A stretch of 64,000 nt of DNA from Bacillota bacterium (GCA_029008005.1 JAQXIX010000026.1:3870-67869), one strand, 5' to 3'. Counted from the stretch's first letter, positions 1-64,000 are shown. Translations and numbers: made by a program. Notes: generated by a model not told the origin, from the sequence alone.

Positions 1-1
1 G

Positions 2-130
2 ATAAGCGGAGTCAGCATTGACGATCTGTATGAGAAAATGCCATTTATCGGTGTGCTCTTAAAGAAAAATCAGGACCTTGACACTTTTGAAGAAATCAAA
101 ACCAAAGGCTACAGCCTGAGGAACTGGTAA
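2..130 (+). CDS. 3' end of a probable MoxR-family AAA+ ATPase (truncated by window edge)
   Basis: Frame 2 reads ISGVSIDDLYEKMPFIGVLLKKNQDLD...W*. The PFIGVLLKK-x-x-D tail resembles MoxR C-termini, and the gene sits 5 bp upstream of a VWA gene. Confidence 0.6.
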   Translation: MSGVSIDDLYEKMPFIGVLLKKNQDLDTFEEIKTKGYSLRNW

Positions 131-135
131 TTGCC

Positions 136-1329
136 ATGTTTTTGGAATTTTTCTATTTACTGAGAGCGAGGGGACTTGATGTAAGCATCAACGAATGGAT
201 GACCCTAATTGAGGCTCTGGATAAGGGTCTTGCCAATGCATCTCTTATGGGTTTTTACCGACTGTGCAGAAGTGTACTGATTAAGTCGGAGTCGGATTAC
301 GATAAGTTCGACCGTGTTTTTTCTGAGTATTTTCAGGGAATCGAGACGCCGGAAGATCTGCCGGATCAGTTCTGGAAATGGCTGTCCGAAAGTGAACGGG
401 AAAGAGATCTTGACGATTACGGAGACAAGGAACTTTTCGCCAGAGAGCTTGAAGAGCTTTTGCAGATGTTCGAGGAACGAATCAAAGAGCAGAAGGAGAA
501 GCACGACGGCGGAAATTACTGGATCGGAACAGGAGGAACTTCGCCGATGGGAAGAGGCGGATACAACCCTTCCGGAATCAGAGTTGGCGGCAAAAGCAGG
601 CACAAAACTGCGCTGCAGGTTGCCGGAGAACGTAATTTCAGAGATTTCCGCGAGGATACTATTCTGGATATCAGACAGTTTCAGATGGCATTCAGGAAGC
701 TTCGCCAGTATTCGTCGAGAGTTGACTGCGCCGAGAAGGAACTGGATGTTGACAAGACCATAGATGAAACTTGCGATAACGGCGGAATGCTGAAGCTGGC
801 TTATGAGAAGCCAAGAAAAAATACAGTCAAAGTGCTTCTGCTTATAGATTCCGACGGATCTATGCTGCCTTACAGCAGACTTTGCAACAGGCTGTTCCAG
901 GCAGTGAGAAAGTCCAATCACTTTAAGGATCTGCAGGTGTACTATTTTCACAATGCGATTTACGACAATCTCTACACGACGCCAAGGTGCAAAATCCGCG
1001 ATTCCGTAGAGACGGAGTGGGTATTTAACAAACTTGACAGTGACTATAAGGTGATTTTTGTCGGAGACGCGGCCATGGCTCCAAGTGAGCTTTACAGGCC
1101 CGGAGGCAATGCGATTATCGGTTTGTTCAACAGAGAAACGGGAATGGAGTGGTTTCAGAAGTTTAAGAAACGCTTCAAGAAGCAGATATGGCTCAATCCT
1201 ATTTCCAAGAGCAGCTGGGAGTATACGTACGGTGCTCATACGATTCATGATATCGGTCAGGTGTTTCCGATGTTCGAGCTTACGCTGGACGGCCTCGAAG
1301 CAGGAATAAGAAAGCTTCTGGTCAAGTAA
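136..1329 (+). CDS. VWA domain-containing protein (CoxE-like, MoxR partner)
   Basis: MIDAS-like LLIDSDGSM, YYFHN, VIFVGDAAMAP and WLNP motifs, plus the glycine-rich WIGTGGTSPMG segment. Confidence 0.8.
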   Translation: MFLEFFYLLRARGLDVSINEWMTLIEALDKGLANASLMGFYRLCRSVLIKSESDYDKFDRVFSEYFQGIETPEDLPDQFWKWLSESERERDLDDYGDKELFARELEELLQMFEERIKEQKEKHDGGNYWIGTGGTSPMGRGGYNPSGIRVGGKSRHKTALQVAGERNFRDFREDTILDIRQFQMAFRKLRQYSSRVDCAEKELDVDKTIDETCDNGGMLKLAYEKPRKNTVKVLLLIDSDGSMLPYSRLCNRLFQAVRKSNHFKDLQVYYFHNAIYDNLYTTPRCKIRDSVETEWVFNKLDSDYKVIFVGDAAMAPSELYRPGGNAIIGLFNRETGMEWFQKFKKRFKKQIWLNPISKSSWEYTYGAHTIHDIGQVFPMFELTLDGLEAGIRKLLVK

Positions 1330-1334
1330 AATCC

Positions 1335-1363
1335 TTGACTTTTAGCAGGCTCGCGTATATCAT
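1335..1363 (+). promoter_or_regulatory. sigmaA promoter of the ileS leader
   Basis: TTGACT-17 bp-TATCAT. Confidence 0.7.
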
Positions 1364-1390
1364 ATTATCGTATGTTTACAAATTAATATC

Positions 1391-1586
1391 GGCTGTGACG
1401 GAGACAGTAGCCCCGCGTAATATCCTTACAGAGAGACATTCATAAGCTGAGAGAATGTCGGTGAGGCGGCAAGCGAAAATCACTTCTGAGCCGGACATCT
1501 TAAGGAGAGACGGGATGATGGTCCCGTAACTAGGGTGGTACCGCGGTTTTTAATCGTCCCTAACATTATTGTTGGGGACGTTTTTT
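1391..1586 (+). ncRNA. T-box riboswitch, Ile specifier (AUC), transcription-termination type
   Basis: Stem I GGCT...AGCC carries AGAGA and GCTGAGA motifs and specifier ATC at 1479-1481. T-box AGGGTGGTACCGCG is at 1532-1545. Terminator CGTCCCTAACA...TGTTGGGGACG-T6 lies directly upstream of ileS. Confidence 0.92.
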
Positions 1587-1626
1587 CATAGAGAAATCAG
1601 CGCCCCCGAAAGAAAAGGAGCAAAAA

Positions 1627-4600
1627 ATGATCAAAAACTTATCCGAAAAACCAATTGCCCAGGTTCAGACTGAACAGGCAGAACAGTGGAAAAAAGACGA
1701 TCTTCTCGGCAGATGTGTAAGTACAAGAGAAGGTAATCCGGACTTCGTATTTTTCGAGGGTCCTCCGACAGCCAACGGTAAACCGGGAATTCATCATGTA
1801 ATGGCCAGAACTCTGAAGGATTCCGTTAATCGTTATAAGACGATGAAGGGATTTAAGGTAAACAGAAAGGCCGGATGGGATACTCACGGACTTCCTGTTG
1901 AAATCGAAGTGGAAAAGCAACTGGGCATTGACGGCAAGCAGCAGATAGAAGAGTATGGTATCGGTAAATTCAACGAGAAGTGCAAGGAATCCGTATTCAC
2001 TTACAAAGGCCTCTGGGAGCAGATGAGTGAAAGAATGGGATACATGTGCGATCTGGATAATCCGTATATTACCCTCGACAACAATTACATAGAAACATGC
2101 TGGTGGATAATAAAAGAGTTCTTCGACGCAGGGCTTATCTACGAAGGATACAAGATTCTTCCGTACTGCCCTAGATGTGAGACAGGACTGGCTTCACACG
2201 AAGTAGCTCAGGGATATAAGGATGTGAAGGTAAATACAATCACAGCCAAGTTCAAGCGCAAAGACACAGAAAACGAGTACTTCCTGGCATGGACAACTAC
2301 AGCATGGACACTGCTTTCAAATACTTCCCTGACAGTAGGTCCTGACGTTGATTACGTTAAGGTGAAGATGACTGCAACTGAAGAAGAAGGCAATATCTTC
2401 TATGTGGCTAAGGTTCTTGCAGATAAAGTTCTCGGAGAGGGCAACTACGAAGTGCTTGAAGAAATGAAGGGCAGAGACCTTGAGTATATCGAATACGATC
2501 AGCTTATGCCGTGGGTTGTGCCTGAAGAAGGAACAAAGGCGTTCTTCGTTACAAATATGGATTACGTAACAGTTGAAGACGGTACGGGAATCGTTCACTC
2601 AGCACCGGCCTTCGGTGAGGATGACTATCAGTGCGGACGCAAGTACGGACTGCCTGTGTTCCAGCCTGTAGATGAACAGGGGAAATTCACTCTCGGACCA
2701 TGGAAGGGACACTTCATCATGGAAGAGGGAATTGATGTTGAAATAATCAAGTGGCTTGCAGAAGAAAACAAGATTTTCGCTAAGCAGAAAATAGAACATA
2801 ATTATCCGCACTGCTGGAGATGCGGAACTCCTCTCGTGTATTATGCTAAGCCAAGCTGGTACATTAAGATGAGCGACCTTAAGGAACAGCTTGTTGCCAA
2901 TAACAATACTGTAAACTGGTTCCCTGAATTCGTAGGAGAAAAACGTTTCGGAAACTGGCTGGAGGAAGTAAAAGACTGGGCAATATCCAGAAACAGATAC
3001 TGGGGAACACCGATTCCTGTATGGAGATGCGAATGCGGTCATCTGGAATGCGTTGGAAGCAGAGATCAGCTTGTTGAAAAAGCAAATGAAAATATAGACA
3101 ACACAATAGAACTTCACAGACCATATGTTGACGATGTGACGTTCACATGTCCTGAATGCGGCAAGACAATGCACAGAATACCTGAAGTAATGGACTGCTG
3201 GTTCGATTCGGGAGCAATGCCTTTCGCTCAGTGGCACTATCCGTTTGAAAATGCCGACAGATTTGACGAAGAACTGTTCCCTGCAGATTTTATCTGCGAA
3301 GGTATTGACCAGACAAGAGGATGGTTCTACTCGCTGATGGCGATTTCAACTTTCATCAAGGGCAAGGCTCCTTACAAGAACGTACTTGTTAATGACCTTA
3401 TTCTTGATAAGGAAGGAAAGAAGATGTCCAAGCATGTGGGTAACACAGTTAATCCGTTTGAAATGCTGGATAAGTACGGCGCAGATGCTACGAGATGGTA
3501 TCTCCTCCACACTTCACCTGCATGGGCACCTACTAAATTTGACGAAGACGGACTGGTTGAGGTTGTAAGTAAATTCTTCGGAACAGTCAAGAATGTGTAT
3601 AACTTCTTCGTACTCTATTCAAATCAGGACAACATCGATCCGGCATCACTTCAGGTGCCGTATGATAACAGACCTGAACTTGACAGATGGATAATCTCCA
3701 AGTACAACAGAACAATCAAGGCGGCAACTGAGGCCATGGATAAGTACGACCATATGAAGACTACCAGAATTATTCAGGATTTCGTAAACGAAGACTTAAG
3801 TAACTGGTACATCAGAAGAGCGAGAAGAAGATTCTGGGCTCCGGAAATGACAGAGGATAAGAAATCGGTATATGCAACAACATATGAAGTGCTTGTCGGC
3901 GTATCCAGACTTATTGCTCCGTTCGCACCGTTTATTTCAGATGAAATGTACAAGAACCTTACAGGTGAAGAGTCAGTTCATCTGGCATACTTCCCTGAGG
4001 CAGATGAAAGTCTTATTGATGAAGGTACAGAAGAGAGAATGGATCTGGTCAGAACTCTGGTAGGACTGGGAAGAGGAACTCGTGAAAAAGAAAAGATTAA
4101 GGTAAGGCAGCCTCTGGAAGAAGTAATTGTTGACGGCAGATATGAATCTGTAATAGGCGATTTGACTGATCTTATAAAGGAAGAACTGAATATCAGAACC
4201 GTTGTTTTCGAAAATGACCTTGATAAGTACATGAATTTCTCACTGAAGCCGAACTTCAAGGTGGCAGGTCCTGTCCTCGGTAAAAATATCAAGGCATTCG
4301 GCGGAGCAATGGCGAAGGCTGATCCGAAGGCAACTGTTGCGGCACTGGAAAGCGACGGTAAGATTGCGCTGGAGCTTAACGGAGAATCGGTAGATATTAC
4401 ACCTGATATGGTTGATGTGAGAATCGATGCCAAGGAAGGCTTCGCTGTGGCAATGGAAAATAATGTATTCACAATTCTTGATACAACAATTACTCCGGAG
4501 CTGGAGAGAGAAGGCCTGGCCAGAGAACTGGTTTCAAAGGTTCAGCAGATGAGAAAGCAGCTTGACTTCGAAATGATGGACAACATTAATATATACCTGA

Positions 4601-4749
4601 AAGCTGATGAGGCTGTTTTCGAAGCAGTAAATGAACACAAAGACTACATAATGTCAGAGACCCTCGCAAAGGCAGTCGAAAGTGCTTCAGTAGAAGAAAA
4701 AGTTAACCTGAACGGTCATAAGACAGGTCTGAGAATCGAGAAAATCTGA
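1627..4749 (+). CDS. ileS: Isoleucyl-tRNA synthetase, type 2 (IleRS2)
   Basis: FFEGPPTANGKPGIHH, GWDTHGLP, GTGIVH (editing), DWAISRNRYWGTP, EGIDQTRGWF and KMSKH motifs. It is 1040 aa with an IleRS2-type C-terminus and follows an Ile T-box. Confidence 0.97.
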   Translation: MIKNLSEKPIAQVQTEQAEQWKKDDLLGRCVSTREGNPDFVFFEGPPTANGKPGIHHVMARTLKDSVNRYKTMKGFKVNRKAGWDTHGLPVEIEVEKQLGIDGKQQIEEYGIGKFNEKCKESVFTYKGLWEQMSERMGYMCDLDNPYITLDNNYIETCWWIIKEFFDAGLIYEGYKILPYCPRCETGLASHEVAQGYKDVKVNTITAKFKRKDTENEYFLAWTTTAWTLLSNTSLTVGPDVDYVKVKMTATEEEGNIFYVAKVLADKVLGEGNYEVLEEMKGRDLEYIEYDQLMPWVVPEEGTKAFFVTNMDYVTVEDGTGIVHSAPAFGEDDYQCGRKYGLPVFQPVDEQGKFTLGPWKGHFIMEEGIDVEIIKWLAEENKIFAKQKIEHNYPHCWRCGTPLVYYAKPSWYIKMSDLKEQLVANNNTVNWFPEFVGEKRFGNWLEEVKDWAISRNRYWGTPIPVWRCECGHLECVGSRDQLVEKANENIDNTIELHRPYVDDVTFTCPECGKTMHRIPEVMDCWFDSGAMPFAQWHYPFENADRFDEELFPADFICEGIDQTRGWFYSLMAISTFIKGKAPYKNVLVNDLILDKEGKKMSKHVGNTVNPFEMLDKYGADATRWYLLHTSPAWAPTKFDEDGLVEVVSKFFGTVKNVYNFFVLYSNQDNIDPASLQVPYDNRPELDRWIISKYNRTIKAATEAMDKYDHMKTTRIIQDFVNEDLSNWYIRRARRRFWAPEMTEDKKSVYATTYEVLVGVSRLIAPFAPFISDEMYKNLTGEESVHLAYFPEADESLIDEGTEERMDLVRTLVGLGRGTREKEKIKVRQPLEEVIVDGRYESVIGDLTDLIKEELNIRTVVFENDLDKYMNFSLKPNFKVAGPVLGKNIKAFGGAMAKADPKATVAALESDGKIALELNGESVDITPDMVDVRIDAKEGFAVAMENNVFTILDTTITPELEREGLARELVSKVQQMRKQLDFEMMDNINIYLKADEAVFEAVNEHKDYIMSETLAKAVESASVEEKVNLNGHKTGLRIEKI

Positions 4750-5090
4750 TGAGTACGTCAATAAATAATTTAAGGCGTCTCGCATCGATTGACGTGAAAG
4801 ACCATATAGCTCTTTTCGACTTGTATGTTACTGCAGGAAGAGATATTGAATACATGGCAATCAGGTTCGGAACCGATCCGGAAGATATTATTCATCTTCT
4901 GGAGGGTTACGGAGAAAATCTTTCGGATGACAGCGGGAAAGGAAGACTGAAGGGTCTTCACAGAACTCTGGTGGAAGAGTATGTTAATACGTTTTATCCT
5001 GGTATAGCTTCGGAAAATCCGGAGAATGACTGGATTACCATTGAGGGATATCTGGATATTAAGCATCCTCAGTGGAGAACTCAGAGGTGA
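4749..5090 (+). CDS. Hypothetical protein (113 aa), possible HTH-like segment
   Basis: The ATG overlaps the ileS stop (TGATG), and the ORF fills the gap to rlmN. Confidence 0.65.
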   Translation: MSTSINNLRRLASIDVKDHIALFDLYVTAGRDIEYMAIRFGTDPEDIIHLLEGYGENLSDDSGKGRLKGLHRTLVEEYVNTFYPGIASENPENDWITIEGYLDIKHPQWRTQR

Positions 5091-5100
5091 GGATTTTCGG

Positions 5101-6138
5101 ATGAAGAATAATCTTCTTGAAATGACAGTAGAAGAGCTTAAGCTGTTTGCTGCGGAGATGGGAGAGAAACCCTTCCGCGGCAAGCAGCTGTTTAAGTGGA
5201 TTCACAGCGGAGTGAAGGATTTCGATTATATGACAAATCTTTCGGAAGCCTTCAGAAGGAAGCTGAGCGAAAAGGCGGAGATTACGGGAGTTGAGATAAT
5301 AGGGGAGCAGAGAGACAGAAGTGACGGGACTCGAAAATTTCTCTACAGGCTTGCAGACGGTGAAACGGTCGAAGGCGTGTTTATGAAATATAAATACGGC
5401 AACAGCCTTTGCCTGTCATCGCAGGTTGGATGCAGAATGGGATGCAGATTCTGTGCATCGACTGCAGACGGGTTGATCAGAAATCTAACGGCAGGAGAAA
5501 TGCTAGACCAGGTGTATGAAAGTGAGAAATACACAGGAGAAAAGATAAACCACATTGTCGTAATGGGAATGGGGGAGCCTTTTGACAATTACGAGAATCT
5601 GGCGCGGTTTCTCAGGCTTTTGCACGATCCGGAGGGAAAAAATCTCAGCTACAGAAATATGACTGTTTCAACATGCGGGATAGTGCCGGCAATGAAACGG
5701 TTTTCTGAGGATTTCGCTTCTGTGAATCTGGCGGTATCACTTCATCGACTCACCGATAAGGGACGAAGTGAAATAATGCCTGTTAACAAAAGTTACCCGC
5801 TGGAGAAACTTCTGAAGGCATGTCGTGAATATACTGAAAATACGGGACGGAGAATTACATTTGAATATGCGCTGATAAACGGGGTAAATGACGGAGCTCG
5901 GGATGTGGAGCTGATAAAGGAAAAGCTCGGCGGTATGCTCTGTCATGTAAATCTGATTCCTCTGAACAAGGTCGAAGAAAATAATTTCAGAGGTACAGGA
6001 AGGAAACGCGCAGCCGATATAGCTCTGCAGCTTGAAAAAAGCGGTGTTCCGGCAACTGTAAGGCGCGAGCTGGGTGCCGAAATAGACGGAGCATGCGGGC
6101 AGCTTAGGAGAAAATCGGATTTACATATTGCCCCCTAA
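5101..6138 (+). CDS. rlmN: 23S rRNA/tRNA m2A methyltransferase RlmN (radical SAM)
   Basis: SSQVGCRMGCRFC, MGMGEP, FEY, VNLIP and IDGACGQL motifs; SD GAGG before ATG 5101. Confidence 0.93.
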   Translation: MKNNLLEMTVEELKLFAAEMGEKPFRGKQLFKWIHSGVKDFDYMTNLSEAFRRKLSEKAEITGVEIIGEQRDRSDGTRKFLYRLADGETVEGVFMKYKYGNSLCLSSQVGCRMGCRFCASTADGLIRNLTAGEMLDQVYESEKYTGEKINHIVVMGMGEPFDNYENLARFLRLLHDPEGKNLSYRNMTVSTCGIVPAMKRFSEDFASVNLAVSLHRLTDKGRSEIMPVNKSYPLEKLLKACREYTENTGRRITFEYALINGVNDGARDVELIKEKLGGMLCHVNLIPLNKVEENNFRGTGRKRAADIALQLEKSGVPATVRRELGAEIDGACGQLRRKSDLHIAP

Positions 6139-6156
6139 AGTAAGATAGTTTATAAT
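6128..6156 (+). promoter_or_regulatory. sigmaA promoter
   Basis: TTGCCC-17 bp-TATAAT, upstream of SD AAGGAGG. Confidence 0.5.
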
Positions 6157-6184
6157 TAATGAAAAGCATAAGGAGGACACTATC

Positions 6185-6610
6185 ATGGTCAAGTTATTGA
6201 TAGGACACAAGGGAAGCGGCAAGACTAATCAGATGATACAGCTGGCTAACGATTGTGTTGCTAACAGCGACGGAAGCATCATTTTCATAAACAAGAATCA
6301 CAGACTGATGTACGAACTTTCATACAGAATGAGAGTAATCTGTATGGAGGATTATGAACATATAACTAATATTGATGAGTATATAGGGTTCATATACGGC
6401 ATAATCAGTTCGGATCATGATATTGATATGATTTTTATAGACAGCATCCTCAAGCATGCGGATGTTTCTTTGGGAGATTTGCCTGTGTTCATTGACAGAC
6501 TTAAGGCGATAAGTGAGATGTATGAAGTGGACTTCACTGTCAGCGTCAGCGCTGAGAAGGAAGAAATGATAGGTGTTAATTTCGAGGGATGCGAAATCCT
6601 GAATCAGTAA
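6185..6610 (+). CDS. Small P-loop NTPase-like conserved clostridial protein
   Basis: Walker A GHKGSGKT, Walker B-like IFIDS, and a strong SD. Confidence 0.75.
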   Translation: MVKLLIGHKGSGKTNQMIQLANDCVANSDGSIIFINKNHRLMYELSYRMRVICMEDYEHITNIDEYIGFIYGIISSDHDIDMIFIDSILKHADVSLGDLPVFIDRLKAISEMYEVDFTVSVSAEKEEMIGVNFEGCEILNQ

Positions 6611-6623
6611 ATCAGAAGAGATG

Positions 6624-6653
6624 ACAGGCGGTGAGATTCACCGCCTTGTTTTA
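6624..6653 (+). terminator. Rho-independent terminator
   Basis: ACAGGCGGTGA-GAT-TCACCGCCTTG-TTTT hairpin. Confidence 0.7.
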
Positions 6654-6677
6654 TGCAGAAGAGTAGTAAGTGACAAT

Positions 6678-7547
6678 ATGAAGAAGGCATACGTTTGTGT
6701 AATAATAACTGCATTTCTGTTCGGGACTATGGAAGTATCATGCAAAATCGGTGGAGGCGGCCTCGATTCTCTGCAGCTTACGCTGCTTAGATTTGTAATC
6801 GGTGCCATCGTTCTACTGCCTTTTGCTGTGGCAGAAATGAGAAAAAACAATGTAAAACTTAAAGCGAGTGACATGGGACAGCTGGCTTTAACGGGAATTG
6901 TGGGGATTCCCGTAAGCATGGTGTTGTTTCAGATGGGTGTAATGACGACAAATGCGTCGACAGCTTCTGTTTTGTTTTGCGTGAATCCGGTATTCACTAT
7001 GGTATTCGCCCATTTTCTGGCAGGCGAAAACATGAGCAGAAGCAAGGTGGCAATTATGGGTCTGGCTCTTCTTGGAATACTGTTTATGTTTCGACCGTGG
7101 GATATTCAGGGAGGAAACAGCGTCAGAGGTATGATTTGTATGATACTTGCGGCGTTTTTCTTCGGTATTTATACTGTTGCAAGTAAAAAAGTAATAAAGA
7201 AGATAGGCATGTTTGCACAGGCAAGTATATGTTTCCTGATAGGATGTGCCGTTCTTTTAGTAATAATGCTTTTGCTGGACAAACCTGTGATTTCCGGAAT
7301 ATCAGAGAGTGTTCCGATAATTCTCTATACCGGAATAATAGTTACGGGAGTAGGATACTACTGTTTCTTCAAATCAATACAGCTGGCAGATGCGACAACG
7401 GGATCTTTTGCTTTTTTCCTGAAGCCGGCTATTGCACCGGTTATTGCGGTAATAGTACTGGGAGAAGATATTCTGTGGAATACTGTTGCAGGTATTATGT
7501 GTATCCTCGGCGCGTCTTTCTTGAACATTCTTAATAACAGGAGATAA
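6678..7547 (+). CDS. DMT/EamA-family transporter
   Basis: About ten hydrophobic segments in two EamA-like repeats. The ATG at 6678 is preferred because the upstream ATG lies in the terminator. Confidence 0.85.
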
Positions 7548-7549
7548 GC

Positions 7550-8182
7550 ATGAGACTCAAGGATATTGAAAAGGCTTTTGAAGGGTATGTGGCTGCCGGC
7601 GAAAGAGGGTTCAATCATTTTTCCGTTCTTGTCCCTATTGTGGATTTATCGGAAAATAAAGATAATCCGGAAATTCTGTATGAGGTGAGGGCGGCGAAGC
7701 TTGATCGCCAGCCGGGAGAAATCTGCTTTCCCGGAGGACTTATTGAAGATGGAGAGTCGCCTGAGGAATGTGCTTTGAGAGAGACTTTCGAGGAAACAGG
7801 CATATCACCGGAAAATATCAGAATTGTGACCGGTCTGGGCTCGGTGTTTTCCACTTCGGGTTCACAGATCCACGGGTTTCTCGGAGTAGTAAACGAAGAT
7901 GCATACAGAAAAATGAAGATAAACGAGGATGAAGTCGCGGAAACCTTCACGGTATCTGTAAGAAAGCTTCTCGATACGACACCTGTGGTTTACAGCAACG
8001 AGCTGATTCAGAAGCCCGATCCGGCTTTTCCTTATGAAAAAGTTACAGGCGGAGCCATGTACAAATGGCGAAACGGCAGATCTCCCGTTCCCGTATACTG
8101 TATTGATGACAGAGTCATATGGGGACTTACGGGGAGAATTACCATGAATTTTCTCGAGGAGGTAAGGAAATGTTTAAGATAG
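7550..8182 (+). CDS. Nudix hydrolase, CoA pyrophosphatase type
   Basis: Nudix box [27 protein letters not shown]0035-type [10 protein letters not shown], and IWGLT. Confidence 0.88.
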
Positions 8183-8997
8183 CACTTTGTCAGATTACAG
8201 GAACAGCAGATAAAGAACTGAACAGGGCAAAAGCCGAAAAGCATGTTAGAGAGGCAGCGGTAGAAGGTGCGCAGATTGTCTGTCTGCCCGAAATGTGGAA
8301 CTGCCCTTATTCCAACGATTACTTCAGGAAGTTTGCCGAACCTGCAGACGGTCCGTCTGTGAAACTAATGTCTGATCTTGCTTCGGAACTGGGGATTACA
8401 ATTATAGGCGGATCCATTGCGGAACTTGAAGAAGACAGAGTCTACAACACATCTTTCTGCTTCGGGCCGGATGGAAATATTATCGGAAAGCATAGAAAGG
8501 TGCATCTTTTTGATATAGATGTTGACGGGAAATTCCGGTTTATGGAATCAGACACTCTGACAGCAGGTGATTCGCAGACGGTATTCGATGTTTCGGTTAG
8601 TGGAACGGAAGGTCTTGAAAAATGCCGCATCGGAGTTGCAATATGCTATGATGTGAGATTTCCGGAATGGTTCAGAAAAATGGTGCTGGACGGTGTTCAG
8701 CTTGTATTCCTTCCGGCCGCCTTTAACACGACTACAGGTCCCGTTCACTGGGATCTGACGATGAGAGCACGTGCAGTGGACAACCAGATATACTTCGCCG
8801 CAAATGCTCCGGCCAGAGACGATAACGGGATTTTCAAAGCATACGGTAATTCCTGTATAGCAAACCCATGGGGAGATTTCATTGCCCATGCTGACGAGAA
8901 AGAGTGTATAATTTACGGAGATGTGGATCTCGAATACGAGAAGCAGATTCGCAGACAGTTACCACTGCTGAAACATAGAAGAGAGGAATTGTATTGA
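8170..8997 (+). CDS. Carbon-nitrogen hydrolase (omega-amidase/Nit2-like)
   Basis: Glu-Lys-Cys triad motifs [13 protein letters not shown] and ICYDVRFPE. Confidence 0.9.
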
Positions 8998-10088
8998 TGA
9001 AGAGTATTTTAGGATTACGAAAGAAAGCTGTTGTATTTGCTGCGGCAGCTGTTGCTGCTGCAGTAATGTGCCTTTGCGGATGTCAGAATCAGGAGGATGT
9101 TCAGCCGGAGGAACAGGTAAGCTACGAGATTGCCCTTGTAACTGATGACGGACTGATTAATGACGGCGGACACAGCGAAGCTGCCTGGAATACTATCACG
9201 GCTTTCGGAGCCACAAAAGGCATTTCTCACAAGTATTACAAGGCTGTAGAATCTACGGAAGCAGCATATAAATCGGTGATTGACACGGCTGTTAACAACG
9301 GAGCTAAGATTGTAATTGCAGATGGATACGATCTTGGGGAAGTGATTCTCGAAGCCCAGAAAGAGTATACGGATATTAAATTCGTTGTTCTTGACGGAGA
9401 ACCGATTGATGAAAGAACAGGCGATATTAAGCTTGCCATGAACTCAGCCGCAATCGAATTTGATTCGGCACAGGCGGGATTCCTGGCCGGGTATGCCGCA
9501 GTTGTTGAGGGGTACGGAAATATTGGATTTATCGGTGAAAAGGGTGGAAACGATACGTCGGATTTCGGATTCGGATTTCTCAGAGGTGCAGATAAGGCAG
9601 CAAGAGAATCGGGAGAAAATATTTCTGTAAGGTACCTGGAGGCAGCTGCAGACCATGAAGCTGTCAAAGCAGAAGCGATGAAATGGTATGATGAAGGCAC
9701 AGATGTGATTTTCGCCTGCGGTAAGAATATTGACAGCGCGGTAATCGAAGCGGCTGAGGCGAAAGAAGGCCGTGTAATCGGCGGATTGTTTAACAGAAAT
9801 GATATGTCTGACGTCGTGATAACATCAGCGATTCAGAATGTTGACGTGGCATTGACGGAAGTTCTCGAAAAGTATAAGAAGGGAGAATTTCCGGGCGGTG
9901 AGGTTCTGACATATGATGCGTCAAACCAAGGAATCGAGCTGGTAATGCAGAACGATAGGCTTGAGGTTCTACGTACGGATGAATACAAAGAACTTCTTGA
10001 GGAAATGGCAAAGGGCGAAATAAAAATGGGTCTTAAAAATGTCGAAACTGTTGATCAGATTAATCTGAGAAATGTTACGCTTCTGTAA
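8997..10088 (+). CDS. BMP-family (PnrA-like) substrate-binding lipoprotein
   Basis: Signal peptide with lipobox LCGC, plus ALVTDDG-INDGG, QAGFLAGYAA and DVIFACG motifs. Confidence 0.82.
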   Translation: MKSILGLRKKAVVFAAAAVAAAVMCLCGCQNQEDVQPEEQVSYEIALVTDDGLINDGGHSEAAWNTITAFGATKGISHKYYKAVESTEAAYKSVIDTAVNNGAKIVIADGYDLGEVILEAQKEYTDIKFVVLDGEPIDERTGDIKLAMNSAAIEFDSAQAGFLAGYAAVVEGYGNIGFIGEKGGNDTSDFGFGFLRGADKAARESGENISVRYLEAAADHEAVKAEAMKWYDEGTDVIFACGKNIDSAVIEAAEAKEGRVIGGLFNRNDMSDVVITSAIQNVDVALTEVLEKYKKGEFPGGEVLTYDASNQGIELVMQNDRLEVLRTDEYKELLEEMAKGEIKMGLKNVETVDQINLRNVTLL

Positions 10089-10112
10089 CGATAATGCGGA
10101 GGCAGTATAATA

Positions 10113-11354
10113 ATGGGAGATATGAAAGAAAGAGATTACATGTTTGATACGTTCCGGGGATTGCTTATGCTGAGCATCCCCGTTTCTCACTTTACGAAGA
10201 TGTCAGGCAATCTGTACGGAAGCCTCTACGGAGGCGGATTTCACCAATGGGGAATCGAAGGTTTTGTGTACATTACGATAAATGTTTTTGTAATGCAGGC
10301 TTTTATGTTTTTGTCCGGGTATTTTTCGAAGCGACCTGAACGAGCCAGAGAGACAGCGTTCAAAACATTTATGTGGCCTTACCTGGTGTGGACGCTTGTA
10401 TATTTCTTTGTCAGAATGTTTTTCTTCGGAAATGCTCATTTGAAGTTTCTGACGCCGCCGTTTGCATTGTGGTTTTTGTTTGTTCTGTTTTTTTACAGGT
10501 TTTTTCTTAAGGATATGATTAAGCTTCCTCACCTGATGACAATGGCGATTGTTATGTATTTCGTCGTAGGTGAGATTTCTTCGTTTGAGAATTTCATGTC
10601 GCTGGGCAGAGCTTTTTCGTACTTTCCGTTTTTTCTGTTCGGTTTTTACTGTTCGAAAGAAAGACTTGCAAAAATCAGAACGATGAAGGACCGACCGATT
10701 GTGATTGTCCTTCTGGCAGCAGTTCTTGTTTTATCATCTCTTGCATTGTGCAAGTGGGGGCCGAGAGCGGGATGGTATCTGCTGAAGGGACCGATTGATA
10801 ATTTTCCGAGTATGGCATGGTATGATGACATGTTTTTCAGGCTGGTGCTGCTGTTGCTCAGTTGTGGGTGGATTATTCTGATGGTGAATATCCTTCCGTC
10901 TAAAAAGGGTTTTCTGGCTTTTGTCGGTGTAAATACAATGCCCGTATATATTTTTCACCTGACACTGAGATATGTAATAGATTTTTACGGACTCTATATG
11001 GGATTCATCTCGTGCCTGACAGTTGCATGGTTCGCAGTAATCTCACTGATATACGAAAGGACTTCGGTTAAGAGAAAGACTAAGGCAAAGGTAATTTATG
11101 CTCTTGTGACAGTACTTTCAATAGGAGCATTTTATATTATGTATTCGTCCGGAGTACTTGTTCCTCTGTATGGAGGATGTCCGGAGAACAGATTGATATA
11201 CCTCCTTATGGTTTATGGAGGAGCTATCATGGCGGGATGTTCCTTCACAGCACCGTTCTGGATAAAATTGTATGACCTGGTAATCGAAGGACCGACAAAA
11301 ATGCCGACAATAGTAAGTTGGCTGCAAAAGACTGATTTCGGCAAAAAGCAATAA
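10113..11354 (+). CDS. Acyltransferase_3-family membrane O-acyltransferase
   Basis: RDYMFDTFRG...H, FMFLSGY, LWFL and YIFH motifs in a multi-pass membrane protein. Confidence 0.82.
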   Translation: MGDMKERDYMFDTFRGLLMLSIPVSHFTKMSGNLYGSLYGGGFHQWGIEGFVYITINVFVMQAFMFLSGYFSKRPERARETAFKTFMWPYLVWTLVYFFVRMFFFGNAHLKFLTPPFALWFLFVLFFYRFFLKDMIKLPHLMTMAIVMYFVVGEISSFENFMSLGRAFSYFPFFLFGFYCSKERLAKIRTMKDRPIVIVLLAAVLVLSSLALCKWGPRAGWYLLKGPIDNFPSMAWYDDMFFRLVLLLLSCGWIILMVNILPSKKGFLAFVGVNTMPVYIFHLTLRYVIDFYGLYMGFISCLTVAWFAVISLIYERTSVKRKTKAKVIYALVTVLSIGAFYIMYSSGVLVPLYGGCPENRLIYLLMVYGGAIMAGCSFTAPFWIKLYDLVIEGPTKMPTIVSWLQKTDFGKKQ

Positions 11355-11357
11355 AAT

Positions 11358-11387
11358 ACTGCCGTACCAAGTGATTGGTGCGGCAGT
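11358..11387. terminator. Probable bidirectional terminator between convergent genes
   Basis: ACTGCCGTACCAA-GTGA-TTGGTGCGGCAGT hairpin. Confidence 0.6.
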
Positions 11388-11410
11388 TTGTTGTAAGCCT
11401 GTTTTTAAGT

Positions 11411-12841
11411 CTATTCCGGTTTGGATGCTATTTTGCTTTTTTTCTGAATCAATGTGCTGCTTCTGTCTGCAATAGGAATGTATTCCTGAAGCTTCTGAGC
11501 GCTCTTGTATGCCGGACGCATGAGTTTGCCGCCGGCTACAAGTTCCTCGATTCTGTGAGCGCACCAGCCTGAAAGACGTGCTGTCGCAAACAGAGGAGTT
11601 GCGATGTCGTTAGGGATGTCAAGAGCCGAATATACGAAACCTGAATAAAGGTCTACGTTGGCAGGCATGTTGACTTCTTTGCCGTGGACTTCAGCGAAAA
11701 GCTGAGGAACCCGTTTCTCAATGTAATCGCAGAGAAGGAATTCTTCAATCAGGCCTTTGCTCTCTGCAAGTTTCTTAGCCATGTCCTTGAGAATTACCGC
11801 ACGAGGATCCGAAAGGGTGTAAATCGCGTGGCCCATTCCGTATACGAGACCTGTCCTGTCATTTGCCTCACCCTTCAGAATTTTAACAAGATAATCATCG
11901 AGTTTAGAATGATTGCCTGTATCAGGAACATGCTTCTTAATGTCGTTCATCATATTGATTACGGCAATATTGGCCCCACCGTGTTTAGGCCCTTTAAGTG
12001 ATCCGACGGCTGCGGCAATGGCAGAATATGTGTCGGTACCTGTTGATGAAATCAGGTGGGTAGTAAAGGACGAGTTGTTTCCGCCGCCGTGCTCTGCGTG
12101 AAGAATCATGCAGATGTCCAGGAGACGTGCTTCAAGTTCTGTGTATTCACCCATCGGTCTGATCATACGCAGAATATTTTCTGATGTGCTCAGCTCACTG
12201 ATAGGAGGATGCAGATGCAGACTCTTGTTATCATAAAATGAGCTCTTTGCCTGATAAGCGTATGAAATAATCGCAGGGAAATAGCCCATAAGATTGATAG
12301 ACTGTCTCAGTACATTGGTAGGCGAAATATCATCCGGATTTTCGTCATAACAATAGAGCGCCAGAACGCTCCTGGCCAGTTTGTTCATAATATTGTTTGA
12401 CGGAGCGGTCAGAATCATATCCCGCGCGAAGCCTAAAGGCAGCTCGCGATGACTTCCGAGAATGTCGTTAAAAACTTTCAGCTCGCTTTCGCTTGGAAGT
12501 TTACCGAGCAAAAGCAAAAATGACACTTCTTCAAAGCCAAAGCGATCTTCAGCAACAATATTGGAAATAAGATCCTTGATATTGTAGCCTCTGTAATAGA
12601 GTTCACCTTCGCGAGGAATTTTATTTCCTTCAGAGTCCATGTCATAACCGCAGACTTCCCCAATGTGAGTAAGTCCGACAACCACACCGGTTCCGTTGGA
12701 ATTTCTCAGCCCTCTCTTGACATTATTGTCTATGTATTGCTGAGGGTCGATGGTGTTTGCGGTTTTGAAAAGTTTATAGCTGTTCTTGTACAGAGCTTCC
12801 TGCTCTGCTGCTGTCTTTTTATTTTTCATTTTTTCGAACAT
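11411..12841 (-). CDS. gltA: Citrate synthase (Si-type citrate/2-methylcitrate synthase family)
   Basis: LHAEHGGGNNS, GPKHGGAN, GMGHAIY, DPRA, ANVDLYSG and ARLSGWCAH motifs. Confidence 0.9.
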   Translation of the reverse strand: MFEKMKNKKTAAEQEALYKNSYKLFKTANTIDPQQYIDNNVKRGLRNSNGTGVVVGLTHIGEVCGYDMDSEGNKIPREGELYYRGYNIKDLISNIVAEDRFGFEEVSFLLLLGKLPSESELKVFNDILGSHRELPLGFARDMILTAPSNNIMNKLARSVLALYCYDENPDDISPTNVLRQSINLMGYFPAIISYAYQAKSSFYDNKSLHLHPPISELSTSENILRMIRPMGEYTELEARLLDICMILHAEHGGGNNSSFTTHLISSTGTDTYSAIAAAVGSLKGPKHGGANIAVINMMNDIKKHVPDTGNHSKLDDYLVKILKGEANDRTGLVYGMGHAIYTLSDPRAVILKDMAKKLAESKGLIEEFLLCDYIEKRVPQLFAEVHGKEVNMPANVDLYSGFVYSALDIPNDIATPLFATARLSGWCAHRIEELVAGGKLMRPAYKSAQKLQEYIPIADRSSTLIQKKSKIASKPE

Positions 12842-13025
12842 TTACTATCCCCTTTCTATCCCTTTTTTACGTTTTATCAAACTAAACCCTATGTTATGTT
12901 ATCATATCAAGACCAAAAAAACAATAAAAATGCAATTTATGGACGATAAGTAATTTCATGTAGTAAAGTGCAAAAAAATATGGTACAATAAAATATCGTA
13001 AACCAACAGAAAGGAGACTCAGAAT

Positions 13026-16000
13026 ATGAGAGAGCAAAGAAAATTCAAAAGAGTGCTTGTGGCAAACCGTGGTGAGATAGCAATCAGAATATTCAGAGCC
13101 TGCAAGGAACTGGGAATCAGGAGTGTTGCCATATACTCTGAAGAAGATAAAAATACGTTATTCAGAACGAAGGCAGACAGATCATACCGCATAGGTGAAG
13201 GCAAAGCGCCAATCGATGCGTATCTGGCAATAGACGAAATCATAAGCCTTGCAAAGGCCAAAGGAATTGACGCGATTCATCCGGGATACGGATTTCTTGC
13301 TGAGAACACAGAATTTGCCAAGGCATGTGAAGAGGCAGGAATAGTATTTATCGGACCGGATTACAACATGATGGACAATCTCGGAGATAAGGTAAAATCC
13401 AAGCTTATTGCCAAGTCAGTGGGAGTACCGACGATCCCGGGCATAGCAGAGACAATACCGGATGTTCAGACTGCTATTGATTTTGCAGAAGACTGCGGAT
13501 ACCCTGTAATGCTTAAGGCTGCAGCAGGCGGCGGCGGACGCGGCATGAGAATAGTGCGCAGCAGAGAAGAGCTTCCGGGACAGTTTGAAAGCGCCAAGAG
13601 CGAAGCGGCGAAAGCATTCGGAATAGACGATATATTTATCGAGAAGTACCTGGAAAGACCGAAGCATATAGAAGTGCAGGTTCTCGGTGACAACTACGGA
13701 AACGTTGTACATCTTGGAGAGAGAGACTGCTCGATACAGAGAAGACATCAGAAAGTTATTGAATTCACACCGGCACTGTCAATAAGCAAAGAACTGAGAG
13801 ACAGACTTTGCGAAGATGCCATAAAGATTGCGAAGGCAGTTGACTACAGAAGTGCAGGAACAGTGGAGTTCTTAATAGACAACGAAGGAAACCACTATTT
13901 CATCGAAATGAATCCGAGAATTCAGGTTGAGCATACGGTAACAGAAATGACAACAGGAATAGACATCGTTCAGTCGCAGATTCTCGTGGCGGAAGGATAC
14001 AGACTGGATTCAGAGGAGATAGGAATAGGAAGTCAGGAAGATATACAGCCGAGAGGATTTTCGATTCAGTGCAGACTGACGACGGAAGATCCTATGAACG
14101 GATTCGCACCTGATACGGGAGTGATAACAAGATATATAAGTCCGGGCGGTTACGGAATCAGACTTGACGCGGGAAATGCACAGACAGGAGCAGAAATATC
14201 ACCATACTACGACAGCCTGCTTGTTAAGGTTACTGCATGGGCTCGTACATGGGAGGATACGGTAAACAAGGCAAGAAGAGCCTTAAGAGAACTGAAGATT
14301 CAGGGAGTGAAGTCAAACAGAACATTCCTGCTTAATGTGCTTAACCACGAGGATTTCGTGAAGGGATGCTGTGATACGGGCTTTATAGCCGATAATCCGT
14401 CACTTCTGCGTTCAGAACCTAGAGCGGCATCGGAGTTTAAGATTCTCAACTACCTGGGAGACCTTTATGTAAACGGAAACAAAGGCGTCAAGCCGCAGTT
14501 TGACAAGCCTGTATTCCCGAAAGTGTCACAGCAGGAAGTATCGGAGCTTAGAGGAACGAAGCAGCTTCTCGATGAGAAGGGACCTGAAGGAGTCGTTAAC
14601 TGGATAAAGGATCAGAAGAAGCTTCTGATAACAGATACGACAATGAGAGATGCTCAGCAGTCACTGATGGCAACGAGAGTTCGTACAGTAGATATGGAGA
14701 AAATCGCACCTGCGGTAGCCAAGTACGGACGGAACCTCTTCTCGCTGGAGATGTGGGGAGGAGCTACATTTGACACAGCATACAGATTCCTGGGAGAGTC
14801 GCCTTGGGAGAGACTTGAAACCTTAAGGGAAGCAATTCCGAACATAATGTTCCAGATGCTCATAAGAGGAGCGAACGGAGTAGGATACAAAAATTATCCT
14901 GATAATGTAATAAGGAGATTTGTAAAGGAAAGTGCTGAGTCGGGAATAGACGTATTCAGAATTTTTGACTCTTTGAACTGGATTCAGGGAATGGAAGTGG
15001 CACTGGACGAAACGCTCAATCAGGGAAAGATAGCTGAAGCATGTATATGCTACACAGGTGATATTCTCGATGAGAGCAGAGACAAATACAGCCTGAAATA
15101 CTATGTGAACATGGCTAAGGAGCTGGAGAAGAGAGGAACACATATTCTCGGAATCAAGGATATGTCGGGACTCATTAAGCCTATGGCGGCCAAGAAACTC
15201 ATAGAGGCACTTAAGAATGAAATCAGCATACCTGTTCATCTCCACACTCACGATACATCAGGAAACGGAGTGGCAACGCTTATGATGGCAGCCAATGCGG
15301 GAGTCGACATAATAGATGCAGCTATTAACAGCATGTCCGGGCTTACATCGCAGCCGGCTCTCAATTCAATAGCGGCAGCTATGGTGGGAACAGACAGAGA
15401 TACAGAACTTGATATTGACGGAATGCAGGAGATATCAGATTACTGGGCTGCTGTAAGACCTGTATACAAGGGCTTTGAATCAGATATGATGACCGGTTCT
15501 GCCGAGATTTACAAATACGAAATGCCGGGAGGACAGTACTCAAATCTCAAGTCGCAGGTTGAATCCTTCGGACTCGGATACAAGTTCAAGGAAGTAAAGG
15601 AAATGTACAAGACGGTAAACGAGATGCTTGGTGATATTGTCAAGGTAACTCCATCATCAAAGGCAGTTGGCGATATGGCAATATTCATGGTACAGAATGA
15701 GCTTACTCCTGAGAACATATATGAGAAGGCAGCCAATATGGACTTCCCTGATTCGATAGTTTCATTCTTCGAAGGAATGATGGGACAGCCGACGGGAGGT
15801 TTCCCTGAGAAGCTGCAGAAGCTTGTGCTTCATGGAAAGGAACCGATTGCCTGCAGACCGGGAGAACTTCTGCCGGATGAAGATTTCGATGAAATCAAGA
15901 AACTGCTCAGAGAGAAGCATGGACTTGAAGGAACAGAGAAAGAAGCTCTTTCATATGCACTTTATCCTAAGATGTATGAGGAATTCCTTGAAAAGCAGAA

Positions 16001-16469
16001 GAAGGTCGGAAAGTTCAGATACATGGGATCGGATATATTCTTCCACGGACTTTCGGAAGGAGAAACAAGCGAAATCAAGGTAAGAGAAGGAAGAGAACTT
16101 GTTGTAAGACTGGCTGAGGTTAGAGAAGCAGATGAAGAAGGCTTCAGAAATGCCATCTTCGAAGTGAACGGTAACAGAAGCGCTGTGAAGATAAAGGATA
16201 AGAATGCGACAATAGCATCATCTGCATCACAGATTGTATATGCAGATGTTGACGATCCTACTGAAATAGGCGCTAACATTCCGGGAAATATTGTCAAGGT
16301 TCTCATAAGCGAAGGCGATGAGGTTGAAGAAAAGCAGCCGATTGCAGTTATTGAGGCTATGAAGATGGAAACCAACATTCTGGCAACTCAGAAGGGAATT
16401 GTTGACAAGATTTATGTAAGTGAAGGTTCGCAGGTTAAGTCCGGAGAACTGATTGCCAAGCTTAAATAG
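13026..16469 (+). CDS. pyc: Pyruvate carboxylase
   Basis: Biotin carboxylase (ANRGEIA, HPGYGFLAEN), carboxyltransferase (RDAQQS, HLHTHD) and biotinyl EAMKM domains. Confidence 0.97.
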   Translation: MREQRKFKRVLVANRGEIAIRIFRACKELGIRSVAIYSEEDKNTLFRTKADRSYRIGEGKAPIDAYLAIDEIISLAKAKGIDAIHPGYGFLAENTEFAKACEEAGIVFIGPDYNMMDNLGDKVKSKLIAKSVGVPTIPGIAETIPDVQTAIDFAEDCGYPVMLKAAAGGGGRGMRIVRSREELPGQFESAKSEAAKAFGIDDIFIEKYLERPKHIEVQVLGDNYGNVVHLGERDCSIQRRHQKVIEFTPALSISKELRDRLCEDAIKIAKAVDYRSAGTVEFLIDNEGNHYFIEMNPRIQVEHTVTEMTTGIDIVQSQILVAEGYRLDSEEIGIGSQEDIQPRGFSIQCRLTTEDPMNGFAPDTGVITRYISPGGYGIRLDAGNAQTGAEISPYYDSLLVKVTAWARTWEDTVNKARRALRELKIQGVKSNRTFLLNVLNHEDFVKGCCDTGFIADNPSLLRSEPRAASEFKILNYLGDLYVNGNKGVKPQFDKPVFPKVSQQEVSELRGTKQLLDEKGPEGVVNWIKDQKKLLITDTTMRDAQQSLMATRVRTVDMEKIAPAVAKYGRNLFSLEMWGGATFDTAYRFLGESPWERLETLREAIPNIMFQMLIRGANGVGYKNYPDNVIRRFVKESAESGIDVFRIFDSLNWIQGMEVALDETLNQGKIAEACICYTGDILDESRDKYSLKYYVNMAKELEKRGTHILGIKDMSGLIKPMAAKKLIEALKNEISIPVHLHTHDTSGNGVATLMMAANAGVDIIDAAINSMSGLTSQPALNSIAAAMVGTDRDTELDIDGMQEISDYWAAVRPVYKGFESDMMTGSAEIYKYEMPGGQYSNLKSQVESFGLGYKFKEVKEMYKTVNEMLGDIVKVTPSSKAVGDMAIFMVQNELTPENIYEKAANMDFPDSIVSFFEGMMGQPTGGFPEKLQKLVLHGKEPIACRPGELLPDEDFDEIKKLLREKHGLEGTEKEALSYALYPKMYEEFLEKQKKVGKFRYMGSDIFFHGLSEGETSEIKVREGRELVVRLAEVREADEEGFRNAIFEVNGNRSAVKIKDKNATIASSASQIVYADVDDPTEIGANIPGNIVKVLISEGDEVEEKQPIAVIEAMKMETNILATQKGIVDKIYVSEGSQVKSGELIAKLK

Positions 16470-16490
16470 TTAAAACGGAGGCATAAGATC

Positions 16491-16730
16491 ATGGGTAATG
16501 GCGTAATAGGAAAGATAATATATTTCTGGATTTTCATGATTGGCGTTATAATATTCGGTAAAATAGGCGGCGTTATGGAAGATACGAAATCATCCCTGAT
16601 GGTTCTTATTGCTGCGGCTTTGATTTACATTGTCTGGAATGTAGGAAGGTATTTGGGCAAGCGAAGGCGTGAAGAACGTGAAGCTGCCGCTAAACCGGTT
16701 AAAGTCAAAGGAAAGAATAAACAGCGATAG
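16491..16730 (+). CDS. Small two-TM membrane protein with a basic tail
   Basis: SD GGAGG, two hydrophobic helices, and a position just before the operon terminator. Confidence 0.7.
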   Translation: MGNGVIGKIIYFWIFMIGVIIFGKIGGVMEDTKSSLMVLIAAALIYIVWNVGRYLGKRRREEREAAAKPVKVKGKNKQR

Positions 16731-16756
16731 AACAGATTGCAGTGTTATAACGAAAG

Positions 16757-16801
16757 AAAACAACTTTACTATGCATTTTAGCATAGTAAAGTTGTTTTTT
16801 T
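16757..16801 (+). terminator. Rho-independent terminator
   Basis: 18-bp perfect stem AAAACAACTTTACTATGC/GCATAGTAAAGTTGTTTT followed by a T-run. Confidence 0.85.
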
Positions 16802-16907
16802 GCATTAAAAATGAAAATGTGAAAACGTTTTTTTGGTAATTAAAGATGTCGATATAATATAATTTACATGCAAAATAATGATAATTATTAATAGGAGGCA
16901 ATCCACA

Positions 16908-18233
16908 ATGAATAGTACAAACTGGAAAGAAATATACGACAGCAGACTTTGCACAGCAGAAGAGGCTGTTAAATCGATTAAATCAGGTGATAAAGTGATC
17001 TTCGGACACTGCATCAGTGAACCGACCGGATTAATTGATGCGATGGTTGCCAATGCAGATGAATACAGAGGCGTGGAAATTTCACACATGGTATCTCTTG
17101 GAAAGGGCGAATACACAAAGCCTGAATATAAGGACAATTTTATTTTTAAGGGAATATTCTGCGGTGCAGGAACAAGAAAATGCGTTGCAGACGGTCACGG
17201 AGATTTCATTCCGGTATATTTCTCGGATGTTCCTGTATGGATAAGAAACGGTCTTCTGAACTTTGATGTATGTATGGTAATGCTCTCGCCGCCTGACGAA
17301 AGAGGATACTGCAATATCGGCGTAGAGTCAGGATACACGTATCAGGCAATCAAATCAGCGAAGATGGTTATCGCACAGATAAACGAAAACGTTCCTGTTG
17401 CCTACGGAGATACATTTATTCATGTAAGCGAGCTGGATAAAATTGTTGAGATGACAGCACCGCTGTTCGAACAGGCTCCTCCTAAAATCGGCGAAGTTGA
17501 AACAGCTATCGGTAAGTACTGTGCAAGCCTTATTGAAGACGGAAGCACACTCCAGCTTGGAATAGGAGCTATCCCTGATGCGGTTCTGGCAGAACTTAAG
17601 GACAGAAAGCATCTCGGTATCCATTCAGAAATGATAGCTGATGGTGTAATTGATCTTGTTGAAGCAGGTGTTATCGACTGTTCCGAGAAAACACTTCACA
17701 ATGGTAAAATCGTTGTTACATTCCTTATGGGAACAAAGCGTCTTTATGACTTCGCTCACAAAAACCCAATGCTGGAGCTGAAGCCTGTTGATTACGTTAA
17801 CAATCCGTCTGTAATAGCTAAAAACAACAAGATGGTTTCAATAAACTCAGCACTTCAGGTTGACTTTATGGGACAGGTTGTTGCCTGCACAATAGGTAAG
17901 AAGCAGTTCTCGGGAGTCGGCGGACAGGTTGACTTTGTCAGAGGCGCAGCCATGGCAGAAGACGGAAAAGGCGTTTCCATAATCGCTATGCCGTCTGTTA
18001 CTGTTAAGAAGGACGGAACAGTAATTTCGAAGATTACACCGTACATTGACGAAGGTGCAGCTGTAACTACAAACAGATACGATGTAGATTACATTATCAC
18101 AGAGTACGGTATCGCGAGAATGAAGGGCAAAACTCTTAAGGATCGTGCTCGTGCGTTAATCGCAATCGCACACCCTGACAAGCGCGAAGAACTCATAAAG
18201 GAATTCGAAATCAGATTTAACGATAAGTATTAA
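16908..18233 (+). CDS. Acetyl-CoA hydrolase/transferase (4-hydroxybutyrate CoA-transferase-like)
   Basis: TLQLGIGAIP, HSEM (catalytic Glu), SGVGGQVDF and TEYG motifs; SD AGGAGG. Confidence 0.9.
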   Translation: MNSTNWKEIYDSRLCTAEEAVKSIKSGDKVIFGHCISEPTGLIDAMVANADEYRGVEISHMVSLGKGEYTKPEYKDNFIFKGIFCGAGTRKCVADGHGDFIPVYFSDVPVWIRNGLLNFDVCMVMLSPPDERGYCNIGVESGYTYQAIKSAKMVIAQINENVPVAYGDTFIHVSELDKIVEMTAPLFEQAPPKIGEVETAIGKYCASLIEDGSTLQLGIGAIPDAVLAELKDRKHLGIHSEMIADGVIDLVEAGVIDCSEKTLHNGKIVVTFLMGTKRLYDFAHKNPMLELKPVDYVNNPSVIAKNNKMVSINSALQVDFMGQVVACTIGKKQFSGVGGQVDFVRGAAMAEDGKGVSIIAMPSVTVKKDGTVISKITPYIDEGAAVTTNRYDVDYIITEYGIARMKGKTLKDRARALIAIAHPDKREELIKEFEIRFNDKY

Positions 18234-18236
18234 GAA

Positions 18237-19202
18237 TCAGTAAGAAAAAATCTTTTTTATATGCCATTCCGTAATATACTTTTCAATTATTTCAAGAGCA
18301 TTGAAGTCATCTATGATTTCAATGCTTTTGTCATTGTTCAGAACATTATGGAATTGCTTAGTGCATGAATTTCTAGCGTCCTTCGGAGAGCAGTCCCACC
18401 ACTGTCGAAAGGCGTGATAAAAATATTTAGGGTCTGAGAAACCTACGGAGTAGGCAATTTCGCAGTTGGGTAAATCGGTTTCAAGCAGCAGGTGGTGTGC
18501 GCGGAAACAACGAACATATTTGACCATGGAACTGAAGCTTTTGAAAACAGTTGTAGTCAGGAACTGAGAAAAATAATTGTAGTTAAGATGCTCTCTCTCG
18601 GCTAGGTCGGAAGCGGAGATTTTGCTTCTGTAATTTTTCATGCAGTATGTGAATAAGCTGTAGAATCTGTCACGGAGTTCAGGATTAATGTATTCATCGT
18701 GATTGTTGTAATTGTACCAGTCAAAGTACTTTAGCAGAATATCTTTAAGTCTTGTTTCGGATGCTTTGCGGCCCGGATTGTCCTTATTGCCGAACTGCGA
18801 CGCAGCGAGAGCGAGAATAATATCCTTGACGGAATTCATGGCCTCTTGCTGATATGGGAAAAGGTGAGTACCCTCGCAGGTGAACATAACAGGCTCGCCG
18901 TTAATGAAGCACGAATCGCTCCTGCTTAAATCAAGATGAAATATAAGAAGAAGATTATCCTCCCCCGAAGCATTTGAAATATAGTGGATTTCGTTGGCAT
19001 CAACGGAAAATACACAGTCTTCCGTCAGTGTCACTTTCTGTTCTCCGGTAACAAGAAAAACACATCCCCGCAGACAGTAAACAAGTTCGAGGGATGTCTT
19101 GTGAAAATGGGGAAGTGTGTGGCTGATTCTGCAAAGGCGTGATTCGGATAAAAAACCTTCGCGGTATATTACTTTTTCTTCTCTTACCAGATTCTTTTTC
19201 AT
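18237..19202 (-). CDS. AraC-family transcriptional regulator (N-terminal cupin)
   Basis: Cupin HFH..LE...H and the AraC HTH IAYSVGFSDPKYFYHAFR; divergent from the dehydrogenase gene. Confidence 0.88.
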   Translation of the reverse strand: MKKNLVREEKVIYREGFLSESRLCRISHTLPHFHKTSLELVYCLRGCVFLVTGEQKVTLTEDCVFSVDANEIHYISNASGEDNLLLIFHLDLSRSDSCFINGEPVMFTCEGTHLFPYQQEAMNSVKDIILALAASQFGNKDNPGRKASETRLKDILLKYFDWYNYNNHDEYINPELRDRFYSLFTYCMKNYRSKISASDLAEREHLNYNYFSQFLTTTVFKSFSSMVKYVRCFRAHHLLLETDLPNCEIAYSVGFSDPKYFYHAFRQWWDCSPKDARNSCTKQFHNVLNNDKSIEIIDDFNALEIIEKYITEWHIKKIFSY

Positions 19203-19208
19203 GGTTCT

Positions 19209-19237
19209 ATGATACAATATCATCAAAAAGTAGTCAA
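19209..19237 (-). promoter_or_regulatory. sigmaA promoter for araC (leaderless-type)
   Basis: On the minus strand, TTGACT-17-TATCAT-6 nt-ATG. Confidence 0.6.
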
Positions 19238-19348
19238 ATTACAGATTTATCATGTGAATTTATACAAAAAACGGCTACTGTTTATATAGGGTTAGAGGGT
19301 AATAATGGATATAGCGATAATTCAAAGCAAAAGAATAGAGGTGAAATT

Positions 19349-20641
19349 ATGATGAAGGTACTCGTTTTAGGTGTAGGCGCACAGGGAAGTGCGGCAGCCA
19401 GAAGATTAGACGAAGAACCTGAAGTGAATGAAATCGTGTGTGCAGATTATGATGCAAAGGCAGTAGAAAGCCTGGTTGCGCAGCTGAAAAAAGGCAGAGG
19501 CGTTCAGGTTGATGCACATAATCTCGAAAGTATTATCAAGGCGGCAGAGGGTGTTGATCTTATTATTAACGGACTGCCTCTTGAGTGCACCGAAAATGTT
19601 CTCGAAGCAGCATTGGCAGTAAAGGCACATTATCAGGATTATGCGGGAACAATTTCTCTTTATGAAAAATGGCTTAACAGCGAAGAAAGAAAAGAACATC
19701 CGGAAGAACCGGATGTGGAAAATCTCGGCACATTAAACTGGTACAGGAGCCTTTGCGCTATGTATTACATTTACGGACCGAAGTTCGAGAAGATTAACAG
19801 ACTCTGTCTCTTCGGAACGGGATCGGCACCGGGACTTATCTGTGCGGCAACAAAGAAATCAATGAGATATCTTGACAGCTGTGAGACTATATATAATTTC
19901 GTCTGGGAAGGCGTTACAGCTAAACGCTTCCAGCCTTTCTGGTGGTCGCCGGTTACGGCACTGACTGATATGAGCGAGATGGCTATTGCTGTTGAAGACG
20001 GTAAGCTGATAAACACACCGGCTTTCGGCAATGACCTGGCGAGAAAATTTGTGGAGAATGACGAACCGATAGTGTTCAGAGAACACAGCCATGACGAGCC
20101 GCTTCAGTATTTCTTCAATAAGGATACCCATTTCAAGGGGCTCAAGAACGCATATTTCAAGTATGCAGGCGCAGGAATGGATTTCGCCAAACCTATGTAC
20201 GAAGCAGGACTTCTCAGCCACGAACCGGAAATGTTCGAGGGCAGAGAGATAATTCCTTTCAAATTTATCCTGGATCACATTCCGCCGGCTCCGAAATACA
20301 GAGAAGAAATACAGGAAATAATTGATGAAGGGCTGGCTCTTGATTCCGGATGTATGGTAATTGAAGCTTACGGTAAAAAGGATGGGAAGGATATCCTTGT
20401 TGAGACACATGTAAACGCTCCGGGATTTGTTGAATCCTTTGAACGTGCCGGAATGACAGCGGAAATGTATCTGACAGGACAGGGAGGATATCTGTTCTCA
20501 AAGCTTTTCCTCGATGGATCCTTCGGGGGAATGAGCGGTGTAATCTCATCGGATATGATTACTCAGCAGCAGGTCGATAAATATTTCGAATACGCTGCTG
20601 AGCTGGGAATCACACTGGATACGGAAGTGAAAGAATTATAA
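19349..20641 (+). CDS. Saccharopine dehydrogenase/carboxynorspermidine dehydrogenase-like oxidoreductase
   Basis: Rossmann motif GVGAQG, HYQDYA, GTGSAPG and HSHDEP; SD GAGGTG. Confidence 0.8.
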   Translation: MMKVLVLGVGAQGSAAARRLDEEPEVNEIVCADYDAKAVESLVAQLKKGRGVQVDAHNLESIIKAAEGVDLIINGLPLECTENVLEAALAVKAHYQDYAGTISLYEKWLNSEERKEHPEEPDVENLGTLNWYRSLCAMYYIYGPKFEKINRLCLFGTGSAPGLICAATKKSMRYLDSCETIYNFVWEGVTAKRFQPFWWSPVTALTDMSEMAIAVEDGKLINTPAFGNDLARKFVENDEPIVFREHSHDEPLQYFFNKDTHFKGLKNAYFKYAGAGMDFAKPMYEAGLLSHEPEMFEGREIIPFKFILDHIPPAPKYREEIQEIIDEGLALDSGCMVIEAYGKKDGKDILVETHVNAPGFVESFERAGMTAEMYLTGQGGYLFSKLFLDGSFGGMSGVISSDMITQQQVDKYFEYAAELGITLDTEVKEL

Positions 20642-20896
20642 CTTATTACCTTTACGTGCCTTGACACATTCAGTGAGCAGGAATTCCACCTGGCTGTTGA
20701 TGGACCTGAAGTCCTCTTCAGCCCAGGTGGCGATTTCGTTCCATAAGGATGGTGAAAGGCGCAGAATCATTTGCTTCTTGCTTTTTTCTTTATCTTTAAT
20801 TTTTTTTTCGCGTCGCTTGATTTCCTCTTCAAGTGATTTGATTTTTTCCAGCCTCTTTTCGAGAAGCGCTTCTTTTTTTTCAAGATTATCTGTCAC
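20636..20896 (-). CDS. Arc/ribbon-helix-helix DNA-binding protein with an N-terminal coiled coil
   Basis: KKQMILRLSPSLWNEIATWAEEDFRSINSQVEFLL matches the RHH pattern; SD AGGAG with a GTG start. Confidence 0.8.
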   Translation of the reverse strand: MTDNLEKKEALLEKRLEKIKSLEEEIKRREKKIKDKEKSKKQMILRLSPSLWNEIATWAEEDFRSINSQVEFLLTECVKARKGNKL

Positions 20897-20931
20897 TGTT
20901 AAACTCCTTAGGGGTTGTCGTCTGTTTTATG

Positions 20932-21912
20932 CTAATAGAGACTGCCGCTGTTTATTACAGGCTGAGTGTCCTTGTCGCCGCAGAGAACCACGAGAAGGTT
21001 TGACACCATCGCTGCCTTTCTCTCGTCGTCCAGAATAATAAGGTCATCTTCTTCGAGACGATCGAGCGCCATTTTAACCATTCCTACGGCACCTTCGACA
21101 ATCTGCTCTCTGGCGGCGATTGTTGCAGCAGCCTGCTGGCGTTTAAGCATTGCTGCGGCTATTTCTTCCGAATATGCCAGATGTGTGATTCTGACTTCGA
21201 GAATCTCTATACCTGCTTCATCGGCCTTTGCCTGAAGTTCGTCCTTCATTCTGGCAGCTATTTCGAGGCTCGAACCGCGAAGAGTCATCTCATCATCGCC
21301 TGCGACAGAATCATAAGGGTACAGGCGTGCTATGTTTCTGATTGTTGAATCGCACTGAGTCGAAAGATAGTCGAAATAGTTTTCAACGTTAAATACAGCC
21401 TTCGTCGGGTTGGAAACTCTCCATATTACAACAGAACCGATAATGACCGGATTGCCGTGAATATCATTGACTTTCTGCTGTGAATTATTCAGTGTGATTG
21501 TTTTAGTCGAAACTTTTCTGTTTGTTACCGCCGCTTTTTTTCTCGAAGATTTTTTTCCGGATTCCAGAATCTCCGCAGCAGAAGAGTCTGCAGGCTTGTC
21601 GGCGGTTGCCGTCGGGTTAAATGCAGTGCAGAAAGGATTTACGAAATAAAATCCCGAATCCTTGATTGTTCCGTGATATTTACCGAACAAAGTCAGCACG
21701 AGGGCTTCGTTAGGGTTAACGATTTTAAGACCTGCGGAAAGAATAGGGAAAACAATACACATCAGGACTCCCAGGCAGATGATTACCCCTGATTCATTGA
21801 TTCCTCCCAGCACACATAAAACGATACCTGCAAGTGTACCGGCGATAAGAAGAATCATCATAAGCATACCGGAAGCCGGATTTAATGTTTTCTCTGTAAT
21901 CTGTGTATTCAT
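20932..21912 (-). CDS. SPFH/Band 7 (stomatin-like) membrane protein
   Basis: Two N-terminal TMs, KVND..GNP, HLAYSEEIAAAML.RQQA and MVSNLLVVLC. Confidence 0.9.
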   Translation of the reverse strand: MNTQITEKTLNPASGMLMMILLIAGTLAGIVLCVLGGINESGVIICLGVLMCIVFPILSAGLKIVNPNEALVLTLFGKYHGTIKDSGFYFVNPFCTAFNPTATADKPADSSAAEILESGKKSSRKKAAVTNRKVSTKTITLNNSQQKVNDIHGNPVIIGSVVIWRVSNPTKAVFNVENYFDYLSTQCDSTIRNIARLYPYDSVAGDDEMTLRGSSLEIAARMKDELQAKADEAGIEILEVRITHLAYSEEIAAAMLKRQQAAATIAAREQIVEGAVGMVKMALDRLEEDDLIILDDERKAAMVSNLLVVLCGDKDTQPVINSGSLY

Positions 21913-21934
21913 AATATACCTCCTTTTAATATCT

Positions 21935-21973
21935 TTATGATATCATAATAATATCATATAACAATCCTGTCAA
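21935..21973 (-). promoter_or_regulatory. sigmaA promoter of the SPFH-RHH operon with an overlapping palindromic operator
   Basis: Minus-strand TTGACA-17-TATTAT, with a perfect palindrome TTATGATATCATAA at 21935-21948. Confidence 0.7.
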
Positions 21974-21988
21974 CCTCCTTTTGGATTA

Positions 21989-22016
21989 TTGACATTTCTA
22001 CTTCAGATGATAGAAT
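21989..22016 (+). promoter_or_regulatory. sigmaA promoter of the DMT-DMT-rSAM operon
   Basis: TTGACA-16-TAGAAT with an extended TG. Confidence 0.65.
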
Positions 22017-22059
22017 TTTTGTAAGTTGTAACAGAATATAAACAGTGGGGAGAAAACAA

Positions 22060-22950
22060 ATGAAAAACGCTAAACTTCTGGGAACGGCATGTATTATTAT
22101 TACAACGGTTTGCTACGGGTTGATTCCGTCACTTTCGTTTATGGCTTTTAATGCAGGCGTTGCAACGGAAACGCTACTTTTTGACAAATTCCTTTATGCT
22201 GCGATACTTATGTGGGCGTTTATTTTTATAAGAAAAATAGACTTCAGACTCAGCCGCGGTGCAAGAGGACCGATGATTGCCATTATGCTTTCGTACATCG
22301 GCATAGCCACCTTCCTGTATCTGGCTTTTGATTATATAAGCGGCTCGCTGGCTACGATAATATCTTTCACATATCCGGCCATTGTAATTGCAATAGAAAT
22401 GCTTAGGGGAAGGGAGAGAAAGAGTCTGATAAAGGTTCTGGCTGTTATCATCTCTCTGGTTGGAATGTGCCTTATTGTCTGGTCTCCGGATATGAAAATA
22501 CAGATATTAGGCGTACTGTTCGCATTTATCTGTGCACTGTGTTATACGGTGTATATAATTGAGCTTTCGGACGACAGGCTGGAAGGTATTCACCCTCTTG
22601 TTACTCCTGCTTATGTTCTGGCTGCATCTGCAGTATTTAACTTTGTCAGATGCCTGGTGAGCGGACAGCCTCTGTTTACATCAGATGCAACACAGTTCGG
22701 GTATATGCTTTTGCTTGCTGTGGTCTGTGCGTTTATTGCTATTTTGTGCTACTGCGTCGGAGTTAGACTTATCGGGCCGAGCAATGCGTCGATAATCAAT
22801 ACCTTTGAGCCGGCGTGTGCGTGTGTTTTCGGATACTTCCTCATTGGAGATCAGATAACCTTATCAATGATAATAGGAGGCGGACTTATTATTGTAGCTG
22901 TTCTGCTTACAAGTCTTCCGGACAAGAAGGGAGCTGTGAGCGGTGAATAA
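22060..22950 (+). CDS. DMT/EamA-family transporter
   Basis: About ten TMs; ASIINTFEP...FLIGD motif. Confidence 0.85.
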   Translation: MKNAKLLGTACIIITTVCYGLIPSLSFMAFNAGVATETLLFDKFLYAAILMWAFIFIRKIDFRLSRGARGPMIAIMLSYIGIATFLYLAFDYISGSLATIISFTYPAIVIAIEMLRGRERKSLIKVLAVIISLVGMCLIVWSPDMKIQILGVLFAFICALCYTVYIIELSDDRLEGIHPLVTPAYVLAASAVFNFVRCLVSGQPLFTSDATQFGYMLLLAVVCAFIAILCYCVGVRLIGPSNASIINTFEPACACVFGYFLIGDQITLSMIIGGGLIIVAVLLTSLPDKKGAVSGE

Positions 22951-23842
22951 ACTGAAGGGGGAATTACTTCTTCTTATAGCGGCGGTCATTTGGGGCAGCT
23001 CTTTCATCTTTCAGAAAATGGGTATGGATTATATCGGCCCCCTGACGTTCACTTTTTTCAGGTTCGGAATCGGAGCGGTAGCTATGATTCCTGTTATGAA
23101 GGTTTCTGACGGAATTAAGAAGCGTCGTGATGAATGTAATATAATTTCTCTGAGAAACAGACTTCTTGTTACGGGCGGTATTCTTGTTGGGGTATCCAAC
23201 TTTGCTGCGGCAACTCTTCAGCAGGGAGGGTTGGTATTCACGACTGCCGGGAAGGCGGGATTCATTACGACTATGGATATGGCCATAGTTCCGTTTATAC
23301 TGATTTTGCTCAAAAGAAAGGTGCCGGCTCTTACATGGACAGGAGTGGCCATCGCCATGGTGGGTATGTACCTGTTGTGTATGAAAGAAGGCTTCAGTGT
23401 AAACAAAGGCGATTTGCTGTGTTTTGCCGGAGCGGCGGGATACGCTGTTCAAATTATACTTATAGATGCCTATGTGGATAAGGTGGATCCCATTAAGCTT
23501 GCTTTTTTTGAATTCGCCGTTACAGCGGTGATTGCGCTTCCTTTCGCAATAATATTTGAGGGTATAAATCTGACGCTTGTGGCTCAGTGCGCTATTCCTC
23601 TTCTATATACGGCGATTCTGGAAGTGTGCGTGGCATTTTCCCTTCAGATGATAGGGCAGAAATATGCACCGCCTGCAATAGCCACGATTATAATGTCCCT
23701 TGAGTCGGTATTCGCTGTTATTTGCGGAGCATTGTTTCTCGGGGAAGTAATGGCGGGAAGAGAAATTACAGGATGTGTTATTATGTTTGCTGCGCTTATT
23801 ATTGCGCAGATACCGGAGATGAGAAATGACGACAGTATATGA
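22943..23842 (+). CDS. DMT/EamA-family transporter
   Basis: IWGSSF, TTAGKAGFIT and IMSLESVFA...FLGE motifs; the GTG start overlaps the previous stop. Confidence 0.88.
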   Translation: MNKLKGELLLLIAAVIWGSSFIFQKMGMDYIGPLTFTFFRFGIGAVAMIPVMKVSDGIKKRRDECNIISLRNRLLVTGGILVGVSNFAAATLQQGGLVFTTAGKAGFITTMDMAIVPFILILLKRKVPALTWTGVAIAMVGMYLLCMKEGFSVNKGDLLCFAGAAGYAVQIILIDAYVDKVDPIKLAFFEFAVTAVIALPFAIIFEGINLTLVAQCAIPLLYTAILEVCVAFSLQMIGQKYAPPAIATIIMSLESVFAVICGALFLGEVMAGREITGCVIMFAALIIAQIPEMRNDDSI

Positions 23843-24416
23843 TTATTTCGGCGGGTTATATATTAATCTTACGAACAGATGCCCGTGCAGATGTGAATTC
23901 TGTGTGAGGAATTACACAGACAATCTGGGGTCGGCGGATTCGCTGTTTCTGGATCATGAACCTACCGTTGAGGAAATAAAGAATGAGTTGAGAAAGTGGG
24001 ATGTTTCAAAGTATGAAGAAGTAATATTCTGCGGTTACGGAGAACCTACAGAAAGGCTGGACGACCTTCTGGTGATTGCTCGCTGGATCAGTGCTTCCTA
24101 TGGCAAGCCGGTAAGAATTAATACTAACGGTCTCGCGGATCTGATATGGAACCGTGATACGGCGAAGGATCTGAAGGGCGTTGTCAATGCTGTTTCTATA
24201 AGCTTGAACGAAGCTGACAGTGAGAAGTACAACAGCCTTTGTCATCCGAAATTCGGTGAAGGATCATATGATGCCATTTTGAATTACATAAAGGAAGTAA
24301 AGAAATATGTGCCGAGTGTTACTGTTTCTGTTGTCGGAAGCGCCATATCCCGCGAATCTGTTGAAAAGTGCAGAGAAATGGCGGGAGAAATGGGCGTAAT
24401 GTTCAGAGTAAGATAG
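23826..24416 (+). CDS. Short radical SAM protein (TatD-associated/TIGR04100-like)
   Basis: LYINLTNRCPCRCEFC (CxxxCxxC), FCGYGEPT, RINTNG and SISLN motifs. Confidence 0.85.
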   Translation: MTTVYDYFGGLYINLTNRCPCRCEFCVRNYTDNLGSADSLFLDHEPTVEEIKNELRKWDVSKYEEVIFCGYGEPTERLDDLLVIARWISASYGKPVRINTNGLADLIWNRDTAKDLKGVVNAVSISLNEADSEKYNSLCHPKFGEGSYDAILNYIKEVKKYVPSVTVSVVGSAISRESVEKCREMAGEMGVMFRVR

Positions 24417-24425
24417 GAGTATGTC

Positions 24426-24647
24426 ATGAACTTAAACGGATTGTTCAGAATAAAACAGTCTAAAGATATTTTTTTCAGAAATCATCCTAAGGCTGAAACC
24501 TTTGCTGAAGAAATAAAGAGCAAAGGCTTTTGTGAGGGGATGGAAATCGCTGTCGCAGTAAGATACCCTGACGGAACGGAACACAAGACAGGGATTCGTG
24601 TACAGGCTTCGGATATGCAGCTTTTGAATACATTCAGAGAGCTGTAA
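24426..24647 (+). CDS. Small hypothetical protein (73 aa)
   Basis: SD AGGAG; the F.RNHPK motif resembles a conserved clostridial small protein. Confidence 0.7.
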   Translation: MNLNGLFRIKQSKDIFFRNHPKAETFAEEIKSKGFCEGMEIAVAVRYPDGTEHKTGIRVQASDMQLLNTFREL

Positions 24648-24675
24648 AAAATATAATGTAACTTCAGACCTTCTC

Positions 24676-24704
24676 TTGACATGGTCAAGATGAAGGTCTA
24701 TTAT
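24676..24704 (+). promoter_or_regulatory. sigmaA promoter of htpG
   Basis: TTGACA-17-TATTAT immediately before the CIRCE. Confidence 0.8.
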
Positions 24705-24708
24705 ATAG

Positions 24709-24735
24709 TTAGCACTCGATACGAGTGAGTGCTAA
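24709..24735 (+). promoter_or_regulatory. CIRCE element (HrcA operator)
   Basis: Perfect TTAGCACTC-N9-GAGTGCTAA. Confidence 0.96.
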
Positions 24736-24779
24736 TAAAATAGAAAAAAATAAATATATCATATAAGGGGGCATAATTT

Positions 24780-26684
24780 ATGGCAAAAAGAAAATTCAAG
24801 GCGGAATCAAAGAAACTGCTGGACATGATGATTAACTCCATATATACACACAAGGAGATTTTTCTCAGAGAGCTGATTTCAAATGCTAGCGATGCGATTG
24901 ACAAGCTGTACTACAGGGCACTCGGCGATGATAGTGTTAAAGTGACGCGTGAAGATTTTGCGATATGGCTGAAGGTTGATAAAGAAAGCAGAACTCTTAC
25001 TGTTACCGATAACGGAATCGGAATGGACGAGGAGGAATTGGAATCGAATCTGGGAACTATTGCTAAAAGCGGTTCTCTCGACTTTAAGCAGAAGATGGAA
25101 GAAAACGATGAGGTGGACATTATCGGTCAGTTCGGTGTCGGATTCTATTCAGCGTTCATGGTAAGTGACAAGGTTGTTGTAAATACGAAGCCTTACGGTG
25201 GGAAGACCGGATGGACATGGACATCCGAAGGCGCTGACGGATACACAATAAGCGAGAATCCCGAGGCTGCTCAGGGAACAGAAATTATTCTTCATATTAA
25301 GGAAGATACAGAAGACGAAAAGTACGAAGATTATCTTAATCAGTACCAGATTTCGAGCCTCGTGAAGAAATATTCGGACTATATCGGATGGCCGATTAAA
25401 ATGGAAATGGAAACAAGCAGGCTTAAGGAGGGAACAGGTGTTGAAGATGAAAAGGGAGAACAGATTCCTCCGGAATACGAAACCGTTTCCGAGGAGAGAA
25501 CTCTGAACAGCATGGTTCCTCTGTGGAGAAAAAACAAGAGCGAAATCGAAGAGGAAGAATATAACAGTTACTATAAAGAAAAATTCTACGATTTCACCGA
25601 TCCTGCCGCTGTAATCCATACAAAAGCAGAAGGAATGGTATCTTACGATGCGCTGCTTTTCGTACCGCAAAAGGCTCCTTTCAATTATTATTCGAAAGAA
25701 TATGAGAGAGGGCTGGCTCTCTACACAAACGGCGTTATGATTATGGAAAAATGCCCGGATCTTGTGCCTGAATACTTCAGCTTCGTGCGTGGTGTTGTCG
25801 ACAGCTCGGATCTTTCTCTTAATATTTCCAGAGAACTGCTTCAGCATGACAGACAGCTGAAACTAATAGAAAAGAATATTGAAAAGAAAATCAGCAACGA
25901 ACTCATGAAGATGCAGAAGGATGACAGAGAAAAATACGAAAAATTCTTTGAAGAATTCGGAATGCAGATAAAGTTCGGCGTTTATGACGGATACGGAATG
26001 AACAAGGATAAGCTTCAGGACCTGGTGATGTTCTATTCGTCTCTTGAGCAAAAACTTGTAACTCTGAAGGAGTACGTTCTCAGAATGAAGCCTGATCAGG
26101 ATAAAATTTATTATGCGACAGGCGAAACGACGGCTATGATAGATGCACTCCCTCAGGTTGATGCCGTTAAAGACAAGGGGTATGAGATTCTGTATATGAC
26201 AGATGCTGTCGACGAATTTGCTGTTATGGCAATACATGAGTATGAAGAAAAAGGCTTCGTAAATATCTGCTCGGACAGCTTCGATATGGGAACTGAAGAA
26301 GAGAAGGAAGAACTGAAGAAAGTCAACGAAGAGGCCGGAGATGTGCTTAAGGCAATTAAAGAAGCCCTGGGTGACAGAGTTCAGGAAGTAAGATTCACGA
26401 ATAAACTTAAGAATTATCCTGTGTGTCTGACAAGTGAAGGTGAACTTTCTATAGAAATGGAAAAGGCTCTCAATGCTATGCCGACAGGTGAGAAAGTTAA
26501 GGCTCAGGTATCTTTAGATATTAATGCTGAACATCCGCTGGCAGAGAAACTCAGGAATCTTTCGGGTAATGAGCAAAAGCTTAAGGATTATGCGGAAATC
26601 CTGTATGCGCAGGCGAGGATGATTGCGGGGTTATCGGTGGAAAATCCTGCCGAACTCAGCAACCTGATATGCAATTTAATGTAA
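24780..26684 (+). CDS. htpG: Molecular chaperone HtpG (Hsp90)
   Basis: EIFLRELISNASDA, DNGIGM, IGQFGVGFYS and LNISRE motifs. Confidence 0.97.
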   Translation: MAKRKFKAESKKLLDMMINSIYTHKEIFLRELISNASDAIDKLYYRALGDDSVKVTREDFAIWLKVDKESRTLTVTDNGIGMDEEELESNLGTIAKSGSLDFKQKMEENDEVDIIGQFGVGFYSAFMVSDKVVVNTKPYGGKTGWTWTSEGADGYTISENPEAAQGTEIILHIKEDTEDEKYEDYLNQYQISSLVKKYSDYIGWPIKMEMETSRLKEGTGVEDEKGEQIPPEYETVSEERTLNSMVPLWRKNKSEIEEEEYNSYYKEKFYDFTDPAAVIHTKAEGMVSYDALLFVPQKAPFNYYSKEYERGLALYTNGVMIMEKCPDLVPEYFSFVRGVVDSSDLSLNISRELLQHDRQLKLIEKNIEKKISNELMKMQKDDREKYEKFFEEFGMQIKFGVYDGYGMNKDKLQDLVMFYSSLEQKLVTLKEYVLRMKPDQDKIYYATGETTAMIDALPQVDAVKDKGYEILYMTDAVDEFAVMAIHEYEEKGFVNICSDSFDMGTEEEKEELKKVNEEAGDVLKAIKEALGDRVQEVRFTNKLKNYPVCLTSEGELSIEMEKALNAMPTGEKVKAQVSLDINAEHPLAEKLRNLSGNEQKLKDYAEILYAQARMIAGLSVENPAELSNLICNLM

Positions 26685-26698
26685 AAAATATAATAACG

Positions 26699-26745
26699 AA
26701 TAAAAAACTGCACTATTATTGTGAATAATAGTGCAGTTTTTTATT
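26699..26745 (+). terminator. Rho-independent terminator after htpG
   Basis: 22-bp perfect stem AATAAAAAACTGCACTATTATT-GTG-AATAATAGTGCAGTTTTTTATT. Confidence 0.85.
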
Positions 26746-26764
26746 ATAATGAATTAAGATGTTC

Positions 26765-26793
26765 TTGAAATCGGTGAAATTAGATAATATATT
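26765..26793 (+). promoter_or_regulatory. Putative sigmaA promoter of HTH-ligase copy 1
   Basis: TTGAAA-17-TATATT, the same layout as the copy 2 promoter. Confidence 0.6.
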
Positions 26794-26832
26794 TTATGTT
26801 AATAAGATACTGATTAAACCAGAGGAGAGATA

Positions 26833-28674
26833 ATGAAAACTGTTTTTGGTACAAAATTAAAAAGCCTGCTCGATGAAAAAGGCGTAACTATGAATAATTT
26901 AGCTTCAAAAACGAATATAAGCTATAACATGATAAAGAAATACTGTAACGGAGAGGCGGAACCGACTGTAGGATATGCGGTGAAGATTGCAGAAACGCTG
27001 GAAGTCTCGGTAGACAGTCTTATGGATTATGAACCTGAAAACAAAATGTTTAATAAAGTGTTCGAGAAAGATTTTACGTTTATTGAAGGATTCAGAAGGA
27101 TTGTAAGGAAATTCAGAAATAAAATCGCTGTGATAGATCCTGTTTACGACGTTTCGATGACATACGGAGAACTGGATGGTGAAGCAAGCCGACTAGCCAG
27201 AGCACTCCAGCGTGTGGGCGTAAGAAAGGGAGATGTGGTGATGTATCAGATGCCGAACTGCATGGAATATATATTCTTTTACCTGGCGCCTCAAAAGCTT
27301 GGAGCTGTAAACAACCCGGCAAATCCGGCTTTTTCGCCGGCTGAAACAGCGTCATGTATTGATATGAGCAGACCGAAGGTGTTTGTATATGATTCGGGTC
27401 TTAAGGAACAGGTGTGCAAAGCTCTTGAGATTGCGGAATTTAAGCCGCAGACGGTAGTGATGACCGGCTATGGTCAGGTGCCTCGTGGACACATAGGATA
27501 CAGAGATTTTGTAGCCGGATGCATTGATTGCGAACCTGATACTGACTACGAACCGCACATGTATGATGAATGCATGAGGCTTTATACGTCTGGAACTACA
27601 GGAATGCCGAAGGGGGTTCCGCTCAATCACGTTAATGAAGTTATGACTTGTCATGACGTAATGATACATTTCCCTCTTAATTCGACAGACTCAACTATGA
27701 ACACAACACCTTGGTTTCACAGAGGCGGAATTCACATCGGAGGGCCGGCGCCGACGTTTTATGCGGGAGGAACGGTTGTAATAATGAGAAGGTTTCTTCC
27801 CAAGCTTGCCTTGAAATATGTCGAACAGTTTGGCGTGACCTTCCTGATAGGTGTGCCTTCTGTAATGAAGATGCTTGTGAGAGAACAGGAGAATTTTGAA
27901 GCGGATCTTTCGGGACTCAGAGGAATCGTGACTATGGGATCACCTTTTGAAAAGGGTGACTGCATAATGGTACAAGAAAAATTGTCTCCGAACATACTTA
28001 ACGGATACGGCACAACGGAAACCTTCTGCAATACATTCCTGAGACCTTTCGATCTTCCGGAAATGGCCGGTGCTGCCGGAAGAGCCTGTGTAGATGATGA
28101 GGTAAGAGTTGCGAAACTTACAGATGATGAAAACAGGAATCCGGATGACTGTGTTGAGCGCAACGGCACGGAACAGGGTGAGGTTATCATCAGATCTCCG
28201 AAAGCATCGTATGTTTACCTAAATAACAGAGCGGAAGAAAAAAGGAAGTTTTTCAAAGGGTGGATGTACACGGGGGATATTGCGATCTGGGACGAAGAGG
28301 GGTATATTACTATTGCGGGAAGAAAGGATGATATGATTATTTCGTCGGGAGAAAACATATATCCTCCTATAATAGAAGAAGTGCTGAATTCTCACCCGAA
28401 AGTAAATTCTTCGGCAGTTGTAGGGATACCTGACGCAATCAGAGGAGAAGCGGTTACTGCATATGTTGTTCCTGAAGATGACAGCCTGACAATCGGTGAA
28501 CTTGTAAAACATTGTAGTGAATCTGAGGTGATATCATCGCAGAAGTGTCCTAGGTACTACAGGTTTGTAGAAACACTTCCGATGACAGCAACAGGAAAAC
28601 TTCAACATTTTGCGGTAAAGAATATGGCTCTTTCGGATCAGAAAGATGGATTGCTCAAACTGGCGATGAAGTGA
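26833..28674 (+). CDS. XRE-family HTH fused to a class I adenylate-forming enzyme (acyl-CoA synthetase), copy 1
   Basis: Residues 1-67 form an XRE-type HTH. These are followed by YTSGTTGMPKG, NGYGTTET, YTGD, GRKDDMIISSGENIYP and LPMTATGKL. Confidence 0.9.
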   Translation: MKTVFGTKLKSLLDEKGVTMNNLASKTNISYNMIKKYCNGEAEPTVGYAVKIAETLEVSVDSLMDYEPENKMFNKVFEKDFTFIEGFRRIVRKFRNKIAVIDPVYDVSMTYGELDGEASRLARALQRVGVRKGDVVMYQMPNCMEYIFFYLAPQKLGAVNNPANPAFSPAETASCIDMSRPKVFVYDSGLKEQVCKALEIAEFKPQTVVMTGYGQVPRGHIGYRDFVAGCIDCEPDTDYEPHMYDECMRLYTSGTTGMPKGVPLNHVNEVMTCHDVMIHFPLNSTDSTMNTTPWFHRGGIHIGGPAPTFYAGGTVVIMRRFLPKLALKYVEQFGVTFLIGVPSVMKMLVREQENFEADLSGLRGIVTMGSPFEKGDCIMVQEKLSPNILNGYGTTETFCNTFLRPFDLPEMAGAAGRACVDDEVRVAKLTDDENRNPDDCVERNGTEQGEVIIRSPKASYVYLNNRAEEKRKFFKGWMYTGDIAIWDEEGYITIAGRKDDMIISSGENIYPPIIEEVLNSHPKVNSSAVVGIPDAIRGEAVTAYVVPEDDSLTIGELVKHCSESEVISSQKCPRYYRFVETLPMTATGKLQHFAVKNMALSDQKDGLLKLAMK

Positions 28675-28738
28675 ATTATATTTCACTTGAAAAGGCGCAA
28701 AATGCAGAATATACTGGTAATAGATGAATTTTGATTCA
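28672..28738 (+). promoter_or_regulatory. Putative promoter of copy 2, flanked by two palindromic boxes
   Basis: TTGAAA(28687)-17-TATACT(28710), with TGAAT-TATA-TTTCA at 28672-28685 and TGAAT-TTTG-ATTCA at 28725-28738. Confidence 0.6.
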
Positions 28739-28764
28739 CCATGAGGATATTAAGGGAGGATATT

Positions 28765-30615
28765 ATGGAAGCAGAAACTACATTTGGCACCAACCTCAAG
28801 AAAAAACTCGAGGAAAAAAACATCACTATGACAGCGCTCGCCAACGAAACGGGCATTACTTATAACATGATAAAGAAATACTGCAACGGCGGAGCGGATC
28901 CGACTGTAAGCTATGCTCTTAAAATTGCAAAGGCTCTGGGAGTTTCAATGGATGAGCTTCTCGGTTATGAACCAAAGAAGAACATGTTCAGAGAAGTATT
29001 CGAGAGAGACTTCACATATATTGAAGGATTCATGAGAACTGTAAGGAAATTCGGAAACAAGACGGCTGTTCTGGATCCTGCAGAAGAAAAAAGCTGGACA
29101 TACAATCAGCTGAACGAAGAAGTTAACAAGCTGGCAAGAGCCCTTCAGAAAGTCGGCGTTGTTGAAGATGATGTAGTAATGTATCAGATGCCTAACAGCC
29201 CTGCATATATTTTCAGCTATCTGGCGCCGCAGAAAATTGGAGCAGTCAACAACCCGGCCAACCCGAACTTTTCGCCGGGAGAGACGTCAGTTTGCTTCGA
29301 ACTGAGCAGACCGAAAGTGTACATATATGATGCATCCTTGCAGAACACTGCTGTAAAGGCAATTGCTGAGTCGGAATTTAAACCGCAGACAATTGTAATG
29401 GTAGGTGAAGGTGAACTTCCTGCAGGTCATATTAAGTACGAGGATTTCATATCCGGGTGTTCCGAAGAAGAGCCTGTTACGGACTTCGTCCCTCATATGT
29501 ATGATGAATGTATGAGACTGTATACTTCAGGTACAACAGGAAGACCTAAGGGAGTTCCTCTTAACAATGTTAACGAAGTTATGACTTGCCATGATGTGCT
29601 TATGCACTTCCCTATGAATTCCACAGATTCAACTATGAACACAACTCCGTGGTTCCACAGAGGAGGAATCCACTCAGGAGGACCGGCACCGACATTCTAT
29701 GCAGGCGGAACAGTTGTAATCATGAGAAAGTTTATGCCTAAGCTGGCTCTTAAGTATGTTGAACAGCATAAGGTTACATTCCTCATCGGGGTTCCTTCAA
29801 TAATGAAAATGCTTGTTAGAGAGCAGCAGCGCTATGAAGCGGATCTTTCAAGCCTCAGAGGAGTTGTTACAATGGGAGCTCCTTTTGAAAGAGCAGATTG
29901 CATAACTGTTCAGGAAGTTCTCACACCTAATATTTTCAACGGATATGGTACGACAGAAACTTTCTGGAATTCATTCCTCAGGCCATTCGATCTTCCGGAA
30001 ATGTCAGGAACGGCAGGAAGAGCTTGTACAGATGACGAGGTTCGTGTAGTAAAAGTTCTTGAATCGGGAGAAAGAGCAGAACCTGATGATCTTGCTGAAA
30101 TGAATGAAAGTGAAGTGGGTGAAGTAATTATCCGTTCACCGAAGGCATCATACTGTTATTACAAGAATCCTGAAGAAGAAGCAAACAAGTTCTACAATGG
30201 ATGGATGTACACAGGTGACCTGGCAACGTGGGATAAGAATCAGTTCATTACCATCGCAGGAAGAAGAGATGATATGATTATCTCCGGAGGAGAGAACATA
30301 TATCCTCCTATTATAGAGGAAACACTGAATACACATCCTAAAGTTGCTCAGTCAGCAATTACGGGAATACCTGATACGGTAAGAGGCGAAGCAGTAGTGG
30401 CATATATAGTTCCGGAGGATGACAGCCTTACAGTAAGTGAGCTTGTTGATTTCTGCAACAACTCGGATATGCTCTCAACATACAAGCGCCCGAGATACTA
30501 CAGATTTGTAAAGGAACTTCCGATGACAGCAACAGGTAAACTGCAGCACTTTATTGTTAAGGAAATGGCTCTTACAGATCAGGAAATGGGACAGCTTAAA
30601 TTAGCAATGAAATAG
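28765..30615 (+). CDS. XRE-family HTH fused to a class I adenylate-forming enzyme (acyl-CoA synthetase), copy 2
   Basis: Same architecture and collinear with copy 1: YTSGTTGRPKG, NGYGTTET, YTGD and LPMTATGKL. SD GGGAGG precedes ATG 28765. Confidence 0.9.
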   Translation: MEAETTFGTNLKKKLEEKNITMTALANETGITYNMIKKYCNGGADPTVSYALKIAKALGVSMDELLGYEPKKNMFREVFERDFTYIEGFMRTVRKFGNKTAVLDPAEEKSWTYNQLNEEVNKLARALQKVGVVEDDVVMYQMPNSPAYIFSYLAPQKIGAVNNPANPNFSPGETSVCFELSRPKVYIYDASLQNTAVKAIAESEFKPQTIVMVGEGELPAGHIKYEDFISGCSEEEPVTDFVPHMYDECMRLYTSGTTGRPKGVPLNNVNEVMTCHDVLMHFPMNSTDSTMNTTPWFHRGGIHSGGPAPTFYAGGTVVIMRKFMPKLALKYVEQHKVTFLIGVPSIMKMLVREQQRYEADLSSLRGVVTMGAPFERADCITVQEVLTPNIFNGYGTTETFWNSFLRPFDLPEMSGTAGRACTDDEVRVVKVLESGERAEPDDLAEMNESEVGEVIIRSPKASYCYYKNPEEEANKFYNGWMYTGDLATWDKNQFITIAGRRDDMIISGGENIYPPIIEETLNTHPKVAQSAITGIPDTVRGEAVVAYIVPEDDSLTVSELVDFCNNSDMLSTYKRPRYYRFVKELPMTATGKLQHFIVKEMALTDQEMGQLKLAMK

Positions 30616-30626
30616 GAGATGATAAA

Positions 30627-31052
30627 ATGGCATACATACATGAGCAGAGAATACAGTTCTTTGATACAGATAAGATGCAGGTGACGCATCATGCCAATTA
30701 CATACGATTTTTTGAAACAGCCAGAACGGAATATCTCAGGAGCGAAGGACTCCCTTATTCAGATATGGAGAAGGGGGACTTCCAGATTCCTGTTCTGGGA
30801 GTCGAGGCGAAGTTCAAAACCCCGTCTGTTTATGATGAACTGATAGCAATAGAATGCCGTATCGGTAAAATTGCTCCGGCATCATTTGAAGTCGAGTATG
30901 AAATAAGAAATGCCGAAACAGGAAAGGTTCACGTTACAGGGCGCAGCCGCCACGGCTTTACTGATGCAAATCTCAGACCTATACCGCTTAAAAAGAAAAA
31001 TCCTGAATTGTATAATTTCTTTATGAGACTTAGCGAACAGGATAAAAAATAA
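30627..31052 (+). CDS. Acyl-CoA thioesterase (4HBT/YbgC hot-dog family)
   Basis: DTDKMQVTHHANYIRFFETARTE motif; 11 bp after copy 2, with SD AGGAG. Confidence 0.88.
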   Translation: MAYIHEQRIQFFDTDKMQVTHHANYIRFFETARTEYLRSEGLPYSDMEKGDFQIPVLGVEAKFKTPSVYDELIAIECRIGKIAPASFEVEYEIRNAETGKVHVTGRSRHGFTDANLRPIPLKKKNPELYNFFMRLSEQDKK

Positions 31053-31119
31053 TCGGATAAAGGATAATTCCTCTTCTTTCGTGATATAATGTAATATACA
31101 CACGAAAGGAGAGGAATTT

Positions 31120-31851
31120 ATGTTAAGGGACATAAAAGCTGACATAAGAAAAACAGTAGAAGATACAGTTACCGAATTTCAGAAGGACGAAAGTGTTAAA
31201 ACAGTTTTCGGAAAACCTGAAGTAGGGTTTGTAAGCTCGGCGCATCCTTTCTACGACACGCTCTTCGCCAGAGGTGTAAACGATCACCCGAAGAAAATAT
31301 ACAGACCGGGATATACGGTCATTGTACATTATGTGCCTTATGAAGAAGGAGAAAATTCTTTTTTTGATGCGGTTAAACTTACGATGGAAATAAACGGAAA
31401 TCTGAGAAGATTTCTGTATAAGCTTGGAAGGCTTACATCCAATACATGTATACCTGTCGACTGGGACAGGTCCGAACACAGAGAAGAATGGTCCAGCAAG
31501 TTCACAGCATTCATGGCAGGAATGGGTGAGTTCGGACCGGCAGGGTCGTTCCATGTTCCCGGGGACTTCACCAGAGGTATAGCCGGAACGATAATTACAG
31601 ACGGACTTTATGCTGATAAACCGCCTGAAATGACATCTGAAATGCTCGAAGAAATGTATAAAGACATTCAGAAAGCCTGTTGTTTCAAAGGCGCTGAAGG
31701 AGTATGCTGCAGCGATGAGCTCATAAACAGCTGCCCTGCAAAGGCTATTGACCGTGACGGAATAGACAGGAAGAAATGTCAGGATTATTGCGAAAAAATT
31801 AATTCGCACACTCCGAATCCCGAAGTGTGCGGTAAATGTTTCAGTTATTAA
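31120..31851 (+). CDS. QueG/epoxyqueuosine-reductase-like Fe-S protein (divergent)
   Basis: H..PK.I, WS....A..AGMG.FG and a C-terminal Cys cluster (CPAKAI, C..YC, VCGKC). An extended -10 TGATATAAT lies upstream. Confidence 0.6.
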   Translation: MLRDIKADIRKTVEDTVTEFQKDESVKTVFGKPEVGFVSSAHPFYDTLFARGVNDHPKKIYRPGYTVIVHYVPYEEGENSFFDAVKLTMEINGNLRRFLYKLGRLTSNTCIPVDWDRSEHREEWSSKFTAFMAGMGEFGPAGSFHVPGDFTRGIAGTIITDGLYADKPPEMTSEMLEEMYKDIQKACCFKGAEGVCCSDELINSCPAKAIDRDGIDRKKCQDYCEKINSHTPNPEVCGKCFSY

Positions 31852-31859
31852 CGACAAGC

Positions 31860-32777
31860 TCAGATATCGACTCTGTTAAGCTGCCTGCCATCCAGCCAGC
31901 TTTCGATATTGTCGGCCAGAACATCTATTACCTGCCGGCGCATCTCTTCAGGTGCCCAGGCAAGGTGAGGTGTGATGATGCAGTTTTCAAGCCCCATCAG
32001 CGGACATGAAGCGTCAGGCGGCTCCTGTTCCAGCACGTCTGTGGCAGCTGCTGCAATAAAGCCTGCTTTAAGTGCATCCGCGAGAGCTCTTTCATCAACA
32101 AGACCTCCGCGGGCAGTGTTAATAAGAATAGCGCCCGGTTTCATATTTACAAGAAATTGGGCGTTTACCATTTTTTTGTTTTCTTCAGTGAGAGGACAGT
32201 GAAGCGAAATGTAATCAGACTTCATCGTTTCCTCGGGATCTCTGCTGAAGATGTTAACCTTCATGTCGAAGGCCTTTGCGATTTCGGCAACCTTTCTGCC
32301 TATTGCTCCGTATCCTATAATTCCCAGAGATTTGCCTTTAAGAAGTGAAATAGGCTTTTTCCAGTAGCAGAAATAGTCGCATTCTGCCCAGTCTCCGGAC
32401 TGAACGGAGTTATTGTGAAGGCCTACGTTGTTGGTAAGTTCCAGAATAAGCGCGAATGTGTGCTGAGCGACAGCATCCGTAGCATAGGCAGGTACGTTTG
32501 TAACTGCAATGCCGAGAGATGAAGCGGCGTTAACATCAATGTTATTGTAGCCTGTAGCTGTGCATCCGATATATTTAAGATTTGGACATTGTCTGAGAAT
32601 TTCTTCTGTCAGATGACATTTGCTTGTCATAACAATGTCTGCGTCTCCAATGCGGGACAGAATTTTGTCCTGTGGTGTTTTATCAAAAACAGTTAGTTTA
32701 GTACACATCTGCCGGAGTTTTTCCCAACTTAAATCACCGGGGTTGATTGTGTATCCGTCCAGTATTACTATTTCCAT
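31860..32777 (-). CDS. D-2-hydroxyacid dehydrogenase (glycerate dehydrogenase-like)
   Basis: ILDGYTINPGDLSW, GIIGYGAIG, SLHCPLT, INTARG and TPHLAW motifs. Confidence 0.9.
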   Translation of the reverse strand: MEIVILDGYTINPGDLSWEKLRQMCTKLTVFDKTPQDKILSRIGDADIVMTSKCHLTEEILRQCPNLKYIGCTATGYNNIDVNAASSLGIAVTNVPAYATDAVAQHTFALILELTNNVGLHNNSVQSGDWAECDYFCYWKKPISLLKGKSLGIIGYGAIGRKVAEIAKAFDMKVNIFSRDPEETMKSDYISLHCPLTEENKKMVNAQFLVNMKPGAILINTARGGLVDERALADALKAGFIAAAATDVLEQEPPDASCPLMGLENCIITPHLAWAPEEMRRQVIDVLADNIESWLDGRQLNRVDI

Positions 32778-32862
32778 TATTGCCTCCAATTATCTTTAAT
32801 CTAAATAATTTTACATCAGCAGGAATGGAAAGTCCAGTTATGATATGGTACAATGGATTATT

Positions 32863-33483
32863 ATGAAAAGAATAATAGCAGCAACAAAAAACAGACATAA
32901 GATTAAAGAAATAGAGGCAATCACAAGCCAGTTCGGAATGAATATCATTTCCCGGGACGATGCGGGAGTGCCTGATGTTGAAATACCTGAAGACGGGGAC
33001 ACCTTCGAAGAGAATTCGTATAAGAAGGCTTACGGAATTATGGAACTGTCCGGAGAAATTACAGTGGCAGACGATTCCGGCCTTGAGGTTGATTACCTTG
33101 ACGGTGCTCCGGGTATTTACTCAGCCAGATTTGCCGGTGAGGGTGCCACAGATGATAAAAATAACGAGAAGCTTTTGCAGCTTATGAAGGATGTTCCCTT
33201 CGAGCAGAGAACGGCTCGGTTTGTTTCTGTAATCACTATGGTATTTCCTGACGGGAAAAGTGTCGTTGCCAGAGGAACCGTTGAAGGACATCTGGCATAT
33301 GAACTCAAGGGAGAAAGAGGGTTCGGATATGACCCTATGTTTATCCCTGAAGGATACAGCGAGACTATGGGGGAAATCAGCGGCGAGGAAAAAAACAGAA
33401 TAAGTCACAGAGCAAATGCTCTGAAAGTTCTGAGAGAAAAGCTCCGGGAGGAATTTGGAGATTTTGAAGCATCTGGTAAATAG
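32863..33483 (+). CDS. rdgB: RdgB/HAM1 non-canonical purine NTP pyrophosphatase
   Basis: ATKNRHK, ADDSGL, GFGYDP and KNRISHR motifs. Confidence 0.93.
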   Translation: MKRIIAATKNRHKIKEIEAITSQFGMNIISRDDAGVPDVEIPEDGDTFEENSYKKAYGIMELSGEITVADDSGLEVDYLDGAPGIYSARFAGEGATDDKNNEKLLQLMKDVPFEQRTARFVSVITMVFPDGKSVVARGTVEGHLAYELKGERGFGYDPMFIPEGYSETMGEISGEEKNRISHRANALKVLREKLREEFGDFEASGK

Positions 33484-34450
33484 ATTCAAGAGGATGTGTG
33501 TTGTCGGGATCAGGCAATTGCAGGACCCCTATTATCACGGCTTCGCGGCGCAGATATCTTTTTATCTGCTGCTGTCGGTAGTCCCTATTTTAATACTCAC
33601 AACACAGGTGCTCGGCCTGTTTGACATCAACGTAGGGTTGATTCTGAATCTTGTGGAGCGATATACGGACCGAAAAATATCAGAGATGATTAATTCTCTG
33701 TTTAAATTTAATTCTATCGGTTTCGGTAATGTCGTTCTCCTGATGATAGCTTTATGGGCAGGATCGAGAGCGACCTTCGCGATTTCAAGAATAACGAATT
33801 ACACGATGACCGAAGGCAATACAACGGGGAGAAATTATTTTATCGAGAGACTGAGAGCGATAGGAACTACTTTCGTTACTGTCGTATCTCTTGTTATGGC
33901 ACTGATTATTCTCTGTTACGGTAAGATAATTCTGATTCTGATTCTGAACCTTTTCAAGATAGAGAATGCAGCCTATGTAGACAGTATATGGATGTCATTG
34001 AGATGGCCTCTCGGATTCATTCTGTATTTCGCAGTCGTAAGCTGGATATTTTATATTACGCCTTCTGTTAAAAGAACCTTTGTAAATTGCGTTCCGGGGG
34101 CGATATTTGCTTCTGTGGGAATGATAATAGTCACCGCAGGGTATTCATTTTACAATACATCGCTGGTTCATTACGACATTATGTACGGAGCGCTTTCATC
34201 AGTTGTTGCGCTTATGATCTGGTTCCTGCTTCTTTCGTGGGTCCTTATTCTTGGCGTGCTCTGCAACAAGGTGTTTGAAGACACCGCGGAACCTTTTGAT
34301 GAGGGAGATGAACGTAACGGCTGCCGGAGCAAGTACGATATGGATCCGGATAACGTTGATATTCGTGTTATTACAGACCTGATAACAAAAAGCGCGGGAC
34401 ACAAAAATAAAGTTACAGAAAAACGCAGAAAACCGATAAATCGTGAATAG
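33455..34450 (+). CDS. YihY/BrkB-family membrane protein
   Basis: AAQISFYLLLSVVP, PGAIFA and YDIMYGAL motifs; multi-pass membrane protein. Confidence 0.85.
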   Translation: MEILKHLVNRFKRMCVVGIRQLQDPYYHGFAAQISFYLLLSVVPILILTTQVLGLFDINVGLILNLVERYTDRKISEMINSLFKFNSIGFGNVVLLMIALWAGSRATFAISRITNYTMTEGNTTGRNYFIERLRAIGTTFVTVVSLVMALIILCYGKIILILILNLFKIENAAYVDSIWMSLRWPLGFILYFAVVSWIFYITPSVKRTFVNCVPGAIFASVGMIIVTAGYSFYNTSLVHYDIMYGALSSVVALMIWFLLLSWVLILGVLCNKVFEDTAEPFDEGDERNGCRSKYDMDPDNVDIRVITDLITKSAGHKNKVTEKRRKPINRE

Positions 34451-34491
34451 ACAGAATGCGTACAGATAAATGCTATTCGAAAGGAATGCAG

Positions 34492-36855
34492 ATGACAACA
34501 TTAAGAGACTTAAAAATCGGTGAAACGGGAACGGTTGTTTCGGTAGGAGGAGAAGGGGCTTTAAGACAGCATTTTCTCGATATGGGAATAATACCGGAAG
34601 CCGATGTTAAACTTATAAAATACGCTCCTATGGGAGATCCGATGGAACTTCGAATCCACGGCTATGACCTGACGCTCAGACTGGATGACGCAGGCGAAAT
34701 CGAAATCAGAAATATCCGTACGAAATCTGATAGCGAAGTTAATACAAAAGCAACAAAAACAAAAAAAGCGGAAATAGAACACCCGGGACTGGGAGAAAAC
34801 GGAATTCGATATCATGCGAAGGCAGATGAAAATCCTTTGCCTGAAGGAGAAGTGCTCACCTTCGCTCTGGTGGGCAATCAGAACTGCGGTAAAACAACAC
34901 TGTTTAATCAGTTGACGGGATCAAATCAGCATGTGGGGAATTTCCCGGGAGTGACGGTAGATCGAAAAGACGGACAAATCATCGATTACAAGAATACGCT
35001 GGTCACAGACCTTCCGGGGATTTACTCAATGTCTCCTTATTCCAGCGAAGAACTTGTATCGAGAGAATTCATAATGGAGAGCAAGCCTCGCGGAATAATC
35101 AACATAGTTGATGCGACCAACATAGAAAGAAATCTTTATCTTACGATGCAGCTTATGGAACTGGATGTCCCGATGGTTCTGGCTCTTAACATGATGGATG
35201 AGGTTAAGAGTAACGGCGGATCTGTTCTCGTAAACGAAATGGAAGAAATACTCGGCATACCTGTAGTGCCGATTTCTGCGGCGAACAACTGGGGCATAGA
35301 CGAGCTTGTTAAACATGCCGTGCACATTGCCAAGTATCAGGAACGTCCGGGAATGCAGGATTTCTGCGGTGCAGAAGAAAAGGGCGGAGCTGTTCACAGA
35401 TGTCTGCACGGTATAATGCATCTCATTGAGGATCATGCAACAGTGGCACAGATACCTTTAAGATTTGCCGCCTCAAAGGTAGTTGAAGGTGATCCGGTCG
35501 TATTTGAAAAACTGAATCTGACCCAGAATGAAAAAGAAGCAATAGACCATCTTATAGTTCAGATGGAAAATGAGAGAGGACTGGACAGAGCCGCGGCAAT
35601 AGCAGATATGAGATTCAGCTTCATAGAAAAAGTCTGCGGTAAAACTGTAATAAAGCCAAAAGAAAGCAAAGAACATCTGAGAAGCCGCCGGTTCGATGAA
35701 GTGCTTACAGGCAAGTATACGGCGCTTCCTGCTTTCGGTTTAATAATGGCGGTAATATTCTGGCTTACTTTCAATGTCATCGGAAAAGTTCTGTCCGGAA
35801 TTCTTGATAAAGGAATTCGAAGTCTTTCGGATGTTGTATTTTCGGCAATGGATGCTGCGGGAGTAAATAAAACAGTAATGTCTCTCGTTACAGACGGGAT
35901 ATTTACGGGAGTCGGGACGGTAGTAAGCTTCTTGCCTTATATAGTTACTCTTTTCTTCTTTCTGTCGATGCTTGAGGACAGTGGCTATATGGCGAGAGTA
36001 GCATTTGTTATGGATAAGCTTTTGCGAAAAATAGGCTTATCGGGAAGAAGTATAGTGCCGATGCTTATTGGCTTCGGATGTTCTGTGCCGAGTATAATGG
36101 CAAGCAGGACACTGCCGTCTGAAAGAGACAGGAAAATGACAATTATGATGACGCCGTTTATGAGCTGTTCGGCGAAACTCCCGGTGTACGCCTTCTTCAC
36201 GGCGCTGTTTTTTCCGGAACACGGAGGTGCAGTCATGGTCGGGCTGTACTTTACGGGAATAATTGTTGGAATAATCGTGGCACTGATACTTAAAAGAACA
36301 CTTTTCAGTGGTGAGGCGGTGCCTTTTGTAATGGAGCTTCCTAATTACAGACTGCCGGGAATTAAAAATGTCGGGCGTCTTCTGTGGGATAAAGCCAGAG
36401 ATTTTCTGCAAAGGGCATTCAGCGTAATATTTATCGCGACACTTATTATCTGGATGCTTCAGACTTTTGACATTCACATGAATGTCGTAAATGATTCACA
36501 GGATAGCATTCTCGCAGTAATTTCAGGATATATAGCGCCGCTGTTTACGCCGATGGGATTTGATGACTGGAGGATTTCGACGGCACTTGTTACGGGCTTT
36601 ATAGCGAAAGAAAGCGTTGTTTCGACAATGTCTGTTCTCTTCGGCGGAACAGCAGCAATAATGGAAATCCTTACGCCTGTAAGTGCAATGGCACTGCTTG
36701 TTTTCTGTCTGCTGTACACGCCGTGTGTGGCAGCCATAGCATCGGTGCGCAGAGAACTGGGTACAGGATGGGCATTTGCAATAGTTATCGGACAGTGCGC
36801 AGTAGCATGGACGGTATCTTTTGTCATTGCAATGGCGGGAATGATTATTGTATAA
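34492..36855 (+). CDS. feoB: Ferrous iron transporter FeoB with an N-terminal FeoA domain
   Basis: FeoA part FLDMGI...APMGDP, G-domain GNQNCGKT/GNFPGVT/DLPG/NMMD, and gate motifs GFGCSVP and PFMSCSAK. Confidence 0.93.
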   Translation: MTTLRDLKIGETGTVVSVGGEGALRQHFLDMGIIPEADVKLIKYAPMGDPMELRIHGYDLTLRLDDAGEIEIRNIRTKSDSEVNTKATKTKKAEIEHPGLGENGIRYHAKADENPLPEGEVLTFALVGNQNCGKTTLFNQLTGSNQHVGNFPGVTVDRKDGQIIDYKNTLVTDLPGIYSMSPYSSEELVSREFIMESKPRGIINIVDATNIERNLYLTMQLMELDVPMVLALNMMDEVKSNGGSVLVNEMEEILGIPVVPISAANNWGIDELVKHAVHIAKYQERPGMQDFCGAEEKGGAVHRCLHGIMHLIEDHATVAQIPLRFAASKVVEGDPVVFEKLNLTQNEKEAIDHLIVQMENERGLDRAAAIADMRFSFIEKVCGKTVIKPKESKEHLRSRRFDEVLTGKYTALPAFGLIMAVIFWLTFNVIGKVLSGILDKGIRSLSDVVFSAMDAAGVNKTVMSLVTDGIFTGVGTVVSFLPYIVTLFFFLSMLEDSGYMARVAFVMDKLLRKIGLSGRSIVPMLIGFGCSVPSIMASRTLPSERDRKMTIMMTPFMSCSAKLPVYAFFTALFFPEHGGAVMVGLYFTGIIVGIIVALILKRTLFSGEAVPFVMELPNYRLPGIKNVGRLLWDKARDFLQRAFSVIFIATLIIWMLQTFDIHMNVVNDSQDSILAVISGYIAPLFTPMGFDDWRISTALVTGFIAKESVVSTMSVLFGGTAAIMEILTPVSAMALLVFCLLYTPCVAAIASVRRELGTGWAFAIVIGQCAVAWTVSFVIAMAGMIIV

Positions 36856-36911
36856 TGACATGGTGTATAATGATATGGTGAAAACCGTTGAAAACGGAGG
36901 AGGAAAACCGG

Positions 36912-37883
36912 ATGAAAGAATTTAAGATAGGACTTCTCGGACTGGGAAATATTGGGACAGGAACTTACAAAACTCTTGAAATGAACCGTGCTTCAATCGA
37001 GGCTGAGCTTGGAGCCGAAGTGAAGATTGTAAGCATTCTCGAGAAAGATACAGAAAGAGAAAGAGACATTAATGTAACGAAAGATCAGTTCGTTTCTGAT
37101 ATAGAAGATATAACCGGCAATCCGGAAATAGATATAGTAATAGAACTTCTCGGAGGAATCGAGCCGGCAAGCACGTTTATGGAAAAAGCGCTTCTGGCCG
37201 GAAAACACGTAGTTACAGCTAATAAGGCTGCTGTGGCGGCAAGCTGGGAACGTCTTCACGAAGCTGCGAAAAAAGGCGGAGCGATGTTGAAGTTCGAAGC
37301 CAGCGTAGGCGGCGGAATTCCTGTATTGACTGCGATTACGGGAGCATTAAGAGCTAACGAGTTTGAAGAAGTGATGGGTATAGTTAACGGTACGACAAAT
37401 TATATCCTTTACAATATGACGGCTAAAGGAATGGATTATGCGACAGTACTTAAGGATGCACAGGCTAAGGGCTTTGCTGAAGCAGACCCTACTGCAGATG
37501 TTGAAGGAATCGATGCCGCAAACAAGCTGAGCATTCTAATGGCTCTTATGTTTGACAAGCATGTTCACCCTACGGAGATTCCGACAAAGGGCATCAGTGA
37601 TATAACTGCAGATGACATTGCTGCGGCCGACAGGGAGGATTGCGTGATAAAGCTGATTGCACATGCAGTCAGAACAGACAATGGAATTGAATATTCCGTA
37701 GGACCTATGAATATTAAAAAATCACATCCTCTTGCAGGTGTTAACGGAGAGTTTAATGCTGTATATGTGAAGGGGAACGTTGTCGGCGAGCTTATGTTTT
37801 ACGGACCGGGAGCAGGCCCTCTGCCGACTGGAAGTGCAGTAATGGGTGATGTGATGGAAATATGTAAAGCTGTATCGAGATAG
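36912..37883 (+). CDS. hom: Homoserine dehydrogenase (no ACT domain)
   Basis: GLGNIG, VVTANK, FEASVGGGIP, NGTTNYIL, AEADPTADVEG and GPGAG motifs. Confidence 0.92.
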   Translation: MKEFKIGLLGLGNIGTGTYKTLEMNRASIEAELGAEVKIVSILEKDTERERDINVTKDQFVSDIEDITGNPEIDIVIELLGGIEPASTFMEKALLAGKHVVTANKAAVAASWERLHEAAKKGGAMLKFEASVGGGIPVLTAITGALRANEFEEVMGIVNGTTNYILYNMTAKGMDYATVLKDAQAKGFAEADPTADVEGIDAANKLSILMALMFDKHVHPTEIPTKGISDITADDIAAADREDCVIKLIAHAVRTDNGIEYSVGPMNIKKSHPLAGVNGEFNAVYVKGNVVGELMFYGPGAGPLPTGSAVMGDVMEICKAVSR

Positions 37884-37895
37884 GAGGAAAACAGT

Positions 37896-38399
37896 ATGGC
37901 ATCATTATATGAACAGTGGAAGGAACTGATTGAGAATCAGACAGAAGAGACCTTTGAAGAATTCTGGAAAGAATACAGCGAAGCCGAAACTAAAATCTAC
38001 AGTGATATTCTCGATCATCCCAATGAAAAAATGACCGGGAAGTTTGGCGAGCTTGCAGATAAGTATCAGGTTCGTCCCGTAATTTTCATGGGATTTCTTG
38101 ACGGAATAAATGAGAGCATCGTTACACCGAATGATTTCGAAAACTATGATGAGGAATCTCAGGTGGAAGTGGAGATTGTTCCGGAAACGCTTTTCTACAA
38201 TATGCTTAAGGCAGATGCGGATTATCTTTACGGACTTGCTCAGTGGGAAGATATTCTCGGAAAAGATAAAATGATTTCGATAGCCAAAGAGTACAAAAAT
38301 TCTAGGACTGTACGCAGACAGGAACCGAAAATCGGAAGAAACGATCCTTGTCCGTGCGGATCCGGCAAGAAATATAAGCACTGCTGCGGGAGAAATTAA
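37896..38399 (+). CDS. SEC-C metal-binding domain protein
   Basis: C-terminal [20 protein letters not shown]. Confidence 0.85.
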
Positions 38400-38419
38400 T
38401 AAAAAATAAAGTTATGTTT

Positions 38420-38451
38420 ATCACAGGGGATTCATATCTCCTGTGATTTTT
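38420..38451 (+). terminator. Rho-independent terminator
   Basis: ATCACAGGGGA-loop-TCTCCTGTGAT-TTTT. Confidence 0.65.
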
Positions 38452-38467
38452 ATGAAAGGGATTTGCG

Positions 38468-38944
38468 ATGGCGTTACACATTGTTCTTGTGGAACCTGAA
38501 ATACCACCAAATACAGGAAATATTGCCAGAAGCTGTGCGGCAACGGGATCGGTGCTTCATCTTGTTAAACCGCTGGGCTTCAGCATCGATGATAAAAGTC
38601 TCAAAAGAGCCGGACTTGATTACTGGCCTTTTGTAAGACTGGAGGTTCATGAAAGTCTGGGCGAATTTCTCGATAAGTATGAGAGACAGGGAAGAAGAAT
38701 GTTCCTGGCCACAACCAAAGCGAAGAGAAATTACGCTCAGGTTGATTTCAGAGATGAAGATATGATACTTTTCGGCAGAGAAACAGCAGGTTTGCCGGCA
38801 GAGTTCATAAAAGAGAGGGAAGAAAATGCAATAAGAATTCCCATGGGAAAGGATACAAGGCTCCGTTCCCTTAATCTGGCGAATTCCGTAAACATTATTC
38901 TGTTTGAAGCTTTAAGACAGCTTGATTTTCCTGGGCTTAAATAA
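38468..38944 (+). CDS. trmL: tRNA (cytidine(34)-2'-O)-methyltransferase TrmL
   Basis: PEIPPNTGNI, KRAGLDYW, FGRETAGL and RSLNLAN motifs. Confidence 0.93.
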   Translation: MALHIVLVEPEIPPNTGNIARSCAATGSVLHLVKPLGFSIDDKSLKRAGLDYWPFVRLEVHESLGEFLDKYERQGRRMFLATTKAKRNYAQVDFRDEDMILFGRETAGLPAEFIKEREENAIRIPMGKDTRLRSLNLANSVNIILFEALRQLDFPGLK

Positions 38945-38981
38945 TTAACAAAAGCATTAGCATATATGATATAATTTCGGT

Positions 38982-40409
38982 ATGAAGCTTGGATATGATT
39001 TGACAATTGAACAAACGCAGAAACTGGTTATGACACCTGAACTGATTCAGGCGATTCAGATACTTCAGTTTAACACTCAGGAGCTTGAATCCTACGTTCA
39101 GGAACAGATTCTTGTCAATCCCGTGCTGGAGCAGAATCCCGAAGATGCAGGTGCACCTGAAAACGATCGTGTTCAGCATGACGATCATAAGGAAAATCAG
39201 GAACTCCAGAGGGAACTGGACTGGAAGGAATACATCAGAAACAGCCAATATGATGAAGCCGGATATCGCGATTATTCGGGAAGAAATCAGGAGGACGATG
39301 AAAACAGGGCAAGTATTTATGAAAGAGTTGTTTCAAACGATGTAACTCTTCCGGAACATCTTATGTTCCAGTTCCAGTTTGCTGCAAGAAACAACGCCTG
39401 CAGAAGAGTAGGCAAGTATATTATCGAATCCTTGGATGAGAACGGATATATGACCTCGTCTATAGGAGAAATTTCCTGTGCAACCGGAGTTTCCGAAGAT
39501 AAAGTTTCCGAAGCTCTTGAAATAATACACGGACTCGAACCGCCCGGAGTGGGAGCCAGAGATATCAGAGAATGTCTTCTGATTCAGCTGGAACACAGAA
39601 ATGAGCTTACGGATAATCTTAAGAAACTTATACTGGATCATCTGGAAGACCTGGCGGCAAACAGGCTGTCGGTTATTGCCAAGGCCGTAGGTGTATCTGT
39701 GAAAGAAGTCCAGGAAATGGCAGATGTCATCAAATGCCTCGAACCGAAGCCGGGAAGACAGTTTGCCACGGAAATGGAAACAAAATATATAATTCCGGAT
39801 GTTATAGTCGAAAAATCAGACGGTGGGTATGTTGTGACAATAAACGAAAGCAGTTCACCGCATCTGAAAGTCAGCTCCTATTACAGGAAGCTTCTGAACG
39901 ATGCCGAGTCGGATTCACAGCTTTCCGAATATCTGTCTGAACGAATAAGCTCCGCATTGTGGCTTATTAAGAGTATAGAACAGCGAAAAGAAACAATATT
40001 TAATGTTGTTACTGCTGTAGTAAAATATCAGCGTGATTTCTTCGAATACGGAAGCAAGCACCTTAAGGTTCTCACACTGAAGGATATTGCCGAAGAGGTG
40101 GGAATACATGAATCGACAGTATCTCGATCCATAAGCGGCAAATATCTCCAGTGCCCGAGAGGTGTATACGAAATAAAGTATTTCTTCTCGGCCGGAGTTT
40201 CGGATTCGAAGGGAGAAGGAATATCATCAAACAGCGTTAAAGAATTTATCAGAGAACTGATTGATGAGGAAAACCCGATGAAACCTTTAAGCGATCAGAA
40301 AATCGTTGAATTACTCGAAGAAAAGGGATTTAACATTTCGAGAAGAACTGTCGCCAAGTACAGAGATGAGATGGGTATTCTTTCATCATCAAAGAGAAGA
40401 CGGTATTAA
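38982..40409 (+). CDS. rpoN: RNA polymerase sigma-54 factor
   Basis: Gln-rich region I, HTH GIHESTVSR, and RpoN box SRRTVAKYR. Confidence 0.95.
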   Translation: MKLGYDLTIEQTQKLVMTPELIQAIQILQFNTQELESYVQEQILVNPVLEQNPEDAGAPENDRVQHDDHKENQELQRELDWKEYIRNSQYDEAGYRDYSGRNQEDDENRASIYERVVSNDVTLPEHLMFQFQFAARNNACRRVGKYIIESLDENGYMTSSIGEISCATGVSEDKVSEALEIIHGLEPPGVGARDIRECLLIQLEHRNELTDNLKKLILDHLEDLAANRLSVIAKAVGVSVKEVQEMADVIKCLEPKPGRQFATEMETKYIIPDVIVEKSDGGYVVTINESSSPHLKVSSYYRKLLNDAESDSQLSEYLSERISSALWLIKSIEQRKETIFNVVTAVVKYQRDFFEYGSKHLKVLTLKDIAEEVGIHESTVSRSISGKYLQCPRGVYEIKYFFSAGVSDSKGEGISSNSVKEFIRELIDEENPMKPLSDQKIVELLEEKGFNISRRTVAKYRDEMGILSSSKRRRY

Positions 40410-40466
40410 CTTCGAAAGAAGTCAATATATTTTTACTTTTTTTATTTTATTCAGGAGGATAGTATT

Positions 40467-41483
40467 ATGGCAATCAGAATTGGAATCAGTGGTTTTGGAA
40501 GAATCTCACGTCTTGCAATACGTTCGGCAATGGACATGCCTGAAATTGAAATCGCTGGCATCAATTATCGTAATGCAGACTTGGATTATCTGGTTTATAT
40601 GCTTAAATATGACTCGGTATTCGGACGTTTTCCAAAGGAATTGGGGAAATATGAAAACGGACTTATTATCGATGGAAAAAAAGTTCCTGTATACAGTGAA
40701 GATAAGGCCGACACAATCCCTTGGGCTGAGTGTGGCGCAGAATATATCGTTGAAGGAACCGGTGCATATAATACAACAGAAAAATGTCAGGCTCACCTTA
40801 AAGCCGGCGCCAAGAAAGTTATCATAACAGCTCCGGCAAAGGATGAAGAAACACCGACATTCGTAGTGGGAGTAAATCTGGATCAGTATACTGCTGACAT
40901 GGATGTAGTATCAAATGCATCATGTACAACAAACTGTCTGGCACCTCTCTGTAAAGTTCTCGAAGACAATTTCGGAATCGAACAGGGTCTTATGGCTACA
41001 ATACACGCAGCAACATCAAAGCAGACTGTTGTTGACAAGAGAAACATGAAGGACTGGAGAATAGGAAGATCTGTATTCGGCAGCATCATTCCTACAACAA
41101 CAGGTGCAGCAAAGGCAGTAGCAAAGGTAATTCCTTCACTTAAGGGAAAAATGACAGGATTCGCATACAGAGTACCTACAAACGATGTTTCCGTAGTAGA
41201 CCTTAATGTAATGCTCAAGAAGTCCACAACACTGGAAGAAATCAATGCAGCAGTGAAGAAAGCTTCAGAAGGTGAGCTTAAGGGAGTACTTGAATTTGTT
41301 GAAGATAAGTGTGTAACATGTGACTTCATCGGAGACACAAACACATCAATATTCGACGGAACAATGGGAATAGCTCTGAATGATAAGTTCTTCAAGCTTA
41401 TTGCATACTATGACAATGAATACGGATATGCAACCAAGGTTCTCGAGCTGATAAGACATATGTATTCAGTTGACTGCAAATAA
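40467..41483 (+). CDS. gap: Type I glyceraldehyde-3-phosphate dehydrogenase
   Basis: [25 protein letters not shown] and YDNEYGY motifs. Confidence 0.93.
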
Positions 41484-41508
41484 TCGTTCTGGGAAAGGAA
41501 TTGATACA

Positions 41509-42693
41509 ATGAAAAAGACAGTTAGAGACGTAGAGGTTGCAGGTAAAAAAGTCCTCGTAAGATGTGATTTTAACGTACCTATGAAGGAAGGTGCGATTAC
41601 AGATGATTTCAGAATCGTATCTGCACTTCCGACGATAAAATATCTTGTTGAGAATAACGCATGTGTAATTCTCATGTCACATATGGGCAAGCCAAAAGGA
41701 GAACCGAAGCCGGAGCTTTCTCTGGCGCCGGTTGCCGAAAGGCTGTCAGAACTTCTCGGTAAAGAAGTTAAGTTTATTTCATCGCCTCAGGTTGTTTCGG
41801 ATGAGGTTAGAGCAGCTGCATCGGAACTGAAGCCGGGTGAGATTATGCTCCTCGAAAATACAAGATACAGAAAAGAAGAAACGAAGAGCGAAGAGCCGTT
41901 TACAGGAGAGCTTGCTTCACTGGGAGAACTTTTCGTAAACGATGCATTCGGAACAGCTCACAGAGACCACAGCTCAACAGCGGGAATTGCCAGATATCTC
42001 CCTACGGTATCGGGATTCCTTATTGAGAAGGAAGTGAAATTCCTCGGAGAAGCTGTTGAATCTCCGGAAAGACCTTTTGTGGCGATTATGGGCGGAGCCA
42101 AAGTCGGTGACAAAATACCGGTAATCGAAAACCTGATGGACAAGGTTGATACAATTATTATCGGCGGCGGAATGTCATATACGTTCTTTAAGGCTAAAGG
42201 TTATGAAATCGGCAAGTCGATTCTCGATGAAGAAAGTCTCGAACTGGCCGGAGAGCTTATGAAAAAGGCTGAAGCGGCAGGCGTCAAGATGCTGCTTCCT
42301 GTTGATACAGTATGCGCTGAAGAATTCAGCAACGACAGCAAAACCGCAATTGTTGACGCTGATGGAATTCCGGCTGATATGATGGGAATGGATATAGGCC
42401 CTAAGACAATCGAAATGTACAGAAATGAAATATCAACTGCTTCAACGGTAGTCTGGAACGGTCCTATGGGAGTATATGAAATGTCAAATTTCAGCAAAGG
42501 CACGAAGGCCGTAGCGGAAGCCATGGCTGAATGCAGCGGTGTAACCGTAATAGGCGGAGGAGATTCGGCAGCAGCAGTTGAGGAATTCGGACTCAAGGAT
42601 AAGATGACACATGTTTCAACAGGCGGTGGTGCATCGATGGAATTCCTTGAGGGAAAAGTTCTTCCGGGAATTGCCTGCATTGAAGAAAAGTGA
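41509..42693 (+). CDS. pgk: Phosphoglycerate kinase
   Basis: [22 protein letters not shown] and STGGGAS motifs. Confidence 0.96.
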
Positions 42694-42704
42694 GGTGCAG
42701 AAGT

Positions 42705-44760
<2,056 letters not shown>

Positions 44761-44822
44761 CGTTGATTTCTCAACTTCACTGTGGTAAAATATTCGAGTT
44801 AATAAACAAGGAGGTAATTTAA

Positions 44823-45053
44823 ATGGCCTTAGGTCTTAAAATTGTACTTTTAATAGCCAGTATAATACTGATTATCAGTATTCTTCTTCAGTCCAGTAAC
44901 AGTGCGGGACTGTCAGGCTCCATCGGAGGCGGAGCAGAGCAGCTTTTCGGTAAGAAGAGAAGCTCCGGTTATGATGCTATACTCAGTAAAATTGCTACAG
45001 TGACGGCAGTGCTTTTTATTGTGATATCACTTGTTCTTGTTGCTATTGAGTAA
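44823..45053 (+). CDS. secG: Preprotein translocase subunit SecG
   Basis: Two TMs and LLQ...GLSGSIGGG; conserved position after eno. Confidence 0.9.
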   Translation: MALGLKIVLLIASIILIISILLQSSNSAGLSGSIGGGAEQLFGKKRSSGYDAILSKIATVTAVLFIVISLVLVAIE

Positions 45054-45146
45054 TTTTACTGCTGATAGATTTAATAATTTGTGTTTAAAGAGGTGTCTCA
45101 CGGGGCGCCTCTTAAAAACTAACAAAATTTTGAGGAGGTATTATTA

Positions 45147-47186
45147 ATGAAAGTTATAGCTGTGATTGCTGTACTTGCAGCGATCTTAGGGCTTGTTGTT
45201 GCTCTCGTTCTTGCTACTTGGATCAAGAAGAGCTCTGAGGGTAATGACAGAATGAAGGAAATTGCCGGTTACATCAGAGAAGGTGCTTTTGCATTTCTTA
45301 AGAGAGAATACAAAGTAATGGCGATAGTAATTATCGTTCTCGCACTTCTCATTGGATTCGGTCTTCAGAGTGTTACAACTGCAATTCTTTACGTTTGCGG
45401 TGCGTTACTCTCAGTACTTGCAGGATTCTTCGGTATGAATGTTGCAACATGGGGTAATGTAAGAACAGCCAATGCAGCAAAAGAATCAGGAATGAACAAA
45501 GCACTCAAGATTGCTTTCAGATCAGGTGCCGTTATGGGTCTGGCAGTTGCCGGTCTCGGACTTTTCGGACTTGGTATGATTATTGTCTGTCTTGATCTGG
45601 CGACAGTTGTTCAGTGCGTTACAGGTTTCGGATTCGGTGCTTCATCAATGGCACTCTTCGGACGTGTAGGCGGCGGTATCTATACTAAGGCTGCTGACGT
45701 AGGCGCTGACCTTGTAGGTAAAGTTGAAGCCGGAATTCCTGAAGATGACCCTAGAAACCCTGCAGTAATCGCCGATAACGTTGGTGACAACGTAGGTGAC
45801 GTTGCTGGAATGGGTTCGGACCTTTATGAATCATATGTAGGTTCAATTATTTCAGCTATTACACTGGCAGCAGTTGCAGCAACAGCATCAGGCGGACTGT
45901 TTGATGAAGCTACTGCAGCAATGTTCCCTCTGATTATGGCTGCAGTCGGAATCGTTTCATCAGTAATAGGTATTCTCCTCGTAAGAGGCAAGGAAGGCGG
46001 AAATCCTGCTAATGCCCTGAATATGGGTACATATATTGCCAGCGGATGTGTTGTTATAGTTTCAATTATCCTTTCGAAGGTTATGCTCGGAAGCTATGCA
46101 TTTGCAGTTGCGATTATAGCCGGACTTATCGTTGGTGTGGCAATCGGTAAAATCACTGAGATTTATACATCAGAAGATTATAAATCAGTTAAGAAAATTG
46201 CAGAACAGTCACAGACAGGTTCAGCAACTACTATTATCAGCGGACTCGGCGTTGGTATGATGTCAACAGTATGGCCTATAATCTGCATTGCAGTTGGTAT
46301 CTTCGCAGCATACTACGCTACAGAAACAGTTGGCGAAGGAATGGGAATGTACGGTATTGCACTTGCTGCAGTAGGTATGCTCTCAACTACAGGTATGACT
46401 GTAGCAGTTGACGCTTACGGTCCTGTATCTGACAATGCCGGCGGAATTGCCGAAATGTCAGAACTCCCTGAAGGAGTAAGAGATATTACAGATAAGCTCG
46501 ATGCAGTTGGTAATACAACAGCTGCAATCGGTAAGGGCTTCGCAATCGGATCGGCTGCACTTACAGCACTGGCACTTTTCGCATCATATGCATCAGTAAC
46601 AGGACTGTCAGCAATCAGCCTTCTGAACCCAATCGTTATCATCGGACTGTTCATCGGAGCAATGCTTCCGTTCATGTTCTCAGCTTTCACAATGAATTCA
46701 GTTGGAAGAGCTGCTAACGAAATGATCGAAGAAGTTAGAAGACAGTTCAGAGAAGATAAGGGAATCCTCGAAGGAACTTCCAAGCCTGACTATGCTCACT
46801 GCGTTGATATTTCAACTCAGGCAGCTCTAAAGGAAATGATCGTTCCTGGTCTTATGGCTATAATTGCACCTTTGGCAATCGGTATCGTTCTCGGACCTGA
46901 AGCTCTCGGCGGAACACTGGCAGGTGCCCTCGCGTCAGGCGTTCTTATGGCTCTGATGATGGCAAATGCCGGCGGTGCATGGGATAACGCTAAGAAGTAC
47001 GTTGAAGGCGGCGTATATGGCGGTAAGGGTTCAGATACTCATAAGGCAACAGTTGTTGGCGACACAGTAGGTGACCCGTTCAAGGATACGTCAGGCCCGT
47101 CAATCAACATCTTGATTAAGCTTATGACAATCGTTTCAGTAGTATTCGCACCACTCTTCGTTACAATCGGTGGACTTATCGGATAA
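45147..47186 (+). CDS. hppA: Membrane-integral pyrophosphatase, K+-dependent and probably Na+-translocating
   Basis: [11 protein letters not shown] and DNVGDNVGD motifs, GNTTAA (K+-dependence determinant), DLYESY (Na+-PPase-type gate Glu position) and [10 protein letters not shown]. Confidence 0.93.
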
Positions 47187-47204
47187 TCTGAAAATAAAAT
47201 AATT

Positions 47205-47243
47205 AAGCTGTCACGCTAAGAGATTAGTGTGACAGCTTTTTTT
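47205..47243. terminator. Rho-independent terminator between hppA and the convergent thiN
   Basis: AAGCTGTCACGCTAA-GAGA-TTAGTGTGACAGCTT followed by a T-run. Confidence 0.8.
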
Positions 47244-47249
47244 ATATAT

Positions 47250-47873
47250 CTAGTTCAGTATTTTAATGAGAAGCAGTTTACCTTCTCCTATGGATACTTT
47301 TGCTGTTTTACCGGGAAGGACTTCATTGCTGACGCCATACTGGTAATCGCTTGTTATTTCACCGTCGTTTAGGGGGTATTTGGCGTTTTCGATTTTTATG
47401 GATTTTGCAGTTCCCGTAATGTTAATAAGAGAAAAAAACGAATATGAATCGTTTATATATGCAGTTTTGTCCGATACTATCTCCATTTCTGAGTAATCGT
47501 CTATTATTGTGCCCTTCTTTCCTGCATTGTCGAGCATGAGCAGGATTGAAACATTGGCAAGGGTGTGGTCAAGTCTTGCTCCGACAACGCCAATAAGAAG
47601 AAAGTCATCGTAACCTCGCTTTAGGGCCTCCTTAACGGCAAACACCGTGTCAGTATCGTCTTTTTCACAGGGAAGTACAATCGTTTCAATATCAAGAAGG
47701 GGATTTTCATGTGAATCGAAATCACCGACAATGAGGCCGGGACTAACCGATAGAGATTCCATGTGTTTAAGTCCGCTGTCACAGTAAATTAAGAAATCAT
47801 CAGATCGCAAGAGATTTTTAATATACTCATAATTATTAATGTCGGCACCACCGACAATTACGCATCTTTTCAT
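47250..47873 (-). CDS. thiN: Thiamine pyrophosphokinase
   Basis: CDSG, GDFDS, EKDDTD, GARLDH and YGVSNE motifs. Confidence 0.92.
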   Translation of the reverse strand: MKRCVIVGGADINNYEYIKNLLRSDDFLIYCDSGLKHMESLSVSPGLIVGDFDSHENPLLDIETIVLPCEKDDTDTVFAVKEALKRGYDDFLLIGVVGARLDHTLANVSILLMLDNAGKKGTIIDDYSEMEIVSDKTAYINDSYSFFSLINITGTAKSIKIENAKYPLNDGEITSDYQYGVSNEVLPGKTAKVSIGEGKLLLIKILN

Positions 47874-47907
47874 AATGTTGCTTCCTGTTTTAAATTGATC
47901 AGAATGA

Positions 47908-49386
47908 CTAATGGTTTTTGCTCCAGAATGTTCTGCTGAAGAGTATCATAATGGTAAACAGTTCCAGTCTTCCCATAATCATAAGGCCGCTTAAGTACAG
48001 CTTAAGAAGAGGGTGGAACATTGAGAAGTTTCCGACTGCGGCAGCTTCTCCGAAAGCTGCTCCCGTATTGGAGAGCATCGCCAGTGCTGCCGTGAAGGTG
48101 GTATCGAGAGAAAATCCCTGAAACGAGAGTATAAATATTGATACCAGAAGAACCATCATGTATGTAAGGATGAATGCCGTAATAGCAGATACAACAGGTG
48201 CCGAAATGGCGTTTTTTCCGAGTTTAACAGCAACAACCGAACGAGGGTGTATTCTCTTCATGGAACCGCGCAGGATCAGTTTAAGCATTACGAGTATACG
48301 TATCACCTTTATAGAACCCGATGTGGAAGAAGAGCATCCTCCGATAAACATAAGTGCAATAAGTGTAACCTGACAAACAACAGGCCAAACAAGATAGGTC
48401 GATCTCATATAGCCGGCAGTCGTTGCCATGCTTATAACCTCAAATCCGGCATCGCGAAGAGCAGTTGCCGGTGATACATCATTAATAACGACAAGCGCTA
48501 ACGTGCATATAATAATAGATGCAAAGATTATTATGCAGTAAGCTCTCAACTCAACATCCTTAACAAGATAAGAACCCTTACCTGTTGCAAGATAGTGATA
48601 CAGGACGTAGTTCACTGACGATAGAATACAGAATACCGATATTACAACTTCCACGAACACGCTGTCATAAAATGCTATGCCTTCCGGATGTACTGTCAGT
48701 CCTCCGGTGCTTACACAACCGAGAGTGGTTACAATCGCATCAAAGACAGGCATTTTACCTGACAGAAGCAAAAGTACAAATTCTATTACGGTAAAGGAAA
48801 AATATGTAATATACAGAACCTTTGCGGAGTCGCTCATTCGTACCATGGTTTTCTGCAGAGCAGGACCGGGGGCCTCGGCTCTGACTATAAACTGACCGTT
48901 TACACCAAGTGCCGGCAATATGGATATTGCAAATACCAGAATTCCCATACCGCCCAGCCAGTTGGTTATGGCTTTCCACAGAATAAGCGGGTGAGAGAAT
49001 TCATCATATCCTGCAGCAGAACATCCGGTAGTGGTAAATCCCGATGTGGATTCGAAGAGAGCATCTATAAAGGTACATGTAAAGCTGCTGAAATAGTAGG
49101 GAAGAGCCCCGGCAAGTATTACCACAGCCCAGCATGACGCAACAACAATATACCCTTCACGTAATCTGAACTTGGCTCTGTCAGAGTTAAGTGTCACAGA
49201 CAGAACAAGACCGATTATGATGGAAAGAGGTGTGCTGATTCTGAATCCTTTCAGGCATGTTGTATCATGAATAAGTTCAGCATAAATCCACGGAATTGCC
49301 ATTGCAATTCCGGCAATAAGAAGTATTATGCCAAGGAGTCTGACCATGGCTTTGTAGTTGATTTTTACGTTTATCATAGTAGTCAC
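47908..49386 (-). CDS. trkH: TrkH-family potassium uptake membrane protein (alternative start 49377)
   Basis: Pore loops FESTSGFTTTG, STGG, TTAGY and SNTG; GRLE. Confidence 0.88.
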   Translation of the reverse strand: MTTMINVKINYKAMVRLLGIILLIAGIAMAIPWIYAELIHDTTCLKGFRISTPLSIIIGLVLSVTLNSDRAKFRLREGYIVVASCWAVVILAGALPYYFSSFTCTFIDALFESTSGFTTTGCSAAGYDEFSHPLILWKAITNWLGGMGILVFAISILPALGVNGQFIVRAEAPGPALQKTMVRMSDSAKVLYITYFSFTVIEFVLLLLSGKMPVFDAIVTTLGCVSTGGLTVHPEGIAFYDSVFVEVVISVFCILSSVNYVLYHYLATGKGSYLVKDVELRAYCIIIFASIIICTLALVVINDVSPATALRDAGFEVISMATTAGYMRSTYLVWPVVCQVTLIALMFIGGCSSSTSGSIKVIRILVMLKLILRGSMKRIHPRSVVAVKLGKNAISAPVVSAITAFILTYMMVLLVSIFILSFQGFSLDTTFTAALAMLSNTGAAFGEAAAVGNFSMFHPLLKLYLSGLMIMGRLELFTIMILFSRTFWSKNH

Positions 49387-49398
49387 TGTTATTATCTG

Positions 49399-50862
49399 TT
49401 ATCTGTCAGGATGCCAGAACTGAGGTGTCAGAAAGATAAAGAGTGTGTACAGTTCGAGCCTGCCGGCAATCATTGATACCGACAGAACAAATTTTGAAAA
49501 ACCACTCATAAATGCGAAGTTCTCTGACGGCCCGACAGCACTGAATCCCGGTCCGATATTACCGAGGCATGTTATTACGGAAGTAAAACATGTGGTCATA
49601 TCGACATTTTCAAATGAAATAAGGAATGTTCCGATAAATACAAGGAATATATAAAGGAAAATGTGACTCGCAATAAGCGAGACGGAATCTCCCGGTATTG
49701 TTCTGCCGTTTATCTTCGGAGTTCTGACTACATTGGGATGAAGCCTCGTATAAAATCCTCTGGCAACGAGCTTGAGAAGGACAACAATACGAATAACTTT
49801 AATGCCGCCGGCTGTAGAGGAAGAACATCCGCCTATAAACATGAGCATAAGAATTATTATCTGACAAACCTGCGGCCACTGTTCAAAGTCGCAGGTTGAA
49901 TAGCCTGTAGTTGTAAGTATAGAAGCTGTCTGGAATATTACGTCAGTAGCTGTTTCTCCGGCATCATCAACTCCTCTCGATGAAATGAGAAAAATAAAAA
50001 TCAGCAGAAACGCAATCGCCAGAATCAGCATATAACACTTAAACTCCGTATCATGGATAAATGTTGAAATTCCTTTTTTCATTGAAAGGAAAAACAGGTT
50101 GAAGTTTACTCCGCATATTACCATGAACACAGTGATTACAATCTTAATGTAGGTGCTGTCAAAATAGCCGACACTTGAATTGTAATTGGAAAAACCTCCG
50201 GTACCTACTGTTCCGAAAGTATGTATCAGAGAGTCGTAAAGATTCATACCACCGGCAAGAAGTAAAATAGTTTCCGTAACGGTGAGTATGGAATATATAA
50301 CAAGAAGAGTCTTGGCGGTATCGGTCATTTTCGGCGTGATTTTGTCCAGCATAGGCCCCGGAGTTTCCGAAACCTCAATATTCTGACCGCTTATTCCCAG
50401 AGAAGGCATAGCCGCGATAGCAAAAATCAGTATACCGATTCCTCCTATCCAGTGGGTAAAGGAACGCCAGAAAAGTATGCCGCAGGACAGGCTTTCGATA
50501 TCTGTGAGGATAGAAGCTCCCGTAGTCGAAAAACCGGAGCATGACTCAAAGAAAGCATCGGCAAAAGATGGGATTTCTCCCGAAATATAAAAAGGAACTG
50601 CGCCGATGAATGCTGAAATAAACCAGTAAATGGTAACAATAAAAAAACCGTCTCTTACTTTTAAGTCTTTTAATCTGTGTTTTGTCACTTTGGCAATAAA
50701 TGTGCCTGAAAGACCGACAAGTAATATAGTTATAGCAAAACATGCGGCAACATGCTTTTCTCCGTATATTAGTGAGACAACCAGTGAAGGCACCATCGCT
50801 ACGCTGATTATCACAAGCACTATTCCGACTATCCTGAGTATAGAACCAAAATTTAAATTCAT
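49399..50862 (-). CDS. trkH: TrkH-family potassium uptake membrane protein
   Basis: FESCSGFSTTG, GTGGFS, TTTGY, GNIGPG and GRLE motifs. Confidence 0.92.
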   Translation of the reverse strand: MNLNFGSILRIVGIVLVIISVAMVPSLVVSLIYGEKHVAACFAITILLVGLSGTFIAKVTKHRLKDLKVRDGFFIVTIYWFISAFIGAVPFYISGEIPSFADAFFESCSGFSTTGASILTDIESLSCGILFWRSFTHWIGGIGILIFAIAAMPSLGISGQNIEVSETPGPMLDKITPKMTDTAKTLLVIYSILTVTETILLLAGGMNLYDSLIHTFGTVGTGGFSNYNSSVGYFDSTYIKIVITVFMVICGVNFNLFFLSMKKGISTFIHDTEFKCYMLILAIAFLLIFIFLISSRGVDDAGETATDVIFQTASILTTTGYSTCDFEQWPQVCQIIILMLMFIGGCSSSTAGGIKVIRIVVLLKLVARGFYTRLHPNVVRTPKINGRTIPGDSVSLIASHIFLYIFLVFIGTFLISFENVDMTTCFTSVITCLGNIGPGFSAVGPSENFAFMSGFSKFVLSVSMIAGRLELYTLFIFLTPQFWHPDR

Positions 50863-50863
50863 G

Positions 50864-52234
50864 TTATCTTTTAAAGAACGAGAACCTGCCGTTATCTTTG
50901 ATGAGCTTTTCGGTGATTTTAAGATCGCTGATAAGACTTATTATAATAACACGGTCATCTTCTCTTATTACAGTGTCTCCGTTAGGGATTATCAGCTTGT
51001 TGCCCCTGTGTATTGCAGCAACAAGGAAGGTATCGGGAAGAATGAGATTCTTAAGAGGTTCATCAATAATCTTCATATGAGAAGTAGCGACAACCTCAAC
51101 AAGCTCTGCCTGTCCCTGAATGAGCTGTGATGAAACCACGGTACGTGAACTCTGAACGTATCTGATAATATCGTTAGTGGTAATATCAAGAGGATTAAGA
51201 GCCATATCGATACCCATGGCCGATATAATTTCAACATAACTCTGTCTGCTTACCTTGGCGATAACATCTTCAACTTTGTGCTGCTTGGCAGTAAGAGCGA
51301 GAAGAAGGTTCTCCTCGTCGAAACCTGTGGCAGTAACTACAGCATCCATTCCGTCAAGATTCTCTTCTTCGAGGAGATCCAGATCTGTAGCGTCACCGTG
51401 AAGAATCATAACATCATCCAGATGTGTGGAAAGATAATGACATCTGTCCTTGTCCTTTTCGATTATCTTTACTGCCGCTCCGAATTCGGAGAGCATGCGA
51501 GCCAGATAGAATCCCGTCTTACCTCCGCCGATAATCATTACTTTCTGAAGGTCGGTATATTTACCCTTTTCGTGTACTTTATCCGAAAGTCTCTGGATAG
51601 ATTCTTTTTCTCCTATAACGTACACTATATCGTTCTCCTGAACGGTAGTATCTCCGTGAGGAATAATTACCTTGCCGGAACGTGATATTGCAACAACAAG
51701 CATATCCGGCAGATATTTAGCTATCTCTTTCATTGACTGCCCGATAATTTCAGGCATTTTGGACACATAAAATTCGAGCAGTGATGCATATCCGCTCGTG
51801 AATATTCCATTGCTAAGTGTGTATTTCTCAGCAAGATATTTATATATTTCCACCGTGATACCCAGATCCGGATTCACGATGTAGTCAATTCCCATGAGAT
51901 CTTTTATAAAGCTGATCTGCTGCATATGTTCAGGATCTCGCACACGGGCGATGACTTTGCTGCATCCCAGTTTCTTAGCAAAGGCAGATACAACAATATT
52001 GACTTCGTCGTCACCTGTCGTGGCAACGAGAAAGTCATAGGATGCTATGTCAATCTGCTTGAGGACTTTAATTTCCTTGGCGTTTGCCGTAACGGTCATA
52101 ACGTCAAGAAGAGAGTTGATTTTCTCTGTCCAGGATTCATTGGTGTCTATTATTGTAACAGAGTGATCTCCGCCCAAAAGTGCCTCGGCAACTTTCATTC
52201 CCAGTTTGCCGGCTCCTACGATTGCTATTTTCAT
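50864..52234 (-). CDS. trkA: Trk system potassium transporter TrkA (tandem RCK domains)
   Basis: Two Rossmann motifs, GAGKLG and GGGKTG, plus TrkA_C IIPHG/IIPNG. Confidence 0.93.
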   Translation of the reverse strand: MKIAIVGAGKLGMKVAEALLGGDHSVTIIDTNESWTEKINSLLDVMTVTANAKEIKVLKQIDIASYDFLVATTGDDEVNIVVSAFAKKLGCSKVIARVRDPEHMQQISFIKDLMGIDYIVNPDLGITVEIYKYLAEKYTLSNGIFTSGYASLLEFYVSKMPEIIGQSMKEIAKYLPDMLVVAISRSGKVIIPHGDTTVQENDIVYVIGEKESIQRLSDKVHEKGKYTDLQKVMIIGGGKTGFYLARMLSEFGAAVKIIEKDKDRCHYLSTHLDDVMILHGDATDLDLLEEENLDGMDAVVTATGFDEENLLLALTAKQHKVEDVIAKVSRQSYVEIISAMGIDMALNPLDITTNDIIRYVQSSRTVVSSQLIQGQAELVEVVATSHMKIIDEPLKNLILPDTFLVAAIHRGNKLIIPNGDTVIREDDRVIIISLISDLKITEKLIKDNGRFSFFKR

Positions 52235-52368
52235 AGTCTCGATAATCCGCCTTCCCTGTATATTTATCTAAATACAACACCAACATTATACAACTATCTG
52301 TTAGGAATTCAAGTTGTATGAATGGTTTTTCACGTGGTAAAATATACAGGTACGAAAAGGAGAATGAC

Positions 52369-52977
52369 ATGAAAATAAAGAGACTTATTGGCGGTAATCT
52401 TGAGAGCAACGGATATATCATTTCTCTCGACGAAGCATGCTATATTATTGACCCGGGATATAATCCGAAAAAATACATAGAGAGTATCAAAAATGAGAAT
52501 ATGACCTGTGAGGGAATATTGCTGACACATCATCACTATGACCATTCCGGAGGTGTTCAGGCAATCGCCTCGGAGCTTGAGTGCCCTGTGATGATGCATA
52601 TACTCGACAGCGATAAACTTAAATTAAACGTCGATAGGTATCTTGAATCGGGAGACATACTGACACTGCATGGCAGAGGCAGAGAAGAACAGCTGAAAAT
52701 ATTTCATACTCCGGGACATACTTACGGGGGTATATGTATAATGAACGAAAAGGATAACGTATGTTTCACGGGTGATACAATATTTAACGTTGACCTGGGA
52801 AGAACGGATCTTGAGGACGGAAACGATGAAGAAATGGTATGCAGTATCAGGGAGATAATAGATAAATGGCCGAACAGCATGACCATATACCCGGGACACG
52901 GTGATCCGGCGAATATGAAAACAGTAAGAAAAATAAACAGAGAATTTATAGACATTATTGAAATGAAGGTGAAATAA
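52369..52977 (+). CDS. MBL-fold metallo-hydrolase (glyoxalase II-like)
   Basis: THHHYDH, HTPGHT, FTGD and PGHG motifs. Confidence 0.9.
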   Translation: MKIKRLIGGNLESNGYIISLDEACYIIDPGYNPKKYIESIKNENMTCEGILLTHHHYDHSGGVQAIASELECPVMMHILDSDKLKLNVDRYLESGDILTLHGRGREEQLKIFHTPGHTYGGICIMNEKDNVCFTGDTIFNVDLGRTDLEDGNDEEMVCSIREIIDKWPNSMTIYPGHGDPANMKTVRKINREFIDIIEMKVK

Positions 52978-53802
52978 ATGACAGTAAAGCTTATAGCATT
53001 GGATCTTGACGGTACAACACTTAACAGCAAAGGCAGACTAAGCGAAGGGAACAGGAAAGCTCTTGCTGATGCAGCAGAAAGAGGAGTGAACATACTTGTG
53101 GCAACAGGCAGACCCTTTTGTGCTCTGCCTGAAGAAATACTGGAGTTCGAACCGATAAGATATGTTCTGACATCAAACGGAGCCAGAATAGTTGATCTGG
53201 CAAACAATGAGACCTTCTATGAAAACTGTCTGGCGCCTCATTCCGTCGAAGCAGCGGTTCAGCTTCTGGAGCCTTTGCATTATGTACTGGAAACCTTCAT
53301 CAAAGGTGAAGCGTATATTGAGGGATGGTATTTCAGACAGATAGCGGAAACGGGAAAAAGTTTCAGAAATATAGATTACATCCTGAAAACGAGAAAGCCC
53401 CGGGATGATTTCTATAATTTCATGCTCGAAAACAAGGAACATATAGAGAATATAAATGTAAATTTCGAAAACATTGACGAGAAGCCTAATATGAAGAAAA
53501 GACTCGAGGAACTGCCGGATGTGACGATAACAAGCTCATTTAATCATAATCTTGAAATCGGCGGAAACACTACGAGTAAGGCTGATGCACTTAAACAGAT
53601 GGGAGCATTGCTTGGGATTAAGCAATCTGAAATGATGGCAATAGGAGACAGTCCCAATGACCTTGCTATGCTGAAGGCTTCGGGAGTGGCAGTTGCCGTA
53701 GGTAACGGGAAAGAAGAAGTTAAACGAGAGGCTGATTACATAGCGCCGTCTAATGACGATGACGGTGTTGCAGATGCAGTAAGAAAATTTGTGCTGATAT
53801 AG
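52978..53802 (+). CDS. Cof-type HAD-IIB hydrolase
   Basis: DLDGT, ATGR and GDSPND motifs. Confidence 0.92.
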   Translation: MTVKLIALDLDGTTLNSKGRLSEGNRKALADAAERGVNILVATGRPFCALPEEILEFEPIRYVLTSNGARIVDLANNETFYENCLAPHSVEAAVQLLEPLHYVLETFIKGEAYIEGWYFRQIAETGKSFRNIDYILKTRKPRDDFYNFMLENKEHIENINVNFENIDEKPNMKKRLEELPDVTITSSFNHNLEIGGNTTSKADALKQMGALLGIKQSEMMAIGDSPNDLAMLKASGVAVAVGNGKEEVKREADYIAPSNDDDGVADAVRKFVLI

Positions 53803-53824
53803 TAATGAAGGAAAAATTAAGATT

Positions 53825-53852
53825 AAAAGAGTTCTTGATTGAACTCTTTTTT
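53825..53852 (+). terminator. Rho-independent terminator
   Basis: AAAAGAGTTC-TTGATT-GAACTCTTTTTT. Confidence 0.75.
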
Positions 53853-53861
53853 ATTATACTA

Positions 53862-53890
53862 TTGACAGAAAATGGAAATAAAATTATAAT
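53862..53890 (+). promoter_or_regulatory. Consensus sigmaA promoter of yraN-comM-dprA
   Basis: TTGACA-17-TATAAT. Confidence 0.85.
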
Positions 53891-53930
53891 GTAAAAAAAT
53901 AGTAATAATTACATAAAAAGGGAGAAAACT

Positions 53931-54269
53931 ATGGATAAGAGATTGCTAGGCCAGATTGGCGAGAATACAGCTGCGGATATATTGCGAGCAAAAGGCTACA
54001 GAATACTTAAACAGAATTACAGATGCCGTCACGGTGAAATCGATCTGATAGCTATGCGAGACGGGGTAATAAGCTTTGTGGAGGTTAAGACGAGACAGAA
54101 TTACAATTACGGAAGACCCTGTGAAGCAATCGATGAAAACAAGAAAAGTCATATCAGGAAGGCGGCGCTGTGCTTTCTTGATGAAATGCGGGACAAGGGT
54201 CAGTCAGCCGGAAGGTGGAGTTTTCATGTTATGGAAGTGGTGGTAGAGCATACAGTTGATGCTTTTTAG
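53931..54269 (+). CDS. yraN: YraN-family nuclease (UPF0102)
   Basis: G..GE..A, GEIDLI and FVEVKTR motifs. Confidence 0.9.
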   Translation: MDKRLLGQIGENTAADILRAKGYRILKQNYRCRHGEIDLIAMRDGVISFVEVKTRQNYNYGRPCEAIDENKKSHIRKAALCFLDEMRDKGQSAGRWSFHVMEVVVEHTVDAF

Positions 54270-54281
54270 GGAAGGTGGCAA

Positions 54282-55817
54282 ATGTTTATTAAGGTTAAAA
54301 CAGCTGCGCTTTCAGGTGTAAAGGGATATCCTGTGAATGTTGAAGTGGATGTTCACAGAGGAATGCCTTCATTTAATATAGTCGGACTTGCTAATACAAC
54401 GATAAAGGAAGCATGTCAGAGAATAAAACCGGCGGTGAAAAACAGCGGATTTGATTTTCCCGTTGATAAAGTCACTATCAATCTCGTGCCGGCAGACATT
54501 CCCAAAGACGGAAGTCACTTCGATCTGCCTATTGCAATCGGAATAATGATGTCATGTAATCCGGGTATGATAGCTGACGATACTGCTTTTTTTGGGGAGC
54601 TGTCACTGGACGGAAGGCTGAATCCTGTTAAAGGTATACTTCCTCTTGTTATGGCCGTTCGGGAAAGGGGAACCCTAAAGGTTATTGTTCCTGCAGAGAA
54701 TGCTGAAGAGGCCGCAATGCTTTCGGATATGACTGTTTTGCCGGCGGAAGATTTACAGCAAGTTGCGGATTATACTCTGGGAAGCCGTGACATTGCCGCA
54801 TATAAGGGAAAGAGCATCGGAGAAGAGAATAAAAGTGTCCCGGATTACAATCAGGTTATCGGTCAGGAAAATGCGAAGAGAGCAATGGTAATAGCCGCAG
54901 CGGGAAATCACGGCATTCTGATGATGGGAGAACCGGGCTGCGGCAAGACAATGATCGCCAAGAGGCTTCCGGGTATACTTCCTCCTCCGGATTTTGAGGA
55001 GAAGCTGGAAATAACGGGAATATACAGCGTTGCAGGAATGTTTGATAAAGAAAAAGGACTTATGACAGAGCGTCCTTTCAGGTGTCCGCACCATACGATT
55101 ACAACAGCAGGCATGATAGGAGGCGGAGCAAGACCCGGGCCGGGAGAATTGTCTTTGGCTCATAAAGGTGTACTGTTTCTCGACGAAATGGGTGAGTTCA
55201 GGCCGAGGGTTATTGATTCCATGCGCCAGCCTGTGGAAGAAGGTGTTATAAGGTTACGCAGAGGACATGGTGAAGTGATATTTCCCTCGGAAGTAATGGT
55301 GGTTATTGCAGCGAATCCGTGCAAATGCGGCAACCTGTGGAGCAGTACAAAAAGATGCACATGCACCCGTGGACAGATTAACAGCTATAAAAGAAAGATA
55401 CTGGGACCTTTTGGAGACAGAATAGATATGCATGTGAAAATGCAGCCTCCGGGATTTGACGAATTGCGTGATGCAGAAAGGGGAGAATTGAGAAACTTCG
55501 GCCTGAGTTCAGGACAGATGAGAGAGACTGTAATACAGTGCAGAGAAATTCAGAAAGACAGATATAAAGGAACAGAATATACGTTAAACGGTAAACTGGA
55601 TGAATACGGAATTACGAAATACTGTATTATGGATAGTGCGGCATCTGAGATGATGAGCAGTGCGTACGAAAAATTTAATCTGACAATGAGAGGTTACGGC
55701 AGAGTTCTTAAGGTTGCGAGAACAATCGCGGATATTGATAAAGAGGAAAGGATAATGGCAGAGCATATTGCCGAGGCATTATCCTACAGAGTAAGCGGAG
55801 ATTATTACAGGGAGTAA
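54282..55817 (+). CDS. comM: YifB/ComM Mg-chelatase-like AAA+ ATPase
   Basis: FDLPIA, GEPGCGKT, PGELSLAHKGVLFLDE and ARTIAD motifs. Confidence 0.9.
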   Translation: MFIKVKTAALSGVKGYPVNVEVDVHRGMPSFNIVGLANTTIKEACQRIKPAVKNSGFDFPVDKVTINLVPADIPKDGSHFDLPIAIGIMMSCNPGMIADDTAFFGELSLDGRLNPVKGILPLVMAVRERGTLKVIVPAENAEEAAMLSDMTVLPAEDLQQVADYTLGSRDIAAYKGKSIGEENKSVPDYNQVIGQENAKRAMVIAAAGNHGILMMGEPGCGKTMIAKRLPGILPPPDFEEKLEITGIYSVAGMFDKEKGLMTERPFRCPHHTITTAGMIGGGARPGPGELSLAHKGVLFLDEMGEFRPRVIDSMRQPVEEGVIRLRRGHGEVIFPSEVMVVIAANPCKCGNLWSSTKRCTCTRGQINSYKRKILGPFGDRIDMHVKMQPPGFDELRDAERGELRNFGLSSGQMRETVIQCREIQKDRYKGTEYTLNGKLDEYGITKYCIMDSAASEMMSSAYEKFNLTMRGYGRVLKVARTIADIDKEERIMAEHIAEALSYRVSGDYYRE

Positions 55818-55822
55818 AGGAT

Positions 55823-56680
55823 ATGGAGATTGAAGTAGTGTCATCAGGTATGCCGTATTACCCGGCATTATTAAAGGAAATAAAAGATTATCCCAGGCAG
55901 TTGTATTATACCGGGAATATTAAATTTTTAAGCAGGCGCTGCGTAGCTGTTGTCGGATCGAGAACTACAACGGCATACGGCAGAAGTGTTTCGGATTTAG
56001 TTGGAAGGAAGCTTGGTGAATGCGGTGTGACGGTGGTTAGCGGCATGGCCAGGGGTGTTGATTCTTTTGCACATAACGGTGCCCTTAAAGTTAACGGGAT
56101 GACGGCTGCTGTTTTTGCAGGCGGAGTTGATGTCTGTTACCCGCCGGAAAACAAAAGTCTGATGGAAAAAATTGCAGAACGAGGTGTAATAGTATCGGAG
56201 CACCCGCCGGGAACAGTTCCGAAGAAATATTCCTTTCCAATGAGAAACAGAATAATAAGCGGACTTTGCGAGATGACCGTAATTGTACAGGCAAGGAACA
56301 GAAGCGGAGCTCTGATAACTGCAGAGTCTGCCATGGATCAGGGGCGAAAGGTAATGGCTGTTCCGGGTAATATTGACAGTGAGTATAATCTCGGAAATAA
56401 CAAGTTGATACAGGAGGGCGCTGATATTGCCGTTAGTGCAGATGATATAATTCGCGCCCTGGGGATAAGACGCAAAGTCCATGAAGATATGGGAAAAATC
56501 CTAAGCTCCACGGAATATCAGTTTTACGAGCTTTTGCATAACAGCGGAGAAATGAGCATTGATGAAGTGTGCATTGCTATGGATAAACCGGCAGGATATG
56601 TTAACAGAATTGCCTCGGTGCTTGAAATGAAGGGATTAATTTTTTCTGATATGGGGAAAGTTTTTCTTGCAAACAGGTGA
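55823..56680 (+). CDS. dprA: DNA-processing protein DprA
   Basis: AVVGSR, VSGMARGVD, FPMRNRIISG and SGALITA motifs, with a C-terminal winged helix. Confidence 0.93.
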   Translation: MEIEVVSSGMPYYPALLKEIKDYPRQLYYTGNIKFLSRRCVAVVGSRTTTAYGRSVSDLVGRKLGECGVTVVSGMARGVDSFAHNGALKVNGMTAAVFAGGVDVCYPPENKSLMEKIAERGVIVSEHPPGTVPKKYSFPMRNRIISGLCEMTVIVQARNRSGALITAESAMDQGRKVMAVPGNIDSEYNLGNNKLIQEGADIAVSADDIIRALGIRRKVHEDMGKILSSTEYQFYELLHNSGEMSIDEVCIAMDKPAGYVNRIASVLEMKGLIFSDMGKVFLANR

Positions 56681-56721
56681 GAATGTGCATATAATCGGTT
56701 ACTGTAAAGGAGAGGGAAAAA

Positions 56722-58830
56722 ATGGCAAATGCAAAAGCTAAAGGTAAAACAACAGCGAAAAAGAAACTTGTGATAGTGGAATCACCTTCGAAAGCGAAGA
56801 CTATTGGTAAATTCCTCGGGTCGAGTTATAAGGTGATTGCATCAGTAGGTCATGTCAGGGATTTGCCTAAAAGCAGACTTGGGATTGTGCTTCCGGAAGA
56901 AGCGGATACAGAAAAAGGAACTGAAGCCTTTGATCCTCAGTATATTAATATCAGGGGTAAGGGTGATGTAATAAAAGAACTTAAAAAAGAAGCACAGAAG
57001 GCATCTAAGATTTATCTGGCAACAGACCCGGACCGAGAAGGTGAAGCAATATCATGGCATCTGGCATTTTTGCTTGGGATAGATATACACGAAGAATGTC
57101 GTGTTGTTTTTAATGAAATAACAAAAAAAGCGGTCAAGGAGGCTATGGCAAACCCGAGAGCGATTGACCTTAATCTTGTTGATGCGCAGCAGGCAAGACG
57201 CGTTCTTGACAGACTTGTCGGATATCAGATAAGCCCTCTTCTGTGGGAAAAAATATCGAGAGGACTGAGTGCGGGAAGAGTGCAGTCTGCAGCCCTCAGG
57301 ATTATATGCGACAGAGAAAGAAAAATACGGGCATTTGTTCCGGAAGAATACTGGACAATAACGGCACAGTTTAAAAAAGGGGAGAAATTTGAAAGCAAAT
57401 TCTTTGAATATAAAGGGGAAAAACCTGTAATTCATAATAAGAGTGAATGCGATTTTATTCTCAGTGAACTTGAGAAGGGTGAATTTGCTGTTGAATCCGT
57501 TGAAGAAAAAGAGAGAAACAGGAATCCTGTCCCTCCTTTCACAACAAGTAGCCTTCAGCAGGATGCAGCCAACAAGCTGAACTTTACAACAAAAAGGACC
57601 ATGAGAGTTGCGCAGCAGCTTTATGAAGGACTTGAAATTAAGGGAAGAGGAACTGTAGGTCTTGTATCATATATCAGAACTGATTCAGTAAGACTTTCTG
57701 CAGAGGCAAGAGCGATGGCCAAAGATTTTATCATCAGCAATATGGGTGAAAAATATTACGGCGGAACTTTTTTTGCGAACAAGAAGAAGGAAGTTCAGGA
57801 TGCTCACGAAGCAATAAGGCCTTCCTATGTTGAGATAACTCCTGATGAGATTAAAAATCAGGTTACTGCCGAACAGTATAATCTTTACAGACTGATATGG
57901 AAGAGATTTGTTGCGAGTCAGATGGCAGGAGCTGTTATTAAATCTGTGAAAGCTGTGATTGCCAATGGAGATTATAAATTCAGGGCAACAGGGTCAAAAG
58001 TGATTTTTGACGGTTTTCTCAGGGTTTACTCATCATTGAAGGATGTTGAGGAAGACAAGCTTCTTCCTGATTTGGAAATAGGCGAGAAGCTGACAGCCCA
58101 GAGCGTTGAAGGAGAACAGAATTTTACTCAGCCGCCTTCCAGATATACTGAAGCGACGCTGGTTAAGGAACTGGAGGATAAGGAAATCGGAAGACCGAGT
58201 ACTTACGCTCCGATTGTAGGAACTCTTTCGGACAGAAAATATATTAAGAAAGAAAAGAAGTATCTCGTTCCTACAGATTTGGGATTCACAGTGACTGAAA
58301 TGATGGGAGAATATTTCAGAGAAATCGTTGATGTGGACTTTACGGCAGAAATGGAAAGGAAGCTTGACGAAATAGAAGAAACGGGATGCTCCTGGAAAAA
58401 TGTCATTGTCGATTATTACGAAACTTTAAGCTCAGAACTTGAGCGTGCCAGAACAGAAATATCGAAGACATCGGTTGAACCGGAATTTACGGGAGAGAAT
58501 TGTGAACTTTGCGGCAAACCTCTTGTAAAGAAGCACGGCAGATTCGGCGATTTTATTGCATGCAGCGGATATCCGGAGTGTAAATACACAAAAAATATCG
58601 TGCAGGGAACCGGAGTCAAGTGTCCGGTGTGCGGCGGAGATATTATTGCCAGAAAATCAAAACGCGGGAAAACTTTTTTCGGGTGTTCAAATTATCCGGA
58701 ATGCAAACAGGCGTACTGGAATAAGCCTGTGAATGAAAAATGTCCTGAGTGCGGCAGTCTTCTTGTTGAAAAAAAGACTAAAAACAGCAAATATGCATGT
58801 TCAAACAGTGAATGTGGATTTAAAAAATAA
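56722..58830 (+). CDS. topA: DNA topoisomerase I
   Basis: IVESPSKAK, ATDPDREGE, SAGRVQS and YIRTDS motifs, plus C-terminal Zn ribbons. Confidence 0.97.
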   Translation: MANAKAKGKTTAKKKLVIVESPSKAKTIGKFLGSSYKVIASVGHVRDLPKSRLGIVLPEEADTEKGTEAFDPQYINIRGKGDVIKELKKEAQKASKIYLATDPDREGEAISWHLAFLLGIDIHEECRVVFNEITKKAVKEAMANPRAIDLNLVDAQQARRVLDRLVGYQISPLLWEKISRGLSAGRVQSAALRIICDRERKIRAFVPEEYWTITAQFKKGEKFESKFFEYKGEKPVIHNKSECDFILSELEKGEFAVESVEEKERNRNPVPPFTTSSLQQDAANKLNFTTKRTMRVAQQLYEGLEIKGRGTVGLVSYIRTDSVRLSAEARAMAKDFIISNMGEKYYGGTFFANKKKEVQDAHEAIRPSYVEITPDEIKNQVTAEQYNLYRLIWKRFVASQMAGAVIKSVKAVIANGDYKFRATGSKVIFDGFLRVYSSLKDVEEDKLLPDLEIGEKLTAQSVEGEQNFTQPPSRYTEATLVKELEDKEIGRPSTYAPIVGTLSDRKYIKKEKKYLVPTDLGFTVTEMMGEYFREIVDVDFTAEMERKLDEIEETGCSWKNVIVDYYETLSSELERARTEISKTSVEPEFTGENCELCGKPLVKKHGRFGDFIACSGYPECKYTKNIVQGTGVKCPVCGGDIIARKSKRGKTFFGCSNYPECKQAYWNKPVNEKCPECGSLLVEKKTKNSKYACSNSECGFKK

Positions 58831-58901
58831 AGGTGTATTTATAAGCACATGTGTGTATAATAATAGTAATAATCTTTTTTTGACAAAGGAGGTATAAATT
58901 A

Positions 58902-59438
58902 ATGGGACAATTTCACGCCACTACGATATGTGCAGTCAGAAAAGGTGATGATGTCTGCATAGGCGGTGACGGTCAGGTCACTATGGGCGAAACTGCCATA
59001 ATGAAAAATGGTGCAAAAAAAGTCAAAAAAATCTACAGAAATTCGATTATAACCGGGTTTGCCGGATCGGTTGCGGATGCTTTTTCTCTTACTGAAAAGT
59101 TTGAAGGGAAACTGGAGGAACACAGCGGGAATCTTAAAAAGGCAGCAGTTGCGCTGGCACAGCTGTGGCGTTCGGATAAAGCTGCCAGAAATCTCGAAGC
59201 ATTGATGATTGTGGCTGATAAGGAAGATCTTCTTGTAATTTCCGGAACAGGTGAAGTGATTGAACCCGATCAGCCCTTTGTTGCAATCGGCTCGGGAGGA
59301 AATTATGCATACGCGGCTGCAAATGCATTGTATAACAATACAGATTTAAGCGCAGAAGAAATAGTAAGAAAATCTCTTGCAATAGCTGCGTCAATTTGCG
59401 TATACACTAACGATCACATTTCGGTTGAGAAATTATAG
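58902..59438 (+). CDS. hslV: ATP-dependent protease subunit HslV (ClpQ)
   Basis: [19 protein letters not shown] and IGSGG motifs. Confidence 0.95.
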
Positions 59439-59448
59439 GAGGCATAGT

Positions 59449-60885
59449 ATGGCAAATAAACTTTATCAGATGACTCCGAGGGAAATAGTAGCTGAACTGG
59501 ATAAATACATTATCGGACAGGATGAGGCGAAGAAATCAGTTGCAATAGCTCTGAGAAACAGATACAGAAGAAGCCTTCTTTCAGATGAAATGAGGGAAGA
59601 AATAACACCTAAGAATATTCTTATGATGGGGCCTACAGGCTGCGGTAAGACAGAAATCGCAAGAAGACTTGCCAAGCTTATGGATGCTCCTTTTGTTAAG
59701 GTTGAGGCAACAAAGTTCACAGAAGTAGGCTATGTAGGCCGCGATGTTGATTCAATAATCAGAGATCTGGCAGAAGCATCAATAAGAATAACGAAGCAGC
59801 AGATGCTGGAAGAAAAATACTCTATTGCTGATGATATTGTTGAAGAAAGAATAATAGAAGCGATAATACCGGGAAAAAAGGGAAAGGTTGCCGACCAGCA
59901 GAACAGGGGGCCTTTTGATTTCATTCTCGGAAACAGCGGATATGTAAGCCAGAAAGAACAGTATGAACAGCAGCAGGCTCAGAAGGCGGCTGAAGAAGAT
60001 GCGGCAACGGACACAGGGCTTGCCAGAGAACAGGTTCGTCAGCAGCTTAGAGACGGTCTTCTTGAGGAACAGTATATAGAAATACAGGTTACGGAAGCGC
60101 CGAAACAGAACAATCTTGACATGAACGAAGGCGGCATGATTCAGATTGGAAACATCTTTGGTGATATGGCGCCCAAAAAGAAGAAAAACAGAAAAGTAAA
60201 AGTTAAAGATGCCAGAAAAATTCTCAGGGAGGAAGAAGCTCAGAATCTTATCGATATGGATCAGGTTACTGAAGATGCCCTTAAGAATGCAGAACAGAAC
60301 GGAATTGTATTCATAGATGAAATAGATAAAATCGCATCCGGTTCCGGATACAGAAGCGGCGCGGATGTTTCAAGGGAAGGCGTCCAGAGAGATATTCTTC
60401 CTATTGTGGAGGGAAGCGTTGTAAACACCAAGCACGGTCCTATTAAGACAGATCACATTCTTTTCATAGGAGCGGGAGCTTTCCATACTGCAAAACCTAC
60501 AGACCTTATTCCTGAGCTTCAGGGAAGATTCCCGATAAGAGTGGAGCTGGAGAATCTTGATAAGGAAACATTCGTTAAGATTCTTACTGTTCCGGAAAAT
60601 GCGCTTCTTAAGCAGCACAAGGCGCTTCTGGAAACAGAGGGAGTAGCGGTTGAATTTACAGATGAAGCTATAGATGAAATTGCAACAATGGCCTTCCTTA
60701 TGAATGAACAGACGGAAAATATAGGAGCGAGACGTCTGCATACTATTATTGAAAAACTTCTTGAGGATATTTCATTTAACATTCCTGATATGGATGAAGA
60801 AAAGATAACTATAGACAGGGATTATGTGAAAGAAAAGTTTGAAGAAAAAATTCATCCTGATGATTTGGATAGATTTATTCTGTAA
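59449..60885 (+). CDS. hslU: ATP-dependent protease ATPase subunit HslU (ClpY)
   Basis: [22 protein letters not shown] and ENIGARRL motifs; C-terminal RFIL. Confidence 0.96.
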
Positions 60886-60894
60886 TGAGTTATT

Positions 60895-60934
60895 AAAACC
60901 AGGGAATTCGAGTAAAAACGGATTCCCTGTTTTT
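60895..60934 (+). terminator. Rho-independent terminator after hslU
   Basis: CAGGGAATTCG...CGGATTCCCTG-TTTTT. Confidence 0.65.
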
Positions 60935-61098
60935 ATGTAAAAAAGAAAACTTGTAAACTTTGAACATAAAAGCTGAATTGTGTCGCAAAAAGAAAAAATT
61001 TAGAAAAATCAAATTAATCAGTTGTGTTCAAATAACTGAAAGTGTATAATTAATTTATTGATATTCATTAAAACTTATCAAAAAGGAGCTATATAGAA

Positions 61099-61875
61099 AT
61101 GAGCGATATTCTTACCAAAATAAGGAAATTAAACTGGCTGCTTCAGGAAAGTCCTACAGGTGCTTTTTCGTTCAATGAAATGTGTGAGATACTCAGTGAT
61201 CTGATGGATGCCAATGTGTACGTTGCCAATAAAACAGGTAAGGTAATAGGCGTCAGCTATAAGATAAAATCAGACAGTTCGACTATAAAGGATGTTGAAA
61301 CAGGAATTGAGATTTTCCCGGGTGAATACAACGAGGGACTGATGAGCGTTCATCGTACAACTGCGAATATGTCGGGAGATGAAGCCTTGGAGATTTTTAA
61401 ATACGACTATGACACTTCGGATAAACTCCATACGGTAATTCCTATTATCGGCGGGGGAACAAGATGGGGAACGCTTGTGATGACAAGATACAATCCGGCC
61501 TTTGCTGATGAAGATCTGGCATTGGGTGAGTATGGAGCAACAATTGTCGGACTTGAGATTCAGAGAAGGAAGACTGTTGAGGAAGAAGAAGAAAAAAGAA
61601 AGGTAGCTATGGTACAGATGGCTATTGGAACCCTGTCGTATTCGGAAATAGAAGCAGTGCAGCGTATTTTCGCAGAACTTGAGGGAGATGAGGGGCTGCT
61701 TGTTGCAAGTAAGATAGCCGATAAATCCGGGATTACCAGATCAGTGATTGTCAATGCTCTCAGGAAACTGGAAAGTGCCGGAGTAATTGAATCCAGATCT
61801 TTGGGAATGAAGGGAACCAGGATAAAAATAATCAATCCTAAGTTCAAGTCGGAACTTGAGAAGATGGATGTGTAG
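61099..61875 (+). CDS. codY: GTP/BCAA-sensing pleiotropic repressor CodY
   Basis: LSYSE and ASKIADKSGITRSVIVNALRKLESAGVIESRSLGMKGT. Confidence 0.97.
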   Translation: MSDILTKIRKLNWLLQESPTGAFSFNEMCEILSDLMDANVYVANKTGKVIGVSYKIKSDSSTIKDVETGIEIFPGEYNEGLMSVHRTTANMSGDEALEIFKYDYDTSDKLHTVIPIIGGGTRWGTLVMTRYNPAFADEDLALGEYGATIVGLEIQRRKTVEEEEEKRKVAMVQMAIGTLSYSEIEAVQRIFAELEGDEGLLVASKIADKSGITRSVIVNALRKLESAGVIESRSLGMKGTRIKIINPKFKSELEKMDV

Positions 61876-61897
61876 TATTTAGACGGCTGAGAGATCC

Positions 61898-61933
61898 GAG
61901 ACCGATGGAATAATTGGTATCGGGTCTCTTTTT
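61898..61933 (+). terminator. Rho-independent terminator after codY
   Basis: GAGACCGAT...ATCGGGTCTC-TTTTT. Confidence 0.6.
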
Positions 61934-61949
61934 GTGATATTATGAGAAT

Positions 61950-63260
61950 ATGCTTAGATTTAACGAAAACAATGAGATAATACGTGAAGAAGAATATAAC
62001 GCAATAATAGTCGGACTTCAGAAGGGTCGGGATACTGAGAAATCAATGGATGAACTTGAGGGCCTTTGTGAAGCTGACGGTATTACAGTGCTTGCCAGAA
62101 TTGTACAGTCTCTCGAAAAACCAAACACAGCGACGCTTATTGGGAAAGGAAAGGTAAGCGAACTCGCCGAGATGTGTGAAAACATGGATGTCGATACGGT
62201 CGTTTTTAACGACGAGCTTACCGGTGTCCAGATGAGAAACCTTGAAGATGCACTTAATGTGCGAATTATTGACAGGACTATTCTTATACTTGATATTTTT
62301 GCGGACAGGGCAATTTCGAAGGAAGGAAAGCTGCAGGTGGAACTGGCTCAGCTGCAGTACAGAATGCCCCGACTTACCGGATTCGGCAGGTCTCTTTCCC
62401 GTCTCGGAGGCGGTATAGGAACAAGAGGGCCGGGAGAAAAAAAGCTGGAAACCGATCGAAGACACATAGCATCGCGAATAGACGATATAAAATCCGAGCT
62501 CAACAGGCTTGCGGCAAACAGAAAAATACAGAGCGCCGGTCGTGAAAAAAGCGGAATTCCTGTTGTGGCATTGATGGGATATACGAATTCAGGTAAATCC
62601 GCAATAATGAACTATATGATAAAGGCAGCCTATGACGGAGATGAAAGTAAGACTGTGCAGTCGAAGGATATGCTCTTCGCAACTCTGGATACACAACATA
62701 GGAGAATAGCTTTTGAACCGGGAAATGAATTTCTTCTGATTGATACCGTAGGTTTTGTAAGCGGACTGCCTCACAGCCTCGTAGAGGCCTTCAAATCGAC
62801 TCTTGAAGAGGTAAAGGACGCAGACCTTCTGATACACGTTGCGGACAGTTCTGCGGAGGATTGTGACTTCAGAACGGAAGTGACAAAAAAGGTAATCAAA
62901 GAAATCGGCGCAGACTTAGCTCCTGTTATTATGGCATATAACAAATGCGACATTGCAGAGGCGGATTTAATCGGATCAGAAGCCGAATACACATTATCTG
63001 TGTCCGCGAAGACCGGGAAAAACATGGGTGAGCTTTTGCGCTGTATTGAAAAAATGCTTTTTTCGGGACGAGTCAGAGCAAAATTCCTGATACCTTACGA
63101 TAAGGGCGGCATTACTTCATGGCTTTGCGAAAAAGGAAAAATCGAATCCATGGAATATGTTGAAGACGGAACGGTCATAACAGGACAATTTGACAGAAGT
63201 GATTTCAGCAGGTATGAAAAATATGGAACTATACAAGACAGTACAGAAAGAGGCAACTGA
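61950..63260 (+). CDS. hflX: Ribosome-splitting GTPase HflX
   Basis: GTRGPGE, GYTNSGKS, LFATLD, DTVGF and NKCD motifs. Confidence 0.95.
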   Translation: MLRFNENNEIIREEEYNAIIVGLQKGRDTEKSMDELEGLCEADGITVLARIVQSLEKPNTATLIGKGKVSELAEMCENMDVDTVVFNDELTGVQMRNLEDALNVRIIDRTILILDIFADRAISKEGKLQVELAQLQYRMPRLTGFGRSLSRLGGGIGTRGPGEKKLETDRRHIASRIDDIKSELNRLAANRKIQSAGREKSGIPVVALMGYTNSGKSAIMNYMIKAAYDGDESKTVQSKDMLFATLDTQHRRIAFEPGNEFLLIDTVGFVSGLPHSLVEAFKSTLEEVKDADLLIHVADSSAEDCDFRTEVTKKVIKEIGADLAPVIMAYNKCDIAEADLIGSEAEYTLSVSAKTGKNMGELLRCIEKMLFSGRVRAKFLIPYDKGGITSWLCEKGKIESMEYVEDGTVITGQFDRSDFSRYEKYGTIQDSTERGN

Positions 63261-63852
63261 AACTCAGATCATTGAAAAATCAAAGTTTATTGCCCATATT
63301 AAACCGGTAGAAAACCGGGAAGAAGCGGAAGCCTTCATTGATGAAATAAAACAAAGATACAAGGATGCGACTCATAATGTCCCGGCAATGGTTATCGGCG
63401 ACGGGTTTCAGGTGCAGTGGGCAAGCGACGACGGAGAACCTCAGGGGACTTCGGGTGCGCCGATAGTGCAGATGCTTGTAAAAGAAGGTATTACCAATGT
63501 GGCAGCAGTCGTAACAAGATACTTCGGAGGAATAAAGCTTGGTACCGGAGGCCTTGTCAGAGCATATACATCCAGCGTTAAGCTGGGTCTTGAAGCTGCA
63601 GGAATATGCTCGGTATATGATGGGTTTTCTATGGAGGCAGAGATTGATTACTCCTTCCTGGCGGTATTGCAAAAGCTGGAAGGAGAAAGTTTCACAATTG
63701 AGAAGCTTCAATACGGTGAAAAAGTAACTGCTGAGATTTTGTGTATGAAAGATAAAGAAGACGAAGTGAAAAGGATGATTTCCAATATTACTTCCGGAAA
63801 AGCCGTAATCAGAAATGAAAAAAATGTCGCTGTTAAAGTGCCTGAAAAATAA
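63223..63852 (+). CDS. yigZ: YigZ/IMPACT-family protein (alternative start 63214)
   Basis: KSKFI, DATHN, SDDGEP.GTSG and RYFGGIKLGTGGLVRAY motifs. Confidence 0.92.
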   Translation: MELYKTVQKEATETQIIEKSKFIAHIKPVENREEAEAFIDEIKQRYKDATHNVPAMVIGDGFQVQWASDDGEPQGTSGAPIVQMLVKEGITNVAAVVTRYFGGIKLGTGGLVRAYTSSVKLGLEAAGICSVYDGFSMEAEIDYSFLAVLQKLEGESFTIEKLQYGEKVTAEILCMKDKEDEVKRMISNITSGKAVIRNEKNVAVKVPEK

Positions 63853-63886
63853 ATATAGAAAAAATAAAAAATAATTAAAAAAAGTG

Positions 63887-63915
63887 TTGACAGATACCCA
63901 TGTCTTCTGTATAGT
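63887..63915 (+). promoter_or_regulatory. Strong sigmaA promoter of a tRNA gene or cluster, with an A-tract UP element
   Basis: TTGACA-17-TATAGT, preceded by A-tracts. Confidence 0.8.
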
Positions 63916-63951
63916 ATATAAGTGCGTCGGGCAGTTAAAGACGCGTAAGGA

Positions 63952-64000
63952 GGGCGCTTAGCTCAGCTGGGAGAGCACCTGCCTTACAAGCAGGGGGTCA
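63952..64000 (+). tRNA. tRNA-Val(TAC), 5' part (truncated by window end)
   Basis: GGGCGCTTAGCTCAGCTGGGAGAGCA D-arm and anticodon arm CCTGC-CTTACAA-GCAGG. Confidence 0.93.

Follow-up and report, generated by a model that had tools for sequence, protein, structure and literature searches.

Acyl-CoA ligases with an N-terminal XRE-type DNA-binding head and a putative operator at their own promoters

Two adjacent genes of a gut-dwelling Bacillota bacterium, lying in the 64,000-nucleotide stretch analysed here (the window; Table 1), encode proteins in which an XRE-type helix-turn-helix head is joined directly to an acyl-CoA ligase. Because a palindrome occurs in nearly all promoters of this family, the fused enzyme likely regulates its own gene, and self-regulation by the head, as predicted from comparative sequence data, is strongly supported. 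What is new is the independent gain of several heads by one ligase family, its link to a second FabF (FabF2) and to FabH, the loss of the head within a fab operon, and the divergence of gene 1.

Table 1. Features of the fused-gene locus, in window positions.
Feature	Position	Strand	Remarks
Gene 1	26833-28674	+	613 aa, XRE-HTH::acyl-CoA ligase, diverged duplicate
HTH_3 domain of gene 1	26857-27018	+	residues 9-62 (Pfam)
Gene 2	28765-30615	+	616 aa, XRE-HTH::acyl-CoA ligase, family-typical copy
HTH_3 domain of gene 2	28795-28959	+	residues 11-65 (Pfam)
Predicted recognition helix of gene 2, TGITYNMIKKYC	28849-28884	+	within HTH_3 domain
Gene 3	30627-31052	+	141 aa, YbgC/FadM-family acyl-CoA thioesterase, 11 nt after gene 2
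Hairpin closing upstream htpG-like gene	26699-26745		loop with weak operator-like 14-mer, 26722-26735
Gene 1 promoter	26750-26793	+	TTGAAA (-35, 26765-26770), 17 nt, TATATT (-10, 26788-26793)
Degenerate site TGAATTAAGATGTT			in gene 1 promoter, abutting TTGAAA (-35)
Predicted operator O1, TGAATTATATTTCA	28672-28685		begins on gene 1 stop codon; abuts gene 2 -35 box
Gene 2 promoter-like site	28687-28715	+	TTGAAA-17-TATACT; layout common to relatives
Predicted operator O2, TGAATTTTGATTCA	28725-28738		over predicted transcription start of gene 2

Architecture and occurrence of the fusion

Both proteins, which are 70% identical, show the Pfam order HTH_3, AMP-binding, AMP-binding_C, with HTH_3 over its cut-off (gene 1, E 3.8e-10; gene 2, E 1.3e-13) and fewer than 10 residues (about 8) between the head and the first ligase helix of the family (MFREVFE). 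Pfam matched no cupin domain in either, which separates them from the XRE-cupin regulators and bears out the direct junction in two neighbouring genes described by an earlier sequence-only reading; the core motifs named in that reading are likewise all present in both. The head has the HTH_3 domain and five-helix fold of XRE/Cro proteins, and the catalytic part has the AMP-binding and AMP-binding_C domains, P-loop, TGD, hinge and catalytic Lys of ANL acyl-CoA ligases. The proposed neighbouring thioesterase was also recovered, the gene 3 protein passing the cut-offs of 4HBT and of the YbgC/FadM model TIGR00051 (73.8 bits against 68.7), and a thioesterase match lies downstream in 26 of 38 loci (L021-L058). 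We placed the start of gene 2 at the Met behind AGGGAGG (28765), the ORF caller beginning 24 nt earlier, at 28741. An Rfam search gave no match.

The fusion is not an artefact. The three domains recur together in 120 of the 120 best homologues listed, and of 39 fused genes, 32 have a Shine-Dalgarno match of at least 5/6 ahead of the first Met but none has one ahead of the internal invariant Met74, so that an internal start at that residue was rejected. RNA contigs from three libraries in two studies span the head-ligase junction of gene 2, with DNA carry-over possible; neither gene ranking nor starts can be read from them. Together with selection, the homologue architecture, these contigs and the Shine-Dalgarno placement rule out an artefact or a read-through fusion. 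The tandem arrangement is real in this genome but does not stand as a trait of the family, since only two of the 17 genus genomes having a fused gene carry two copies. Gene 1 has HIG and ETFCN, most of the family HSG and ETFWN; the gene is a duplicate in which pocket residues have changed and the putative operators have become weaker, and its product is predicted to take a larger acid.

A literature search found no paper describing an XRE-HTH::acyl-CoA ligase architecture. Plasmids gave only matches of less than 60% identity, those listed aligning to the ligase part, and the ESM Atlas (homologue P0064) placed the family in generic ligase clusters; in one of these, 23% of the 56 members have HTH_3. 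Derivation of the head from a stand-alone regulator was considered and rejected, as a search of 1.84 billion representatives gave same-family fragments or chimeras and multi-HTH proteins inflated by repeats. P0130, a protein of 73 aa, is possibly a free-standing head, or truncated.

A palindrome at the promoters of the fused genes

A de novo search in which each of four clades was held out in turn placed the palindrome TGAA(T/C)TATA(A/G)TTCA around the promoter of 37 of 40 fused genes (score >12, leave-one-clade-out); 0-1.5% of shuffled controls scored over 12. A score >14 is reached by 34 of 39 fused promoters, the majority of them part of the training set of the matrix used, and by none of 72 metagenome ligase-family loci lacking this head. 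With a matrix built from other genomes, O1 (score 20.6) and O2 (15.9) rank first and third in the 1.63-Mb genome, and the two lie 53 bp, or five helical turns, apart. Sites recur across the family at -36/-37, -15, +5 and +37/+38 relative to the -35 box, at distances of about 21, 41 and 53 bp, and cover the promoter spacer and start. The gene 1 promoter has weak sites only (the best scoring 12.7 with the held-out matrix) and no strong site over its predicted transcription start, and the 14-mer in the hairpin loop upstream scores 10.4 with the matrix from other genomes; here the promoter matches taken alone are not above chance (8 seen, 10.2 expected). The palindrome is found across families whose neighbouring genes differ completely, and is missing at the sole gene-level case of a degenerate recognition helix (locus L055); locus L036 keeps the helix, yet has no site (score 1.9). 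A palindromic operator at the regulated promoter, as is characteristic of XRE regulators, is predicted computationally, and the head very probably binds it.

The regulon appears to be narrow. Across five whole genomes, all five perfect matches precede the fused gene or an adjacent MbcS-like ligase gene, and a wide regulon was rejected since one-mismatch counts in these genomes equal those of a reversed-pattern control (21 vs 20). A whole-genome matrix scan gave no convincing site beyond the fused-gene locus, and the fab operon of this genome holds no site of this palindrome type; the regulon therefore looks local.

Conservation of head and ligase

The recognition helix, I[TS]YNM[IV]KKYC, is kept in 119 of 121 proteins, with a mean column conservation of 0.94; the corresponding means are 0.71 across the whole head and 0.82 across the ligase. 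Both parts are under purifying selection (dN/dS 0.094 for the head and 0.044 for the ligase, from 14 close pairs among 38 genes, which are not independent). The ligase motifs are kept almost throughout (P-loop 119/121, TGD 121/121, catalytic Lys 121/121), and we have little doubt that the ligase is active. None of the best 25 NCBIfam matches shown for the gene 1 and gene 2 ligases reaches its cut-off. Neither a single-chain model (pLDDT 77, pTM 0.68) nor the fold search pointed to a substrate.

Repeated gain and loss of heads

On at least three separate occasions, relatives of the ligase captured a different DNA-binding domain: besides the XRE head described above, this family acquired, in independent events, another XRE head, a winged-helix head and one of BlaI type, and once a Phd-like head, which points to repeated selection for self-regulation. 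Some members nested within the fused clade have no head and stand at the end of an acp-fabK-fabD-fabG-fabF-fabZ-fabF2 operon; the head was lost where the gene moved into this operon. The first tree was a quick tree. At the one locus seen for the second-XRE fusion, a candidate operator, TGTTGA-N7-TCAACA, lies upstream of the operon, overlapping its -35 box, and is one of two perfect matches in that genome. The BlaI fusion has strong palindromes between the -10 box and the ribosome site at two near-identical loci (L125 and L129), no clear palindrome at L173, and a position inside an operon at L121 and L122; for the winged-helix fusions, comparison of two loci gave no common motif.

A second FabF and the absence of FabH

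FabF2 forms one side of a split from FabF with support of 100, has an intact Cys-His-His triad and travels with the ligase. Among 121 genomes drawn from the bacterial family, the ligase family occurs in five and FabF2 in six, all five being shared, and across 401 genomes of the phylum all four FabF2 matches of at least 47% are in ligase-bearing genomes. Loci L025 and L058 face the acp-fabK to fabF2 operon. FabF2 was not found in two fusion-bearing genomes, which have FabF only (G011, G049), and no FabF of any kind was found in two more (G046, G050).

FabH exceeds its cut-off in none of 19 genus genomes of the fused clade, compared with 11 of 44 other genus genomes, and in none of 10 further fused-gene genomes, compared with 32 of 51 in a Lachnospiraceae draw, counts that include non-independent kin and many incomplete genomes. 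The KAS III C-domain is absent in five of five genomes examined, and a KAS III-like gene below cut-off occurs in three fused-clade genomes. Strict replacement of FabH by the ligase is ruled out by genomes having both: an unfused ligase occurs in seven of the 11 genus genomes with FabH, and G110 and G136 combine FabH with the ligase family. FabH is also not over cut-off in 73 of 121 family genomes, mostly without this ligase. Taken together, the FabF2 link and the absence of FabH suggest that fatty-acid synthesis is primed from scavenged acids, and we think it reasonably likely that the ligase feeds FabF2.

How the fused enzyme may work

We propose that the fused protein, predicted to be a dimer because its operator is palindromic, likely binds TGAA-N6-TTCA palindromes around its own promoter and likely represses its own gene, and that this binding would be loosened by its acid substrate in the form of acyl-AMP or acyl-CoA. 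The ligase likely converts a scavenged short- to medium-chain gut acid to acyl-CoA, which the dedicated second FabF would take as a fatty-acid starter in FabH-less genomes, and the thioesterase would remove acyl-CoA that is in excess or of the wrong kind. Ligand gating of DNA binding as such is likely; release by ligand, strengthening by ligand and no gating all fit the data, and our preference for release over strengthening is a modest one. The full explanation, a release-type self-repressor ligase that supplies FabF2 starters, is put forward tentatively, at slightly less than evenly balanced.

The acid may be of a different kind. A self-regulated ligase for an alicyclic, aromatic or dicarboxylic acid, destined for FabF2 as a special-lipid starter or for breakdown, is conceivable if doubtful. 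An invariant Arg lies behind the A4 His in all 121 proteins, and such a residue is unusual in a plain fatty-acid pocket; the nearest solved relatives, 22-30% identical, include feruloyl- and aryl-CoA ligases. The unfused relative at L107, in a beta-oxidation cluster without FabF2, adjoins a cyclohexanecarboxyl-CoA-dehydrogenase-like gene (best match, below cut-off), loci L002, L037 and L040 adjoin a phenylacetate-CoA-ligase-like gene, and FabH-bearing genomes also retain the ligase and FabF2. However, the ligase gene is found inside or facing the core fab operon and has ACP or MbcS-like neighbours in several lineages (in L039 and L042 with the MbcS model as best match, below cut-off), and a pimelate route to biotin is unlikely since BioF was not found in five of five genomes.

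The polarity could also be that of BirA, with acyl-AMP or acyl-CoA strengthening dimerisation and binding, so that the gene is off when starters suffice. The pathway link is anabolic, and enzymes supplying biosynthesis are often product-repressed instead (BirA, NadR); the accepted heads (XRE, winged helix, BlaI N-domain) are all without C-terminal dimerisation parts of their own, which fits a ligase providing a ligand-dependent dimer. We consider this polarity unlikely, as ligase and thioesterase made without substrate would be an idle cost, and the unfused relatives adjoin genes of the LysR or AraC families, which are usually effector-induced. Precedents, as reported, fall on either side: FadD1 binds promoters better with fatty acids (PMC12754631), whereas for BzdR, which has an XRE head, the acyl-CoA causes release (PMC4985591).

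Less likely again is ungated feedback, in which the head binds the operators with no ligand controlling it, keeping the enzyme level steady and limiting the ATP cost of a ligase-thioesterase cycle. At least three unrelated heads on the same N-terminus are easier to accommodate without tuned allostery, the linker between head and ligase is short and variable, and the regulon seldom extends beyond the gene; but a stand-alone repressor would then suffice, and repeated fusion suggests coupling. P0133 (two members), in which the ligase fold has lost P-loop and C-domain but the head and its helix are retained, is furthermore sensor-like, or a decaying gene. That the head is merely structural and another factor reads the palindrome is very improbable. 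In its favour, XRE-fold parts of HppE and HEPD are reportedly structural and both enzymes turn up in the fold search with the head, if weakly (all E over 0.001); the head is nearly neutral in charge, and L036 has a head and no site. Against it, the palindrome is absent in all 72 relatives without this head and in the degenerate-helix case and is kept among wholly different neighbours, and no part of the head is better conserved than the recognition helix.

A broader reading, in which the ligase N-terminus is a built-in, ligand-controlled dimer switch that makes nearly any attached DNA-binding domain an acid sensor, and the ligase is the entry to an undescribed FabH-free initiation through FabF2, is speculative and on balance doubtful; such a switch would explain the independent capture of two different XRE heads and of winged-helix, BlaI and (once) Phd-like heads.

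Relation to known systems

Enzyme-regulator fusions are described as an established class (BirA, NadR, PutA, RbkR), and the trigger enzymes of that account share with the present proteins a DNA-binding domain and a metabolic enzyme with an intact active site in one chain, here as judged by motifs, together with operators at regulated promoters and head-less orthologues that arose through loss (PMC5397151). They differ from the present case, known from sequence alone, in that the present enzyme belongs to the acyl-CoA ligases of the ANL superfamily, its regulon is mostly its own gene, and its family gained unrelated heads repeatedly. The catalytic part is AMP-binding, without the biotin-ligase domain of the BirA family. 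Fatty acyl-CoA ligases that bind promoters and respond to fatty acids have been reported as well, namely FadD1 of Pseudomonas aeruginosa and DsfR of Burkholderia cenocepacia; these are described as global quorum-sensing regulators with a leucine zipper inside the AMP-binding domain, whereas the fused ligases have a separate N-terminal HTH and a defined palindrome (PMC12754631). The self-regulation proposed by the sequence-only reading is strongly supported by the conserved helix, the purifying selection and a palindrome tied to this head, while the link to FabF2 and FabH-less fab operons and the repeated fusions lay beyond what that reading could show. The reading overstated the case in calling it a new system, as the fusion class is established (PMC5397151) and promoter-binding ligases are published, though with a zipper rather than an HTH (PMC12754631).

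BzdR of Azoarcus, as described, also combines an N-terminal HTH fold with an enzyme-derived domain and has an acyl-CoA as signal, but its second domain is shikimate-kinase-like and effector-binding (PMC4985591), whereas the ligase here would make the acyl-CoA; Pfam found no shikimate-kinase-like domain in either fused protein. MbcS of Staphylococcus aureus, reported to activate scavenged short acids as fatty-acid synthesis starters, feeds FabH and has no DNA-binding head in that account (PMC10026030); the fused ligase belongs to another family, the MbcS model NF047394 not being among the best 25 matches of either protein. By description, FabF2 resembles FabY of P. aeruginosa, a Cys-His-His synthase initiating fatty-acid synthesis, in its triad and its proposed role as initiator (PMC4549310).

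Significance

These proteins add adenylate-forming ligases to the enzymes with a repressor domain of their own, and come with a defined putative operator. Unrelated heads captured by one enzyme family offer a rare natural experiment on the origins of one-component regulators, would provide a modular acid biosensor, and occur in cultured carriers, Parasporobacterium paucivorans DSM 15970 (this XRE head) and Treponema rectale (winged-helix head). How fatty-acid synthesis is initiated in the many gut and rumen anaerobes without FabH is a question to which the FabF2 link offers an answer open to test. Rumen bacteria are reported to incorporate short-chain acids into their membrane lipids (PMC7709123), and the ligase and FabF2 are candidate genes for this incorporation.

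A Genuine Fusion of an XRE Head to a Ligase

The sequence-only reading had described two long fused genes lacking a cupin and lying alongside a thioesterase, and these features are present at the positions claimed: Pfam finds HTH_3, AMP-binding and AMP-binding_C but no cupin in both the 613-aa and the 616-aa protein, and the 141-aa frame encodes a YbgC/FadM thioesterase. The proteins of genes 1 and 2 share 70% identity, and the same three domains recur in 120 of 120 listed homologs (67–76% identity, the query itself excepted), whose records are labeled as Anaerovoracaceae, Lachnospiraceae (Parasporobacterium), Oscillospiraceae and unclassified Clostridia. Of 39 fused genes, 32 have a ribosome site ahead of their first Met, and none has one ahead of the internal Met74. 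Three RNA libraries, drawn from two studies, contain contigs that span the head-ligase junction of gene 2, and two contigs run from gene 2 into the thioesterase gene, neither being proof of transcription. Given the homologs, ribosome sites and junction-spanning contigs, an artefact was rightly dismissed: the fusion is genuine.

Locations of the features discussed
Feature	Location	Observation
Gene 1	window 26833-28674	613-aa fused protein
Gene 2	window 28765-30615	616-aa fused protein
Thioesterase gene	window 30627-31052	141 aa
Predicted operators	window 28672-28685, 28725-28738	O1, O2
Cys-rich frame	window 31120-31851	243 aa, behind thioesterase gene; own promoter-like site; covered by RNA-library contigs; no Pfam match; likely an iron-sulfur protein
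AraC-type regulator	window 18237-20641	faces saccharopine-dehydrogenase-like gene; similar pair beside unfused ligases in L010, L011
Fused gene	L055:6997-8839	degenerate recognition helix, no operator; natural loss of the regulatory half
Operon	L101:5782-9396 (G638)	MbcS-like ligase, second-type XRE::ligase, thioesterase; TGTTGA-N7-TCAACA palindrome over -35 box at this locus
BlaI-type fusion	L125:3836-5842	same ligase family, behind fabF2; strong palindromes between -10 box and ribosome site
Winged-helix fusions	L119 (about 780), L120 (about 4000)	start codon ~8 nt behind -10-like box, suggesting leaderless messages
fab operon, own genome	L064:13354-19651 (G000:C53)	acp-fabK-fabD-fabG-fabF-fabZ-fabF2 and MarR-like gene (by eye); contig other than that of the fused genes
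Beta-oxidation cluster	L107:311-7726 (G491)	unfused member; cyclohexanecarboxyl-CoA-dehydrogenase-like gene; apparent sigma-54 activator
MbcS-like ligase	L198 (G645)	directly after fabZ-like gene; genome without FabH

A Conserved Recognition Helix and a Probable Operator

The head looks like a functional DNA reader. Its predicted recognition helix is kept in 119 of 121 proteins, with conservation above that of the rest of the head and of the ligase, and dN/dS (0.094 for the head vs. 0.044 for the ligase; 14 non-independent pairs) indicates purifying selection on the head. With up to two mismatches allowed, a 14-bp palindrome, TGAA(T/C)TATA(A/G)TTCA, turns up in the 200 nt before 32 of 40 fused genes, where shuffles predict 0.24, and before none of 16 unfused genes, the consensus having been taken from the same data. 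Against this circularity, the motif was re-derived four times with one of four clades held out each time; TGAA emerged as the seed in every run, and 37 of the 40 promoters left out in turn pass, vs. 0–1.5% of shuffles. The three failures are L055, with its degenerate helix, L036, despite an intact helix, and the borderline L056. The palindrome is absent from all 72 metagenome loci where a ligase of this family lacks this head (those of 79 with a located gene and sufficient upstream DNA). When a matrix built without the own genome and its nearest relative was run over the own genome (1.63 Mb), window 28672 ranked first and 28725 third.

At gene 2 the palindromes lie either side of TTGAAA-17-TATACT. 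Across loci they recur in helical phase at about -36, -15, +5 and +38 relative to the -35 box; for some rows the automatic promoter choice was incorrect. A position in the spacer or over the start implies repression; a site abutting the -35 box could instead activate, as the controller proteins of restriction-modification systems do. Such controllers are also the top, non-significant, fold matches of the head. In five genomes, all five perfect matches precede either a fused gene or the gene of an MbcS-like ligase beside it, and the predicted regulon is small. P0133, a 508-aa homolog with two members, retains head and helix and lacks the P-loop and C-terminal domain; it is possibly a sensor-only form or a decaying gene.

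Operator binding by itself is thus predicted with high confidence, and the palindrome suggests a dimer. Our leading scenario, in which the ligase would repress its own gene and then be released by its ligand, falls somewhat short of an even chance when taken as a whole chain. It is improbable that the ligand would strengthen binding, as in BirA, and quite improbable that feedback is ungated; a purely structural role for the head is very hard to credit.

The proposal of self-regulation is therefore sustained as far as predicted operators at the own promoter, a conserved helix and selection on the head go, but "new system" was too strong: DNA-binding domains fused to active enzymes are already a named class including BirA, NadR, PutA and RbkR (PMC5397151). 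Published fatty acyl-CoA ligases bind promoters via a leucine zipper (PMC12754631), and in BzdR an HTH domain is followed by a kinase-like domain that senses acyl-CoA (PMC4985591). In keeping with that reading, a search of mainly open-access full texts gave no description of an XRE-ligase fusion, though supplementary genome tables might list one; databases name the proteins "AMP-binding protein".

Repeated Fusion, Head Loss and Duplication

A ligase of the same family in genome G638 carries a different XRE head, which gives no BLASTP alignment to the first. Among the 120 proteins listed for its first 130 residues, seven have this second XRE, ten a winged helix (HTH_24/HTH_11), three a BlaI-type head and one a Phd/YefM-like head under the Pfam cut-off. 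One winged-helix member bears the automatic database label of ligase plus predicted regulator. In a 70-row tree (one row left out after its pattern failed), proteins with the second XRE and those with a winged helix form two supported clades, apart from each other amid unfused proteins, while the BlaI and Phd rows are placed elsewhere with weaker support. A single clade for both XRE types is rejected by the AU test (p 1e-36), into which four nested head-less rows were brought once the tree had been seen. The BlaI fusion comprises two diverged lineages in metagenome contigs and one cluster with 269 members. The same N-terminus has thus undergone at least three, probably four and possibly five independent fusions.

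A quick tree of the ligase part alone groups the fused genes in a single clade, within which five head-less genes are nested; these close an acp-fabK-fabD-fabG-fabF-fabZ-fabF2 series or follow fabF2, so loss of the head accompanied the move under a different promoter. Gene 1 falls in a small subclade on a long branch, adjoining gene 2. In 4 of 121 proteins, all in this subclade, Cys replaces the usual Trp behind GYGTTETF and Ile replaces Ser behind the A4 motif, at positions that presumably line the acyl pocket, as in related ligases. The operators of gene 1 are weak; the gene probably arose by duplication and then shifted its substrate range and loosened its control. Two fused copies are found in 2 of the 17 genus genomes carrying a fused gene.

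A Link to FabF2

The steady companions of the ligase are the thioesterase and FabF2, a distinct second FabF subfamily with Cys-His-His motifs wherever the search patterns matched. Of 121 family genomes, five encode a member of the ligase family and six encode FabF2, all five being shared, including cases with the genes on different contigs; the four strongest FabF2 matches in 401 phylum genomes all fall within ligase-bearing genomes. One ligase-bearing phylum genome, G491, has a beta-oxidation cluster instead, with no FabF2 match at the threshold used, and no FabF2 was seen in four fused-gene genomes. A TTAG-N5-CTAA palindrome before acp in the own genome, L025 and L058 is perhaps the site of the MarR-like regulator.

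FabH was not found in the own genome (86% complete). It exceeds the cut-off in none of the 19 genus genomes of the fused-gene clade vs. 11 of 44 others (Fisher p 0.025, overstated by kinship) and in none of ten further fused-gene genomes; five of these are Lachnospiraceae with FabF and FabF2, and FabH occurs in 32 of 51 of a Lachnospiraceae draw. Strict replacement of FabH is contradicted by unfused ligase and FabH together in seven genus and two family genomes, and by many FabH-less relatives without the ligase. Across the family, 73 of 121 genomes lack FabH over the cut-off, most also lacking this ligase.

In Prevotella bryantii, membrane lipids take up short-chain acids (PMC7709123), and MbcS turns scavenged short acids into activated starters (PMC10026030). 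FabY, with a Cys-His-His triad, initiates synthesis (PMC4549310), and FabB and FabF are able to begin with acetyl-ACP (PMC8666670). In several lineages the ligase gene has genes for MbcS-like ligases or ACP next to it. BioF was not found in any of five genomes, and an Arg behind the A4 His, invariant in the family, keeps unusual acids in play as substrate. That a different acid or product is involved, which is independent of the regulatory readings, is unlikely but carries real weight. New from this window are the recurrent fusions, the tie to FabF2 and the divergence of the gene 1 duplicate; in our leading scenario, the self-repressing ligase would feed FabF2 with a starter acyl-CoA.
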